DNA from: Basidiobolus meristosporus CBS 931.73
Taxonomy: Eukaryota; Fungi; Basidiobolomycota
Reading direction: 5' to 3'
DNA: 64,000 bases
Assembly (NCBI GenBank): GCA_002104905.1
Contig: MCFE01000314.1
Coordinates: 1 to 64,000 of the forward strand
Shown here one piece after another: positions 1-64,000 of this stretch (position 1 is the stretch's first letter; the number at the start of each line of letters is the position of its first letter). The notes under the pieces were generated by a model. The model saw only the letters and a list, made by a program, of their open reading frames with translations, did no database searches and was not told the origin of the DNA. The position numbers were made by a program, and so were the translations under genes.

Positions 1-940
1 TGCAAAACTACATTGGCAAAATTATTTGGTTTCTGTAATCATCAATTCTTGTTCCGTCTCTTGGCTGTGCGACTGTTTCTCTACCTGATCTAAGAAGTGA
101 TGCAATTGACTATCACTTAATTTATCAGTCTCTGCCTGATTCTCCTTCATACGCTTATAATCCAAATAAGCCACTTGGAGTACTTTATAGTGAGGCAAAG
201 AAGAACTAAGCTGAAGTTTGTTTCGGAACTGCTCAATCGCATTGGTTTGTTTTCTCCTCAGGACAACTGAGTCATCTGCCATTTTTTTCCAAGTTTTCTC
301 CAGGTATTTGGGACTTCCAAAGGTACCACTACCAGAACTGGTAATTGTACTGCTCTTCTCGCCACAATCTTTGTCTATAATAGACTCTTGGTCTTCCTTT
401 GGAGCGCGAGGACTGCTATGGTAGAGGCAGCTTCCTCTTTTGGTCTTGATCCCCAAGTAGCGGTCCTTAAGCTTTCCCTCATGACTTGTTTATTGTCTGT
501 GTTGGTGCTCTACTCGGTGGAGTGTCAGTGAGTGCTGTTTAACTACTAGTTGTTCTCTTCTGTCCTGTAGATTTATATTACTTTCATATACACTTACTTC
601 ATCACGTTTCACTTTTGCCTCTCTTGTGACTGTACTCTGGTTTCATTTCTTGACAGCTAGACAAAACCAAGGCCACCTCATATTGGGTGCGGTGGTTTAG
701 TGATCAAAGAGCAAGCTATTGATGCTAATATTGATTTTGAGCATATTGTCTAGGAATATCTTGGAACCGACTAGAGTAAATAGTTACTCAATAATTCACA
801 TAGTACCACTATTTGCACATCAATACTTGCTAACAACAAAGCAATGCTTTTCTATGATGTTCCATTCCCACGCGGCTGTTTGTTGATAGTCCGTACAATA
901 CACAAGTGAGCATTTAAAGTAAGCATCCACACTACTTTCT

Positions 941-1808
941 GGGGGTATGGTTACCGCGCACTATAAAAGTGCGTTAGGGACTCATGTAAAACTATCATGA
1001 TGAAAAATAAAAGCACTTTATTACCGCGCGGCTGATGATTGATAACTCCCGCTAGACACAAGTAAACGTAGCAAGTGGGTATCCTTAAAACCTGTTGGGG
1101 TATGGTTACCACGCACCATGAAAGTGCGTTAAGGACTCATGTAAAACTATCATGATGAAAAATAAAAGCACTTTATTACCACACGGCTGATGATTGATAA
1201 CTCCCGCTAGACACAAGTAAACGTAGCAAGTGGGTATCCTTAAAACCTGTTGGGGTATGGTTACCACGCACTATGAAAGTGCGTTAAGGACTCATGTAAA
1301 ACTATCATGATGAAAAATAAAAGCACTTTATTACCGCGCAGCTGATGATTGATGACTCCCGCTAGACACAAGTAAACATAGCAAGTGGGTATCCTTAAAA
1401 CCTGTTGGGGTATGGTTACCGCGCACTATGAAAGTGCGTTAGGGATTCATACAAAACTAGCATGATGAAAAATAAAAGCATTTCAGTATTGCACGGCTGA
1501 TGATTGATGGCTCCCGCTAGACACAAGTAAACATAGCAAGTGGGTATCCTTAAAACCTGTTGGGGTATGGTTACCGCGCACTATGAAAGTGCGTTAGGGA
1601 TTCATACAAAACTAGCATGATGAAAAATAAAAGCATTTCAGTATTGCACAGCTGATGATTGATGGCTCCCGCTAGACACAAGTAGACGTAGCTAGTGGAC
1701 ATCCTTAAAACCTGTTGGGGTATGGCTACTGCGTACTTTCAAAGTGCGTTAGGAACTCATGTAAAACTATCATGATGAAAAATAAAAGCACTTTTGTACC
1801 ACATGGCT
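941..1808. repeat. 155-bp tandem repeat, about 5.6 copies
   Basis: TATGG anchor recurs at 946, 1101, 1256, 1411, 1566 and 1721 (exact 155-bp period). Units differ by scattered substitutions and carry an internal hairpin CGCACT-n5-AGTGCG. Confidence 0.95.
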
Positions 1809-2324
1809 AAGTTTTACAATTCCTGCGGGATACATGTGCGCATAGAACATAAGTAGTAGTTGCAATGGTGTCAAATAAAGTTTCTATTATAGCCATAATA
1901 TATATTGAACTTTGGGATACACTTTATATTTGGTAAAAGCAATCGGGTTACTGAAAATTTGTATTGGCCATGAATTTTTTTATCATATTAGGGCCGCGCA
2001 ATTTATGGTGCCCAAAGCTTATCAAAATATGGGATTGTGGTCAGATTGGGATGAATCCCATTAATTATTAGATATACATTAAAAATAACAATTTATTAAT
2101 TAAATAGTCATCAAGACTTATACAGAGCATATGGACAGTATAGGGAGACAAATATTGGCCCAGACATGCCCACTATATGAGCAGACAATGTGCCAATTGT
2201 AGGGTAAAAATATTTATGGTTAGGGTGATAAGGGTTAGGAGGAGGAATTCTAACCCTAAGGGACCAGAACCAAGAATGAGAGAAAAGTAATCCAATGGGA
2301 ATTTAAAGAGTATGGGAGCAGTAT

Positions 2325-2393
2325 GGGGGATTGCATCCCCCAAACCCCCTGCTTTTTTATTCTCTAGGGGACTGCGTCCCCCAGACCCCCTGC
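2325..2393. repeat. Pair of GC-rich short palindromes in direct repeat
   Basis: GGGGGA-TTGCA-TCCCCC AAACCCCCTGCT at 2325 and GGGGA-CTGCG-TCCCC CAGACCCCCTGCT at 2367. Confidence 0.75.
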
Positions 2394-3291
2394 TCTTCTA
2401 ACCTTTTCCTAGCCCTTACTATAACACCTACACCCTAAACATTCCCCCATTAGTAACCTCCGCGAAGAACAGTGGGTCATAAAAGGGAATTGTGGATTAT
2501 CTATTTGGGTTTACCTAATACAATATATCCGAACTAAAAACCTGACAAATTTCGCCCCCAAAATCCACCTTCTTGGGTTACCCCGTATCCAGGTGCTTAA
2601 ATGTATTTATCTCGCAAATTGAGAATGGCATTTCACGGTGAGTCTAAGTAAGCAAACATAAAGTGCGTTACACTTTGCTTCCTATTATTTCAATCTGCTG
2701 AAACGCTTCACCAACGATGATTTTAACTACTACTACTACTACTACTATTGCTGGTTAATATGCTACAAAGAAATGTCTGGCCATTACTAGGAATAGTGCA
2801 CAGTGTAGCGGCCAGAAGTAAACTGACACAGAATCCCGTTTAGAAAGATGCCACAATACTATATGATTGACTACTGCTTCTCGTTGGCCAGAAAATCTAT
2901 GTACAGCATTACCACAGACATGTCATTGGCACTCAAGAAAATCTGATTTCAAAACATAAGATGCATCTGGACATATCAAACTCAAGTCACCTGCAGAAAG
3001 AGCCATGACTGTAAGTATAGCACAAGTTAGGAAGCATCTAATTGATGTACAGCTTACAAGCCGAGTTGTCAGCATAGGTAGATTGGTACTAAGTGTGCTT
3101 AGCCAACAACACATGTCGCATTATAAAACTGCTAAATGCGCACTAGGTTAAAGCCATGAATGCTACGGACATCTCTCCTCAACACTGTGCGTGTGATCAG
3201 CAAACACTGATGGGCGTGCTTCTGCATATTCTTGCATTGTAAAATGTATAAATGCCTTGATCTTCTGATTATTTTCAACCATTATATCAAC

Positions 3292-3678
3292 ATGAAATAC
3301 TCCATTGCAAAGCTTCTCATTGTCATCTCCGCTGCGTTGGCTATCAATGCTACAGTCCTTGAGCGTTCCTACGATCCAGACTACAAGGGGGTAGGTCATG
3401 GTGGTGGCGGTGACTATGACGATGATTATGACGGCAATGGCCATGGAAGAGGAAAGAAGTATGGCAATGACTACGATGATGATTACGATGGTAACGGCCA
3501 TGGAAGAAGAAGGAGATATGACGGCGATGACTACGACGATGACTACGATGGTCATGGTCACGGAAGAAGAAAGAAGTATGACAATGATTACGACAACGAT
3601 TATGATGGTAATGGCCATGGAAGAAAGAAGTATGGTGGTGGCGGCGGCGGCCGAGGTGATGATTACGACGATTATTAG
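3292..3678 (+). CDS. Secreted Gly/Asp/Tyr/His-rich repeat protein, copy 1 (128 aa)
   Basis: ATG 3292 to TAG. N-terminal signal peptide MKYSIAKLLIVISAALAINA, then four DYD(D/N)DYDG(N/H)GHG cores separated by R/K clusters. Frame is conserved in five paralogs. Confidence 0.88.
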   Translation: MKYSIAKLLIVISAALAINATVLERSYDPDYKGVGHGGGGDYDDDYDGNGHGRGKKYGNDYDDDYDGNGHGRRRRYDGDDYDDDYDGHGHGRRKKYDNDYDNDYDGNGHGRKKYGGGGGGRGDDYDDY

Positions 3679-3898
3679 AGACTTGAGATACCTTTTTGAT
3701 ACCAGATACTCAATAAACTATATTTACACATGGCATGTTGTAAGGTATATCCAAGGTTATCAGCGCAACGTTAGCAAAGCATAAATGGCAGCTTAAATGT
3801 TGCAAGTTAACCCAAATCATCCGATAATCACCGAAATGGTGAAGTATTAGAAAAAGTGCGATTGACCCAATCTGGGTTGAGGTGTTGAAATACTAAAA

Positions 3899-3971
3899 CG
3901 AGGCGCATGGGACTCGAACCCACAATCCCCAGATCCGAAGTCTGATGCCTTATCCATTAGGCCAACGCCCC
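3899..3971 (-). tRNA. tRNA-Arg (anticodon TCG), copy 1
   Basis: 73-nt cloverleaf: acceptor GGGGCGT/GCGCCTC, D arm GCCT-AATGGATA-AGGC, anticodon loop CT-TCG-GA, T loop TTCGAGT. TTTT Pol III terminator follows immediately. Confidence 0.97.
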
Positions 3972-4299
3972 TTTCCTCTCGAAGTTAGGACTCGGCCTAG
4001 ACCACTACCCTCTTTTAGCAATTCTATAAGCCTACTTGAAATCCAATACCGTGTTGGACCAAAAACTGGAGTTATAGTAGTAATCCTATTCGACGTATCC
4101 TTCGAATCCGAACACATGTTCAACACAAGTATTGGCATAAATCAACACCTTCATAAGAAGGGATCCCACATCAATGTTAGTGCTGTGCAGTCCACCGATA
4201 CAAATCGACAAAACCGATAAAGTGTGCTATGGCATGCGTCTACCCTCATTACCCTATAAATACATTCGGTCAGCCACTCCTTCAAATCACTATCTCAGC

Positions 4300-4668
4300 A
4301 TGAAATACTCTGTTGCAAAGCTTCTCCTTGTCATCTCCGCTGCGTTGGCTATCAATGCTACAGTCCTTGAGCGTTCCTACGATTCAGACTACAAGGGGGT
4401 AGGTCATGGTGGTGGTGACTACGATGATGATTATGACGGCAATGGCCATGGAAGAGGAAAGAAATATGGTGATGACTATGACGACGACTACGACGGCAAT
4501 GGCGGTGGAAGAAGGAGACATGATGGTGATGACTACGACGACGATTACGATGGCCACGGTCATGGAAGAAGAGAGAAGTATGGCAATGATTATGATGATG
4601 ACTACGATGGAAGAAAGAGGCATGGTGGTGGTGGTCGTGGTCGTGGTGATGGCTATGACGACTACTAG
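4300..4668 (+). CDS. Secreted Gly/Asp/Tyr/His-rich repeat protein, copy 2 (122 aa)
   Basis: Same signal peptide and repeat architecture as copy 1; TATA-like CCCTATAAAT about 45 bp upstream. Confidence 0.88.
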   Translation: MKYSVAKLLLVISAALAINATVLERSYDSDYKGVGHGGGDYDDDYDGNGHGRGKKYGDDYDDDYDGNGGGRRRHDGDDYDDDYDGHGHGRREKYGNDYDDDYDGRKRHGGGGRGRGDGYDDY

Positions 4669-4905
4669 AGACTTGAGATACCTTTTTGATACCAGATACT
4701 CAATAAACCAATATTTACACATGGTATGTTAAGAGGTTTATTTATTTACAAGGCTATCGACGCAACGTTAGCAGAGCATAAAATGGCAGTTTAAATGTCG
4801 GAAGTTGATCCAAATCATCCCATAATCGCCGAAATGGTGAACATGGTGAAGTGTTAGAAAAAGTGCGATTGACCCAGTCTGGGTTGAGGTGTTGAAATAC
4901 TAAAA

Positions 4906-4978
4906 CGAGGCGCATGGGACTCGAACCCACAATCCCCAGATCCGAAGTCTGATGCCTTATCCATTAGGCCAACGCCCC
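4906..4978 (-). tRNA. tRNA-Arg (TCG), copy 2
   Basis: Identical 73 nt to copy 1, with TTTT terminator. Confidence 0.97.
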
Positions 4979-5284
4979 TTCACTCTCCAAATTACAGCTC
5001 AGGGTAGAACACTATCTGCTTTGATCAATTCTGCTTGATTGAGCCGTTAAACATTGAAATAGCGGTAACCATAGTTGACATATCAATCAAATCCGAACAT
5101 ATGTTTAACGCAAGTATTGGCATAAATCAACTACTTCATAAGATGAGATCACACATCAATGTTAGCGCTATGCAGTCCACCGATAAAGATCGACAACACT
5201 GATAAAGTGTACTACTGCATGTGTCTACTCTCATTATCCTGTAAATGTATCCAGTCGTTCACTCCTTCAAATCACCATCTCAAG

Positions 5285-5668
5285 ATGAAATACTCCATTG
5301 CAAAGCTACTACTTGTCGTCTCCGCTGCATTGGCTATCAACGCTACAGTCCTTGAGCGCTCCTACGACCCTAACTACAAGGGGGTAGGTCACGGTGGTGG
5401 CGATGACTACGATGCTGATTATGACGGCAATAGCCATGGAAGAAGAAAGAAGTATGGTGATGACTATGACGACGACTACGATGGTAATGGCGGTGGAAGA
5501 AGAAGGAGATACGATGGTGATGACTACGAGGATGACTACGATGGTCACGGTCACGGAAGAAGAAAGAAGCATGGCAATGATTACGATGATGACTATGATG
5601 GCAATGGACATGGAAGAAAGAAGCATGTTGGTGGTGGTGGCCGCAGTGAAGACTATGATGACTACTAG
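5285..5668 (+). CDS. Secreted Gly/Asp/Tyr/His-rich repeat protein, copy 3 (127 aa)
   Basis: MKYSIAKLLLVVSAALAINA signal peptide plus repeats; its flanks are the most diverged of the five. Confidence 0.88.
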   Translation: MKYSIAKLLLVVSAALAINATVLERSYDPNYKGVGHGGGDDYDADYDGNSHGRRKKYGDDYDDDYDGNGGGRRRRYDGDDYEDDYDGHGHGRRKKHGNDYDDDYDGNGHGRKKHVGGGGRSEDYDDY

Positions 5669-6148
5669 AGGCTTATAATACCTTCTTGATACCAAATACC
5701 TAATAAACTGTAATTTCTCCCGATTTACAAAGTTGCAAGATTCCTCAAATGATATTAGCTTCATGCTTGCATTGCTCACAAAAAATATCCGCTTCAAGCG
5801 TTCCCGTAAAATCATTGAATACTGATATTTGAAATTCAGGAAATTTACGGTAATTTGCTATTGGTGTGCTTATCCAACCAAGGAAACGGATCAATCTGTG
5901 GTCTATTAGAGCTTACTACAATAAGTTGACCTTCCGCCGAGGCTATAAGTAACATGTGGTGCATGGATTAAACTGACAATCCCCATGCCTTGACACTGCA
6001 GTTTGAAGGAGATCACTATCACATATCATGATTCGATTGCAAAGCTTAACAAATCCACAACACTGATGAAGCGTGCTACTCCCTATGCTTACTCTCACTA
6101 CCCTATATAAAAATCTGATCGGTCCCTCCTTCAAATCACTATCTCAGC

Positions 6149-6535
6149 ATGAAATACTCTGTTGCAAAGCTTCTCATTGTCATCTCCGCTGCGTTGGCTA
6201 TCAATGCTACAGTCCTTGAGCGTTCCTACGATCCAGACTACAAGGGGGTAGGTCATGGTGGTGGCGGTGACTATGACGATGATTATGACGGCAATGGCCA
6301 TGGAAGAGGAAAGAAGTATGGCAATGACTACGATGATGATTACGATGGTAACGGCCATGGAAGAAGAAGGAGATATGACGGCGATGACTACGACGATGAC
6401 TACGATGGTCATGGTCACGGAAGAAGAAAGAAGTATGACAATGATTACGACGACGATTATGATGGTAATGGCCATGGAAGAAAGAAGTATGGTGGTGGTG
6501 GCGGCGGCCGAGGTGATGATTACGACGATTATTAG
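6149..6535 (+). CDS. Secreted Gly/Asp/Tyr/His-rich repeat protein, copy 4 (128 aa)
   Basis: CDS differs from copy 1 at only about four nucleotides; CTATATAAAA TATA box near 6103. Confidence 0.88.
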   Translation: MKYSVAKLLIVISAALAINATVLERSYDPDYKGVGHGGGGDYDDDYDGNGHGRGKKYGNDYDDDYDGNGHGRRRRYDGDDYDDDYDGHGHGRRKKYDNDYDDDYDGNGHGRKKYGGGGGGRGDDYDDY

Positions 6536-6763
6536 AGACTTGAGATACCTTTTTGATACCAGATACACAATAAATCAACATTTACACATGATATGTTCAG
6601 AAGTGTGGCTATCTATAAGGGTATCAAAATGTAACGCTAAAACTTTCAAGTTGGAAATTGAAAAAATCCAGATCATTTGATCTACTTTGAAATGGTGACC
6701 TTGGCGAATAATCCAAATAGTGTTATTGACTCCATTTCGATTATGGTATTGAAATTACAAAAA

Positions 6764-6836
6764 CGAGGCGCATGGGACTCGAACCCACAATCCCCAGATC
6801 CGAAGTCTGATGCCTTATCCATTAGGCCAACGCCCC
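6764..6836 (-). tRNA. tRNA-Arg (TCG), copy 3
   Basis: Identical 73 nt to copies 1 and 2, with TTTTT terminator. Confidence 0.97.
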
Positions 6837-7164
6837 TTTCCTCTCGAAGTTAGGACTCGGCCTAGACCACTACCCTCTTTTAGCAATTCTATAAGCCTAC
6901 TTGAAATCCAATACCGTGTTGGACCAAAAACTGGAGTTATAGTAGTAATCCTATTCGACGTATCCTTCGAATCCGAACACATGTTCAACACAAGTATTGG
7001 CATAAATCAACACCTTCATAAGAAGGGATCCCACATCAATGTTAGTGCTGTGCAGTCCACCGATACAAATTGGCAAAACTGATAAAGTGTGCTACTGCAT
7101 ACGTCTACTCCCATTACCCTATAAATACATCCGGTCGGCCACTCCTTCAAATCACTATCTCAGC

Positions 7165-7545
7165 ATGAAATACTCTGTTGCAAAGCTTCTCCTTGTCATC
7201 TCCGCTGCGTTGGCTATCAATGCTACAGTCCTTGAGCGTTCCTACGATTCAGACTACAAGGGGGTAGGTCATGGTGGTGGCGGTGACTACGACGATGATT
7301 ATGACGGCAATGGCCACGGAGGAAGAAAGAAGTATGGCAACGACTACGATGATGATTACGATGGTAAAGGCCATGGAAGAAGAAGGAGATATGACGGGGA
7401 CGATTACGAGGATGATTACGATGGTCACGGTCACGGGAGAAGAAAGAAGTATGACAATGATTACGATGATGACTATGATGGTAATGGCCATGGAAGAAAG
7501 AAGTATGGTGGTGGTGGCCGAGGTGATGGTTATGACGATTATTAG
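7165..7545 (+). CDS. Secreted Gly/Asp/Tyr/His-rich repeat protein, copy 5 (126 aa)
   Basis: Same signal peptide and repeats; upstream region is nearly identical to that of copy 2. Confidence 0.88.
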   Translation: MKYSVAKLLLVISAALAINATVLERSYDSDYKGVGHGGGGDYDDDYDGNGHGGRKKYGNDYDDDYDGKGHGRRRRYDGDDYEDDYDGHGHGRRKKYDNDYDDDYDGNGHGRKKYGGGGRGDGYDDY

Positions 7546-9821
7546 AGGCTTGAGATACCCTCTTGATACCAACAACACAATAAACCAATATTTACATATG
7601 GCATGCTGAGAGGTGTATCTATGATCAAGGTCATCAACGTAACGTTAGCAAAGCATAAAATGCCAGCCTAACCCCCCCCCCATTAATGCACTGATATGGG
7701 CGTATACTTCAAAGAACAGAATATTGAAAGTGACAATTGCCAATGCTGTTAATGGATAACCTCAATTTAAATGTTTGAAACTCTGGTTTACATACTGTTT
7801 TCTGGGGCATTTTTAGTGATTATAATATTAACAAAAAATACTGGTCCTCAACTGGGGTGCACTTACCAAATGCTACCTAATTTTGGACCCAATGCAATGC
7901 TGATATCTCACTGGTCTAGTATCAGTGCGTGATATTTCTCAGTGTGCTATCATCATACTGAGGTCTATGAGTTTCCATAACAATTGCACTCCCCTACCTG
8001 GATAATTGATTGAAACTATCCATCAATGCATTTAGAAGAGTGGTGCCTTTTTGGTATGTTTATACCACTTTGCCATAGTAGTGTGGATCATTTATTTGTT
8101 AATACTAGGCATAACACAGGGCCACCACATCAAGTAATATTCAACCACATCTAGACTGCAAATTTGTAGCCACAAAACTTTCACCCATATGCTGGGGCAG
8201 ATAGGTAACCCCAGAGTGAATGGCTGCTTCACCAAGAATTGATACTTTACTAGAATTACCAACAATGACCAGTGGTATTTGGCACATAACATATTCCTCT
8301 TATTACAAATATCAATATACCTGATCAGAATCCAAGTGAGCCCACTTGCTATTACCACATATCATTGGTTTTGAATACTAAATGGTGATTATAGGGGTGG
8401 GGCGAATACTTGGTTGTGTATAAAATAACGGAGATCCCTACAGTTTCATCTCTTTATCAGCACTCCGCTGATCTAGCAGTTAGGTATGTATAGGGAGGTA
8501 CTTGTTGAAGTTACTGCTTCTTTGTTTTGGACCCTACAGCATCAATCAAGATATCCATATTTAGTGGAACTCTATACCAGCTTTTCATACAATCTCCCCT
8601 TGTTACAACACTTCTGAGTTTATTATATTATCAATAGTATAGCATTGGATAAGAGATGCAAACAATTAGTACTGTACCTAATTCAATCAATTGTCAGTCA
8701 ATATCTGAGTAATCCGACTTCTTAAGATCCTTACAGCGATTCTTCTGAAAATCCAGTAAGACTCTAAATTTTGATTATTTTTCCATGTCAAAGACAGGCG
8801 TTCAAAATAGACACTATAGTGAGATACATTTAAAGGGAAATTTCATATATGCACCGTTTAATATGACATCAACTAGTAGTAGAATGTAGACTAAACGTCT
8901 AATGGTCTAGAAATATTACTGGATATTGCTAAATATCATCAGCTAACAATCATAGTATTGAGGTGGTTAAATGAATCAAAGTCAGCACATTCATATTCAT
9001 TTGATTGTATACTAACAGAATTGCTATATTAAGGTTACTCTCCATATAAAGTATTTTGATTGATTTTAGTAGTCACTAATAGATTCCTTCGAACCCATTG
9101 TGATTAATAATAACAGGACTCCAACGGTTTGTGACCAGCACGTAAGAGATCCTTCCGTCTAAATACTACAGTTTACATGTGGCTTTGATCACCCATCTGG
9201 AACCACCCAAACCACCTTTCCGGATTTCTGGCAGACTATCATCCACTTAATATGTATAATTGGTTATTCAACCCTTCATTATATATAGCTAGGCTTTGAA
9301 AATGATCAAGAGGATTTAATTTTATAGAATCGAGATCTAAGTTTCTTCTAATCGCCTTGCACCTGCGTATTTGCCGTAGCACGGCCTTTATAACTGCGAA
9401 TTGGTTCGTTTCCTTGATGTTTCTGAGATCTCAAACGTTTGAGGTTTCAACTCGACCAAGGCTTCGTATATATGCTATGATATTTAGGGGTAGTGAGAAG
9501 TAAATGGCTATCAGATCTGTTTTGATTGCAGCAAAGTTGATGTTATGTTAATGTAATACCTGGTTTCATCAGCCTACCACGCCATAGATGTATCAATTCC
9601 TCAGCCTTTAATGCAAGTAATTTGAAACAAATCTTATTAATAATGTCGGATTACGTGTGCATGCCTGCATTCAGAAGCAGCCGTCATTCATTCCATATAT
9701 AAATTGCATCCTCATATCCTGAGACTAGTCATCCTCGCAAATACGAAACATATATATTTACGACTGATCATATACATTGACAAACCGACCTACTTTCAAT
9801 TTCTTTCCACGCACGATTCAC

Positions 9822-10769
9822 ATGATACCTTACTTCGTAATATGTGCATCGATGATGATGGCGACAGGTTTTGCTCTCGAGGACGACTGTGACCGGACCT
9901 CTCAGGTTGGTTTTCAGCCGAATTTCACTATGGAGTCTGGTGGCCTAACTAGAACCTATGCCATCAATATTCCCGACTCATACAACGATGATCCCTCCAA
10001 GAAATGGCCTTTGATCATTGATTTCCATGGCAACGGCGGGACCCCAGAGCAGCAATACGAGAATTCAATGTATTATGCATATCCAGATGGCCAGAAATAT
10101 GTTGTTGTTTACCCAGCGGGCGTAAAGAAGCATTGGCAAGGCCCCAGTTACGCCGTTCCTGGCGTAAATGATCTTCAATTTACCACCGATTTGCTCGCAG
10201 TTATCCGAGATAATTATCGTATCGATTCCGATCGTGTCTATGCTTCAGGAAAAAGTAATGGTGGAGGATTCGTTGACACCCTTGCCTGTTCGAACAATGG
10301 GGATGAATTTGCAGCTTTTGCAATGGCCGCAGCTGCCTTGTATACTGACACTTCGCGGGCCGGGTGCAACAAAAGCCGGCCAATTCTTGAAGCTCATGGC
10401 TTAGCAGATAAGACCATACCGTACAAAGGAACTTTGGACGGTAATGGGGGGCCTTTGCCTAGTATTCCCTCTTGGCTTGGTTGGTGGTCTTGGCGGGACG
10501 GATGTACCAAAGGGAGTGCACAAAAGACAACCGTAGCCAAAGCAGGTTACAACATCATCTCGTACACTTGCAATGCCTTCAACATGGTGGTGAAACATTA
10601 CCAGGTTCCAGGATTAGGTCATTGCTGGCCCAGCAGCACTGGTGACAATTATGATAGCCGAAAGTCGAGTTGTTCCGATCGATCCTTGGATTTCACCCCC
10701 GTGGTACTAGACTTTTTCAACACGTGGGATCTCACCAAGGCCTCAAGCCTACGTACACATTCTGAATAG
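9822..10769 (+). CDS. Secreted alpha/beta-hydrolase of the CE1 feruloyl-esterase-like / PHB-depolymerase family (315 aa)
   Basis: Intronless ORF with hydrophobic N-terminus MIPYFVICASMMMATGFA, PLIIDFHGNGG oxyanion region, G-K-S-N-G-G nucleophile elbow, HGLAD acid and GLGHCWP histidine. Confidence 0.85.
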   Translation: MIPYFVICASMMMATGFALEDDCDRTSQVGFQPNFTMESGGLTRTYAINIPDSYNDDPSKKWPLIIDFHGNGGTPEQQYENSMYYAYPDGQKYVVVYPAGVKKHWQGPSYAVPGVNDLQFTTDLLAVIRDNYRIDSDRVYASGKSNGGGFVDTLACSNNGDEFAAFAMAAAALYTDTSRAGCNKSRPILEAHGLADKTIPYKGTLDGNGGPLPSIPSWLGWWSWRDGCTKGSAQKTTVAKAGYNIISYTCNAFNMVVKHYQVPGLGHCWPSSTGDNYDSRKSSCSDRSLDFTPVVLDFFNTWDLTKASSLRTHSE

Positions 10770-12219
10770 GCCTATGCCATATACTATCCGTTCAAGACTA
10801 TGTTCAGAGGGAACTTGCATCATGCTGCACTGTTATCCACAGATGGACTGGGGCACGTTAACATTGTGTGTAAATAAATAACAGTTACTCATGTATTGGA
10901 TGATATGATTTCCAAGACTGAGGGTCTTGCGGGTCGCAAACAATCATCAAACGAAATAAGCAACGAGCGGTCATCTGGCGATAAGTAGAATTCCAAGTAG
11001 GAATCGATAGAAGGGGCATAGTATTGGGTACCAAGAAACAACACTCGTATTGACCTAGTAGTATGTGCATTTGAATAGTTTTGGTAGTCGATTATTCAAG
11101 GCTCACCGGATGGAGAATCTTTGCAGTAGATGACGGTGAAATGATAACTATCCAGCGACCTGAAGTGGTTGAAGAATATGATGCCCGCAAGAGTAGAAGC
11201 AAAATGTATTCCATTTATTCTATTTTTAGGTTCGGTTGATGCTGCTAATAATCTTGGTAATAATTTGCCATCTTACCACGATGTTATATCTACAAATGAT
11301 GGGAGATGCGTTTATACTGCTTTATCCTGGGTATCTGTGAAGTCAATGCCTATAACTCTTATCGTATTCTTGCTTATCAGAAGTGTGGTTTATCACATTT
11401 CTCTTTGATCGATATTTTAGCATACAGGTTCTCGCAGTAATGTAAGGATTTGACTGGTAGCTAGAGGCAACTTAGAAATGCTGAAAATCACGCATATTTG
11501 TCAATGAGTGAAGGTCATGGGACGAAGCATCGCAGATCAGCATGTAAGACTTATTCTGCGGCTCATGTCACAGGCATTAAGGTTGAGTTTTCATGCGGTT
11601 GTTACCCTAGTCATCCAGGGACTAACACGTCAAGTACTTAAAAGTGATATATCAAAAAAGAAGCAATATTAAATAACTCTTCAGAGGTAGGGCAGTTGCT
11701 TTTTAACATTTCAAATAAAGTTGTTGAAAGCCATTCATATTACTCATGAGTGAAGTGTTAAAATTCGCCAAAAATTGCTACTGTAAACGCAACACAACGC
11801 AAGGTTTTTGCAACCATTTCAAAAAAACAAAATGGTGGAGAGCATACTTGGAAGATTCCATTCACTTTGTCTGGACTCTGCATATCCTTTCTATGAGGTC
11901 CAAGCAATCTAATTTATTGGTGTAACCTGTACTTGTAAATACATATTGGCATGTTTATCTTTAGTCTAATGGAGTTTTCTTAACTCTAACCCTACATTTA
12001 GCTTACTTGAACTTAATAAATCATCAATGAGAATTGTGTGGCCATTGTACATCTTGCATTTACACCTGGCTGTCTCCATTGACTTGGCTATATTAATCTT
12101 TGACAAGATATTCTAATATTCATGAGCTATGACTAAGCTATTAAGATATTCAGGTGTAATTACAAAATGTAAATTAGAATTTGGATAGGAAGCAATAGAG
12201 CTCATTGCCTAAGCTCTTT

Positions 12220-12410
12220 TTTAGGATTCACCAGGAATGTTCTACCAGAATGTTAGATACTCAGTGCATGAGAATCTAATTAGTTGTCCAAATGCTCCAA
12301 GCCTTGCACCCATGCTTGTGGAAACTTCCTAAGAATATTGTACATGCTTGTCTTGCTCAGGCAATGAGTTTTAAGCATAAAATTGATATCTTTCCTTTCA
12401 CTAGGCCTGC
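12220..12410 (+). mobile_element. Degenerate LTR fragment of the same copia family (approximate bounds)
   Basis: GTTGTCCAAATGCTCCAAGCCTTGCACCCATGCTTGTGGAAACTTCC aligns by eye with the core of the 349-bp LTR (GTTGTCCAAACAGCCCCAAACTTTGCACACATGTTCTTGGGACCTTCC). Confidence 0.55.
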
Positions 12411-12648
12411 AGAAAATCAAACTTTACTGTGCATAAGCTATAACCTAAATAGCTAGATTGGATTTAGTATCTTGGTGAATGGTAGATTTATTAACTATGA
12501 GACCATTTTCAGAATATTCTATATTTATTTGCTGAAACCTTGTGAGCTCAGACATGCCACCTCTACACTTGGTTAACTACATATAGAAGCCCACATCATC
12601 TATTGGCTCTCTCAGTCCCATCCAATTTAGGTAAACCTCTCTTGTAAG

Positions 12649-12997
12649 TGTTGTAATTATTAAGTTGTCACCTAAATATTCATGCTAACTTAGTCACATA
12701 GATCTTATTCTTTGATTAGCATTCTGTCCTGACTAAATTTCTTGTCGGGATTTACTTAGAATATTTTCACCAAACTATCAGGTACCCAGATTATGATCTT
12801 TCTCAAAGTTGTCCAAAAGCCCCCAAACTTTGCACACATATTCTTGGAACCTTCCTTAGCAAACTCTACATGTTCTTTTGCGCTACTTTATCAAAAGTAT
12901 AAATACCATACTTTTGATCAATAAATCTATAGGTGAATAACATGTAAATCCTCTAGTTTTCAATATCACTTTCAATACTCCTCAGAATATTGCAACA
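12649..12997 (+). mobile_element. Solo Ty1/copia LTR (349 bp) with 5-bp target-site duplication
   Basis: TGTTG...CAACA termini; GTAAG on both sides (12644-12648 and 12998-13002); same length as and colinear with the LTRs at 60753-61101 and 61230-61578; internal TATAAATA and AATAAA. Confidence 0.92.
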
Positions 12998-14365
12998 GTA
13001 AGTAGATAGTGAATCTGGAATTGGGAAGCCCTTATATTAGAGTGATCAGATTTTGCAAACATTGAGAATCATTACATTTGTGTACTTGGTCATTGTAGCT
13101 AATTCTACCTACAATCTCTACTAGTTATTTTTGCTTCTTGTCAAACATTCCTCCAAGAGTAAATTGTATAAAGACTAGCAAGTTCTCAAGATACCTTGAA
13201 TAAAGTGCCTTGAAATAACTAAGCTCTGAGGGTATACTTAAGTAAGCTGTATTAGCCACAATACAAGCTTATATTTGTAACAAGTATGTTAAGGTACTTT
13301 ACAATCATTGCTACTTGGTGGATCAAGCTGCGCAATATGTACTTCTATTACTTTTCAGGCCCTCAAAGTCACTGCTAGCTATCATAATATATATGTATAT
13401 ACATGTGTTTTTTTAAATGGGTTATGTACATCTTGTAAGAGTCTCTGAGATGCTGGAAGTGGTTGGGAGGGCAAGCAGACTGCTTTCACTTGTTGATTTG
13501 ATAGATGCAAGAGTGGTATTTGTACTGGTACATGATCTTGGTAGCACAAAGGTGTACATTATTTTTCAGAAGATCTCCAGAGCATGTGAGCAAAGTATGA
13601 TTTTTTAATAGCTTCGAGAATTTTAACCAGAATGCCAAATGTCCAGAACATCAGAATTCTCAAAGTTAGGGCCGAAAATAGTCAAGCTTATAAGATATGA
13701 TCCAAGTGACAGTTAATGGAATATCATGGTGTAAATGCAAAATTTATAAATCATATATGGACAATATTTCACGATGTCAAGAGCTTATTGTTTCTTTTTG
13801 TGAAGATACAAATTAGCCTCTTGGCTTGTTGAGTTGAAGTGAAATTGTACCTTTGGCTAAGAAATTATCAAGTGTAGAAGTAAGTAGGGTATAATGTTTT
13901 AGGTTATTTACTCGGGCCTATAACTATTACTTCCTAGATACAACAATTCAAATTCAATAGTAGGTACTTGTTAAATTTTCAAATAGGCTGCTTAGTATCA
14001 AACCCTTATGTTCAATGAGTACCATCACTACAGTTTTTGTGTCATAGTTTAGATTTATATAGAGCTCAATAAGCATTGTATTTTGTTTGAGTCTTGCTTG
14101 AGAACAACGGGCTTGATTACTGGCATAATCCTATATCAATTTCAAAACTGCTCTCTTCCTAGCCCACTTAGTAGTCATGAACATCAAACAACCAATGCAA
14201 GCACCAAAACGTCTGTGCATAATACGAGTGGACGTTAATGAAACCTTGTGCAACCCGCAATTTATTCTTCCCGGTCATATTTTGATGATAATGAATCCGG
14301 ATGTTTGATCTAGTCTGATAATATTCAATACATATGCATAATTGACCTCCCCACAAACTCTGCAG

Positions 14366-14845
14366 TCACTTGGATGTCACAGTTGGCTCGGTTGAAATGG
14401 TCGAACCTGGATTGCCCCAGGAGGTGGTCCAGGATGATGACCATGATGTAGCCCACGACCCGCCAGAACTGGTTGTCCCTGGGGCCGGGGTTCCAACTTG
14501 GGTAGAATTGGCCGAGGAGGATGAACTCAATGGACTATTACTGGGTGTTGAAGCTGATCCTAGTGTGCTGCTGCTGACTGATGCGACGGTGGATGAAGGT
14601 GATGCTGATGAACTACTGCCGACCAATGCGCCAGTTGTCGAGACAGAGCTATCACTGACTGGCGAATTGATCGAGGAGGCACTCGTTGGAGCAACGCTAC
14701 TAATTATGGAGCTTGCCGCGTTTGAGACTGCCGAGCTTGGAGTAACTATGCTAGTCACATTGATTGATGGAATAGTAGGCACCGCTGCACCACTGCCTGC
14801 AGCAACAATGGAAGCTAAGACGCAAAGGATTGAGATTGAATGCAT
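14366..14845 (-). CDS. Secreted Ser/Thr-rich (mucin-like) protein, 159 aa
   Basis: Signal peptide MHSISILCVLASIVAAGSGA, very high Ser/Thr/Pro content, C-terminal WATSWSSSWTTSW motif. Confidence 0.7.
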   Translation of the reverse strand: MHSISILCVLASIVAAGSGAAVPTIPSINVTSIVTPSSAVSNAASSIISSVAPTSASSINSPVSDSSVSTTGALVGSSSSASPSSTVASVSSSTLGSASTPSNSPLSSSSSANSTQVGTPAPGTTSSGGSWATSWSSSWTTSWGNPGSTISTEPTVTSK

Positions 14846-15076
14846 GGTTGGAAGATGTGTATTCTGCTTTGACCTCCAGCATACTTATACCTAAACCACT
14901 CCTGGTTTCCAGCTTCAGCAGTGACAAAAACCTTGGCGGCCTCAGTCCAATTGGGAACCAAGTCTAGTTTTCTGAAGACTAGAGCAGTCTTCCAAAAACC
15001 ATTCATTCGTCCAGCCGAGCAATTAACTGACTACCACTATGCGATCGTTATGCAAGGTGAAACAGTTGTCGAATGG

Positions 15077-15465
15077 ATGTTGGTGATAAGTATCTTCCAC
15101 ATATCGCCCTTCACTATCTCTGGCGTCATTCTTACCACTACTCTTCTAATCCTTCCATCCTTCCTGACTGTATGTGCACATACTCAGAACTGCGAAAACG
15201 ACTGCTCAATCAACAAGTGTGCAAACGAATGTAAATTATGTCATCTATCTCAAATGGAGTAAGTTAATACATGTTAATTACCTGTGATCAGAAAATTTTG
15301 AAAATATTCATGATCCAGAGACCTCGTGATGATTCGTCAAACCAAGCAGGTAAGTGGAGAAGCGTACACGCTTTTTATTCAAGACAAGAAATTCAGGAGC
15401 TTTACTGTGTAATATTTTGTGCAAAATCCAAGGGCACAAAGAAAATATATCATCAAGAGCCCTAA
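15077..15465 (+). CDS. Possible small Cys-rich secreted protein (tentative three-exon model)
   Basis: Hydrophobic stretch then CENDCSINKCANECKLC. GTAAGT donors at 15259 and 15350 with CAG acceptors would join in frame to ELYCVIFCAKSK...HQEP-stop. Confidence 0.3.
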
Positions 15466-17972
15466 CCCTCCGACACACCCACTTGGCCGCAAAATTCAAC
15501 TCCCTCAACTTTTGTTGGTGAGAAATACCTAAACACCTTATATGAGGTAAAATATTGACAAACAGCATACTCAACACTATCAAATAATTCTCAGAATCGG
15601 GATCACACCAAGCTCCATAATCAATTCGTTAATATGCTCATGAGCAAAAATTAATGCTTGCAAAATTCAATTTGACAGTTGCATGGCTACAAGAGGTAGG
15701 TGATAATAGACAATCCGCCATGTCACTTCCATAACCGCTCGTTTTCTTTCTAAAACCTCCCTAATATTGGTAATTAATCGATTAGTCGATACGACTCATC
15801 ACATTTTCACCTCGACCGGACAAGACAATAAAGCATCCTTGAAATGGCTATTTTCCAACCATAGAAATAACTGGTTGTAACTTAATTATACGGTCATTCC
15901 TCGGTGATGTGGTCGTGAGGATGAAATACACCAAGACCCAGATAATGGGCCTAATGAGTACCAGTCAAGATGAGGCGCTTTCTAGATACAGGAAATCACT
16001 GTGTTTAAACTGAGCAAGTTGTTCATTCTTGCGCATATCACAAATAAATCTTGAAGGAATCCTGATTGGATGGGTGATGCAATCATGAGATAGGTTCCAA
16101 CCCCCAACCCTCCATTGAATGAGAAAACCACCAAATTACAATCACAATGACTGCCGAAGCGAATAGTTCCACCAAAATCCATCCTCATCATGCAGCCCTT
16201 TTCTAACACCCAGTCCATCCCCCCCCAAAAAAACCACAATATTACCAAAAATCGGGATATTTCCGAGGCGAATTCTCGAGCTATTTTCCGTGGCATCCAT
16301 CCCATCCAGTTTCCCCACCAATATGGAAGCCATTGTTCATCTGCCAGATGATGATACCATTCGATAGGCCGTTCGATAGGCCGCTCGATAGGCAATTATG
16401 GACGGATCTAAGTGTCGGTTTCATCATGTTAAATTCCACCTCAATAATAACAATAGGAGCAATTCGATTTCACACGATGTTGCTAATTTTGCGACGCAAT
16501 ACAAGGCGAATTGGAGGAAATTTTGCACAAAAAGGATCATGTTTCCTGAAATGGCCGCCGCTTTGGTTGGATCCTACCTCACCGAAATGGTAGCCAAGTC
16601 TTGGATGGCGACGGGCATTTTAAGGGGAGCAATAATAGGCACCTATCGCACCCATCGCACCCATCGCACCTTTCGTCCATAGGCACTCATCTAATCTAAT
16701 CAAGTGGATGGGGCCTCTGATGGGTAAATTGTATTGCTAGTACTTCATTCAAGCAATTGGACGTGGATCATCCCCCAATAAACGACCATCAATAAAACAG
16801 GGGGAGGAATTTTCCCTCAGAATCTTCCGGAATTCTTATCTAGTCCAAACGGATGATACTGGAATGCATCTGACAGGGTTAGGGTTATTATTATCGATGT
16901 CCAAAATATAGCCTAATCCGGGTGGGATTGGTGATGTTCGTGGGACATGGGCGTGGAAGCGGACGTGGATGCAGATGCGGGTGCGGGTGCGGGTGCGGAT
17001 GTGGAAGTGCAGGGCGGCTAAAGGGATGGGGATGCAAGTGGCTGGATATGGATAGGCTTAGAGAGCTGATGATGAGTCCATGCTGATGTATCAGCGAGGT
17101 TAGGGTATTTGGCGATAATGCGAGGGCTCCACGTGAATCGAGCCCATTCTCACACAAATCCGGTTTTGGGATCGCATGCTCATCACCAGCGCGGATGCCC
17201 AAGAGGTGAGTGAAGACGGGTCATTTGGTACGGCATATGATTTACTCTGGGACTACTTGAGAACATCCTGATGCGAAGATTGCTAATTTTGTATCGGGTG
17301 AACTCTTTGTTTATTCAAGTCAAAATCTGGGGGGTGGATTCTTTTACGGATCAACTCCCCTCCAGTCAGATATCATCCACCCAAAGTGCAGTCACACTCG
17401 GGCGCAGATATTTCAGGGTGCAAAATTTGTGGTTGTAGCGGATGAAAGAGATTTTCTATTTGGATATTACAAGTACAAGTACACAACAACATATGGCAAT
17501 GAAAAGAATTCATGTTTCGATTTCACTGGAAATCGCAACTCGGGGGGAGATGTACAGGCTCTAGTGACTTTCCCCCAAAACTATGTGGGATTTCGGAATG
17601 CGGTTCCGAAGAGAAGGGGTCGTGAAGGATGGTTCATTATATTAGTAATGGGAATAGGTGCTAGATAAGGTGGGATACAACCGTGGTCGTGTGCGTGATT
17701 CAGTAATCGCCAGGAAAACATATCTCGACAATCACTGCGAGTGGAGATGTCCCCACTACGCACTCTAAATACACGAATGTCGGATGGTGTTCGCGGACAT
17801 GAATAATGATGCAAAGAAGCTATCCATTACGGGAAAGACATTTGTTGGCGCAGGGCCATCGCACAAGGTGCGCTATAGTGCGTGTGAGTAAACACAGTTC
17901 CGGAATGAAGGGTTGACAGCAGCGTGTCTTTGAAACTCTATACTCTGGAGGTATTCCAGCTTCGAGTCGAAA

Positions 17973-18968
17973 TTACATAGCAAACCCATTCACCGGAAGC
18001 GAGTAATACTGGCTGAAATTTGAGTAGTTCAAATTTTGAGGATAGGTAAGATCGATGCAACTAGGTGAGGAGACTTTGTAGGCGTTGAGTCCGTATAGGG
18101 TTGGCGATGTGCTGTTCCTGGGAGAGCGTACCAACACCTTCTGGCCCATGGTCCTATGCAGGGAGTCTTGTAGCAAGACCTGTTGCCAGTTGTGACCATA
18201 GCCTGAGTGCGCATACATACGCTGCTGAGCTTTCTGGCGCCTTTGGCGTTCGTGTTGACGTTGCAGCTCGCTGCGTCTGTGTTCAAAGCGCTTTTGCCGC
18301 GCCAAATCGTCCTGAAGAAATACTCCGAAGTTGTGAACCAGCCAACGCTCGCCATTCATGAAGGTGAAGTTCTCCAGAGTGTCCAACCAAGTCCCAAACT
18401 CTAGTTCTGTGACGTGGACGTGGAAGTTGATACAGGTGAGGAACTCCATTTCCATCAAATTCAACTCCTCCAAAGTCATTCCGGAGATGTCGGACCAGGT
18501 CTTGTTCGTGTATGTGTGGTCCTCGAGATATTTGTTCGATAGCATCAAAGCAACAGTGAATATTCTAAACTCGGAGCCTTGTCGGCCACGAATGTATGGA
18601 TTCAACGTAGTGAACCGATGGATATACTTGAGCGTAAGCGCCACACCACTAGGAGTAATGGAAGCGGCCTTCAAGATATCCAGGCAAAAGCGACGAAAGC
18701 TCGACGATACATCGGCATATCTACTCTTTCCGTACCATAAGTGAAATACAGTTTGTGCAGCAAAATCGGCCAGATACGTGTTGTCGGTTGTGGAGGAGGA
18801 GTCGAAGGAGGGGGAGGGCGAAGGAGTGAGTGGCTCTATGCTTTGGGCATAACGAAGTGGTGGAAGGGTGGAAGGGATTTGCAAGGCGGAGCAGTGCTTG
18901 CTGAGCGAGTAGCAAGCAAGCGTGTCGGATATGTTGAGAAGTGAAGAGTCAGACATATTTGAATACAT
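17973..18968 (-). CDS. Pho80/Pcl/Clg1-type cyclin (331 aa, intronless)
   Basis: Cyclin box motifs: ALTLKYIHRF, FRIFTVALMLSNKYLEDHTYTNKTWSDISGM, LNLMEMEFL. Confidence 0.9.
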   Translation of the reverse strand: MYSNMSDSSLLNISDTLACYSLSKHCSALQIPSTLPPLRYAQSIEPLTPSPSPSFDSSSTTDNTYLADFAAQTVFHLWYGKSRYADVSSSFRRFCLDILKAASITPSGVALTLKYIHRFTTLNPYIRGRQGSEFRIFTVALMLSNKYLEDHTYTNKTWSDISGMTLEELNLMEMEFLTCINFHVHVTELEFGTWLDTLENFTFMNGERWLVHNFGVFLQDDLARQKRFEHRRSELQRQHERQRRQKAQQRMYAHSGYGHNWQQVLLQDSLHRTMGQKVLVRSPRNSTSPTLYGLNAYKVSSPSCIDLTYPQNLNYSNFSQYYSLPVNGFAM

Positions 18969-20862
18969 GATTTGAACCGCAAAATCCAAACTCTTGATGT
19001 CAATCAGCTAACTGGTAACTCGTATTTTTTACAACCAAAAAATTCAATGGCACTGAACAATCGTCTACAGCGGTGATGGGAGGGTTATATACGGCATGTA
19101 GTAAATAAAATCATGATCAGACAATGGCTATCAGTTATTAATATAGAATCAATAGAACTTTTTATTTCATCGAACAACTTTCATATTTTTGTTTTCTTCT
19201 GCTTATTTTTACCCAGATTTCGCGGATTTCGATGGATTGACCCACCTGCGGGCCAGCCTGCGGATAATATTTCATTATTGAATCTACGTAATTGGATCAG
19301 AGGTGTTTGTACATAGAGACACTTGATTAAAGGTTTGGCGAGGGAATGACATCGCAGCCATTGGCCAGGATCGGATTTGGAATGCGTGAAATATGTGAGA
19401 GCCTGTAGTTGAATTTCCGCCTTAGTCCACCTTCACTCAAGCGTTTCGTACACTCCAGTTTGTAATCAAAAAATGGGCCCCATTTGTCTACGAATGTTTA
19501 GAGATATGTGCTTTCCCGAATCGGCAAAGGGGTGCTTCTTGCAAAGAGCCGCCTCTGGTTTGATTGCTCGGAGATGCACTTGCCGAAAGCAACCATCTCG
19601 TTTCATGGACTGGGATTTCGATGATTTAGATGATTTAGATTATCTTTTTTATTCATGCGTATTACACGTATCGTGGCCAATCCCCGGCCATATCAGGCAG
19701 ATCAGGAGGTCAGTTGATAGCCCAAGTGGGAAACCCTAACCATTGACGAAAACGAAACATCCTGAGGGCGATGATTGGCCCTAGAAGACCCCGTTATTCT
19801 GCTAAGATGTTGATTAAATTGTCTGGATTCTCGCCATTGTCGCCAAATCCCGCGACCATTGATGAAAGTATGGGAAATGACCGATGCAAAGCGGCTGAGT
19901 GGTGGAAATTGATCGGTAATCGCGATGAGTGGTGGGTAATGCCCGATAACCCTGGATAAATGATGGTCAAGTGGAGGTTGGAAATGCTGATCTAGGCTAA
20001 TACATCAACAACCTCACCGCTCTGATTGGAATGGCCACAGAGACGTTGATTGGTGATGGCATAAATGAATTCGTTAGGAAATGTGTGCTTCACTTCACAG
20101 ACAATCATATCTGGATCTTTGTAAAACACCGGTGAATGTTGTAACAGACAGACCCCTGTCCTTGCAAGGAATCACGCGGTGTAATGAAGAGATCAAAGCA
20201 CGTTTCATAAGCCATATGGACTTGGAATCAGAGCTGCGTATCAGACCAATGGCATCGCCCGACCCACTCGCCAACAATGAGCCAGTGCCATGAATGAGTA
20301 CGTCATCCCATTGGCCAGGCCGGTGCCCTTCGCCCTCGTATTTTAGGGTCTGTTTTAGTCAGGGATCCCTCGTACTCTAGGGTTAGGATTGAGCAAAAAT
20401 ATCCGTATTCATGATCTTGCATACAATGTGGTACTGGTGATAAGGAGTAGTAGTCATCCTCCAATAGCAGGGGCGATTCCATTGAGAAAGATCCGAGTAG
20501 CTCCCCTCAAAATGGGCCGCCTAGACACTCGACTTGTTGGCGGCTATTTTTGGCTGTGGATTGATCATTAACAATGGTGAAACTCATGCAAAGCTATTAT
20601 TATGTATGCGATGTTTTATACGCTTCGTACGCGAGCGTAGGGAATTAATCACTGGCTGGGTGCCGAGGGATGGTCTCTTATCGGGCACATCTACTTGGTT
20701 GCATTCATGGTTTTATGTATTAAACAGCTGAGTCAATGCTTTTTACAGAGTCAAGAATATGGTTCATTAAGGTTGGGCGATTATTCTAGACTCAATATAT
20801 GAGGGAGTGAGGGCCGAATGAGGTTTCTGCATAAATTATTCGTGAAATCATGCATATATGCA

Positions 20863-23800
20863 TCATTCGTAATGGTGAGGGCTGGAGGGTGTGCTCATGA
20901 CTCGTGGCCCGATTAACCGGCTTCTCCGGTTCATAGCCCGATCTGGTGGTGTGAGGGAATTATTTGTTGAGGTGGAGGGTTTCTTGGGTTGGACATAGTA
21001 GGGCGAAGCCATTTCGGGGAGGTAGGTTGGAGTAGGCTGGCTCAGCCGACTGAAGCCCCTTTTCTGCTGGATTTCGTTGGCCGAGAACCTGTCGAAGAGC
21101 AGTTCTGGTAATTTACAAGTGGCATTTTCAACCGGCCTCGGCGTAGTGTAAACCAGCGGTACGTGGGATTGGGGGGCTGGAAATCTCTCGGTTTTGAAGT
21201 ATGGGTGTTGTGGGCTTTTCCGAGTTTCGTTGTCATTCTCCTTCTCGTCTTTCCACTCGGACCAGTACTTCTCAAGAATGTCGTCCTCAAAGGGATCTAT
21301 CTCTTCTTCAATCAAACCCTCGCCCTTTACATTCGAGCTAAGTTTGCGAGTAGCTCCCCAGGTAAAGTCATCGAAATGCCAAAATGCGTAGATTGGTAAG
21401 ATCAGATTCCAGATCGGGGTGGCGAGAATGAATACCAACATCCAAAGTAAATAAACAAATTTCCTAGTGGTCAATAAGATGACCACGGATTGTAGTATGA
21501 AAATGGAGCCAATAAATATCAAGGGTAGAAGGACGTCCGCGCCATAAGCAGCCTTAAATATCAGGTATAGCAGGAAGATGCAGGAAGAGGGCATGGTTAC
21601 GGTCTGAATCAACTCCAAAGTAACGAAAAATTGCATTGAGCAGCAAAATATTCCACACAGCTCCGACACCAGCATCAATTCCAACAGGTTGTGAACGGTC
21701 GAGTTAATCCAACGACGTCGTTGACTCAAGAGTACTTTGAAATCCTCAGGTACCACTGTTTTACAGATGGCGCTTGACACGAAGATAAGCTTTCGTTTCG
21801 GAAAAGTTCGAAGCATCAACGTAGTCAGGTATCTGTCTTCTCCGAGAAGCAGCAGGTTTTTCTTATGAAGTGTATCTACTACGTTTGTGGAGTATGCCGA
21901 CACTATGTCTGGGTTCGCCAGTATGGGGACGGATTGGTTGTCTTGTTTTGGCGCTTTAATGCGATACATGCAAAAGCATCCAGGAAGACAGGTAACGCCT
22001 CCAAAGATGGACTCAAAGGCTTTTCCGAGGTGGTGAGATGTGTAGTATTCATACACCTAGAGATAGAGCGCCTCTGTTAGCAATGGTTATCAACAAAAGT
22101 TCGAAATCACAGCTGATTACTTGGATCATTGTCACCCACGATTTTCGTTTGTTTGCAACCTTCGTCTCCCCACACAAACCCATCACCATAGGGTCTTTGT
22201 TCATAGCATCCACCATGATGGAGACGCTTTCTGGCTCAACATATGTGTCGGCATCAACCATTAGCACGATCTCAAACTTATCAGGGCTTGTATCCATCAG
22301 GCTTCCAATCCTCTCGAAAAGCTCGAACTCCAAAGGGGTTAGCTTCCCGTTAACGCATATCTTGCTCAGCCACTGAATAAGGATCAGCTGGGAGTCGCGT
22401 TTCCCACGATTTCCCGCTCTGGGTCTTTTCCGTTCTTCACCAAATCCGCATTTGACTATGACTACCATGGGAACACGACGGCCTTGGCAAGAGTAAAACC
22501 CTACGTGAACCTGAGCCATGTTCTTCCGCATAGCGCCTTGGCCGATTGAGATGTAGGGCTTGGGTTCAGGCGAGAGGAGCTGCGAATCCCAAGGTTCCAG
22601 CATCGACAGGGTAATCTCAGGCGTGGATTTATCATTTCCAGACCCGGTGACGTCCCCGTCGCAAACGATGAAAAGAAGCTTGTGCTTATCGTCGTAGGTT
22701 GACAAAGCCAGGGAGTCTAGCGTAGCACGGATGGACTTTTCGCTTTCCGAGTAGCAAGTAACCAGCATGATCACATAGGTCAGGTCTTTCTTGGCGACCG
22801 CATCAGCTTCCTTTTTTGCCTTGCGATTGTAGGAGCGAGATATTATCCAGCTAAACAGTATCGAGCATATGTATTTGAAGAAGATGATACAGAACAGGAT
22901 TGTTGAGCATGTGATGACAATCAGGTTGGATGCAAAGCAGCCGAGCGTTGTCCCATCCACCCTGCCCACCAGAAGCTGGTCGTTGAAGCAGGGAATCAGC
23001 TCAGCCAGACTAGGGTCCCTTAGGATATCGAGAGTAGCGTCTCGACCAACAAAACGCAAAAGCTGCTGGTTGTTGTCCCCAAAATAGGACTCGTTCTTTG
23101 ACAGGTACTTCTCCAACGAGTAGACTCTTTCGTTGTACACGAAGAGTTTTCGGTCCTTATCTCGAATCCGGGACCAAGAAAATGCCACGTAGTTGTTGAT
23201 GCTTGTTTCCTCCAGGTCCCGACGGGCGTTTCGACTTGTGTGGCAGTGCAGTCTAGAATCCCTATTTACAAACTGACACGTGGGCGTTTTGGTTGGCCAT
23301 CGTTTGCACAAAGACCTTTCTGGGTCCGAGGGGAAGAAATCGCTAATATCTTTGCCTACGAGGGACTCAATCAGAGGCTGCAGGTCCTCGTCTTTCAGGG
23401 GAAGAATCGGCCGATGGAACTGATATTTGAAGTAATCTCGAACATTGTATAGTCTGCCTCGCACGATCATTAGCTGCATATCCTTAGAATCTGGCCCGTA
23501 CCTATTGAGAACGTCCTCGGGAAAGATAGGGGTGTTCTTTGTACATACCATTTGCGCGAACCCAAACGTAGCAAACCCAAGAAACCCGGAGATCAAGATG
23601 ATGATGAGGCATAGGGCTGCTTTCTCTCTCCAAGCTTGTATGGTGTCAGGGTCGTCCATCTTAGAGACACTTCTTAGACACTTGTCGAAGCAACAGAACG
23701 TAAGGACCTGGGAGCAGGATCTCCATTTGCTGGTCCTCCGGTTGTCGTTTGGGTCCAGTTGATCGTCCCAGGATTTCATTCCCAAGTGATTTCCAATTTT

Positions 23801-25010
23801 TCCTCCGGGCACGTTTGTTGCTGGCAACCCTCGCAGGGATCGTCTTCTCAGAGACCTTGACATTTTCTGGACAAACGGGGAAAATGAAGGTAGCTGTGGC
23901 GGTCTGTGAGGTTGAGCGGGTGTGTACATATATTGAGCTTGGCGCTCGTTCGCGATGGGATTTCCTTCAACGGAAGAGAAGTCAGGTTCGTTTATCGTTG
24001 ATGCTGGAATGATGCCAGGTAAATGAGGGATGGGATCCAGAGCGGAATGAATTGCAGGATGCTTGCCCACAACAGGGATCGTGTCTCTGCTATGTTCTTG
24101 AAATGTGGTTGCTTTTTTTGAATGTTTTATCAACAGTCTAGCTGTCTTGGATTGACCCGCACTATATGCTAAATCCAGTGCGGTTTTCCCGTTCAAAGCC
24201 TCAATAGAGGGATCAGCGCTGGCAGTAAGTAATCTACAACAGATAGCATACTGTCCCGAGTATGCAGCCAGCATCAAAGCGCTCCATCCAAACTATTGAA
24301 AAACGAGAGTTAGAGTCAGGCCAGCGAGGCATGTAGGCGAGATTCTACCTTGTCAGTCAGATCAACACTAGCCTTGTATTTGAGTAGGGTCTCCACAACC
24401 CCGATGTGGCCAGCGTAGCTTGCCATCATTAATGCAGACTTGGAGGTGATGTCTCTAGAGTTGATCTTGGCTTCCCCATGCTTCAGCAGCAGCACGGACA
24501 AGGAAACGAATCCGTTGTATGCCGCAATGATCAGCGGGCTCATTCCTTCCTTTGGAAGTATGAGAGTTAGGGTCGGGGACATCTTGAATTCTGTATTGGA
24601 AACGTACATTATTCTTCATATTCACATCGGCCCCAGCGCGAATCAGAATCTTGGCTGCCTTGACCTGACCGAAGTTACAAGCGTAATGTAGAGCTGTCTG
24701 GCCTTCGTCGTCTGGCAACACACGGTTATTGTTGGACGGGTCTGGGCAGAGATAAAGCAGGGTTACCTTTCTGGTCCAGGTTGACAGGCCTCAGGGAACA
24801 CAGGTAAGATAGCATCTTGAGGCTGTTTGAGGTGACAGCGGCAGATAAAGGGGTTTTCCCATTGGCATTTCGAATGTTATTGAGATTGTAGGGGGATTTT
24901 TCGAGCAGCTTCCACAGAGTAGAGACTCTGTCCTGTTTGATTGCCTTGAAAATAATATGTAGTGACTCAATATGTGAGGGCTCGACGCACTCATTTGAAC
25001 CACTCTGCAT
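20863..25010 (-). CDS. Ankyrin-repeat / class IV-like (division 2) chitin synthase fusion, about 1304 aa, 5 exons
   Basis: Exons 25010-24767, 24711-24608, 24549-24349, 24292-22121 and 22056-20863 join in frame through 55-64 nt GT-AG introns. Seven ankyrin repeats, then WREK, a cytochrome-b5-like region, TCYSES, GKRDSQ, DADT, LPGCF, GEDR and QRRRW. Confidence 0.93.
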
Positions 25011-25747
25011 GAAATATCTATAGCAGGAATTGTGACGCCCTGGTACGAGGTGCCGAAGGATGGATTGATGGTAAAGAAAAGAGGAAATGGTGAGATCCAA
25101 GACTAGCACCAATGATGTGTGGCTGAGCTTAGTAGAAAGGAAAATCAGTTGATCGATGGGGGTAACAGCGGAGGGAAGTGAGGATGGTACAATCCAGTAT
25201 CGAGAAGTGAGAACCATTGAGGTGTGAAGTTCAGAAGTTACTTCATTTGCAAGAGTAACCGAGGAATCCGTTGTCGGTTCGTTTTTGTTGCTGCGCGAGT
25301 CCCCCTGAATCCCATTCTCTACGCGCTGACCACGCGGCTGGTTATTCTGGTGGCAGATACTCGTGGCAACGATTTCGGAGTGCAGATCGCTTTCATTTCA
25401 TTCGGGAGGATGGTGATCAGAGCCTCGGTGTTACTGACGACAGGCAAGCCTATACTCATTGAAGTCTTCATGTAAATGCGCCTCTATGCATTCTCCAAGC
25501 TGCCTAGGAAATAAGTTCGTTGTCCATGCGCTATGTACAGATTCTCGTTTTAGCTACCATATTGTGTAATATGCGATGCGCTATATTTCACTGATACATC
25601 TGTCGCTCCCGCTACCTTTTTATCCTTAACGAAGCAGCTGTAGCTCGACTTTTCTCAACAGAAAGGTCCTAAAGCTCCTTTTGGTTTCCCTTTCCTTAAC
25701 CCTAATCTCCCTACTAAACCCCCTTAATCCATCTAACCTTTCGAATC

Positions 25748-26915
25748 ATGAAGGTTCCAAGCTTTCCTGATATCTGCCGTAAAGCGCCATTGACCATATG
25801 CCCATTGCTCGGTGTCGGGGGCAAAGGTATTGAGCCACAGTGCTATTCACGGAACTTTGAGCTGGGCGAAACGATCTTATTTGAGTTTGGTAGATCCTTG
25901 GTCTGTCTCCTCTGCCCCATTCCTACACTAACGCATGTGCAGCGGCCATTGTAGTTTATCTTGCAGCGATAGTGATGGGTGTGATAATGGTCTATCATGT
26001 CAATATGAAATACACAGCAGTAGGTAAGTAGCTCTACAGCCAACGCCACTCACCCGGCTCTAACAAGCCCTCCAGGACGTAAAGAGATGGCAATCTTCTT
26101 CTATTTGTACATGTTAGCCACAGTGGTGGAGATGCTTCTTGTTTCAGGAGTGATTTCACCAGCGTTTGCAGTATATCCGGTAAGAGAACAACCATTCCAT
26201 CGTCTCTAGCTTTTGCTCACGACGATTCTCCAATAGTGGATGACTGCTGCCCATATCGGACTGATAAGTGCTTCCATTTGGGCTCTCTTTCTGAACGGAT
26301 TCATCGGATTCCAATTCATCGAGGATAGTACCCCCCTCTCCCTCTGGGTAAGGCGTCGTGTTTCTTGCGCTCATCCCTGATTTACGTAATTTACTTGGAT
26401 TTCAGGGAATTCGTTGGACATCTCTGCTGGTATTTGGAGTGGCATACTTCATATCCATCGGAACCACTCAGGAATTCTTCAGATTCCTATCTCCTACGAA
26501 CAGCTTCCCGCTGTGGATCATGTACTTCGTGCTGAACGGCGCGATGATTCTGATCTATTTCCTGCTTCAGATTGTGTTGGTCTTCAAGACGTTAGATGTT
26601 CGCTGGCCATTAGGTAATCCAGTGAAACGAATTGGCTGAAGCATTGCGTGCTGATATTTCAATCCAGGGGATATAATACTTGCCGCGGGATTTTTCGGGA
26701 TCGGCCAGGCCGCACTATACTTCTTTTCGGATCCGATATGCGTGTATACCAACCACTACATCGACGGAGTCTTCTTCGGGGTGTTGTGCACGTTGCTCTC
26801 GGTGATGATGGTATACAAGTATTGGGACTCAATCACCAAGGAGGATCTGGAGTTCGCTGTGAGCAGTGTCAATCCGATTTGGGAGATGAAAATGAGCCAC
26901 AAAGACCTCTCATAG
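25748..26915 (+). CDS. CHS7: Chitin synthase ER export chaperone Chs7, paralog 1 (multi-exon)
   Basis: Motifs [86 protein letters not shown]. Confidence 0.92.
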
Positions 26916-27117
26916 TGCAAAGATATCATTGACGACGCTTCCCAATATATCGCCCTGTGTAGATATCTAAACTCGACCATAGATCCGCTGTACCCACCCC
27001 TTTCACCCATCCTCTGACGCGAGTGCCCATGTAAACAGTCTCATTAAAGAAAGCCATGATTTATTTACCAACCATCCTTGTTAGCTATAGTACATGAGGA
27101 GCAAAGGACCGTGGACT

Positions 27118-27689
27118 TTAGATAAAAGGATTGGCGATTTCTTCAGAGCCATCAAGAGGCGAAATTAACACTACGGAGGGGCCTCGACAAACAATTAGAC
27201 CAAGGTTGCGGGTTTGATCCAAAAGGCGATTGGGATTCTCGGGATCTTGTGTGTTCAGGGTTAGTAACAGATCGGTCGGAGTCAAAGCCGCTTAATACGT
27301 ACCTCTAAGGCATTCGTTAGTCTCATCCAGGACCAGGTTTAAGAGAGGATCGAATCCTTTTAGCGAGCCCACCACTATCCAAGGCCAAAGGTGAGTGGAG
27401 GGTGGTTCTACCTAAAGCTGCAATATATGACTAACCTTCACGGCCACCGCTAAACTTCACTCTGATCTGCTTATCCATGTACTTTCCTAAATCGAGGATG
27501 GATTCTTTCTTGGGCTTTTGCTCGAACGAGCCACCGCGATTTCCACGCCCAGAATTTCCACCTCTGCCACCACGACCGCCTCTGTCATTACCACGTCCAC
27601 GTCCCTACGAAAACAGTCAAGTATGGAGGTTAAAACGGCGATCTCCACCCCAACAGTATAGCATCTTTGAAATTTACTCTGTCAGACAT
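27118..27689 (-). CDS. LSM7: U6 snRNA-associated Sm-like protein Lsm7 with N-terminal RGG tail (4 exons)
   Basis: Spliced product MSDR-GRGRG...KKESILDLGKYMDKQIRVKFSGGRE-VVGSLKGFDPLLNLVLDE...TRNLGLIVCRGPSVVLISPLDGSEEIANPFI. Confidence 0.92.
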
Positions 27690-27844
27690 CGTTTACAAAA
27701 TAAAGTGATATAACAACAATTAACACTGGAAGCGAGATATACACAAGTCGAAGAAAAAATTCTGGTGAATTCGTAAGTTGGGATTGAAAAATCTACATTC
27801 ATTTCTCGTTTATTTTAATCTAATCAGTGATTTTGGTTGATTGA

Positions 27845-29895
27845 TTATGTCTCCACCCATTTGAAGGTTCCCATCAAGAGCTTACTATTCGGGAGTTTGC
27901 CTGGGCAAGGGGAGAGGAAGGTGATCTTGGACTTGGCATCATCCACCTCCGAGCTACGTTTCAACGGGGTTAGTGGTTCATTCTAGGTTAGCAACTTTCC
28001 AAGGAACTTACGTGTAGATAAACCCTGCGACGTTGCTACGAAGCAAGTCCGCTTCATCGGTTGACTCCGAGTTGATCACTGCTAGAATAGAGTGGAACAA
28101 CATATCCCCGGGTTTGAGGCTTACCAGTTGAGTCTCACTAACTTTCCGATCTATGCCAATGGGGAGGGCTGATGATGGAGCAAGAGAATCTGTACGATTG
28201 TGTTTGTAAATAGCCGCCCTATTGCTAAATGCTGCCGCCACAACCTACCTTCACCCACACGATAAACAGTGATGTCTTCATAGCTGACAAGGGTGGAGTA
28301 AGGTGACAGCTCCATCTTTGGAGTGCCATAGAAATATTCCCGGATTTTCTGCATTTGATCTGCTCTTCTGAATGCTGGGTCTCGGTTGACAACCTAGATG
28401 ATGGGATTATCAATGTCACGAAAAACCAACGCACCAACCCAACGCGTGGCTTACCCCTCCCGATTTTGACAGCTTTAATATGGTGAGCCCGGGATTGTTC
28501 CCGTTGGCCCTCACCATCTCACTGTACAATCTTTCTTGGCCCACAACCAGCAACACATTCACTAGTCAAAGGTAAGTATACGCTGTTCTACGCCAACATA
28601 GAAAACATGCCCACCGGAAAAAGCGTTGATTGCGTTTTGGATGATATCATGACCGACGTTGTTGATCAGCCCGTTGGTATCGATGATGATTCCAGAAGCC
28701 CTAGCTATTCCCTCGGAAATTTGGATTCAGCATCGGCCAGAGTGAGGAAAGCATACTTGGGCATGACTTACCATCGTTGTCTTCTTTAACACGTGCCCTC
28801 ACCGTATCTGCCATCTGGTTTACTAGCAGGTTGAATAACTTTGGATTCTCCGCCGGGCTGGAGTATCCGTAGTAATAGACCAGTGGCATGGTGAAAGTCC
28901 CCATTCCAGGTACGTTTGCGGCTGAATAACCGAATCCCTCCTCGGCATCAATCATCTGGTTGATCGATGTAGCAGAGAGTGTACCTGGCATTGTGATCGA
29001 ACCCTAAATGCCATTGAGATAAGTCAAAGGGAGTGGACAACAGACTGGCCGGGTTTGAGGACGTACTTCCTCGGGATCCATATCGACATATATGGGTTCT
29101 CTCCCGCGTTTCAATGCATAGTTGAGAAGAATTCTAGCGAGCGAGGTCTTTCCGGCGTCAGTAGGTCCGATAATCATGATCTACAAGGAGAGTTCTCAAA
29201 GTGTTACGATGGCTTCAGGTAAGAAGGTCTCCAGGGATTTAACTCTACCCTAGGCCCTCCTGAGTTGGTCGCCTCGGCCCGCTCACGAAGATTCTCTAGG
29301 GCGAGGTGTGTGTTTAAATAACTGATCATTGGTGTCTCGTTTGCAACATATTCGACGGCGCATTTCCCAGCAAGGTATTCGCCAAGTAAAGTCAAGGAAT
29401 AATGGGTCCAGTGATTGATAAAGGAAACTTTGAATGGATTTCGTTAAAGGATATTTCAAAAGTGCATCCATGCCAAGTGAATAAAGCCAGCTTTTTCCCA
29501 CAGAACTCATACTCTCGACCAACAATGAGCTCTGTGCCAAATATCTCCGCTGTACCGGATAGCAACTATTTCGGGGGAGAGGCGAATATCAGGTTGAGTA
29601 AACGTATGTGGCGAATTAATCGCGTAAGGTATGAAGTATCTCGAGTTTATTCACTCGGGAATGAGACATGTAGATCCATGTCAACATGGAGAGGTGGATT
29701 CCCAGATGGTTCCATACCCGATTCTATTGAGGACCTACCTTTATTGATATTTTGTCTTTGTAGTCTACTTCGAATCTAAACTCATGTTCAGGATCGAGCT
29801 TCCATTCCTTTGGAGCGCCCTATTTTGAACTCGATTAGCCATTTCGGGTCGTCAAATCTAAAAGTGTAGAAGGTTACTTGTTGCTGACTGTTCAT
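27845..29895 (-). CDS. CLP1: mRNA cleavage/polyadenylation factor Clp1 (multi-exon)
   Basis: EHEFRFEV, GTAEIFGTEL, FTWHGC, YVANETPMISYLN, GPRV, KIREYFYG, APSSALPIG, NVAGFIY, FLSPCPGKLP. Confidence 0.9.
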
Positions 29896-30259
29896 TGGGA
29901 TATGCTAATGAATAGTGCTCTAAACACCCTTCACGAACGGGTTTGTATTAAATAAAAGAAACTATATGCATGTATTCAAGTGGTGCAAAATCGGCCAGAA
30001 CGGGTAGGGTGTCATGATGATCCTGGTAATCATCTAACAGTAACTGTGCATAAAATAAAGCGAATGTAAACGGAATTCAGTAGTGAAAAATGGCCAGTAT
30101 GGTTACTGCGTCGTCACAAAAACCGAACTAAACTGATAAATATTCAACTATTTACCTTAACCAATAGCCATCAATGCTCAAAATCATAAACAACTCCCTT
30201 CCAGCAATCCATACCCCATTGCTGCAATAATAGAGACCCGGAGTTTGCGAAGGACGCAT

Positions 30260-33200
30260 ATGTCAGAGCAGTTCCCACTTTACCAGAGCTTTAAAGGAAA
30301 GGGGAAACTCGTTGAAAAAGTCCCTTTCGACAGTCCAAAAACCAAACGGCGAAAACTATGCTTATCTCTCAAACGAAGCCGTGAACTAAACCAAAAATGC
30401 GAAAACCTTGGTGTTGCTTCAGGCTCCAAAGTTTCCGACAAACTGGAAGTAAGTTACACGTAGAAGCCCACGAATTCCCTTTACCGAGTATTGACCGTAC
30501 CATTCTTTCGGCCAGGCTTTCTCCTCAGATTTAGACGGCGTTTTTCAAGATGTCTGGTCACTGGACGTTTTAACTGACAGTGATTCACAATCGTTTTTTG
30601 CCACTACAGTATCTGAGAGTACAATGGATTGTACATTCAAAGATGCCTTGGCCAGTTCTTCACATTTATCTGAGGTAGCTATTGTGAGTATACCGACTGA
30701 GGGTACAGAGCAACCTTCTACATTTGGCACTGGCACGAAAGATGAAGAATGTTTAGTGCGCGATGACTGTGAAATGGAAATTGTCCAAGCAGGTATTGAC
30801 ATAAAACCGACCAAGTCACGTATGTAACAATGCAAATACCTATCCACAGCCAATGTTTTCCTCGTTTGACCTTCCTTTTAATACGAATATGAAAAATTAG
30901 CAAACGAACCTCCCGACTGCTTACTCGAAGATAAAAGCTCCATTGCTCAACTAGATGAATTATTAGAATTCGTAGATACTCCCAAAGAGGAAAGTATCAA
31001 ACCCTTAGGCGAGGCAGTTCCAAGCAAACTTCCTTACACTCCAAGATCCTTACGTAAAGGCGAGAATGTCTTCTCCAAAGAACAAGTCAAGAAGTGGTCC
31101 AGTGCCCGCATACATGCCTGGGAAAATCGACACACGAACCCTGACGCGTTTTACTACAGATTTGTTGGTATGAAATACTCCTTTTCTATGATTACTGAGC
31201 TGTTCCAGTTGCTGACAGACGCCTTCTACAGACCCCGATGAACTGCAGGCAAATGGGGGCTTTAGCAAGAAAGATCACGAACATTTTATGGCCAGACTCG
31301 AAGAATTCAAAGAGAAAGGGTACCGTATTGGCTCTTCATGGGGAATTTTCAGCATGGGGATCCCTCACAAGGTATACCAAGAGTCTAAAGCAGCGGGAGC
31401 CGAGTAACACTGGGATTCATATTTCTTATCCTCTAGGCTGGGTACCAGTGCAGCTCGTACTATCGTAAACTAATTGAACAGCGTAAAGTGGAAGACCCAT
31501 CATATGCCATTGTTAACGGCAAGTTATCGATGATTGACAAGGGCCGGAAAGATGGCCGATCGGTGGAGGGCAGCCTAAGTGTAGCTTGGAATAGTGCGGA
31601 GGTTCAAGAGGTCGAAAAGAATGTGAACCAGTGGCTGAAGGAGTTTCACAACAGAGACATCAGGTAGTTGAGAATATTCTGATTTCCCACTACTAGGCCA
31701 TTATTAACCCCACAATGAAGCCAAGCATCAAGTATCAAAAAGATCTCTAAACCAAAAGCCAAGCCACTTTTTTCTACAGCCCATAAAGCCTTGGAGAACA
31801 ATGCGGCACAGGCAATGAAAGAGCAAACAACCAAACTCCCAGCAAAGCAAATGGAGATAGAAGATGAATTTGAAATCTTCCCAGGGCTTCAAGCTCAGTC
31901 AATAGCCAAGCCCCCTCGTTCTGAAAGCAAGCTCTTGCAAAAGTATAAGGAGTTGGCTCCCATCATGCCAGGCAAATCCAATCTACTCCGACAAAGCTCC
32001 AAGGCCTCTACGCTGTCTCAGTACATGGATCATGTGAAGAAGTATGTGAATTTAGAGATGTCGAAGGAATCTCTAGACCTCCTACTTAAACGTTGCTAAT
32101 TGTAGGGCCCATGCTCGCAAGGCTCTGGAATTTCCAATTATCCAGAAATATACCCACAGGTAGGTTACGTGACACTATTCTTATGGAGGAAATTATTCAT
32201 ACCCTTTGAAGCTTTAGAGCTAGCCATACCACTTCTGCAAAAGTCAGACCCAATCATGTCAAGCCACTTCAACGGGATCTTTCTGCGTTTTGGCAGGTAA
32301 GCTCTGCAATTGTGGACAATGGAATTTTCCGTGGTATTCATGCTGATGTCGATATTGAAGGGTGTAAAAAGTCCTCGTGTTGAAGGCCCAGAGCCACCGG
32401 TTTACAAAATTCCTTTCGATATTCCCAGCACTTGGGCCCGGAAGATAGTACCAGTAGCTGAAGAGCCGATACCATCTACCGAAAACATGTATGTTAAGAA
32501 TGAGTATCATCGATTAGGACGTTGTAACTGACTGGCTCACATACCAATAGATATATCGAAACTAACGATCTATTGAGCTTGGGTTTTGACGACTTATTCA
32601 AGAAACACGTCGAGGGAGATGGCCTGGAAGGCATTCTGATCGATCCTCCTTGGGAAATACTGATGGCGGATGATGAAAGGTCAAAATGCTACTTACAAGT
32701 GGAGCAGCTGGTATTTCGTGTAATTGTTCCCCCCCCCCCTACGACTCTATCTAAACTACCAATCTATCAGGAAACGCTGCTAAATAGAGTGTTGACCTAT
32801 CTCCCCATGGGTCTCATCTTTATTTGGACCCACAAAATCTTAACCCCTGATGTTGTCCATATAATGCTGAACTTGGGTAATGTGAAGATGGCACTGTGGA
32901 CGGCTATATGAGTCTAACGTCAAGACATGCTGTAGATTGTAGATATGTTGAAAATCTGGCCTGGTTTAAGAAAAAGATCAACAACACTCACACAAACCAT
33001 CCCTCCTCATACTTCAGAAGGTCCAAAGAGACCCTACTGATTTTCAAGAAAGTAATCCGAGTTTAGATGAAAGGATCCCCGCAATTGAGTTATCTAACGT
33101 GGCCTCTGAAATCTAGGGAGATGGTTTCGATATCCGACATCAGCGTACTGCCGATGTTGTAGTTGACTTCGAGAAGCCAAAGAGTCACTGGATAGAACAA

Positions 33201-33545
33201 GGTGATCAGTCGTGTGTATAAATCTCACACCACTCCCGATTCTAACTATTGCTGTAGAATACACTGAGCCCAAGCCGGTGGAGATTTATGAAATGATAGA
33301 GACGATTTTGCCAAATTCCAGAACCCCCACGCCCACGGGAAGTGGTCGATTGTTGGAGCTGTAGGTCCCATTTCACCCGAATCCACTATCATGGCTAACC
33401 TGCTAAATCTCTCGATTCCTGTAGCTGGTGTAAACGAAACTCTCACGATCGGCCAGGCTGGATTTCCATTCACGAAAACAAAGAAAACGATCCGACATTG
33501 TCAGGAAACCAGACCCATACCTGGACCAGGAGAGTGGACGATTGA
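30260..33545 (+). CDS. SANT/Myb-like domain + MT-A70-family N6-adenine methyltransferase-like protein (many short introns)
   Basis: In-frame spliced path by eye from PDAFYYRF...SWGIFSMGIPHKAGYQCSSYYRKLI through to GILIDPPW, GLIFIW, YVENLAW, DIRHQRTADVV, KPVEIYEMIE and LELLWCKR...RPGW. Confidence 0.75.
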
Positions 33546-33877
33546 TACTTCACTTCCGCGGCGCCAAGGCTCCACCACAGGCGCTTGAGTGTTTGTACAT
33601 TTCGCATTTGCGTATGTCTTCAGCGTGTACATATATTGATAAATCATTGAACATGAGGCATCTTCCACTAGAGTTGGATACTGCTGTTCCACGTTGGTAC
33701 ATGTTACATAATGCTTTAATTGGATATATTAGTCAACGAACACAGATTCCACCAAAGGATTAATGAGAATGAATACAAGAATTAGGCTTCCCCCCCCCAA
33801 GAACATGTAGTAGTAGTAGTAGGATATGTATAACTGAGTGGGAATCAAAACTTGGGTGGGTGCCGAAGTTATGGAAA

Positions 33878-35130
33878 TTAATACCGGCTGGGATAGTAGT
33901 CCGACTCTGGGTCTTCCAAGAACCCCTTGACCTCCCATTGATCTGGCTTGTAATCCACGGTATATTCCAGGTCATCTTTGGTGATGGAATCCCAGTACTT
34001 GTAGACCATCATGACTGCGAACAGGGTGCACAGGACAGTGAAGAACAGCCCATCAATATAATGGGAGATCAAGGAGCACACATCGTTGGTAAACACCAAC
34101 AGAATAACCTGCCCTATGGCAAATGATAAACCGGCCATCAGCATGTCCCCTAGGATAAAGCAGAATTAGTATGGACAATCAGGCGACTTGTGGTTGGCAT
34201 CGGTCTACCTAGAGGCCAGCGGTCGTTTAGGGTGTTAACGACCAGGATGATTTGAAGAATGAAATAGATCAGGAGAGCAGCGCCGTTAAAGATGAAGTAA
34301 ATGATCCAAAGTATCAATGGATTTCCAGCACTAAGCACGCCGGAACTACCGAACATGTTGCGGAAAGTTGCGACTGACACGAAGAAAGTCAACCCCCAAA
34401 CAAGCAAAGAAGTGATACGGATTGACTAGAAGTTTCGTTAGGATCGGATTGAATGCAGATCAACAGCAGTGTAGTGTTTACCCAGAGCGATAAAGGAGTT
34501 CCGTCCTCGGCAAACTGAAATCCGACGAACCCGTTCAGAAGCAAGCACCATACCGAAGCGGTTATCAATCCAATATGTGCGGCTACAAACCACTATATCA
34601 TCACCGGAACATGTAAATAAATGGAATGGCCAAGTGAGAGGAATTGAAGGGAACTAACGGGATATACGCTTGAAGAGATGGGGATAAATCCTCCAATTAG
34701 CAAGAACTCTAGAAGCACCGTCACCGTGTACAAGTAGAAAAAGGACAGCATTTCCTGACGACCTGGTAGCTTCTATTAGTATCCGGACACCAGTTGGCTC
34801 AGCTTTGCCTTTTTAACTTGCACTTACCGACTGCGGTGTATTTAACTCGAATATTGTAGATCATTACCACCGTCATAAGTATCGCGATAATGTACGCGGC
34901 CAGTGCACCTTTAACATAGCAAGAAGTCAATCACCCTGTTGTTGGTTTAGCCCGGTAGGCCAGTGAATTCACATACCAGGTTGGAAAACCAGAAACCCGC
35001 CGAAGTCTAAATTACGCGAAAAGCATACGGGAATGGTGCGAGAGGCCTGTGGGCCAACCAAAGGGCATAAGGGAAAGGCCAGAGTGCCGCAAAACTGGTC
35101 AAAGCTGCCAAACTTTAGTGTTGTCAGCAT
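33878..35130 (-). CDS. CHS7: Chitin synthase ER export chaperone Chs7, paralog 2 (multi-exon)
   Basis: [85 protein letters not shown]. Confidence 0.92.
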
Positions 35131-36235
35131 TGGGTATTATGTACGAGTTGTGTGAAGAGTAAGTACAAAGTGAGAATGAAAGGATGAAGGCGAAACTGGA
35201 ATAGTTCCTAAAATGTGGTTGCAAGAATCAAAAACGCTACAAGGAGAAGGGTGAGAGTTGCCGAGTGCTGGATGTTAATATATATTGAGACGGTTGAAAA
35301 TGGAGGCAGACGCTACAATAAGAACAATATGATTCAACTGGAATTCAACCCAGATATTCGATGGCGCATCCTAAGACTTGTTTGCACCTGCCATTTTGGG
35401 ACTCAATCAGACTTAAGAACATGCCTAGCTATAGATTACCAATTTCCCCTAATTAGACAATAGTGGTGTGGATGCCCAACGACAATAACCAACAAAGGAC
35501 TGGAATTTTCGGTTGTCAACCACCCACTACAATGCGAACAATCTCTTCGTTGGCAGCGAGAATTGTGAACAACTCCATTGTGCCGACGGTCAGTTGGGAT
35601 GACAACTAGAATATCACATATTGGCCAGGTTCCGTTCTCTGCATTGTTAACCAAATTTGTCTCGACACACAAATGATGTTAGGTTTTTTTTCCATTTTCG
35701 GCCACAATTGTCCCCACAGAAGGACCAGTCAATGAGATTGATTGGTTGCATATTAGATTAGATTTAAACTTTTAAAATCACCCATGATAGTAAGCCAGTG
35801 TGCGCTCTTGATTGGCCGATATTCAGGAATTCATTCTTATTTTTAGCTTTTATCAAAGCTCGAATTGTACAGGCGAGATTATTCAGGTTGACGTATTGGG
35901 CATAACCCGCGCTCACCGTGTCACCAAGCGGAGGTTACTTCTTCGAAATAGTGCATAAATTATGTTCAACTTTGTGACACAAAACGGATTCATTCCAGCC
36001 AGAACACTCGAGTTTCCATATGTACTTCGTTTCATCTGAACTTCTTTATGAACACCACGGGGATTGAAAAGCGAGGTAAATGAAAACTAGCATTTGAGCA
36101 TCGTCAGCGAAAATGACCAGGGGATTTACACCGAAAATCTGTGACCAGTGATGGGTTGTCTGGCCAGTGGGTCTAAGCTACGCAATGTAGAGCCCAATCA
36201 GTTCCCGTGCTATGCATTAATCAACACCACATGAT

Positions 36236-37487
36236 TCATCTGATGGAATAGTGAGAGATGCGCGTATTTCCGGAGTCTCGTTTGGATGCTGTCCGTCTTG
36301 GGATGCTACTATTGCTAGTTCGTGAATAGACGGTTTCTTCTGATAATGCCTTGGGCTTATCCAAACATGCAAGCGGCAATGCTCCCTCGCCGCCACGAGT
36401 GAGGTTGCGGCCCACACCCCAGCCATCTTCGAATGACATCAATATGGCTACTCTATCATTTGGTAGGATATGTAGTTCGTCGGGTAGTATAGGTTCGTAG
36501 GGATATATACATGTATATACTGAGGGGAGAGATGCCATGTGATCGGTATCTATGGTTGGACTTCTTGTATCTGAGGGCGATGTACTCGGATTGAGGTTAT
36601 CGATGCTGCCAGTGATCTGGGTATGCTGCCGCTTCTTTTTGAAATAATACCATAGACCGGCAACCAAACCAATCATGCCCAGACAGCCCAGTACGATGGG
36701 TAGGATTAATATGAGCTGCTTTCTAGATGTGTTATTGTTGGATATGCACGAGCGGCCGCTATCCGAGTTGCAGCACGCCGCTTGTGGGTTATTAGCGCAG
36801 TAAATACAAAAAGCCGTGCGATCCAGGGTAAGCGAATAGCCTTAATACAAGTCAAAGAGTAAGTAAATGTATACTTTGATGAAAAAGGATAAACATACCG
36901 CAAACAGTATCTGGGGAGTCCTTAGGCTGTACACAATCTGTCTGAGTACCATTAAATGGAAAAGAACCGCACCAGCCTTGGGTAATTGTGGCTCTTTTTG
37001 TTTCCAGGTCACCAGGCGATTTACAAAGTGTCTGGTTGCCCCACAGGAATTCCCACTGCTTTACGTTGGCAACACAATCCGTTAGACAAGTTGGTGGTAC
37101 TGGATTGTTCAAATTGCACGTTTTAGAGAGGGGATTTTCCAAAAGCGTTCTACAATAAAATAGCGAACGAAATGGCGGGAAATAAACACCGTCCCAAGTG
37201 CTCAGTGGGTTGCAATTGAAGTAGCTCGAAATCCTCATAATGTCCTGTGGCGAACCAAAATAATACTCCATAGCCCGGTCAAGTGCGACCGCATTAGTGA
37301 CTACGTTCCCATCTATCAGCATTTTGTTGGAGAGATAATAGTTGCCGTAACTTCCGCCACAGTATTTGGAACTACTTAAGGCGTAACAACCGGGGGGAGC
37401 TTCAGTTTCCTTGGACTGACTATATGTTTGTGGGGTTGAATCTAGAAGCAGCAGGAGAATTGGAAGAAGGTAGCGTTTTACCTTCAT
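36236..37487 (-). CDS. Type I membrane protein: Cys-rich ectodomain, single TM, cytoplasmic SH3
   Basis: Exons 37487-36899 and 36840-36236. Signal peptide, at least 14 Cys in the ectodomain, TM LILILPIVLGCLGMIGLVAGLWYYF-KKKR, SH3 YPYEPILPDELHI...FEDGWGVG...GALPLACL. Confidence 0.85.
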
Positions 37488-38003
37488 GTGATTAAATAAT
37501 AGGTAGAGAAATGCAGTGTGGGTTGAAAAGAGAGGAGGTAAAGACTACAGAATATATAATGCACACTATTTTTAGAAAAGGAAAAGGTGGCGAGGGTAGG
37601 GAAAATAAAGGAATTATCTGAGATGGTACATGAAATAAGTATCTGAGACTTCCAAGTAAATGTCCACTAACATTGAGAAATGGAAGGTGATTGGTTTGGC
37701 TGATATTGAAGCTAAACGTGCCAATTGACACAAAGTGGGCGGTTTGCAGCCACCGAAAGCAATATCGAATATTCCATTTGTACAAATTGTTTGGCTGAAC
37801 GGTCTCTAACCTAACCCAAAATCATTGAACATTCTCAAAAACCATCGACTTGTTGACCCCTCGGCGTCGGTAGCGATATTCTTAGTACAATGGATCATCG
37901 AATAAAATGGCCCGTCAGTCTGGATAAAGTATATTTCTATGAGTGAATATGGAATGGAGAAAGTATATTTCTGAGTGAATGCGGAGTGGTCGAGTGAATG
38001 CAG

Positions 38004-38465
38004 CTATTTCTTCATCGATTTCTCCATTTCTAAAAACGCCTTCATGGCAGGATCTATGTCGGATTCCTTGCTCAACTCCTGCTCTAAATCTTGGGGCAGT
38101 GATTCACCTCGAGCTTGATAACTACTCTTGATCTTGTTGACTGCCGCGTTGAATTCCTTCATATCATCATTGTATATATCCCATACGCTAGAATCACTTC
38201 AGCACGGTTGTTATAAGCATATGTATAGAGCACCGTGGCTTACCAGTTCACGCATCCACTAGAAAGCAAGCGGGTTAAATTTGCGTTTGACTGAATCGAG
38301 CAAACTTGCGCTTTACCTCATGCAGCAAGTAGTTGGTTCTTGCGGTCTTTCCGGAAGTCCATATTTCTTCAGAACCGCCGAGGTGAACAACCTGTGGAAG
38401 GGTCTGTTATGCAATAGTCTAATACAGGGGTGTGGGAAATTCTTGCTAACGGAGAGGGCAAGCAT
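38004..38465 (-). CDS. Oxidoreductase-like N-terminal domain protein (OXLD1/UPF0651-like), probably mitochondrial
   Basis: Spliced PERPQEPTTCCMSGCVNCVWDIYNDDM...DPAMKAFLEMEK, with a basic presequence-like N-terminus. Confidence 0.75.
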
Positions 38466-38916
38466 GATTGTCAATGACGGAGGGATTGATTAGCTATGCC
38501 AGTTAAATAATCAACTATGCCCCTCTGCTCGCGAGAACACGTGACACGTGCCTTTTGGGGCATCGGTGGCATTAGTCAGAGATTTGTAATCATCTGCCGC
38601 AGAGCTGTCTACAATATATTTATTATATTTTTTCATCGGTTTTCTTGCGAAAGTGGGAAGATTGTGGTGGACAGATGAAAGTATTCACAAAGAGACAAAA
38701 TAACTAAAAAGTATTGCGCGTGTTCGAATGGTGATGAAATAAAGATAAGAATATCGGGATAGGAAGAAGCCATAGAATCAATTCAACCGGTCTTGAAAAA
38801 TCAGAGAGGTTCTCTCTAATATCTATATAATAGTGGGATTATATTGGGTGGAAAGCGAGGGAGAAACGTTTATACTTTCTAACTACATTTCTCTGTTGCA
38901 TATCCTTTCTACCAAT

Positions 38917-40551
38917 TTATTCTGACTTCTTCTTCTTCTTCTTATCCTTCTTCTCCTTCTTGTCCGACTTCTTCTCAGCCTTTTCTACCTTCTTCTCTCC
39001 CTTCTCAGTCTTCTTCTTTTTCTTCTTCTTGTCAGCGTCATCTTCGGCATCACGCTTCTTGGCAGGGGCAGCGACTTCCTCATCCTCATCATCAAGGTTG
39101 TCCATAACGGACTTCATGACATCAGCATTCTTGGAGGGGGCAGCTCCAGATTCGTAGAAAGCCAATCTGTCCTCAACTTGTTGCTTAAGAGCCTCACCAA
39201 ACTTGGTGGTGGGCTTCTCGAGGAAGCAATCGATACGGGAAGCAATGGAACATTTGTTGGCAAGGAAACGAGAAACGCGTCCCTTGTTCTTGGTTCCAGC
39301 ACGACCAATGAAGGAGGAGTGGTAGATGAGACCGTACTTGGGGGTGTTGCCCTTGGTCTTGAGGGCTCTGAAGAGGGCCTTTTCGGCACCGAGGATTTGA
39401 ACAGTGGAGGCAGGGTACTTGGCAAGGTTGGTCAAGGAACCGGCGTGGGAAATAAGACGAGCACCAACAACTTCACCAATAAGTTGGGAAAGATTGGGAG
39501 CAATGTGAGACATCTTGCTGTTCAAGTAATCGTGAAGCTCCTTGCGGTAGTTGGAAAGGGAGACGACACGAGTAGCGAAGTTCTCGATGTTGAGCATGTC
39601 AAACTCGGAGATGTCGGTACCCATGGAGGTACGGGCAGCATCCAAGATTTGCTTGGCCTTGTCGGCATCACCAGTGATCTCCTCGAGGGCTTCGAGGCTC
39701 TCCTCACTCAAAGAGCTCTTGTTCTTGACAAGCTTAGCAACCTGAGCGAATTGGGCGTTGTCGTTGACAATCTTGGAGAGTTCGGGGAAGTGCCATCCGT
39801 ACCATTCTCTGACGCGCATGGAGAATGTGTTAAGATCTTTGTCAAGTTGATCGAGCAAAGCAATGGCTTGGATAACCATGTTGTCGGAACGGTTGACGTT
39901 GAACTTAACCTTGGCACGGGAGTAGGAGTGACCCAAACCCAATTGTGCTTTCTCCAAATCGCCCTCCTTCAATTGCTTGAGGAGCTTATCAGCGTGGAAT
40001 CTGATACCACGAATGAGCTCTTGGGCAAGCTCACCAGTGGAGCACTCAATACCGAGTTCGGCCTTGATGGAACCGGCAAGGTTCTTCTCGGTAACGCCCA
40101 ACTCAACCTTGGACTTCTTGCTAGATTTGGGGAGGTTCATCTCGAGGAAGGCCTTCAAGGTCTCGTTACAGATACCTGATAGAGAAGGTTTAGCTAGGGG
40201 TCCGGAGCACACGCAATATTATCCACGATTTACCTTCGGAAACGTCGTTGGCGTTTTCCAAAGCGTGAGCGGCGTTCTTGAAAGGAACGAATGACTTGAG
40301 CTTGATCATTTTGCCGAATTTGGCGAGATCCAAGAAGCTTTCTTGAACCTCGTCAAGCTTTGAACCGATTTCCTCGGATTCGAGTCTCTCAAAGAGAGCG
40401 TAGCCAGAAGCACTTTCGAACAAGACGTAGTTGACCTAACAATATAAGAACAGCCTCGGTAAGTAACAGGTATCATACGCAGGGGAGGCATAGAGGACAC
40501 TAGGATAAAACTAGAGGGAGGATAGATAATAGAAGATAGGACGCTAACCAT
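38917..40551 (-). CDS. NOP56: Box C/D snoRNP core protein Nop56
   Basis: [68 protein letters not shown] (Nop56-type rather than Nop58), KKE/D tail. Confidence 0.95.
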
Positions 40552-40565
40552 GACTGAAAAACAGA

Positions 40566-40815
40566 ACTCTCGGTATGTGGTTAGTTGGTAAGGAGAAACG
40601 CACGACCAAGTTAGAAAAGAGACTGTTGGTAGTTGGTTTTTCTATTTCATGAATACCAAACTCTCGGTCACTACCTTTTTTCCAACATTTTCAGTCAAGA
40701 AAAAAAAATCACTTTTTTTCTGAATTCACTGATCATTGGCTCCTACACACCATTCTAGTATTAGCTTTTGATTTTTCTCTTTTTTTTCCTAGTCATTTTT
40801 TTTTCCACCGAGAGT
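40566..40815. promoter_or_regulatory. Three copies of the 9-mer ACTCTCGGT upstream of NOP56
   Basis: Exact copies at 40566-40574 and 40660-40668, and an inverted copy (ACCGAGAGT) at 40807-40815. Confidence 0.45.
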
Positions 40816-41036
40816 AAAAAAACGAGCCATTCTCTGGGCATTTGGTGTATACTTTGGGCAAATTAGTGTTTACTTTATGTAATTAGACTAGATGAATGGG
40901 GTAGGGATAGAGTAGCGCTTGAGGTAGATTGGACTGTGACGGGTATAGGGAACGGGCTATTACATAGGACTGGCGACTGAGATTAAGGCAAGGTTGGGTA
41001 GAGAGACGCCGATGTATATACAATTTATGTGTATTA

Positions 41037-41891
41037 TCATACAATCAAATTGGGATCCGGCCATTCGACACCGCTCATAAGCTTGTGAAAATTATACATG
41101 CACTGCCGCTCGTTTTCGTTCAGCTTCTCTTCGCTTTCGAAGCAGTTTTCGATACACTCCCGGGACAGCTGGACCAGCTTCACTACATCTTCTGTCTCGA
41201 GGTCTCCAGGGAACACCGCATTCAACGCATAATGCACCGCAAAAATCGCCTCGCGACCGCCCTTGAATTCCAAGTACTTTGGGTTGAAAGCCTGTAGCTC
41301 CTGCTCAAACTTGGCCACAATGCTCTCTTGTTTTTCCCCATGTGGCATGAAGAAGTTGACATATGAGTAGGTGTATATTCTATCCGCAATGGTGTGGTAC
41401 AGTCGATCAAGGTTATCAGGATCTTCGCCGGCACCGGACTTCGTTGGGATGTAGTCGGGCAAGTGGCTCATGAGCCTGACTGCGAAGTAGATAGCTCTTG
41501 CCTTGCATATACCCTGCTCAGGGAAAAAGATGTCGTATATATCCGATCCCTGGGCTCCTTCCTTTCGTTGTTTAATCAATAAACGCATGGTACGGACAAA
41601 GTTTCCAGAACTTCGTGGAGTGAGGGTGGGGTTCCGGCGTAGAGTGGTAGGCTCGGTTTGCTTTGGGCTAGGTTGGGGTGAATGAGGGGGAGTAATGGGC
41701 CGCTCTGGGTATGTTTGGGGAAGGTAATTAGTGTGTTGATAATATTCTCGCTCAGAGTCATCTAAGTCTAGGTCATCCTGGAAGCGGTGATAACTGTTTT
41801 CTACAGTTGTGGAGTGGGTCCCTTTGGGGAGATGCGCTTTGGTTTTCTCAGTTACTCGACGAATGGCTTTGGTTAAACGCTTATTCAACAT
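41037..41891 (-). CDS. Hypothetical protein, 284 aa, no recognised domain
   Basis: Long intronless ORF with ATG at 41891: low-complexity Pro/Ser N-terminal half and helical-looking C-terminal half. Confidence 0.65.
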   Translation of the reverse strand: MLNKRLTKAIRRVTEKTKAHLPKGTHSTTVENSYHRFQDDLDLDDSEREYYQHTNYLPQTYPERPITPPHSPQPSPKQTEPTTLRRNPTLTPRSSGNFVRTMRLLIKQRKEGAQGSDIYDIFFPEQGICKARAIYFAVRLMSHLPDYIPTKSGAGEDPDNLDRLYHTIADRIYTYSYVNFFMPHGEKQESIVAKFEQELQAFNPKYLEFKGGREAIFAVHYALNAVFPGDLETEDVVKLVQLSRECIENCFESEEKLNENERQCMYNFHKLMSGVEWPDPNLIV

Positions 41892-42320
41892 TACGTTTTG
41901 GATGGGACGGTCAAGTGTATGTTGAAACAATAATGTGCGCAGAGTAAAATGGGGGGGGTGTACTTCGAAAGACTACGGATACGATAAATCGGATAATTCA
42001 ATAAGGTTAACAGCCACCTGGATCTATGAAGTGATATGCTGTGAGGTAAATAATAGAGGAATGATGGAGATGTAGGCCAAGATTGGTTCAAAGCGTCAGA
42101 CAGATATATAAAAGCGTGCCTTGTGAAGCCAGCCTGTGATTTTATATTCAATAAACGCTCACAACAAAATTATCCGATCTTTATCTGAATAAATTTGGTG
42201 AACCCTACATAATCGAAGTGGCTGTCTTCATACGCACACACGCATCAAAATAAAGGCAAGGTCACATCAATCACGTGGCTGATTATCCAGATTGTTTATC
42301 CAACACAGTTAATTCCATGG

Positions 42321-43263
42321 CTAAATATCGCCCCACACACGAACATCGGGCCAGGAAGAGGCGACTTGCTGAATGAATGATTTTGCCAGTAGGCGATGCA
42401 TGTGAAGAGTTACATGCACAGGATCCCAAAATAGGTAGTCATCTGTGTTCTCACATTGGCTAGCGTACCCTTCTGGCACGTGGAATATACAAGGCCTGTG
42501 AGTAACCGGGAAGGTCCCATCCTCCATGGCTTTAACGAAAACCCGGTGTATGTCCCATAGGACAACTTTGCGCCGCGCGGCAAAGAATGCTGCCAATGAG
42601 AGAATCTGTCTATTGTAAGCGTCAACAACCGTCCGAAGCCGGTCTTGTTTAATTCGATCGAATCGAGCCCCTGGAAAGCGATCCAAAGGTGGAAGTGTGG
42701 TCAGGATGATATTATGGACCCCATTTCTGGTCAGACGATAGATGGACTCTCGGAACGCTCTGATCATCTGATATGGGTTCGCCTCTGGATCGTCCAAAAA
42801 CTCCAGTCCGTTGAAAAAGATCACCACCAACGCGCGTAGAATTCTATCAGGCGGCACGGCCAAGAAGTCCTCTACTTGCTGTGTGATGCTGGGGATTGCG
42901 AGGCTTTCCGTGACGTTGGGGGCTTGAGTGACTTCATCAGCTTAACCAATAGTAGTTAGCAGGAGTTAATCATCGGGGTTTGGCATGAATACCTCGACAT
43001 CCACCGTAGGCATACATCAGGAGCGGAACATTTAGCGGTGGTGATGCAAGCTCAGACCATACCTGGTCATTGGAAAATCTGCCTCGGAAATATGGTCTTT
43101 GAGGCCAATGATTGCTGGTTGAGGTGAACGTGTTTCCAGTGTCGCTGTACCCATCTCCGATCACAACTAAACTTTGGATGGACGGCTGCCTTTGTGCGGT
43201 AATAAGACATGCGAAGTGCCACGCAATTGAGACATAGCTTAGGGTTATGTAAGTTCGTCTCAT
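42321..43263 (-). CDS. Secreted GDSL/SGNH hydrolase-like protein (CE16/thermolabile-hemolysin type) with block I Ser replaced by Gly
   Basis: VVIGDGYSDTGN, GRFSNDQVW, YAYGG, YLFWDPVHVT; probably one intron near 42945-43000. Confidence 0.8.
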
Positions 43264-43700
43264 CGTGCTTAGCAGTCACCTGTCCCACTGGAGGGTTTAT
43301 ATTTAATTTGATTTCTAAGCCGAATCCATATAGGTTGATTAATTCAAGCCCGCAGCTTGATTGGCTATGCGGGCGCCTTACCCCACCATAATATGCTTAG
43401 AGATACCAAGGTTACATGGGGGAAAATATATCCACAGAACTACCAATTATATTCAGAATTGGTATAATGAAGTTGGGCTATGTGCTTTGGTGCCTGCGGT
43501 CCAATAAGTTAGGCAAGCAAGAGTTCAAAAAAATTTCTTCGTCCAATCAACCAAATGTGGAAATCTGCTTATGATAAGTCAAGTTATGGATGCGCACATG
43601 TGTGGAGTCGGTGCTGTTAAATTTTGCACTGTGGGTGGCATTCTTCTTTGTCTAGTTCACTGTCTTGTATATCCCGTCGAGTGCTTGATATTTGGCAGCC

Positions 43701-45781
43701 ATGTTCGCTTTAAGACTACCTTCGATGGCTTGTCGAGCCCCGCTCAAGCCCAGTTATGGCCTGTTTGGTCTACGTACAAGTGTGGAAGCACCTGTCCTCA
43801 ACAAGTCCCTTGGCCAGGCCACTTACCGCTTCCTACGCGCCTATTCCAGTGCCGCTGCGGACCCAGAGAACAAAGAAGCCGCTGTCAACACTCTTGGTAC
43901 CCTTATTGACTCGAAATTCATCCGAAATATTGGTATTATTGGTAAGTGCCACTGCCCAGGATACGTTTCAAAGACCGCTTCTAACGGTTTTGGTTTTGTG
44001 TAGCTCACGTCGATCACGGAAAAACCACCCTCGTCGACAGTTTGCTTCGCCAGTCCGGAACCTTACAAAACCTGTCTGATGTCCGTGTCATGGATTCCAA
44101 CGCGCTCGAGAAGGAGCGTGGTATTACCATTTTGTCCAAGGTGACCAGCATCATGTACAAAAATCACCGTATCAACATCGTCGATACCCCTGGTCACGCT
44201 GATTTCGGCGGCGAGGTCGAGCGTATCCTCTCGATGGTTGATGGCGTTGCTCTGGTGGTCGATGCCACCGAAGGCCCCATGACCCAAACAAAGTTTGTCC
44301 TCTCGAAAGCCTTGGAGGCTGGCCTGAAGCCCTTGGTGGTGATCAACAAGGTAGACAGACCTACCGCACGGACCGCCGAGGTTGACAGCGAGCTCCTTGA
44401 CCTTTTCATGACCTTGGGTGCCAATGACGACCAGTTGGAGTATCCAATTGTCTACGCATCTGGCAAGGATGGCTGGGCCGTGGAGAATGTGGGCGATGAG
44501 CCTCAAAACATGAACCCCCTCTTCGATCTGATTTTGGACCGCGTCCCCAGTCCAAATGTAGACAGAAGCTCGCCATTTTCGATGCTTGTTACACAAATAG
44601 AAAGCAACCCATACTTGGGTAAATGCTTCTTGGGCAAGATCACATCTGGCACCATCAAGGTGAATGATCGCCTTCACGCACTCGATCCCGAGGGTAATGT
44701 CACCGACGAGGCTCGTGTTACCAAGCTGTTCACTCGTACTGGCCTTGAGCAGATCATCGTGGACGAGGCTGGTGCTGGTGACATCATCACCATTGCTGGT
44801 GTCAAGAATGCCACCGTCAACTCAACTCTTTGCAATCCAGAGGTCGTGACCCCTCTTCCATCCACTCCAGTTGACCCACCTACGGTCTCCATGTTCTTTG
44901 GCGTTAATGACTCCCCCATTGCTGGACAAGAGGGCAAGTATCTCACCTCCACCATGATTCGCGATCGTCTCCTCAAAGAAGCCGAGACCAACGTTGCTCT
45001 TTCCGTGTCCCAAACCGCCGGCCAAGAGGGCGTGGAGGTGTGTGGAAGAGGTGAATTGCAACTTGGTATTCTCATTGAAACTATGCGTCGTGAGGGCTTT
45101 GAGCTGTCCATCTCCCCACCACGAGTGGTTCTTCGTAAAGACCCCAAGACCGGAGCCACCCTTGAGCCAGTGGAAGAGGTGACCATCGATGTGGATCACG
45201 AGTTCACCGGAACCATCATCGAGAAGTTGGCCCAACGTAAGGCTGAGATGAAGATCTTCACCGAAGCCGGAGACAAGGCGCGTCTCATTTTCCATTGCCC
45301 AACTCGTGGTCTCTTGGGCTACCACGCGGAGTTCAAGAACGATACTCGCGGATTGGGTGTGTTGAATCATATCTTCCATGCTTGGGAGCCATACAAGGGC
45401 GAGATGGAGAAAACTCGTAAAGGAGCCTTGGTATCAACCGCGGTCGGTGATTCAACCTCGTACGCGCTTTCCTTGATCGAGCCAAGAGGAAAGCTCTTCG
45501 TGTTGCCCGGCAACAAGATCTACACCGGCATGGTGATCGGCGAGTACAGCAAGGACACCTCTGACCTTGAGGTCAACCCTGTGCGTGCCAAGGCAGTCAA
45601 CAACATGAGAGCTGCTGGTAAGGACGACGCCATCAAACTCAGCCCTATCAAGCCCATGTCTCTCGAAGAAATTATCGCCTACGTTGGCAACGATGAGGTG
45701 GTGGAGGTCACCCCCGAGTCGATCCGCCTTCGTAAGAAGGAGCTTGATCCTACCAAGAGAAAGCAAAGATCCAAGAAATGA
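43701..45781 (+). CDS. typA: TypA/BipA translational GTPase with putative mitochondrial presequence
   Basis: Exons 43701-43941 and 44004-45781. RNIGIIAHVDHGKT, DTPGHADFGGEVER, NKVD, GRGELQLGIL, and the BipA-specific C-terminus EVTPESIRLRK. Confidence 0.93.
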
Positions 45782-46070
45782 AGCTGATTCGACTCGCACT
45801 CAATAGTCTATTGCACGTATTATCATAGCAACCCTCCATTCATTTATCACATAATCAACATTGAATAGACCCACTGAACCGCACCACTTCTCACATTCAA
45901 TTCCATTCTTCTGTAACTCTTGTCGTTTAGTGATACTTTGTAGCAGCATATAAACCGTTTTCCCATTGTTGAGTGGTGTTTATTTTTTCGATTATATTAC
46001 AGTACTCTAGCTTGTAAATACCCAACGCTGAGGTGAATCTAATTGATATGCTACAATCGCCAGTTCAGAG

Positions 46071-49000
46071 TCAACGGGGAGCTTTGGGCATCTTTCGCTT
46101 CGTGTCCTCCTCAATGTCCTTCGCTTTGTAGTAATGTGGCGCCAATTCCAACAACCATTCAGGCTTGATCTCTGTCACCTGTCTCATAAACTCCCGGGTG
46201 GTAAACACCAGTTCGAAGTACATCACCCATTTTGGTCTTTCCTCGAATAATCCACTGCTAGGATGAATGTTGACAGTTTGATTGTGCTTGGCGGTGCGGT
46301 AAGCATCGCCGGAGCGTTGCAGCCGGGCGGCGTTGCAGAAAAACCCTGCCGTGAGTGCCTTCTTAATGGGAGTGGTGTCGGACGAGTTGGGGTTCGAAAC
46401 AGGGACAATCTCGATTCTCTCAACCAGCCCAATCAGCTGATCACGAACATCTCGAGCTTTTGTCATGGATCGATACTGAATGAAGTTTTCGTAGCACCAC
46501 TGCATGGAAAAGTTGGTTTCTACCCATTGATTCCAGACGTTAAGTAATGTGAGGTGATCGCCTTCGGGATGGGTGAGGTTTTGGCGTGCTTTGTCTGCGT
46601 GGAACTTCTTGTCTTTTGGTCGATAGAACACCGAGTTTTGAACAGTCAACATGGCACAAATGGACAATATCTCTTCGGAGCAATTGAAGTCCTCTGAGGC
46701 AACGATGGTCTTTGCCAGCATTGGATCAGTTGGTAACTCGGCCATTCTTCTACCAAGCTTCGTCAGTTCGCCACGGTCGTTTAGAGCACCTAGCGCATAA
46801 AGCTGTTCCAGAGCACGGATTAATGTCTCCGCGGGTGGGGGATCCATGAAGTCAAATTCAATAAGATCATTAATACCCAAACTCTTGAGCAGTAAAACGG
46901 TGTTTCCTAGGTTGGATCGTTGGATTTCTGGAATGGTGTTCATCTCCATCTCGTTGAAATATGACCACTGAGTGTAGAGACGGAAGCATTTCCCTGCTCC
47001 GACTCGCCCAGCTCTTCCAGCTCTTTGATCCGCTGAAGCTCTGGAGCATGGTGAGACAACGAGCGACTCCATGCCATTTCTTGGATTATAGCATTTTTGT
47101 TTAGCAAATCCAGGGTCAATTACATACACAATCCCGTCAACGGTGATCGAGGTCTCAGCAATATTAGTTGCCAGGATGACTTTGCGGGCACCTTCAGGTG
47201 TGGGCTCGAAGATCTTCCCTTGCATTTCGGATGGCAGAGATGAGTAGATAGGGCAGATGATGAGTTCTTTGATTTTGCTTCCCAAGACACGACACGTTTG
47301 CTGGAGGCTCTCGTGAGCGCTCTCGATCTCTTCTTGACCCGTGAGAAATACAAGGATATCTCCTTTGCCTTGAGTAACGTGGATTTGCATGATAGTAGTG
47401 ATGGCGGCCTGCAAATAATTGGCTTCGGGAGCCTTGGTATAATACACCTCAACAGGAAAGGGACGGCCAGGAATCATGAAAATGGGAGCATTGTCAAAGT
47501 ACTCCGAGAACTTCTGTGCGTCCATGGTAGCGCTGGAAATGAGAAGCTTTAAATCGGGCCGATATCTAGCAATATCCTTCACCAATCCGAATAAGATGTC
47601 AGTATGAAGCGTTCTCTCGTGGGCTTCATCGATAATGAGTGCACTATAGCTGGACAAATCTGGTTCGGTCAGGAACTCACGGAGTAGCATACCGTCTGTC
47701 ATATATTTCATAACAGTTTTATCGGAAGTGCAGTCTTCAAAACGAATTGAATAACCAACTTCGTAGCCGAGTTTGACTCCCATTTCTTCTGCTACACGAG
47801 CAGCAACACTCATAGCCGCTACTCTTCTAGGCTGCGTACAGCCGACTTTCTTGCCACCTTTGGTGTACCCTTCTTCATAGAGATACTGCGGAAGCTGTGT
47901 AGTTTTTCCAGATCCAGTTTCTCCAACGATGATGAGTACTTGATGCTCAGCAATTGCGTCAACAAGCTGCTGTCTATAACTATAGATGGGAAGCGATTTC
48001 CGGACCTCTTTGATAGACATCTGCTTTCGTTCCCACTCACTTATCTTCTCTCCCTCTTCTTCTTGTGCCTTCTCGTTGAGGGTTGACTGTAGGATGAAAT
48101 CAATCTGTTGCTCATCAAACACATAGTCATAATCGTCTTGCTCGTCGTGCCGGGGTCGATCCTTGGCGCCAACTTTAAGTTGGGATTTGTTGATTTGACT
48201 CATCTCCCATTGATCCTGCTCAGAAACGAATTTTTGATTTTGGTCTTCTTCGTAGCGTTTGTAAAGCACCTCCTCTTTCTTCTTTCGATCTATTTTCCCC
48301 TTTTCAGTTATGTAGTCTTCGGGCATAACATATCCGTCAACCTTGTCATCAATCTTCAGACGCTCTTCAGCAAGCCTTAATACCTCTTTGTTGTATTCGT
48401 GGGCTTCAATTTCTTTCTTGGTTAGTTTTTCATCTCTGAATAGAACTTCTTCATCTTCGATTTTCCTTCTTAAGAGCTCCAATCGTTGTTCTTCGCGTAG
48501 CTTCAAGTACTGTTGACGGGAGCGCTCACGAATATTAGGGAGAGCGGATTTTCTGGCTTCCGGATCGTCGGCGAGATTGCGGCGCTTTGCTGCCTCGGCT
48601 TCATTTTTACCAGATCTATCTTCAATCAACTTTTTGGTTTTCTCGAGATCCTTATTCTTCAGTCTTTCGGCAAACTCATCTCGTTCCTTAAGATCTTGCA
48701 TTCTCTGTTCTTCTGCATTTTGGAATTCCGTTTCAGGATCAACGGAAGAATCCTCTGTTGGTTGGTATCTGTTGATTTGCTCTTCGTCGCTATCCCATTG
48801 ACCGTCATCTTCCCGCTTTCTGAGTTGCTTTCCTTTATTCTTTTTGGAAGAAATGTTGACATCAATCAATGTTGTGTCTTCGGAGATGACACCGACTTTC
48901 GGGAGACTAGTTTTCGAGACTTTGCTGGAACGCGGCTCTTCAGCTCTTTCTACTTTTCTCTTTGAGCTTGGCGCTTGATGGGGAACGCGTGAATATAACT

Positions 49001-49178
49001 CAGAAGCAAAGTTTTTCGCTGCATCGCTTGCGGAAAATCCTTCGTTTTTCAAGGTACTATAGAGTTGCTCTGGGCTGCTGGATTTTTTAGCTGAGCTAAT
49101 TAGATACTCCACTACCTCCTTGGAAGATAGGCCAAGAAATTTGAATACATTATCCGACACCCAGCTCTTAAGATCCAT
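46071..49178 (-). CDS. DHX16: DEAH-box pre-mRNA splicing helicase, Prp2/Cdc28/DHX16 type (1035 aa, intronless)
   Basis: GETGSGKT, DEAH, SAT, TNIAETS, QRAGRAGR; the long N-terminus with DLKERDEFAERL...RQQYLKLRE is typical of DHX16. Confidence 0.93.
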   Translation of the reverse strand: MDLKSWVSDNVFKFLGLSSKEVVEYLISSAKKSSSPEQLYSTLKNEGFSASDAAKNFASELYSRVPHQAPSSKRKVERAEEPRSSKVSKTSLPKVGVISEDTTLIDVNISSKKNKGKQLRKREDDGQWDSDEEQINRYQPTEDSSVDPETEFQNAEEQRMQDLKERDEFAERLKNKDLEKTKKLIEDRSGKNEAEAAKRRNLADDPEARKSALPNIRERSRQQYLKLREEQRLELLRRKIEDEEVLFRDEKLTKKEIEAHEYNKEVLRLAEERLKIDDKVDGYVMPEDYITEKGKIDRKKKEEVLYKRYEEDQNQKFVSEQDQWEMSQINKSQLKVGAKDRPRHDEQDDYDYVFDEQQIDFILQSTLNEKAQEEEGEKISEWERKQMSIKEVRKSLPIYSYRQQLVDAIAEHQVLIIVGETGSGKTTQLPQYLYEEGYTKGGKKVGCTQPRRVAAMSVAARVAEEMGVKLGYEVGYSIRFEDCTSDKTVMKYMTDGMLLREFLTEPDLSSYSALIIDEAHERTLHTDILFGLVKDIARYRPDLKLLISSATMDAQKFSEYFDNAPIFMIPGRPFPVEVYYTKAPEANYLQAAITTIMQIHVTQGKGDILVFLTGQEEIESAHESLQQTCRVLGSKIKELIICPIYSSLPSEMQGKIFEPTPEGARKVILATNIAETSITVDGIVYVIDPGFAKQKCYNPRNGMESLVVSPCSRASADQRAGRAGRVGAGKCFRLYTQWSYFNEMEMNTIPEIQRSNLGNTVLLLKSLGINDLIEFDFMDPPPAETLIRALEQLYALGALNDRGELTKLGRRMAELPTDPMLAKTIVASEDFNCSEEILSICAMLTVQNSVFYRPKDKKFHADKARQNLTHPEGDHLTLLNVWNQWVETNFSMQWCYENFIQYRSMTKARDVRDQLIGLVERIEIVPVSNPNSSDTTPIKKALTAGFFCNAARLQRSGDAYRTAKHNQTVNIHPSSGLFEERPKWVMYFELVFTTREFMRQVTEIKPEWLLELAPHYYKAKDIEEDTKRKMPKAPR

Positions 49179-49521
49179 GATTCTTGGAGTCGTGAAATCC
49201 ACTATTCACCTTTGTCTGTGAAGACCTCAATTGTATCCTAACTATTGCGGAAAAATTAGCATTCATCACGTGAAGCATTCATTCCGTAGCGCTGATCGAT
49301 CACGACCAATCAATGACTAATTTGATTGATTGTGACTTTACGCAGTCCTACAAATCAGATGTTTTATTTCATCATGAAGTGTTCGTCATCTCCCAAATTA
49401 CTCGACATTTATGCAGAAAAAAAATCAGAATAAATACATTAATAACATCCGTAACTAAACAGATGCTGAAAGTATTTTGAGGCACTTCGTGTCTTCTGGA
49501 TGAATACCCCCTCTTTTTTAC

Positions 49522-52500
49522 ATGCCATCCGATAAAAGCAGCCGGTCCACGAAGTCGACCCACTCAACAAGGACCAGCGTTGGCAGAACCAACAGAGCGA
49601 ATATCAACAAGAATACAACAGGACAAAACAACTCCTCGAGTCTTACTCGACCCTTTGAAGCCAGCCTTGATTCCGATTCTTATCCTTCGCCAAAGAGGCA
49701 ACGTACAATAGCAGAAATGTTTACTACAAACGGACAAACCTCCACTGGAAAAGCTCGTGAAGAAAACCCAAAGTTGACTGTCCAGTCCAGTCAGCAGTCA
49801 TATCACTCGTCTAATGGTTCCACGTCTGCTGGAGGCTTTGGGTTCTCGATACCTAGTGGTTCTTCAGGTTTCAACACTAATAAAGAGAATATAACCTCCT
49901 CCAAACATGACCAAACGTTCGGGAAGAACCTCAGTCAGAACGGTTCGTTTAACTCTTCGAATAACTCCCGGATTGGCTTGGGCAAAACCCCAGTTAAGAA
50001 ACTAGTCATCAAAAGCTTCAAAGGTCTAGTTGTTTATACAAGTGCTTCGGATATAGTATCATAGGACCTTTTTTACTAATACTACCTTATTTAGTCAAAC
50101 CCAAGCTTCCTGAAAATTACGAATCAGACACCTGGGAGAAGCTTAAAGGAGCTGTCAAAGCTGTACATGAAAGCCAGCCGGTTCCTGATAGTCTGGAAGA
50201 GCTTTATAAAGTCTGTGATGGTATTTTCCTTCGAACCATTCCGTTTTCTCATATTAATGAGCCTCATTTAGGCTTGTGAAAATCTATGCCATCATAAAAT
50301 GGCGAATTCATTATATCGAAAGCTTAAAGCGGAATGTGAATCGCATGTCGTAGAGGAGCTGGGAAAACTCAAAAAGTACAGTACCTTGCTCATTATAACC
50401 GCCTTTGCACTCTTGTTCTGAGCATGTTTCTGAACAATTAATAGTAATATCACCACGAATGAGATCTTTCTAGCTGCTGTCGACAATTGCTGGAAAAACC
50501 ATTGTCGTCAAATGGTAAATAGTCCTCCACAATCTTTTGCGAACTGAGTTAACATGCCATATCAAGATCATGATTAGAAGTATATTTTTATACCTTGACC
50601 GGACCTATGTGTTACAGACCTCCGGTCTCTCTTCCCTCTGGTAGGCAACCTGGGATTACAGTATCCAACAACATGAGGCTAACCACGTCACGAACGAACA
50701 GGGATATGGGGTTGGATCTGTATAGGGACTACGTTATGGAGTCTAAAGAAATCCGCAAAAAAACACTCGATGGACTACTTGGTTTAATAGAAAAGGAAAG
50801 ATCTGGAGAATCAATCAATCGGGCTATCCTCAAATCGCTGTTGAGGATGTTCATTGACCTAGGAATTTACTTCAGCGGCTTCGAAAGCGCATTCCTGGAA
50901 TCTACGGAGCTATTCTACCGCAAAGAGAGTGACACCCGAGCCCACGGATTGGAGGTATCGAGCTATCTTCTCTATGTTGAGCAGAAATTACAAGAGGAGA
51001 AAGATCGGACTCTTCATTATTTGGACAAAGAAACAAGGAAGCCTCTCATTGAGTTAATCGAAAGGGAGTTGATTGCAAGGCCTGTATCCTTGCTTCTTGA
51101 AAAAGGATTTGATGGCTTGGTTGCAAATGACCAAAAAGAGGATCTTTCGCGCTTGTATTCGCTTCTCGCTAGAGTCGGCCATCTAAACCAACTGAAAACT
51201 TTCTTTGGCGTTTACGTCAAGAAAGCAGGACTTGAGATCGTGACCGATGTCAGTAGAGACAACACTATGGTGCAAGACCTGCTAAATTTCAAGCTCAAAT
51301 TGGATGGGATCCTTGCGACCAGTTTCCAGCAAAACGAAAGCTTCTTCAACACTTTGAAGGAAAGCTTTGAGTCGTTCATTAATGTTAGACAGAACAAGCC
51401 AGCCGAAATGATCGCCAAATTTGTCGACTCGAAACTCCGCACTGGAAACAAAACTGCCACGGACGAGGAGCTTGAGAGCATTTTGGACAACGTTCTTATC
51501 TTGTTTAGATTTATCCAGGGCAAGGACGTATTTGAAGCGTTCTATAAACGTGATTTAGCCAAACGTTTGTTGCTCAACAAGAGTGCCTCTTTCGATGCTG
51601 AGAAGTCAATGCTATCAAAACTCAAGACCGAGTGTGGGGCTAGTTTTACTAGTAAATTGGAAGGAATGTTTAAAGACATGGACGTATCTCGAGACATTAT
51701 GATTTCCTTCCGTCAGACTCAGAAATACCAAGAGTTGTGCAAAGATATCGAACTCAACGTATCGGTTCTTACCCAAGGATACTGGCCAACTTACACCCCG
51801 ACTGAGATCACTCTGCCAGAGCAAGTAAGTCAGATTGCTGGTATATTTTGCCCTAGGCACCACACCTCAACCATTCATCCAACTACAGATGACCGAATAT
51901 CAAGAGGTGTTCAAGGCATTCTACCTGAGTAAGCATCATGGCCGTCGTTTGATGTGGCAACATTCATTAGGTCATTGTGTTCTTAAGGCATACTTCCCCA
52001 AGGTGATTCTTATATGCATTGACCATGACGTTGGCCAAACGCTAATCTGCTTCATTCGATGATAAGGGGAAGAAAGAGCTTGCAGTATCGCTATACCAGG
52101 CTATGGTTCTGCTATTGTTCAATAGTATGGAAATCGACGCTAAACTAAGCTACAAGGAAATTTCTGCAGCGACTAATATAGGTTTGTCCTAAGATGATGT
52201 AGCGAATTTGCTCAGTCTGGCTAATCATGCAATGCTTGATCTAGAGCTGAAGGAGCTTGAACGCACTCTGCAATCCTTGGCCTGCGGGAAAGTTCGAGTA
52301 TTGACCAAGTATCCCAAAGGGCGAGAGATCGCTGAAACCGACAGTTTCTCCTTCAACAAGGACTTCACTGCCCCGCTTTTCAGAATCAAAGTTAACGCTA
52401 TTCAAATGAAAGAGACGGTAACATGGCTTTTGATCTGATTACGGGCTGAACCTCAAGTTAAAACCCTTCCCATTGTCAGGTTGAGGAGAACACCAACACC

Positions 52501-52783
52501 ACCGAGAGAGTATTCCAAGACCGCCAGTATCAGGTAGATGCGGCCATTGTTAGAATCATGAAGACACGGAAGCAGCTAAGCCACACCCTGCTCATGAACG
52601 AGCTTTTTGAACAACTCCGGTTCCCAGTGAAGGTATGTGTAGCGCGCTGGACATTGATTCGATGTATGCTAATCTCATCCAATGCAGGCCTCTGATCTCA
52701 AGAAACGAATAGAATCATTGATTGATCGGGAGTATTTAGAGCGAGACAAAACCGATACGAGTGTATATAACTATCTGGCCTAA
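49522..52783 (+). CDS. CUL4: Cullin-4 (multi-exon)
   Basis: [65 protein letters not shown], neddylation domain [14 protein letters not shown] end. Confidence 0.93.
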
Positions 52784-53280
52784 CTTGACCATGGAAGCCA
52801 GGGCCTAAATAGCTTTGGGACCTTTCCACCCTTCATTGTAACTAATGGCAATAAGGACTGATCTCCAAGCCTGACTTGATTGACTAGCCACCATAGACTC
52901 TCCACTTTTGCCACTGAATATCGTCACCTCCTGTCCCCTTTATCATGATTCTTCTATCCCTTCATATGATTTGTGTGTCGAGTCATGAACCACTGTAGCG
53001 AACGAAGACTATGATAAATGCACAGTCCAATGATGCGTCATCAATAAGAAATATGCCCGTCACAAATCATTGCTCTGATCGAGACCATGGTCGTAATCTT
53101 TCAATCTATTAGTAATGGAAGGGGTCCATCATTTGACAAACTCACTGGCGCTGCGGATTCAATCCAGATTACACAATCGCGATTGATAACGTTCTATTGT
53201 GTGAGCCCATTTTTTTGGTTATTTTCGAACACATATACCGGCTACCCTCCAAAGCTTGAAAATCCATATCCTCGCGAGAT

Positions 53281-55057
53281 ATGAACAAAGCGCCTCATTT
53301 ACGTATTAAGCTTTCCCACAGAGGGGAGACCAATCTAGTTTTCGTTCAAGGTATTCCTCTAGCCTATTCCCTTATTTTTGAAGCCCATTTTGCGGGAAAC
53401 ATTGACTTCTAATTTTTACACCGGATCACTTCATATAAATGCACATTGTTTGACCTTTTTACTTGCAACGTTTTTATCTAGAAGAGAATCTTAGCTTCGA
53501 TCTTCTTGTGACACAGTTCCAGAAGGAGTATCCTGATTTTCAATTGAGTGATTACAGATTGCTATGGAAAGATATTGAAGGAGACTGGGTTTCAATAGCC
53601 GGTAACCTATCCAGCGCCCAGTTAGTTACGACATACTTATTAACAATGTTGTGATCCTAAAGAGGGCAACGATGCTTGGAAATATTTGAAAGAAACTGTC
53701 AAGCAAGGGCATCCAAGAATCCACGTCAAATCCCGAATTTCGGATGAAGTATAGCTTCACAGTCATGTTGTCTCTACACAGAATCGTTTTCGCTAACGTC
53801 GGAGGGGGGGTTTCTTTGTAGAATTCGACGCCGGAGAACTGCGCCAAAAACCGCACCTGTGTTTCCAGCTTGATAAACAGATACTCCAAAGTCACCACCT
53901 CAATAAGTGAACTGAAGTCCTACTTGGTCGAGCTTGAGATAGTTACCACCATCGTAATAGTGACCAAACCCACGCCAGAGCTAGTAAAGCACACCAAACT
54001 GGTGGCGGTTTGGCTTTTGGAGAAGTACAAGAACCTAACCGTTTATGTGGGAGACACTTTCAAACAAAATCCAGCCTTCAGCTATGAGACTCTCTCTGCA
54101 GAAAGCCCCACCATCGTGGACAGATTGAAATTCTGGTCGCGGCAGGACTTCCCAGAATGTGTGGACTTGGCCGTCACCCTCGGTGGTGACGGGACAGTAC
54201 TTTATACCTCCCTGCTATTCCAGAGGAAGGTGCCACCTATCCTCTCGTTCCACCTGGGATCGTTGGGATTCCTGACCGTCTTCAACTTTGGACAATTCCA
54301 AGAGACTCTTGGCCATATCATTGATAGTCAGTCGATTCACGCAAACCTTCGAATGAGAATCAAATGCACCGTATACAAGCGAATCACCAACTGTGTGTCG
54401 GACATAGAGAATCTGACGGATCCCAGCAGTGAGCCAAGCATATGCAACCTCTGCCTTGACGACCCGGTGGGTGAGAACTCATGCTCGCTGTCGAAGTGTG
54501 GAGTGCATCATGTGTTGAACGAGTTGGTGGTGGACCGTGGGGCGAACCCCAACATGGTGATGTTGGAACTGTTTGTCGACAATACACATTTGACAACCAT
54601 CCTAGCGGATGGACTGGTCATTGCCACTGCAACCGGATCCACCGCCTACTCATTGTCTGCTGGAGGCTCGCTCATCCATCCGGAAATGTGTGCCATCCTG
54701 GTGACTCAGATCTGCCCACACACCCTGACCTGTCGACCGATGGTGATTCCTGGATATAAAGAGCTCAGGATATGTGTGCCACCCCAAGCAAGAAGCACAG
54801 CATGGGTAAGTTCCACTCCCGACGATTTGCTCACCATCCAATACTAACCCCGCCAATAGGCCTCGTTTGATGGACATCACCGGGTGGAGCTGAATCGTGG
54901 GGACTCGATCACCATCACCGCCTCTAACTACCCGCTACCATCGATCTGCAAAGATGACCAGTCAATAGATTGGTTCAACGGATTACGTAAGGTGTTGAAC
55001 TGGAATGAAAGACAGCGTCAAAAACCGTTTCACTCCGACTCATGGGACATCGAATAA
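53281..55057 (+). CDS. PB1 domain + ATP-NAD(H) kinase fusion (5-exon model)
   Basis: N-terminal RIKLSHRGE...LSFDLLVTQF...YRLLWKDIEGDWVSI (PB1 with OPCA motif) splices in frame to NAD kinase motifs LGGDGT, VLNE, TGSTAYSLSAGG and LNWNER. Confidence 0.8.
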
Positions 55058-55320
55058 ACCTCCTCTTTGATCATTTCCACAGTAGAGCTTTCGCTTTGAA
55101 TGGGTTCTTTTATTGTTGAATGGTCTCGGGCGCCTCAAGAGACGCTCTCGAAAGTGGAGGAGTGAGAATGCATGCTTGTCCCTGAGGCTGGACATAGTAT
55201 TCAACAGCATTGATCGGAATTAGAAAAGGAATTTCGAAATTATGAATACAGAGGGTCAACACGAGACAAGCATCGTGTTAGGGTAAATAAGAAGTGAATG
55301 CTACATCTAGGCAAAAGGGT

Positions 55321-56870
55321 TTAAAGGGAGGTTTCGGACCGGAAGGCATTGGTGTTGTCCTGGAAGTTGGCGATATTCTGGGAGCATTCCCGCTTGATGT
55401 TCTCCGCCTTGGGCGTGTCCCATTCACCACGAGACAAGAAGTTTCTAAAATAGCGGAAACACGCCTCCTCCCGGAAATTCTTGTACACCTGCTTGTTGAA
55501 GTTGCGCTAGAGAAATGCGTTAGTCGCTGGAGGGGCTGTGCGTGATGGATTGTTTGCTCCTACCTCGATTCTGCGAGTGTTTTCAAGGTAATCATGATTT
55601 TGATGAATAATGAAATCCTGGGGCAAGACCCAGTAATCCACCCCCGAAAGATAGATTTCGTAGAGACACGCGGCTTTGTTTCCTCCGTATCCGATGAAGC
55701 GCTCGTTGCACCTGGTGATCCAAGTTAATACGTGGCCATGGAGAAGGTACCTGAAATTCCCCTTACCATGGGACTCCATCTTTCTTGACAATAACATAGG
55801 GCTCATAGCTGTAGTTGTAGTCGGTGACTTTGTATGGAGTAATGGCTTCATACCAACGGGTATAGTTGGTGGACCCATGTCCTCGGACCCAGCTTTTATG
55901 GAACATGGAGATTTTCCCTGCTCCCACCAAATCAACCAGGCTGGACTTCACTCGGGGAAAGACCTCGGCGTCACGTCCCTCATCCAGGACATCGTATTCG
56001 AATGCTGGCAAAACAATCGCCGCATTCCCCTCCCTCAGTCTGTTCATCAGCTCGGGGTGCTCTTGCAGGCTCTGGCGGAAATCAGTGCACAAATAAAAGT
56101 CGATGTCCAGGAGTAGGAAGTAATCGGTTCGGGTAAAGAACCGGGCCACATTTCTCCAATAATTGAACTGTCTCTCGTAGGTGTCGATGATCAGGTGGAC
56201 ATCTACATGCTTCTTCATGAGCGGATTGGAAGTGTACATCTCCTCCAACTTGTTGAGGATTTCCATTTTGTTTTTGTCGTCTGAGACGTGAAGTGCCACC
56301 GAGACAGGGCCTATACAAAGATGGTCAGTAGGTTGGAGCAAAATGGGCGTGTGTCGGAGGAACCTACCTTTGTAGTTGTTCACCAGCTTCTCAAAGACAT
56401 GGAAACGATCGGCGGTGATCAAAGTGGCGACAGTAATGTCTTCTTTAGGAGGAGCCGGCTCCATTCTGTAATAATAAGGCTTGAGGTTGGTGGGCTGCAT
56501 TGCTTCCGAAAACAGCTTGGAGTAGATGTATTCTTCGGGGAAAGGTATAGAAGAACCTAGAAACCTGGGTTAAACTCCGCGCGGCATGACAACCCCCTCC
56601 CAATACTACTCTACCTTTCTCACTCGTCAACAAGAAATTCTCAGTGTTGGTTTTGGGAGCAGGCTGAGCGGGCTTGCTAGGGTGCTCAACCTTCTCAGGG
56701 GTGTGATAGGGCGGCCTAGTCACTTGCGGGGCGTGGGTGGAAGTGGAAGTGGAAGGGGGCTGGGCATGAGGAGATGCGTAGAAAGAGTGGAATATGTAGA
56801 AGATGGAGAGCGCCAGGTAAGCCAGAAACAAGAATTTGAAGATGCGGGAGTAAGAAAACTCGACTCTCAT
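55321..56870 (-). CDS. Type II membrane glycosyltransferase family 49 (LARGE/B4GAT1-like)
   Basis: N-terminal TM, EDITVATLIT, GPVSVALH, NYWRNVARFF, LLLDIDF, PAFE, YEPYVI, FIGYGGNKAAC, FIIHQNH. Confidence 0.88.
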
Positions 56871-57720
56871 CCTATTCGAAGGTCAGAAGGAAACAAACGG
56901 GAAACTTGGGTAAAGAGCCACGAGAGTACGGAGAAGTCGACCAAAAAGCAGGTATAAAAGTACACGCGAGATAGACAAAAAAAGTTGGATCGAACGAGGG
57001 GTGCTAGCGGGTCAGCTAGATAAATGATGCGAGCAGATTGGTAGGCGGATGGTGTATATGAATTATTGGAAACGCACTGAAAAGGAAGCTGAATATTGTC
57101 ACTTAAGAGGAAGCTGAATATTAAAACCTTTCAAGTCACACCAAACGAATTCGTTGGTGATATATTAAGCTCTCGTGTCGTACAATGGGATATATGAGGA
57201 TCTGAGCCCACGAATCACGCCCAAATATTTATAGAATCTTGAGTAGAATCAACAATGAAAGATCGACCCCATTCTTTAGTGCTTGACATCATTTTTCTGT
57301 TCCAAGTCCTTCACCCTCGTATATATCCATTTTCGTCTGGATTTGCCCATATTTGCCCATATTTGCCCATATTGGCTCACGGTGGCCTTTCTGTCTGCTA
57401 GATTAATTTCGCTACGCCCTGATGACGGTGCTGGTATCTAGCTGACGTAAGGTCACGTGGACAAGGGCTGCCAGAATATAAAGTTGCATTAGAATACCAG
57501 GATTCGCATCAATGTTGCATAGATTAGGGGATCTGGATATTCGCCCTATTTAGGGGCATTTGTTAAGTTATATTGTGATGACATGAGTGCTTAAATCAAA
57601 CGATCGAAAGTTTGTCAGAGACGGTTACGACTGTTGTTTCTTTTTGTGACATATGAGTGACTATCAAAATCTTTCATCCTCTCCATCGTAAAACCCCAAC
57701 CGCAAGCAAGCGCCCCTTTT

Positions 57721-59002
57721 ATGTTCACATCTGTTCCAATGGACCGAACAGGGATAAGAAACAGATACTTCCTGAACTCCCCAGCCAACAGGTCGGCCCC
57801 CACTTCGCCATACCTGGAAAGAGACAAAGCCAAGTTTTTCAGCAGAGGATTTAGGTTGTCTGAGCTGGGAGAGAAAGAGACTGAAGCTGAGCACGAGCAC
57901 GAACCCCGAAGAGTTCTTGGTCCAAATCCCTCGCCTGACGTGGCTCAAACCTCCCGACATGGCAGAGCTAATCTCTCGGAGAACGAAGCCACTCGGTTCA
58001 CAGCCTCCGGGTATAGCTGGCCGATCCTCTTGGTCATACTCCCTCCAATAGTGTCCACCTTTTACGGGGACACCCAGACCTGGAGTGATATATTGCTGCT
58101 GGTGTTGGTGGGGTTCTATTTATTTTTAATCATCAAAGGTTAGTAGGCCAATTTTCCACCTTGAGAGACACCCACATATCCATGCCTGTCCCCTAGTGCC
58201 CTGGGAGCTCTATTTCGTAGCTCGGCAGAGAAGATTGAATATGGTCTCCCTGGCCGGCGTGGCAATGCAGCCGGGGAACGCGACACAGGAGACCCTGCGT
58301 ATCGAGGCCGAGAAGAAACTCCGGCGTCAGGAGAAGTTGGCATTCTCCATCGTAGTCATTTCTCCAATACTTGGTGGCTACCTACTGCTGATGTCGAGAA
58401 ACTATCTGTCGCAGTTCGACAAGTATTTCTCCCAACTGAATATCACCATCTTCATCCTCGCCGCCGGAATCAAACCAATCACCTTCCTTGCCGGGCTGCT
58501 GAAAAAGCGCGCCTTGATGCTGCAAGAGGAGATCCATTACCCCGTAGGCGAGATCGAGGGCCTCAGGAGACGAGTGGGGCTGCTGGAAAATGAGCTGAAC
58601 CAGCTAAGAAAAGCCTACGCAACGAAGCTAGAAGTGGGCCAGATACGAGACAGGGTGGAGCCCACGTTACTGCAAATCTCCACAGTGCTACAAAGATACG
58701 ACAGACGAGAGCAAAAGATCCGAGCCAGATGCGAAGAAAAACTGAGTCGGTTGGAGAGGAAGCTCAACGAGTTTGAGTTCGACGATATCTCCAACCAGAT
58801 CGTCAACCCTGTGCAAAGACCCCCACCCACCCTGCTGGGAATTCTTTCCACAAGTCTGTCTAGGTTCGTGTTCTTGCCGGTGAGTGTTGCTAGCAATTCG
58901 TTCGATCTGGTGGGGCGCTTTCTATCAAACACACTGGAGCTAATGTCGTCCAGCAATAAACCCACATCTCTGATTCAGAGTCGGGAGAGACACGCCGACT
59001 GA
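57721..59002 (+). CDS. Multi-TM hypothetical membrane protein with coiled-coil C-terminus
   Basis: Two exons joining LFLIIK to VPWELY; several hydrophobic segments, then heptad-rich sequence. Confidence 0.75.
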
Positions 59003-59099
59003 CTGATATGTACTTTGACGGGTTGTAACGGTCATTCTTTATTCCATGGGATGAGCCACAACCAACTCTTCTATGTAACAATAAACTTCTAAGGAACAT

Positions 59100-60334
59100 T
59101 CACTCGGGGATGGGGTTGTAAATCTTCTTGGGCTTGTCGAAGATGTCCGACACTATGGCGGACTTGTCGGCATAGTGTAAGCAGGAGGTGTTGCCGGAGA
59201 GCAGATCCTTGATGTGCTCGGTGATCAGGGAAATGGCCACGTGGTTGCCCGAGCCTCTGGGCATGATCACATCCGCGCATTTCTTGGTCTAGAGTGGGCC
59301 GAGGGGTTAGCTTCGGTTGACGCACACCGCATCTCAACTACGTCCACATTACCGGGAAGATGAATGCCTCGAAGGTGGGCTTGCCCACGCGAGCATATTC
59401 GTGGAGGGTCTTGTCCAGGTTGTATTCAGGCTTGGCCAGCTGGGTCTTCACTGTGGTGGACGATGAATGCACGTCTTGGTCGAGTGGCAGGAGGGAAAGT
59501 TACTCACCGAGCTTCACCAGTCTGGTATCGCTATCCACATCGGCGAAAATCTTCATCGAGAGGTACTCACGTACTTCTGCGTCGAAGAGGATCAGGCAGC
59601 CCTGGATAAGGACCACATCCGGGGCCTCATTCCAATCCAGGGTCTCCTCCTTTCTGAAAATTGCCCGGGTGGCTTTAGTGCCCTACGTCCATCAAAAGTA
59701 AAGTGGGTGGTTTCTTGTACCTCTTGAAATTCTCCGAGTCGTAGATGGGGATCTTGACCGGCTCTCCCCGGCTCAAGGACTTCAACACGCTCTTCAAAAG
59801 ATCGAAATCGAACGCATCTGGTTTGGATTCCAACCGAGGGTTAGCCAGGAGTGGTCTCGGAAACGACGACTGGCCGAGGTCTTACCTGGATGATCCATGT
59901 TCAGGTGGCCAGACTTGGCCGCTTCAAGCTCTTCGCCTTCGAATTCCCGCATGAACTGGGTGAGGGTTAAGATGACAACCTTGTGAGTTTGGGAAGCGGT
60001 GGCTTTCAGGTGCTCGACCACTCTTTCACACACGACCCTCTACTTGAGCAGAATCCGAGCGAATCCAAATAAAAGGTGGTCTTTAGTAAGAACCGGTTGA
60101 GCTACAGAATAGCAGGTGCATTCCTACCTTCCCTGCACCAGGTCCGCCTGGAGGTGGAGGAGCACGCGTTCAGTAAAGAGAAAAAAAAACCCCGGACGAA
60201 AAAGGAAACTCACCGGCCACTCCGATGATGAAGGGTACCCGTTTGTCGGAGGTAAACTGGTCGGGCACGGGAGCCAAGTCGGCTGGAGAGTATGGACGAA
60301 GTCCAGGTGAACGGTAGGATTCCAAGGTAGACAT
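59100..60334 (-). CDS. Uridine/cytidine kinase homolog with degenerate active-site motifs (multi-exon)
   Basis: [72 protein letters not shown]. Confidence 0.82.
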
Positions 60335-60540
60335 GGTGAGAAGGCTGTCAACGTGCAGATTGAGCTTAGGGCTTGTCAAGTGACTATTCTATATTCGAGA
60401 GGTCCTGCCAAATTTGGTCCAGGCCTGGTTGTTCTGACACCTGATGGCTTTTTTTCTTCCATGATCTGGGATTTTGCTGTGGTAGGCCGAATCATTTGCG
60501 GTGTCCGAGAGCAAACTACATTGTATCCGAGCCAAACCAC

Positions 60541-60609
60541 ACATCCTAACCAGGTTTTACTTGTAATTTGTTTGTATACATCCTAACCAGGTTTTACTTG
60601 TAATTTGTT
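60541..60609. repeat. 37-bp direct duplication
   Basis: ACATCCTAACCAGGTTTTACTTGTAATTTGTT at 60541 and 60578. Confidence 0.9.
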
Positions 60610-60683
60610 CGTGCCCTACTTACTCTTGGCAATGCCATTTACCAAAATCCATTCAGTTTAATGAACGGTCAATGGCCTCGATA

Positions 60684-60752
60684 GTTCTGGCCAAGTTTCT
60701 TGTGCAGATTTATTTCCAATACTTTTACCAAAGTATCAGGTACCCAGAGCAT
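60684..60752 (+). mobile_element. Copia LTR fragment in + orientation, interrupted by the next LTR
   Basis: ...TTTCTTGTGCAGATTTATTTCCAATACTTTTACCAAAGTATCAGGTACCCAGAGCAT matches the internal LTR segment ending GGTACCCAGAACAT. Confidence 0.7.
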
Positions 60753-61229
60753 TGTTGCAAGAATTCTGTAGATATCGGAAGTGATTGGGAGAACCAGTAT
60801 ATTAGATGGCTCTCACTTAATGATATATTGAATGTAAAAGTGATAGTTATACTTTTACATGGTCTTGGCAAAACAAACAAATACACTATATTTAAGATGA
60901 CCCCAAGAGCATGTGTGCAAAGTTTGGGGGTGTTTGGACAACTTAGAATACATTCACCAAAGCATCAAGTACTCAAAACATGAAATTTCTCAAAGTAATT
61001 CCTGGCCAGGAATTTGCTCTGAATTCTCTAAGAATTGTTGGTAATGATCAAAGTGACTAAGTCAGGTGAATAGCTGGGTGTAACTACATGCTTTTACATC
61101 ACTCCCACCTAACTAAATACTCATACTAACTAGTCCCAACTGTGACCTGAAATATTCAAATTTGTCCCTAGCTAATGGTTTGGTAAATATGTCTGCAATC
61201 AGTTCATCTGCAGAGCAGTAAGCTGAGTT
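60753..61229 (-). mobile_element. 3' end of an older copia element: 349-bp LTR (60753-61101), polypurine tract and RNase H C-terminus
   Basis: LTR termini TGTTG/..CATCA; purine tract at 61102-61110; minus strand encodes YCSADELIADIFTKPLARDKFEYFRSQLGLVSMSI. Confidence 0.88.
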
Positions 61230-64000
61230 TGTTGTAAAAGTCTTGGAGATATTGGAAGTGATTGTGAGGACAAGTTGATTATGTGGTTTTCACTTAATGA
61301 TTTATTGAATGTAAAAGTAGTATTTATACTTTTACCTGGTCTTGGCATTACAAACACGTAAAATAGGTTAAGGAAGGTCCCAAGAACATGTGTGCAAAGT
61401 TTGGGGCTGTTTGGACAACTTTGAGAATTTTCATGTTCTGGGTACCTGGTATTTTGGTGAAAATATTCCAAGTAAATCCCAACTAGGAGTTTGGTCAGTA
61501 TTCTCTAGGATTTGAAGGTAATGATCTAAGTGACTAAGTTAGGTGAATATTTAGGTGGAATTACAAACTTTTACAACACTCCCACTCAGCTAAATGTTCA
61601 TACTGACTAGTCCTAATTTTGACCCAAGATATTCAAACTTGTCTCTAGCTAATGGTTTGGTAAATATGTCTGCAACCATTTCATCTGAAGGACAGTAAAC
61701 TATGCTAACTAGGTTATTCTCTACAGCTTCACATATGAAATGATGTCTAATAGCTATATTCTTAGTTCTAGCATGAAAAGTTGGATTTCTACCTAATTGT
61801 ATACATCCTTGACTATCTTGAAATAAAGTAATAGGCATTTTTTGACATAGGCCTAAATCTGTAAAAAGCTTTCTTATCCACATTACTTCTTTTGTAGCTT
61901 CACAGGCTGCCATGTACTCTGCCTCTGTGGTAGAAAGTGCTACAGTTGGTTGCTTTCTTGAATTCCATGAAATTGCTCCTTTACAGTAAAGAAAGGTGTA
62001 TCCTGTGGTGGATCTTCTGTCTTCCAGATATTGTCCCCAATCAGCATCAGAGTATCCCACAAGATCCTGTTCTGAAACCTTATAAGTGTATCTTAAGCAG
62101 ATATCAGCGGTCCCTTTTAGGTATCTAAAAATCCGCTTAGCTGCTGCAATATGATCAGATCCAGAGTTCTGATTATGTTGGCTGACAACTCCCACTGAAT
62201 ATGAGATATCTGGACATGTTCCAAGCATGATATACACCAGCCTGCCAACCATAGATTGATAAGGAAAGTCAGGGCTTTCAGATGGCACCAAGCTCTCTTG
62301 ATTTGGTTGAGTTTTGACCAAGTTAAGGTTTGTCTCCATTGGGGTAGCTGCCGGTTTACAGTCTTCCATTTGGTTCTTCTTTAGTATATCTTGAATATAC
62401 TTGGATTGGCTTAGGGTAATAGTTGGGGTATTACTGTCTATGGAGAACTTAATCCCTAAGTAGTAACTGAGCTCTTCTAGATTGGGACATCTTGAACTCC
62501 TTAGATAGGCAGGATTTAGTCTCTTCCAATGTTTCTAGGTTATTGGCAGCTGTAATGAGATCATCCACATAGAGAGCTAATAGAGCTGTATTTGCTCCAT
62601 CTGGCTTATAGTATATACTATAGTCAGCATTACTCCTTTTGAAACTCAAAGATTCCAAATAAGAATCTATCTTGCAATTCCAGGCTCTTGGTGATTGTTT
62701 AAGACCATATGGAGACTTTTTAAGCTTGCAGACCAAATGCAGGTTATCTTGGTCAGCAAACCCATTAGGCTGGTCCATATACACGTCCTCATCAAGTTCT
62801 CCATTCAAAAATGCGGTTTTTACATCCATTTGATGAATAAGTAACTTATATTTGGCTGCAATAGCCAATATTAATCTGATGGAACTAAACTTGGTTACCA
62901 GTGCAAAGGTCTCAGTATAGCCAAGTCCTTTTGTTTGAGAGTATTTTTTGGCCATAAGTCATGCTTTGTATCTTTCAATTGTACCATCAGCCTTGTATTT
63001 TGTCTTGAAGACCCATCTGCATCCAATTGATTTTGGTTGATTGGTAATTTGACCAAGTCCCCAGTTTGATTTTCCATCAAGGTCTGATATTCCTCAGTCA
63101 TTGCAGATCTTTAAAACTCTGTCTGAGGGCTATTTAGGGTCTCTTTTACAGTCTGGGGCTCATCAATATGGACTGAATAGGCATAGGCTAAGTTTGTACC
63201 CTCATTGATATAGTAATTTGCACTATTTCTTGTCCAATTGGATCTCCAGGCATTTGATACTGGAATGATCACTTCTGGGATATTCATGGGCACTGTTTCA
63301 GGCTGAACCACAGTTGTAGAGTCCTCTGGAGTGCAAAAATTTCATTATTTTGCTCTGATTCAATCCTGACTATTGGTGGACTTGAGATCAGACTTTTGTG
63401 ATCATCTGATGCCATTTTTTGCAAACATTTTGGATATTCATCAAACAGCACATCCCTGGACTTGATTAGCTTCTTTGCTTTGGTATTGTAGAGTCTGTAT
63501 GCTTTACTCTCATTGCAGTAGCCCAAAAATATGCATTTTACACTTTTTGGCTCAAATTTTGACTGATTTCCAGGCAGTTTCTTGGCATATGCTGTACACC
63601 TGGATATTCTTTGATGTTCTACACCTGGTCTGTATCCATACCATGCTTCAAATGGAGTAGAATCACAAAGTATTATGTTATAACTCCTATTCTTAGGATA
63701 TATAGCTGAGGCAACTGATTCCACCCAAAAATCACAGGATAATTTTTGATCATGGATCATAGATCTTGCCATATCAATTATTGATCTGCATGCACATTCT
63801 GCTACTCCATCTTGATGTGGGGAGTACAGTACAGTAGTCTCTTGCTTTATCCCATGAATTTAGCAGAAGTGGATGAAGAGTTTTTATGTATATTCTCCAC
63901 CATTGTTAGAGCGTATTTTCTTGATTTTTTCACCAGTTTCTTCTCCACCATGGCTTTGAGCTCCCTGAACTTAGACAGAGCTTCTCCCCTTCTCTCCATG
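61230..64000 (-). mobile_element. Ty1/copia LTR retrotransposon, degenerate pol, continues beyond the window; 3' LTR at 61230-61578
   Basis: LTR with 11-bp inverted termini TGTTGTAAAAG; PPT GAGTGGGAG at 61579-61587. Copia order integrase (KCIFLGY) > RT (QMDVKTAFLNG, YVDDL) > RNase H (YSDADW, STTEAEY, ADIFTKPL), broken by stops and frameshifts. Confidence 0.95.

Follow-up and report, generated by a model that had tools for sequence, protein, structure and literature searches.

A genus-restricted family of tandemly arrayed genes in Basidiobolus meristosporus with the architecture of KEP repeat precursors

Introduction

KEPs are Kex2-processed repeat proteins of fungi (Le Marquer 2019, Umemura 2020). 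Their definition requires a signal peptide plus three or more repeats of at least 8 aa lying between KR, KK, RK or RR sites, with no repeat longer than 100 aa (Umemura 2020, PMC7329392). In that kingdom-wide survey, B. meristosporus CBS 931.73 is the strain richest in KEPs, with 43. The survey also describes a type, S-3 (#158), that is found only in Basidiobolus, is Tyr-rich with several Asp residues and has many duplicated copies in CBS 931.73. It reports no DUF3328 gene within 15 genes of type S-3, and the analysis it devotes to this type is an HMM logo, with nothing further.

Related repeat polyproteins include Rep1 of Ustilago maydis and Ece1 of Candida albicans, which are cut at dibasic sites and whose products have a structural or physical action and are not hormones (PMC2515848). 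In the Kex2 scoring matrix of the same study, Lys at P1 scores 0, and Kex2 prefers acidic residues on the primed side. Here, we describe an array of repeat-precursor genes in B. meristosporus CBS 931.73 and compare it with these systems.

Results

Architecture of the array

The window, by which we mean the whole 64,000-nucleotide stretch that was analysed, contains five intact plus-strand ORFs of 122-128 aa, all lacking introns and all beginning with the conserved start MKYS(I/V)AKLL (Table 1). An earlier note on this DNA had described a five-gene array of this kind, and purifying selection together with 36 further intact copies confirms it. The tandem units are spaced 864-1016 nt apart (about 1 kb), and within each gene the DNA has a period of 57 nt (19 aa), present in 3.5-3.8 copies with 75-78% match. 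The reading frame of gene 3 is also open as a longer, 169-aa ORF from position 5159. Genes 1 and 4 are separated by two synonymous and two non-synonymous changes and no more.

Each gene follows the same layout. A signal-peptide-like start leads into a conserved segment of 20 aa; four cores of the DYDDDYDG(N/H)GHG type come next, alternating with basic linkers, and a conserved end in ...GYDDY closes the protein. The repeated cores of the earlier note thus stand, while its count of three to four becomes four, flanked by a conserved N-terminal segment outside the repeats and by a C-terminal tail. Core length varies between 12 and 16 aa in DYDD quartets, and every Tyr has Asp residues around it. 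The mature protein, of about 106 aa, consists of 66-74% Asp, Tyr, Gly and His and has a net charge of -11 to -14, arranged in a regular pattern of about -6 followed by +3 or +4. Cysteine, a GPI-type hydrophobic C-terminal tail and Ser/Thr-rich stretches were not seen in the family sequences. The conserved RGD in the tail is uninformative as a motif, as the composition yields about 0.7 chance RGD per protein.

The first residues are predicted to form an ER signal peptide with a cleavage site, based on an n/h/c layout (two Lys, 11-12 hydrophobic residues and an A-x-A-like end) and on the sole helix of the AlphaFold2 model, which spans residues 5-21. The mean pLDDT of that model, built with the family alignment, is 46. 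Disorder is therefore predicted, and the basic sites would be exposed.

Table 1. Features of the array, with gene 4 as the reference copy for the precursor layout
Feature	Position	Strand	Details
TATA box, gene 1	3247..3253	+	45 nt upstream of ATG
TATA box, other units	4255, 6104, 7120	+	same element; gene 3 version degenerate, TGTAAATG
Gene 1 precursor	3292..3678	+	128 aa; linkers RGKK, RRRR, RRKK, RKK
Gene 2 precursor	4300..4668	+	122 aa; linkers RGKK, RRR, RR-EK, RKR; core 4 shortened
Gene 3 precursor	5285..5668	+	127 aa; linkers RRKK, RRRR, RRKK, RKK
Gene 4 precursor	6149..6535	+	128 aa; reference copy; linkers RGKK, RRRR, RRKK, RKK
Gene 5 precursor	7165..7545	+	126 aa; linkers (G)RKK, RRRR, RRKK, RKK
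AATAAA, gene 4	6569..6574	+	about 33 nt downstream of stop
AATAAA, other units	3712, 4702, 5702, 7579	+	
Signal-peptide-like segment, gene 4	6149..6208	+	residues 1-20; 7% of aligned residue pairs differ
Conserved non-repeat N-terminal segment	6209..6268	+	residues 21-40, TVLERSYDPDYKGVGHGGGG; 8% of aligned pairs differ
Core 1	6269..6304	+	12 aa, DYDDDYDGNGHG
Linker 1	6305..6316	+	RGKK; without canonical [KR]R kexin site
Core 2	6317..6361	+	15 aa
Linker 2	6362..6373	+	RRRR; ideal kexin site (Arg at P1, P2, P4), then Y-D-G-D
Core 3	6374..6421	+	16 aa; GHGHG end
Linker 3	6422..6433	+	RRKK; canonical cut would separate RR from KK
Core 4	6434..6478	+	15 aa
Linker 4	6479..6487	+	RKK; without canonical kexin site
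C-terminal tail	6488..6532	+	Gly run, RGD, DYDDY end

Coding status of the genes

Differences between copies per codon position are 0.08, 0.05 and 0.26 at positions 1, 2 and 3, so that the third position dominates. In the sense frame omega is about 0.11. Of the five other frames, four score above 1, and the fifth, an antisense frame with the same wobble position, gives 0.19, as expected. Between copies, omega ranges over 0.07-0.25 (NG86), 0.11-0.24 (LWL85) and 0.25-0.42 (YN00). For individual regions, NG86 dN/dS overstated dS because the composition is rich in two-fold codons, and we used LWL85, YN00 and plain counts of residue and codon differences instead. Cores differ at 11% of residue pairs. 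Linkers are looser, at 27%, but remain basic, and K/R swaps account for 45% of their changes. In conservation, the N-terminal segment outside the repeats and the tail equal the cores. Cores of one gene are near-identical as peptides, and their synonymous sites are strongly diverged.

Of the 42 copies, 41 keep the start codon, the signal-peptide region and the stop codon. Flanks and spacers have decayed to about 55% average identity, yet the TATA box and the AATAAA element are retained, which marks the window genes as separate units, each predicted to be transcribed independently. A non-functional, low-complexity satellite that stays open in several frames by accident is a very improbable account of these ORFs. 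Several frames on both strands are indeed open across the repeats, but this reading is already contradicted by the third-position periodicity, by an omega well below 1 solely in the sense frame and the wobble-sharing antisense frame, by the conserved start codon, signal peptide and stop codon, and by the promoter and polyadenylation-type elements surviving within decayed spacers. The ORFs are real coding genes under purifying selection; given this selection on the frame and the 36 further intact copies, the array lies far beyond chance.

Copy number and distribution

Three further contigs of B. meristosporus CBS 931.73 carry 15, 11 and 10 more intact copies. The family therefore totals at least 41 intact genes and one broken copy on four contigs.

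A profile search among 1.84 billion representative proteins found no relative outside the family: it returned family members only, plus one spurious match, a 239-aa repeat protein with E = 6.6e-4. A metagenome scan gave 53 pattern matches, none of which was confirmed as a relative. The precursors had no domain match in a Pfam scan and none in a sequence search of solved structures, and the best score of a feature search in the ESM Atlas, 0.77, was noise. The protein collections searched held no transcript-derived copy of the family. In our literature search the core strings were printed in no paper, and a secretome paper (PMC9391592) contains nothing specific on the Basidiobolus acidic-Tyr family. 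The family is restricted to the genus Basidiobolus.

Basic linkers and fit to kexin

Linkers in the window are RGKK, (G)RKK or RRKK at position 1, RRRR or RRR at position 2, RRKK or RR(EK) at position 3, and RKK or RKR at position 4. A dibasic pair occurs in 111 of 120 basic clusters; Gly directly precedes 118 of them, and Tyr or His directly follows 109. Only 46 clusters (38%) end in [KR]R, whereas 65 (54%) end in Lys, for example RRKK, RKK, RGKK, KRKK and RRK. This agrees with the caveat of the earlier note that KK-only sites fit kexin poorly, and cleavage at every linker stays a proposal. Within the window, [KR]R is present in 12 of the 20 linkers and is mostly absent from linkers 1 and 4.

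At linker 2 the last two residues are RR in every case, P4 is Arg, and P2' and/or P4' are acidic. Such a pattern matches the Kex2 matrix and the acidic primed-side preference (PMC2515848), and counts in favour of KEP-type processing. Besides the Lys-ended clusters and the window linkers that lack [KR]R, two further observations count against it. The conserved order of RR followed by KK hints at a role beyond that of a cleavage site, and the N-terminal segment and tail, being conserved like the cores, appear to be more than mere spacers.

Comparison with described systems

With four cores of 12-16 aa per gene between basic clusters, behind a predicted signal peptide, the precursors have the architecture of the published KEP definition, as the earlier note had proposed. 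The array family is very probably type S-3 of Umemura, a match made by the description in PMC7329392 and not by accession; ORX75516.1 and ORY02532.1 were the family accessions considered for the comparison. The earlier description of an "undescribed system" was thus overstated, since that survey already shows a Basidiobolus-only, Tyr/Asp-rich type. KEPs of type S-3 and the array family have in common at least three repeats between basic sites and no nearby DUF3328 gene, and the signal peptide of type S-3 has a predicted counterpart in the array family. A difference is that more than half of the linkers in the array family end in Lys.

Rep1 and Ece1 resemble the array family, whose export and cutting are predicted, as secreted conserved-repeat polyproteins with dibasic sites and a non-repeat terminal fragment. 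They have KR sites, hydrophobic or amphipathic cores and single-copy genes, whereas the array family shows no sequence similarity to them, has polyanionic Tyr/Gly/His cores and forms arrays of about 40 genes in all.

Dikaritin/ustiloxin-type precursors (UstA, PhomA, asperipin) combine a signal peptide, as predicted for the array family, with repeated Tyr-containing cores between basic sites. Dikaritins and ust-RiPS are marked by a DUF3328 (UstY) oxidase gene in the vicinity, frequently joined by one for a tyrosinase; the array family has neither gene nearby, lacks strict KR sites and is from a fungus outside Dikarya. A Pfam scan of window ORFs of at least 150 aa found no DUF3328, tyrosinase or P450, in agreement with the earlier note, and the Pfam record for genes flanking the three sister arrays lists none of them either. 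Alpha-factor-type pheromone precursors are marked by an MF_alpha or MF_alpha_N domain and by KR with X-Ala or X-Pro dipeptides after it; for the array family Pfam gives neither domain, and no XA or XP spacer follows the clusters. CCK/sulfakinin-type neuropeptide precursors are alike in their acidic Tyr context and in having Gly immediately ahead of the dibasic site. The likeness goes no further than this: there is no sequence homology, and no amidating or sulfating enzyme was seen.

Discussion

On balance, we lean towards the view that the array encodes KEP-type polyproteins, small, secreted and intrinsically disordered, which are cut into short acidic peptides. The signal peptide would direct the precursor into the ER, and cutting at the basic clusters would take place late in secretion or extracellularly. 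Kexin would cut the Arg-ended sites, always at linker 2 and also inside RRKK, while KK-ended sites would call for an enzyme tolerant of Lys at P1, for instance a yapsin-type or trypsin-like protease. Once the basic ends are trimmed, the products would be polyanionic Tyr/Gly/His peptides, 12-16 aa long, with Tyr or His as the first residue and Gly as the last, together with one N-terminal and one C-terminal fragment. We infer that these peptides act in bulk by their chemistry, through binding of divalent metals or cations or as Tyr substrates for oxidative cross-linking. A receptor-specific pheromone role is not favoured, given at least 41 genes with about four cores each and the length variation in DYDD quartets.

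The strongest competitor, to which we give an appreciable but clearly smaller chance, is a secreted block polyampholyte that remains uncut, or is cut once or twice, and forms a coacervate, glue, wall or spore matrix. Its alternating acidic Tyr blocks and basic clusters would self-associate, and secreted tyrosinases may cross-link the Tyr, His and Lys residues. Squid-beak His-rich proteins, mussel foot proteins and sandcastle-worm cement proteins are Gly/His/Tyr-rich disordered structural proteins or polyampholyte coacervates. The array proteins resemble them in Gly/Tyr/His composition, in predicted disorder, in their oppositely charged blocks and in offering Tyr to tyrosinase for cross-linking, but show no homology to them, a much smaller size, far stronger acidity and exposed kexin sites. 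The composition, net charge and regular charge alternation of the mature protein fit such a material, as do its predicted full disorder, the Lys-ended majority of linkers, many without a canonical kexin site, and a four-core layout kept in most copies together with position-specific linkers and conserved termini; structural proteins also commonly have high gene dosage. Against it, RRRR, RGRGRR and RR sites in a disordered protein passing through the Golgi would be near-ideal kexin substrates, so that at least partial cleavage would be hard to avoid. Further points against it are the lack of Cys, of a GPI-type tail, of Ser/Thr-rich stretches and of any Pfam domain, the small size of the mature protein, and the absence of a tyrosinase gene near any of the four loci. 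The cores may instead be specifically modified signalling or RiPP-like peptides, carrying Tyr sulfation, C-terminal amidation or a dikaritin-like Tyr macrocycle, although we consider this quite unlikely. Amidated animal neuropeptide precursors have Gly ahead of basic residues, and Tyr sulfation usually occurs in an acidic DY context; the array has Gly before nearly all basic clusters, every Tyr in an Asp context, and Y-x3-Y spacing. The lack of DUF3328, tyrosinase and P450 genes in the window and beside the sister arrays argues against such modification, as does the lack of a DUF3328 gene near type S-3, and the quartet-wise length variation and very high dosage fit a specific ligand poorly.

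A bolder reading, which we regard as unlikely, is that the arrays serve as a dosage-amplified source of polyanionic Asp/Tyr/His peptides, unmodified or modified at Tyr, which would be released in bulk into the gut or onto the wall and act chemically. With at least 160 core copies per assembly, such peptides could sequester Zn, Cu, Fe or Ca, modulate mineral or biofilm, or serve as a tyrosinase cross-linking substrate, and their processing would depend in part on Lys-accepting proteases, possibly including host trypsin. If true, fungi outside Dikarya would have a class of metallophore or material that is made ribosomally and without a tailoring cluster.

Basidiobolus is an early-diverging fungus of animal guts (frog, lizard) and an occasional pathogen, and to our knowledge its secreted repertoire is almost unstudied. 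The gene family to which the array belongs is well supported and falls into a fungal class that had been catalogued before. Its restriction to the genus, its strong conservation and its amplification to more than 40 genes mean that the organism clearly invests in it. The family offers a test case for whether KEP-type predictions outside Dikarya yield real peptides, and for whether kexin-type processing there tolerates Lys at P1. If the cores bind metal or become cross-linked, this would be a new chemical role for fungal repeat precursors.

Array organization and gene anatomy

The array spans 3292-7545 on the + strand and comprises five intact ORFs, all opening with a conserved MKYS(I/V)AKLL. 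They encode small secreted-type proteins in which basic linkers 1-4 separate four acidic, Tyr-containing cores. Tandem units are spaced at 864-1016 nt, and within each gene a 57-nt (19-aa) period recurs in 3.5-3.8 copies with a 75-78% DNA match. Re-derivation of the ORFs, repeats, cores and linkers bore out the five-gene array described in the earlier note. DNA comparison within the window revealed 98-99% identity between 3277 to ~4190 and 6134 to ~7055, pointing to recent duplication or gene conversion; gene 1 differs from gene 4, the reference copy, by four substitutions in all.

Genes of the array, anatomy of the reference copy, intact copies in sister arrays and neighboring features
Feature	Position	Strand	Description
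Gene 1	3292-3678	+	128 aa
Gene 2	4300-4668	+	122 aa
Gene 3	5285-5668	+	127 aa
Gene 4 (reference copy)	6149-6535	+	128 aa
Gene 5	7165-7545	+	126 aa
Gene 4, N-terminus	residues 1-20		signal-peptide-like
Gene 4, second segment	residues 21-40		non-repeat, conserved
Gene 4, repeat order			core 1 (12 aa), RGKK, core 2 (15 aa), RRRR, core 3 (16 aa), RRKK, core 4 (15 aa), RKK, 15-aa Gly-rich tail with DYDDY end
Sister array	MCFE01001009		15 intact copies
Sister array	MCFE01000056		11 intact copies, plus one further copy with a double frameshift and a divergent short last gene
Sister array	MCFE01001205		10 intact copies
155-nt tandem repeat	942-1808		5.6 copies, 92% match, ~1.5 kb upstream of array
Nearest downstream gene	9777-10769	+	secreted, esterase-like; weak PHB-depolymerase, feruloyl-esterase and similar esterase-family matches
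Also among nearest downstream genes	14366-14845	-	159-aa secreted protein rich in Ser/Thr
~350-nt dispersed repeat	60753-61101		71-89% identical among copies
~350-nt dispersed repeat	61230-61578
~350-nt dispersed repeat	12644-13001	-
Copia-type RT fragment (RVT_2)	62449-62955	-

Asp, Tyr, Gly and His make up 66-74% of the mature protein, whose net charge is -11 to -14. An AlphaFold2 model built with the family alignment has a mean pLDDT of 46 and shows the signal helix as its sole secondary structure, and disorder is predicted for the protein. An N-x-T/S sequon (N19-A-T21, window 6203-6211, and in paralogues) spans the probable point of signal-peptide cleavage and would be of consequence only if the cut follows A-L-A (residue 17), not I-N-A (residue 20). 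The C-terminal tail carries a conserved RGD tripeptide, GRGD(G/D)YDDY (window 6488-6532 and most family members), a mere lead for host integrin binding, since chance in such a composition gives ~0.7 RGD per protein.

The reading frame is under purifying selection

Low-complexity DNA leaves multiple frames open on both strands across the array, and the reading frame was therefore put to the test. When 30 family members were compared in every pairing (435 pairs), the first, second and third codon positions differed at rates of 0.08, 0.05 and 0.26, and dN/dS was 0.11 in the proposed frame versus 1.3-2.1 in four other frames; the wobble-sharing antisense frame gave 0.19, in line with expectation. 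NG86 overestimates dS for a composition so rich in residues with two-fold codons (Asp, Tyr, His and Asn). For window pairs, omega was 0.11-0.24 by LWL85 and 0.25-0.42 by YN00. By plain counts, 12.5% of aligned residues differ, and identical residues are encoded by different codons in 24% of cases. Purifying selection on this frame emerges from every method.

Spacer identity between units averages ~55%, amid which a TATA box 45 nt 5' of the ATG (four of the five window genes) and an AATAAA ~33 nt 3' of the stop (all five) are kept. These retained signals, together with purifying selection, led us to reject a satellite reading; the units are old transcription units, each maintained separately.

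Residue differences rise from the signal (7%) and N-terminal segment (8%) through the cores (11%) and tail (16%) to the linkers (27%), where K/R swaps make up 45% of changes. The cores of one gene are near-identical as peptides despite far-diverged synonymous sites, so their likeness reflects selection, not recent duplication. Among identical residues in all family CDS, synonymous codon differences are about twofold more frequent in cores (31%) than in the signal peptide (16%), possibly through 5'-end gene conversion or selection against DNA-level repetitiveness in cores.

Copies, distribution and genomic neighborhood

A word-based protein search matched only hypothetical proteins of Basidiobolus meristosporus CBS 931.73, whose contigs bear equivalent arrays. 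At its start, the window array can be aligned at 85% to the beginnings of two sister arrays, but the outer flanks differ; it is a fourth, diverged locus. The sole decayed family copy (L002:10001-10360, on a sister-array contig) has a local double frameshift that places two stops within core 2, which the public model P0005 conceals as an intron; several other public models (P0002, P0004) fuse neighboring genes.

A 19-member profile, run without a length limit over 1.84 billion representative proteins, found no relative beyond the family; one extra match was judged spurious. A metagenome scan likewise returned no relative, and there was no match in Pfam, solved-structure sequences or the ESM Atlas. 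On present data, the family is limited to Basidiobolus.

The window also encodes an esterase-like protein, a Ser-rich secreted protein, a cyclin, a GDSL lipase, BipA, an NAD kinase, a glycosyltransferase and a copia-type reverse transcriptase, as well as the fungal markers chitin synthase, cullin, a DEAH helicase and a Nop protein. The earlier note saw no tailoring enzyme here, and this holds: DUF3328, tyrosinase and P450 genes are absent from the 64-kb window. None was called adjoining the sister arrays, whose neighbors are a CAP-domain protein, ribosomal proteins and a Pyr_redox/rhodanese protein. Neither downstream secreted product looks like a tailoring enzyme. The upstream 155-nt tandem repeat contains no convincing ORF. 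The ~350-nt repeat, probably a small mobile element, also lies inside a sister-array contig (L004:10871-11202).

Linker grammar, putative processing and role

Umemura 2020 (PMC7329392) defines Kex2-processed repeat proteins (KEPs) as carrying a signal peptide plus three or more repeats, each of at least 8 aa, lying between KR, KK, RK or RR sites. The present layout fits this definition, with a putative signal peptide assigned by sequence layout. Among 1461 fungal assemblies, that survey names B. meristosporus CBS 931.73 as the richest strain, with 43 KEPs. Seven belong to the Basidiobolus-only type S-3 (#158), described there as Tyr-rich with several Asp and no DUF3328 gene within 15 genes; by this description, S-3 probably corresponds to the present family. 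Another 18 occur in 2-3 copies in that account, in keeping with the three near-identical contigs. A literature search found Basidiobolus and Kex2 together only in this paper (PMC7329392), and core sequences printed in none of the papers found.

In 120 basic clusters from 30 proteins, Gly precedes 118, Tyr or His follows 109, and 111 contain a dibasic pair. Lys ends 65 (RRKK 30, RKK 19, RRK 7, RGKK 5, KRKK 4). Linker sequence goes with position: RR closes linker 2 in every case, RRKK predominates at linkers 1 and 3, and linker 4 is RKK, RKR or RRK. Bader et al. (PMC2515848) give a Kex2 scoring matrix that requires Arg at P1, with Lys/Arg at P2 and Arg favored at P4; acidic residues are overrepresented at P1', P2' and P4' of cleaved sites. 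By these preferences linker 2 (RRRR or RGRGRR, then Y-D-G-D) is a near-ideal kexin site, and it would be exposed in the predicted disordered chain. Golgi cleavage, at least in part, is likely. Processing at the Lys-ended linkers would require either cutting between RR and KK or a protease tolerant of Lys.

The earlier interpretation as kexin-processed precursors is partly supported: the KEP layout and the lack of tailoring genes nearby hold, and the caution about KK-only sites is borne out, with only 46 of the 120 clusters ending in [KR]R. On balance, we lean towards cleavage of the precursor into peptides; that the protein stays largely uncut and works as a polyampholyte or matrix protein seems less likely. 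A gene number above 40 and the variation of core length by DYDD quartets suggest that the products may act in bulk, physico-chemically, more than as a specific pheromone. This family of predicted precursors is a lineage-restricted newcomer to the catalogued KEP class, in which it stands out for its polyanionic Tyr cores, Lys-ended linkers and extreme gene dosage.

What the first reader, a model, noticed from the sequence alone, without database searches (positions are those of the whole stretch)
20863..25010. Chitin synthase with seven N-terminal ankyrin repeats
Seen: ankyrin repeats 6-7 lie in the same uninterrupted 2172-nt exon as the cytochrome-b5-like and glycosyltransferase regions, so the fusion does not depend on my splice model. 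Repeats 1-5 join through three clean introns. Catalytic motifs DADT, GEDR and QRRRW are intact. Established: division 2 chitin synthases usually carry a b5-like domain, with or without a myosin motor (classes V/VII); ankyrin arrays are not a standard class feature that I know of. Inference: a cytoplasmic ankyrin scaffold may replace the myosin motor or activator binding for localisation or regulation.
Basis: partly seen in the sequence, partly recalled or inferred. Interest (0 to 1): 0.75.

Follow-up and report, generated by a model that had tools for sequence, protein, structure and literature searches.

The report
Ankyrin-headed chitin synthase, ancient fungal class
This is a real, intact fungal chitin synthase gene with seven ankyrin repeats at its front end. 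It is not a one-off: it belongs to an old, conserved family found across non-Dikarya fungi that the chitin synthase literature has not named, and in the Zoopagomycota loci examined it sits head-to-head with the gene for the export chaperone Chs7.

Summary
A five-exon minus-strand gene (25010..20863) encodes a 1304-aa protein. In order it has seven ankyrin repeats, a ~150-aa disordered linker, TM1, a lumenal CHS4/b5-like domain, TM2, and a GT2 chitin synthase core with DADT, QVYEY, GEDR and QRRRW intact. Repeats 6-7 and the synthase share one 2172-nt exon.

The architecture is not rare. I found it in 17 Glomeromycotina species, Endogone, Calcarisporiella, Basidiobolus, Entomophthora, Syncephalis, Coemansia and Blastocladiella. 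A paper's supplement lists it in Rozella. On a catalytic-domain tree these proteins form their own lineage inside superclass IV (core clade 96/98). They sit apart from the two ankyrin-free groups, which hold the Dikarya, chytrid and Mortierella sequences.

The ankyrin domain is as constrained as the catalytic domain (dN/dS about 0.03-0.04). It keeps conserved residues at ligand-contact positions, including one invariant Trp. A Chs7 gene lies head-to-head with the synthase here, and also in B. ranarum, Syncephalis and Coemansia.

The papers I could search do not describe the class. One supplement lists ankyrin repeats in "only 1 CHSIV protein". The most likely role is a cytosolic partner-binding module on a Chs3-like, Chs7-dependent synthase; this is inferred, not shown. 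No RNA evidence was available.

The parts
24767..25010 (-). Exon 1: start codon (ATG at 25010), N-terminal cap repeat and ankyrin repeat 2. It ends in a split codon.
   Evidence: Ank_2 E=1.2e-05, just below the curated cut-off. The frame is open upstream to 25217, so the start is provisional. tblastx similarity to B. ranarum begins at about 25058.
24608..24711 (-). Exon 2: ankyrin repeat 3.
   Evidence: Ank E=5e-11. The flanking introns 24712-24766 and 24550-24607 are GT..AG, at the same positions as in the B. ranarum gene.
24349..24549 (-). Exon 3: ankyrin repeats 4 and 5.
   Evidence: Ank E=3.5e-13. Intron 3 is 24293-24348.
24107..24292 (-). Start of exon 4: ankyrin repeats 6 and 7, including the invariant Trp186 (24284-24286) of the GW[ST][AP]LM signature.
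   Evidence: Ank_2 residues 1-59 of the exon; W186 in 33/33; signature in 40 of 43 Ank-CHS.
23657..24106 (-). Pro/Ser/Arg-rich disordered linker (aa 246-395) with RRRS and RRTS sites and two conserved Trp near the membrane.
   Evidence: pLDDT below 50 in the ortholog model. dN is 0.42 against 0.10 in the Ank domain. Composition and sites; conservation.
23564..23620 (-). TM1, preceded by the invariant QAWREK motif.
   Evidence: Hydropathy 2.48. QAWREK is present in nearly all family members.
22964..23188 (-). CHS4 / cytochrome-b5-like domain, in the Cys-containing loop between TM1 and TM2.
   Evidence: PF22997 E=6e-12; Cyt-b5 only E=3.8e-4. The loop has 5 Cys and 1 sequon.
22868..22924 (-). TM2.
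   Evidence: Hydropathy 2.36.
22121..22867 (-). N-terminal half of the GT2 catalytic domain, with DADT at 22244-22255. This is the end of the 2172-nt exon 4. Intron 4 is 22057-22120.
   Evidence: Chitin_synth_2 E=5.5e-84.
20863..22056 (-). Exon 5: C-terminal half of the catalytic domain (GEDR 21832-21843, QRRRW 21709-21723), C-terminal membrane helices, a low-complexity tail and the stop codon.
   Evidence: Chitin_synth_2 E=5e-122.
25011..25747 (.). 737-bp region between the two divergent start codons; a presumed shared promoter.
   Evidence: Positions of the two ATGs. The Coemansia pair has a comparable gap between the two called genes, 5263 to 6001. Promoter activity was not tested.
25748..26915 (+). 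Multi-exon Chs7 (chitin synthase export chaperone) gene, head-to-head with the synthase.
   Evidence: PF12271 hits on four ORF pieces plus the start ORF, covering profile positions 4-286. It is collinear with B. ranarum Chs7.

Best explanation
**What is shown.** The gene is intact and under purifying selection. It encodes a class-IV-type (Chs3/CHS-4-like) processive chitin synthase whose N-terminal region carries a seven-repeat ankyrin solenoid, tethered by a ~150-aa flexible linker to the first membrane helix. It belongs to an ancient orthologous lineage of superclass IV, here called Ank-CHS. That lineage is present in Blastocladiomycota, Zoopagomycota, Glomeromycotina, Endogonales and Calcarisporiella, and by a paper's table in Rozella. 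I did not find it in Dikarya, Mortierellomycotina or chytrids. In the Zoopagomycota loci examined, the gene is paired head-to-head with a Chs7 gene.

**What is inferred.**
- The ankyrin array faces the cytosol.
- It works as a docking module. Its conserved ligand-contact positions (Trp186; Lys153 and Lys219; aromatic residues in repeats 4-6) bind a conserved partner.
- That partner decides where and when the enzyme is delivered, retained or switched on at the plasma membrane.
- This docking takes over part of the trafficking role that the unstructured N-terminus plays in yeast Chs3.
- Like Chs3, the enzyme probably needs Chs7 to leave the ER, and the shared intergenic region would co-express the two genes.
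For: - **Gene model and motifs:**
- **Fusion inside one exon:**
- **Same introns in B. ranarum:**
- **Constraint:** dN/dS of the Ank region is 0.03-0.04, and its dN (0.10) equals that of the GT domain (0.09). Linker dN is 0.42.
- **Structure:** seven helix pairs at pLDDT 98, followed by a disordered linker. The model superposes on gankyrin and AnkB R8-14.
- **Taxonomic spread:**
- **Tree:** core clade 96/98, and no ankyrin in the 39-row sister clade, itself supported at 98/94.
- **Truncated models:** one in-clade 'non-Ank' member was checked and is a truncated gene model, with ankyrin exons found upstream.
- **Single origin:** GW[ST][AP]LM signature in 40 of 43 proteins, including Blastocladiella and a relative of the Rozella protein.
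- **Conserved contact positions:**
- **Topology:** two hydrophobic segments lie between the array and the GT domain. The Chs3 N-terminus is cytosolic (PMC5412288).
- **Chs7 pairing:**
Against: - There is no transcript or protein evidence for this gene; no RNA run was listed.
- No partner is identified.
- AlphaFold2 gave no sign of any linker segment docking into the groove.
- No ankyrin-clade-specific motif was found in the C-terminal tail.
- The Chs7 pairing is absent in Blastocladiella, Calcarisporiella and Geosiphon, and at the second Basidiobolus paralog. It is therefore not a family-wide feature.
- The branch joining Blastocladiella and the Rozella group to the core clade is weak (90/38).
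- Absence from Dikarya and other groups rests on top-hit lists, not on exhaustive genome searches.
Confidence: 0.6

Rival explanations
1. The ankyrin array acts in cis as a regulatory or autoinhibitory module. It would bind the enzyme's own cytosolic parts (catalytic domain, linker or C-tail) and be released by phosphorylation of the basic linker sites, substituting for Chs4-type activation.
For: - The linker carries RRRS (aa 332) and RRTS (aa 368) sites.
- Among the closest structural matches is AnkB R8-14 bound to its own autoinhibition segment.
- The array is tethered by a long flexible linker that could reach the GT domain.
Against: - The linker is poorly conserved across the family.
- No linker segment gained confidence in the AlphaFold2 model.
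- The PxLPx[ILFVM] motif is present only in the window protein and its ortholog: 2 of 32 proteins against 1.07 expected by chance.
- The C-tail motif is shared with ankyrin-free class IV enzymes.
Confidence: 0.2
2. The ankyrin array is an oligomerisation module. It would replace the N-terminal oligomerisation function described for yeast Chs3.
For: - The Chs3 N-terminal region is cytosolic, and Chs3 forms di-/oligomers from the ER onward (PMC5412288).
- The array occupies the equivalent position before TM1.
Against: - From general knowledge, ankyrin solenoids usually bind other proteins rather than self-associate.
- The conserved residues lie at ligand-contact positions.
- Nothing here tests self-association.
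Confidence: 0.1
3. The fusion is an artefact of gene modelling (an ankyrin gene next to a synthase gene), or the locus is a decaying pseudogene.
For: - There is no RNA evidence.
- Public gene models of relatives are often wrong: the B. ranarum model is split and the B. meristosporus model is truncated.
Against: - Repeats 6-7, the linker, TM1 and half of the GT domain lie in one uninterrupted 2172-nt exon.
- There are no stops in the 3915-nt CDS.
- dN/dS is about 0.03-0.04.
- All catalytic motifs are intact.
- The same architecture is found in more than 40 proteins from four or more phyla.
Confidence: 0.02

Closest known systems
Class IV chitin synthases (S. cerevisiae Chs3, N. crassa CHS-4; superclass IV of Goncalves et al. 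2016, classes IVa/IVb of Li et al. 2016)
   Same: - Chitin_synth_2 core with QxxEY, EDR and QRRRW.
- A CHS4/b5-like domain before the catalytic domain.
- No myosin motor, DEK_C or CS1N domain.
- A cytosolic N-terminal region before TM1.
- It groups with them against class V at 100/100.
- A Chs7 chaperone gene is associated with it.
   Different: - It falls in neither of the two ankyrin-free groups, the ones that hold the Ascomycota sequences and Cryptococcus Chs1. It forms a separate lineage.
- Its N-terminal region is a folded seven-repeat ankyrin solenoid plus linker, not an unstructured segment.
- The lineage was not found in Dikarya.
Class V/VII chitin synthases with an N-terminal myosin motor domain
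   Same: Both are division-2 synthases in which a cytosolic protein-interaction or transport domain is fused in front of the b5-like and catalytic regions. Both fusions plausibly serve localisation.
   Different: The added domain is different (ankyrin against myosin motor) and there is no DEK_C. The branch is different too. Rozella is reported to have both class IV and class V synthases, so one does not simply replace the other.
Oomycete chitin synthases with an N-terminal MIT domain (from my own knowledge, not tested here)
   Same: A small cytosolic protein-interaction domain is fused to the N-terminus of a chitin synthase and is thought to direct trafficking.
   Different: The domain is unrelated, the eukaryotic lineage is different, and no sequence comparison was made here.
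Seven-repeat ankyrin proteins such as gankyrin and AnkB repeats 8-14
   Same: Same fold and repeat number: rmsd about 2 A over about 220 columns, target-normalised TM-score 0.87-0.90.
   Different: Only 26-32% identity, which reflects the repeat consensus. This gives no evidence of a shared partner. The GW[ST][AP]LM signature is specific to the synthase family.

Membership tests
Fungal chitin synthase, division 2, superclass IV | GT2 core matching Chitin_synth_2 (PF03142) with catalytic motifs D-x-D, QxxEY, EDR and QRRRW | tested here: met
   (E=5.5e-84 and 5e-122). DADT 863, QVYEY 907, GEDR 979, QRRRW 1019.
Fungal chitin synthase, division 2, superclass IV | Cytochrome-b5-like / CHS4 domain upstream of the catalytic domain; no myosin motor, DEK_C or CS1N | tested here: met
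   PF22997 E=6e-12, with Cyt-b5 below threshold. No PF00063, PF08766 or PF08407 hit on any exon.
Fungal chitin synthase, division 2, superclass IV | Groups with class IV sequences to the exclusion of class V on a catalytic-domain tree | tested here: met
   87-row superclass IV side, separated from the myosin-bearing outgroup at 100/100.
Class IVa (Chs3/CHS-4 orthologs) or class IVb | Falls inside the clade that holds the Ascomycota class IV sequences (IVa), or the one that holds Cryptococcus Chs1 and relatives (probably IVb) | tested here: not met
   both lie in the 39-row ankyrin-free clade (98/94). The window protein lies in the other clade (core 96/98). No class-labelled reference sequences were in the tree, so equating these clades with IVa and IVb is my inference from taxon content.
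Class IVc of Goncalves et al. 2016 (reported only in Mucoromycotina) | Same clade as the published IVc sequences | not tested
   No IVc accessions were recovered from the paper's supplements. No Mucorales sequence appeared in the ankyrin clade.
Ankyrin-repeat domain | Tandem 33-residue helix-turn-helix repeats matching the Ank profiles and folding as a solenoid | tested here: met
   exons 2-4 above the Pfam cut-offs, exon 1 just below; seven helix pairs at pLDDT 98, in the ortholog; gankyrin and AnkB.
Chs7-dependent cargo (Chs3 type) | Needs the Chs7 chaperone for ER exit | not testable with these tools
   Circumstantial only: a head-to-head Chs7 gene here and in B. ranarum, Syncephalis and Coemansia.
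Active chitin synthase | Makes chitin from UDP-GlcNAc | not testable with these tools
   Only motif integrity and purifying selection.

The most novel reading that the evidence does not exclude
Ank-CHS is a third, previously unnamed ancestral lineage of class IV chitin synthases. It would date to near the base of Fungi and have been lost in Dikarya. Its conserved ankyrin contact surface would bind a specific conserved partner, for example the cytosolic tail of its co-transcribed Chs7 or a cortical landmark. That would give early-diverging fungi a way of positioning chitin synthesis that needs neither a myosin motor nor the yeast Chs4/Bni4 route.
Probability: 0.3. Interest if true: 0.65.

Novelty: new variant of a known kind. 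Interest (0 to 1): 0.48.

Why it matters
Chitin synthase biology and classification rest almost wholly on Dikarya. This gene points to a conserved, domain-defined lineage of class IV enzymes. It spans arbuscular mycorrhizal fungi, insect and animal associates (Entomophthora, Basidiobolus), mycoparasites (Syncephalis), Blastocladiella and probably Rozella.

Large surveys either did not report the architecture or dismissed it as a single odd protein. Part of the reason is that many public gene models are truncated, split or misnamed.

The lineage offers three things:
- a clean diagnostic signature: the ankyrin array with the GW[ST][AP]LM motif;
- a testable handle on how non-Dikarya fungi target chitin synthesis;
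- a conserved Chs7-synthase gene pair that suggests a dedicated chaperone-cargo unit.

It does not change what is known about the catalytic mechanism.

Tried and rejected
- **RNA evidence.** No sequencing run was listed for the locus.
- **Solved structures.** A sequence search of the PDB with exon 4 returned only ankyrin proteins and no division-2 synthase.
- **Linker motif.** I looked for a family-wide PxLPx[ILFVM] motif (the ANKRA2-type ligand, from memory) as a possible in-cis ligand. It is present only in the window protein and its ortholog, 2 of 32 against 1.07 expected by chance. Rejected.
- **C-tail motif.** The FD..IP.KKW.EW motif is shared with ankyrin-free class IV enzymes, so there is no ankyrin-clade-specific tail motif. 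Rejected.
- **Docking in the model.** AlphaFold2 pLDDT gave no sign that any linker segment docks into the groove.
- **Neighbouring ORFs.** Pfam on short ORFs for LSM and Clp1 gave nothing. Synteny was shown by tblastx instead.
- **Second synthase.** No other chitin synthase lies in the window, including next to the second Chs7 copy.
- **First word search.** It drew its words from the poorly conserved first 500 residues and gave only 8 hits. The profile and region searches were needed.
- **Class IVc.** The supplements held as text did not give IVc accessions.
- **Earlier scan notes.** The two notes returned for this window (a repeat-peptide gene array and a PB1-NAD kinase fusion) do not bear on this gene.
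Full report
**1. The observation**

On the minus strand I rebuilt a five-exon gene. The exons are 25010-24767, 24711-24608, 24549-24349, 24292-22121 and 22056-20863. The four introns are 55-64 nt long and GT..AG. The CDS is 3915 nt, has no internal stop and encodes 1304 aa.

Pfam finds the following:
- Ankyrin families score above their cut-offs in exons 2 and 3 and in the first 59 residues of exon 4. In exon 1 the matches are significant (Ank_2 E=1.2e-05) but just below the curated cut-offs.
- Further along the same exon 4 lies the CHS4 domain PF22997 (E=6e-12).
- The N-terminal half of Chitin_synth_2 is also in exon 4 (E=5.5e-84). Exon 5 carries the other half (E=5e-122).
- The Cyt-b5 match is below threshold (E=3.8e-4). 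"b5-like" is fair, but "CHS4 domain" is the better name.

DADT, QVYEY, GEDR and QRRRW are all present. The fusion of at least two ankyrin repeats to the synthase therefore does not depend on any splice model.

**2. Support for the spliced part**

The best database hit is a Basidiobolus ranarum protein, 75-78% identical. The window from 28829 to 18820 is collinear with that B. ranarum contig over all 11.3 kb of the fetched locus. The window therefore most likely comes from a Basidiobolus-like fungus of another species, since synonymous sites are saturated.

The three ankyrin-region introns lie at exactly the same codon positions in the B. ranarum gene. Between the two genes:
- the ankyrin region has dN 0.10 and dN/dS about 0.03-0.04;
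- this is the same constraint as the catalytic half (dN 0.09) and the TM1-to-TM2 region (dN 0.07);
- the linker has dN 0.42;
- the introns are only 50-65% identical.

An AlphaFold2 model of the ortholog's N-terminal region, built with 33 aligned relatives, shows seven helix pairs at pLDDT about 98. The first pair is an atypical cap. About 150 disordered residues follow, and then helices next to the membrane. Foldseek superposes the solenoid on the seven-repeat proteins gankyrin and AnkB R8-14 at about 2 A. "Seven repeats" holds.

No RNA run was listed for this locus, so there is no direct transcript evidence. The frame also stays open upstream to an ATG at 25217, so the start at 25010 is provisional.

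**3. Anatomy and topology**

The order of parts is:
- ankyrin repeats 1-7 (aa ~15-245);
- a Pro/Ser/Arg-rich linker (246-395) with RRRS and RRTS sites;
- the invariant QAWREK motif and TM1 (408-426);
- a 200-aa loop with five Cys that holds the CHS4 domain (552-626);
- TM2 (640-658);
- the GT2 domain;
- a C-terminal cluster of membrane helices and a low-complexity tail.

Two hydrophobic segments separate the array from the catalytic domain, which must face the cytosol to reach UDP-GlcNAc. The array is therefore predicted to be cytosolic. In yeast Chs3 the region before TM1 is experimentally cytosolic and the region after it is extracellular and glycosylated (PMC5412288). This agrees with the prediction.

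**4. How widespread it is**

The first word search found few relatives, because its words came from the variable N-terminus. A profile search and a catalytic-region search then showed Ank + CHS4 + Chitin_synth_2 in many taxa:
- 17 Glomeromycotina species, in two paralog groups;
- Endogone sp. and Calcarisporiella thermophila;
- Basidiobolus ranarum (two paralogs), Entomophthora muscae, Syncephalis fuscata and many Coemansia;
- Blastocladiella emersonii;
- unnamed metagenome proteins.

With a local scan I counted 43 ankyrin-bearing synthases, the window's own included, among the 295 synthases collected.

I built a careful IQ-TREE of the catalytic region (91 rows, 492 columns) rooted on myosin-bearing class V. 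It splits superclass IV in two:
- **Clade A.** A 39-row clade (98/94) with no ankyrin at all. It holds the Ascomycota class IV sequences, Cryptococcus Chs1, Mortierellomycotina, chytrids and the ankyrin-free Basidiobolus paralogs.
- **Clade B.** A 48-row clade (90/38) made of Blastocladiella, a Rozella-plus-metagenome group, and a well-supported core of 44 rows (96/98). In the core, 35 rows carry the array.

The nine core members without the array have very short N-termini (catalytic domain starting at residue 135-461, against about 680), with one exception. For the one I checked, B. meristosporus, the ankyrin exons lie in the genome just upstream of the annotated start. At least some "losses" are therefore annotation errors.

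The signature GW[ST][AP]LM in the penultimate repeat is present in 40 of 43 proteins, including Blastocladiella and a metagenome relative of the Rozella protein. This argues for a single origin of the fusion. Absence from Dikarya, Mucorales, Mortierellales and chytrids is what the hit lists show. It is not an exhaustive test.

**5. What the literature says**

None of these papers mentions ankyrin in its main text:
- Li et al. 2016, which left some early-diverging sequences unclassified as "others";
- Goncalves et al. 2016;
- a 2025 review of fungal chitin synthases;
- a 2026 chytrid study;
- Liu et al. 2017.

Liu et al. state that 14 extra domains occur in a very small number of synthases without a clear distribution pattern. 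Their Table S3 lists PF12796 as existing "only in 1 CHSIV protein". That protein is Rozella allomycis EPZ33276.1. I did not test that protein myself; the Rozella model I retrieved is shorter and lacks the array. Further full-text searches found nothing on the architecture.

The family is visible in databases: an ESM Atlas cluster of 50 members is 100% Ank plus Chitin_synth_2. As a class, it is undescribed in the papers I could search.

**6. The Chs7 neighbour**

Upstream of the synthase and on the opposite strand lies a multi-exon Chs7 gene (25748 to 26915). The two start codons are 737 bp apart. The same head-to-head pair occurs in:
- B. ranarum;
- Syncephalis fuscata, Zoopagales;
- Coemansia, Kickxellales, with the two called genes ending at 5263 and starting at 6001.

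It does not occur in Blastocladiella, Calcarisporiella or Geosiphon, nor at the second Basidiobolus paralog. The Entomophthora contig ends too soon to tell.

Chs7 is the dedicated ER-export chaperone of yeast Chs3. A pair kept in all three Zoopagomycota lineages where the upstream region could be read points to co-regulation and to Chs3-like trafficking of this enzyme. This is inference from gene order. A second Chs7 copy lies about 8 kb away in the window, with no synthase beside it.

**7. What the ankyrin array most likely does**

Shown: the array is as constrained as the catalytic domain. Conservation also goes beyond the structural repeat consensus. I used the positions that are varied in designed ankyrin binders because they contact ligands; this numbering is from my own knowledge. 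At those positions:
- Trp186 (repeat 6, position 5) is invariant in 33 of 33 sequences;
- Lys153 is 91% and Lys219 is 85% conserved;
- position 13 is aromatic in repeats 4 to 6 (82-94%).

Inferred: this stripe of conserved contact residues binds a conserved partner. The array then acts as a cytosolic docking module on a flexible tether that controls delivery, retention or activation of the enzyme.

I could not identify the partner. Three tests for binding in cis were negative or uninformative:
- no linker segment gained confidence in the model;
- a PxLPx motif is confined to this gene and its ortholog;
- the C-tail motif is shared with ankyrin-free enzymes.

An autoregulatory role and an oligomerisation role remain possible rivals.

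"Replacing the myosin motor" is not supported. The lineage lies inside superclass IV, which never carried the motor. Rozella is reported to have both class IV and class V synthases.

**8. Verdict**

The feature is real and the gene looks functional. The window's gene is an ordinary member of its family. The family itself is an unrecognised, ancient, domain-defined variant of class IV chitin synthases.

This makes it a useful comparative-genomics finding with clear experiments attached. It is not a new kind of system. I score interest at 0.48 and class it as a new variant of a known kind.

Noticed in passing
window 33926-35137 (minus strand): A second Chs7-like gene lies about 8 kb from the first. 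tblastx against B. ranarum Chs7 gives 54-66% identity in pieces, E=4e-56. No chitin synthase lies next to it.
   Followed up: partly
window 18820-28829 and L001 1-11292: The window is collinear with B. ranarum contig JASJQH010000214.1. The order of the called genes there is Clp1, LSM, Chs7, Ank-CHS, cyclin. Synonymous sites are saturated, so the window is from a related but different species.
   Followed up: partly
L001 4001-8593; L002 3260-5000: Public gene models of this family are often wrong. The B. ranarum ortholog is split into a 1035-aa and a 389-aa product at the position of intron 4. The B. meristosporus paralog is annotated without its ankyrin exons, which lie upstream of the called start.
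   Followed up: yes
Hit tables; L003 2738-4843: Many Ank-CHS proteins in NCBI (Basidiobolus, Entomophthora, Coemansia, Blastocladiella) are named 'ATP-dependent RNA helicase'. This looks like a propagated misnomer. In Blastocladiella a DEAD-box helicase gene lies directly upstream on the same strand.
   Followed up: no
window aa 272-277 and 315-320 of the protein (linker, within 23657-24106): Two PxLPx[ILF] motifs (PHLPGI and PQLPSF) lie in the linker. The second is shared with the B. ranarum ortholog only, so they are not a family feature.
   Followed up: yes
P0028 and P0270 (Diversispora eburnea and D. epigaea); P0128 (Ambispora gerdemannii): Inside the ankyrin clade, a Diversispora paralog pair starts just before TM1 in two species, which may be a real loss of the whole N-terminal region. 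An Ambispora protein has about 860 N-terminal residues with no Pfam match in place of the array.
   Followed up: no
window 25011-25217: The synthase reading frame stays open for 69 codons upstream of the ATG at 25010. Only the last ~16 codons resemble B. ranarum. This is probably 5' UTR, but the true start is unverified.
   Followed up: partly
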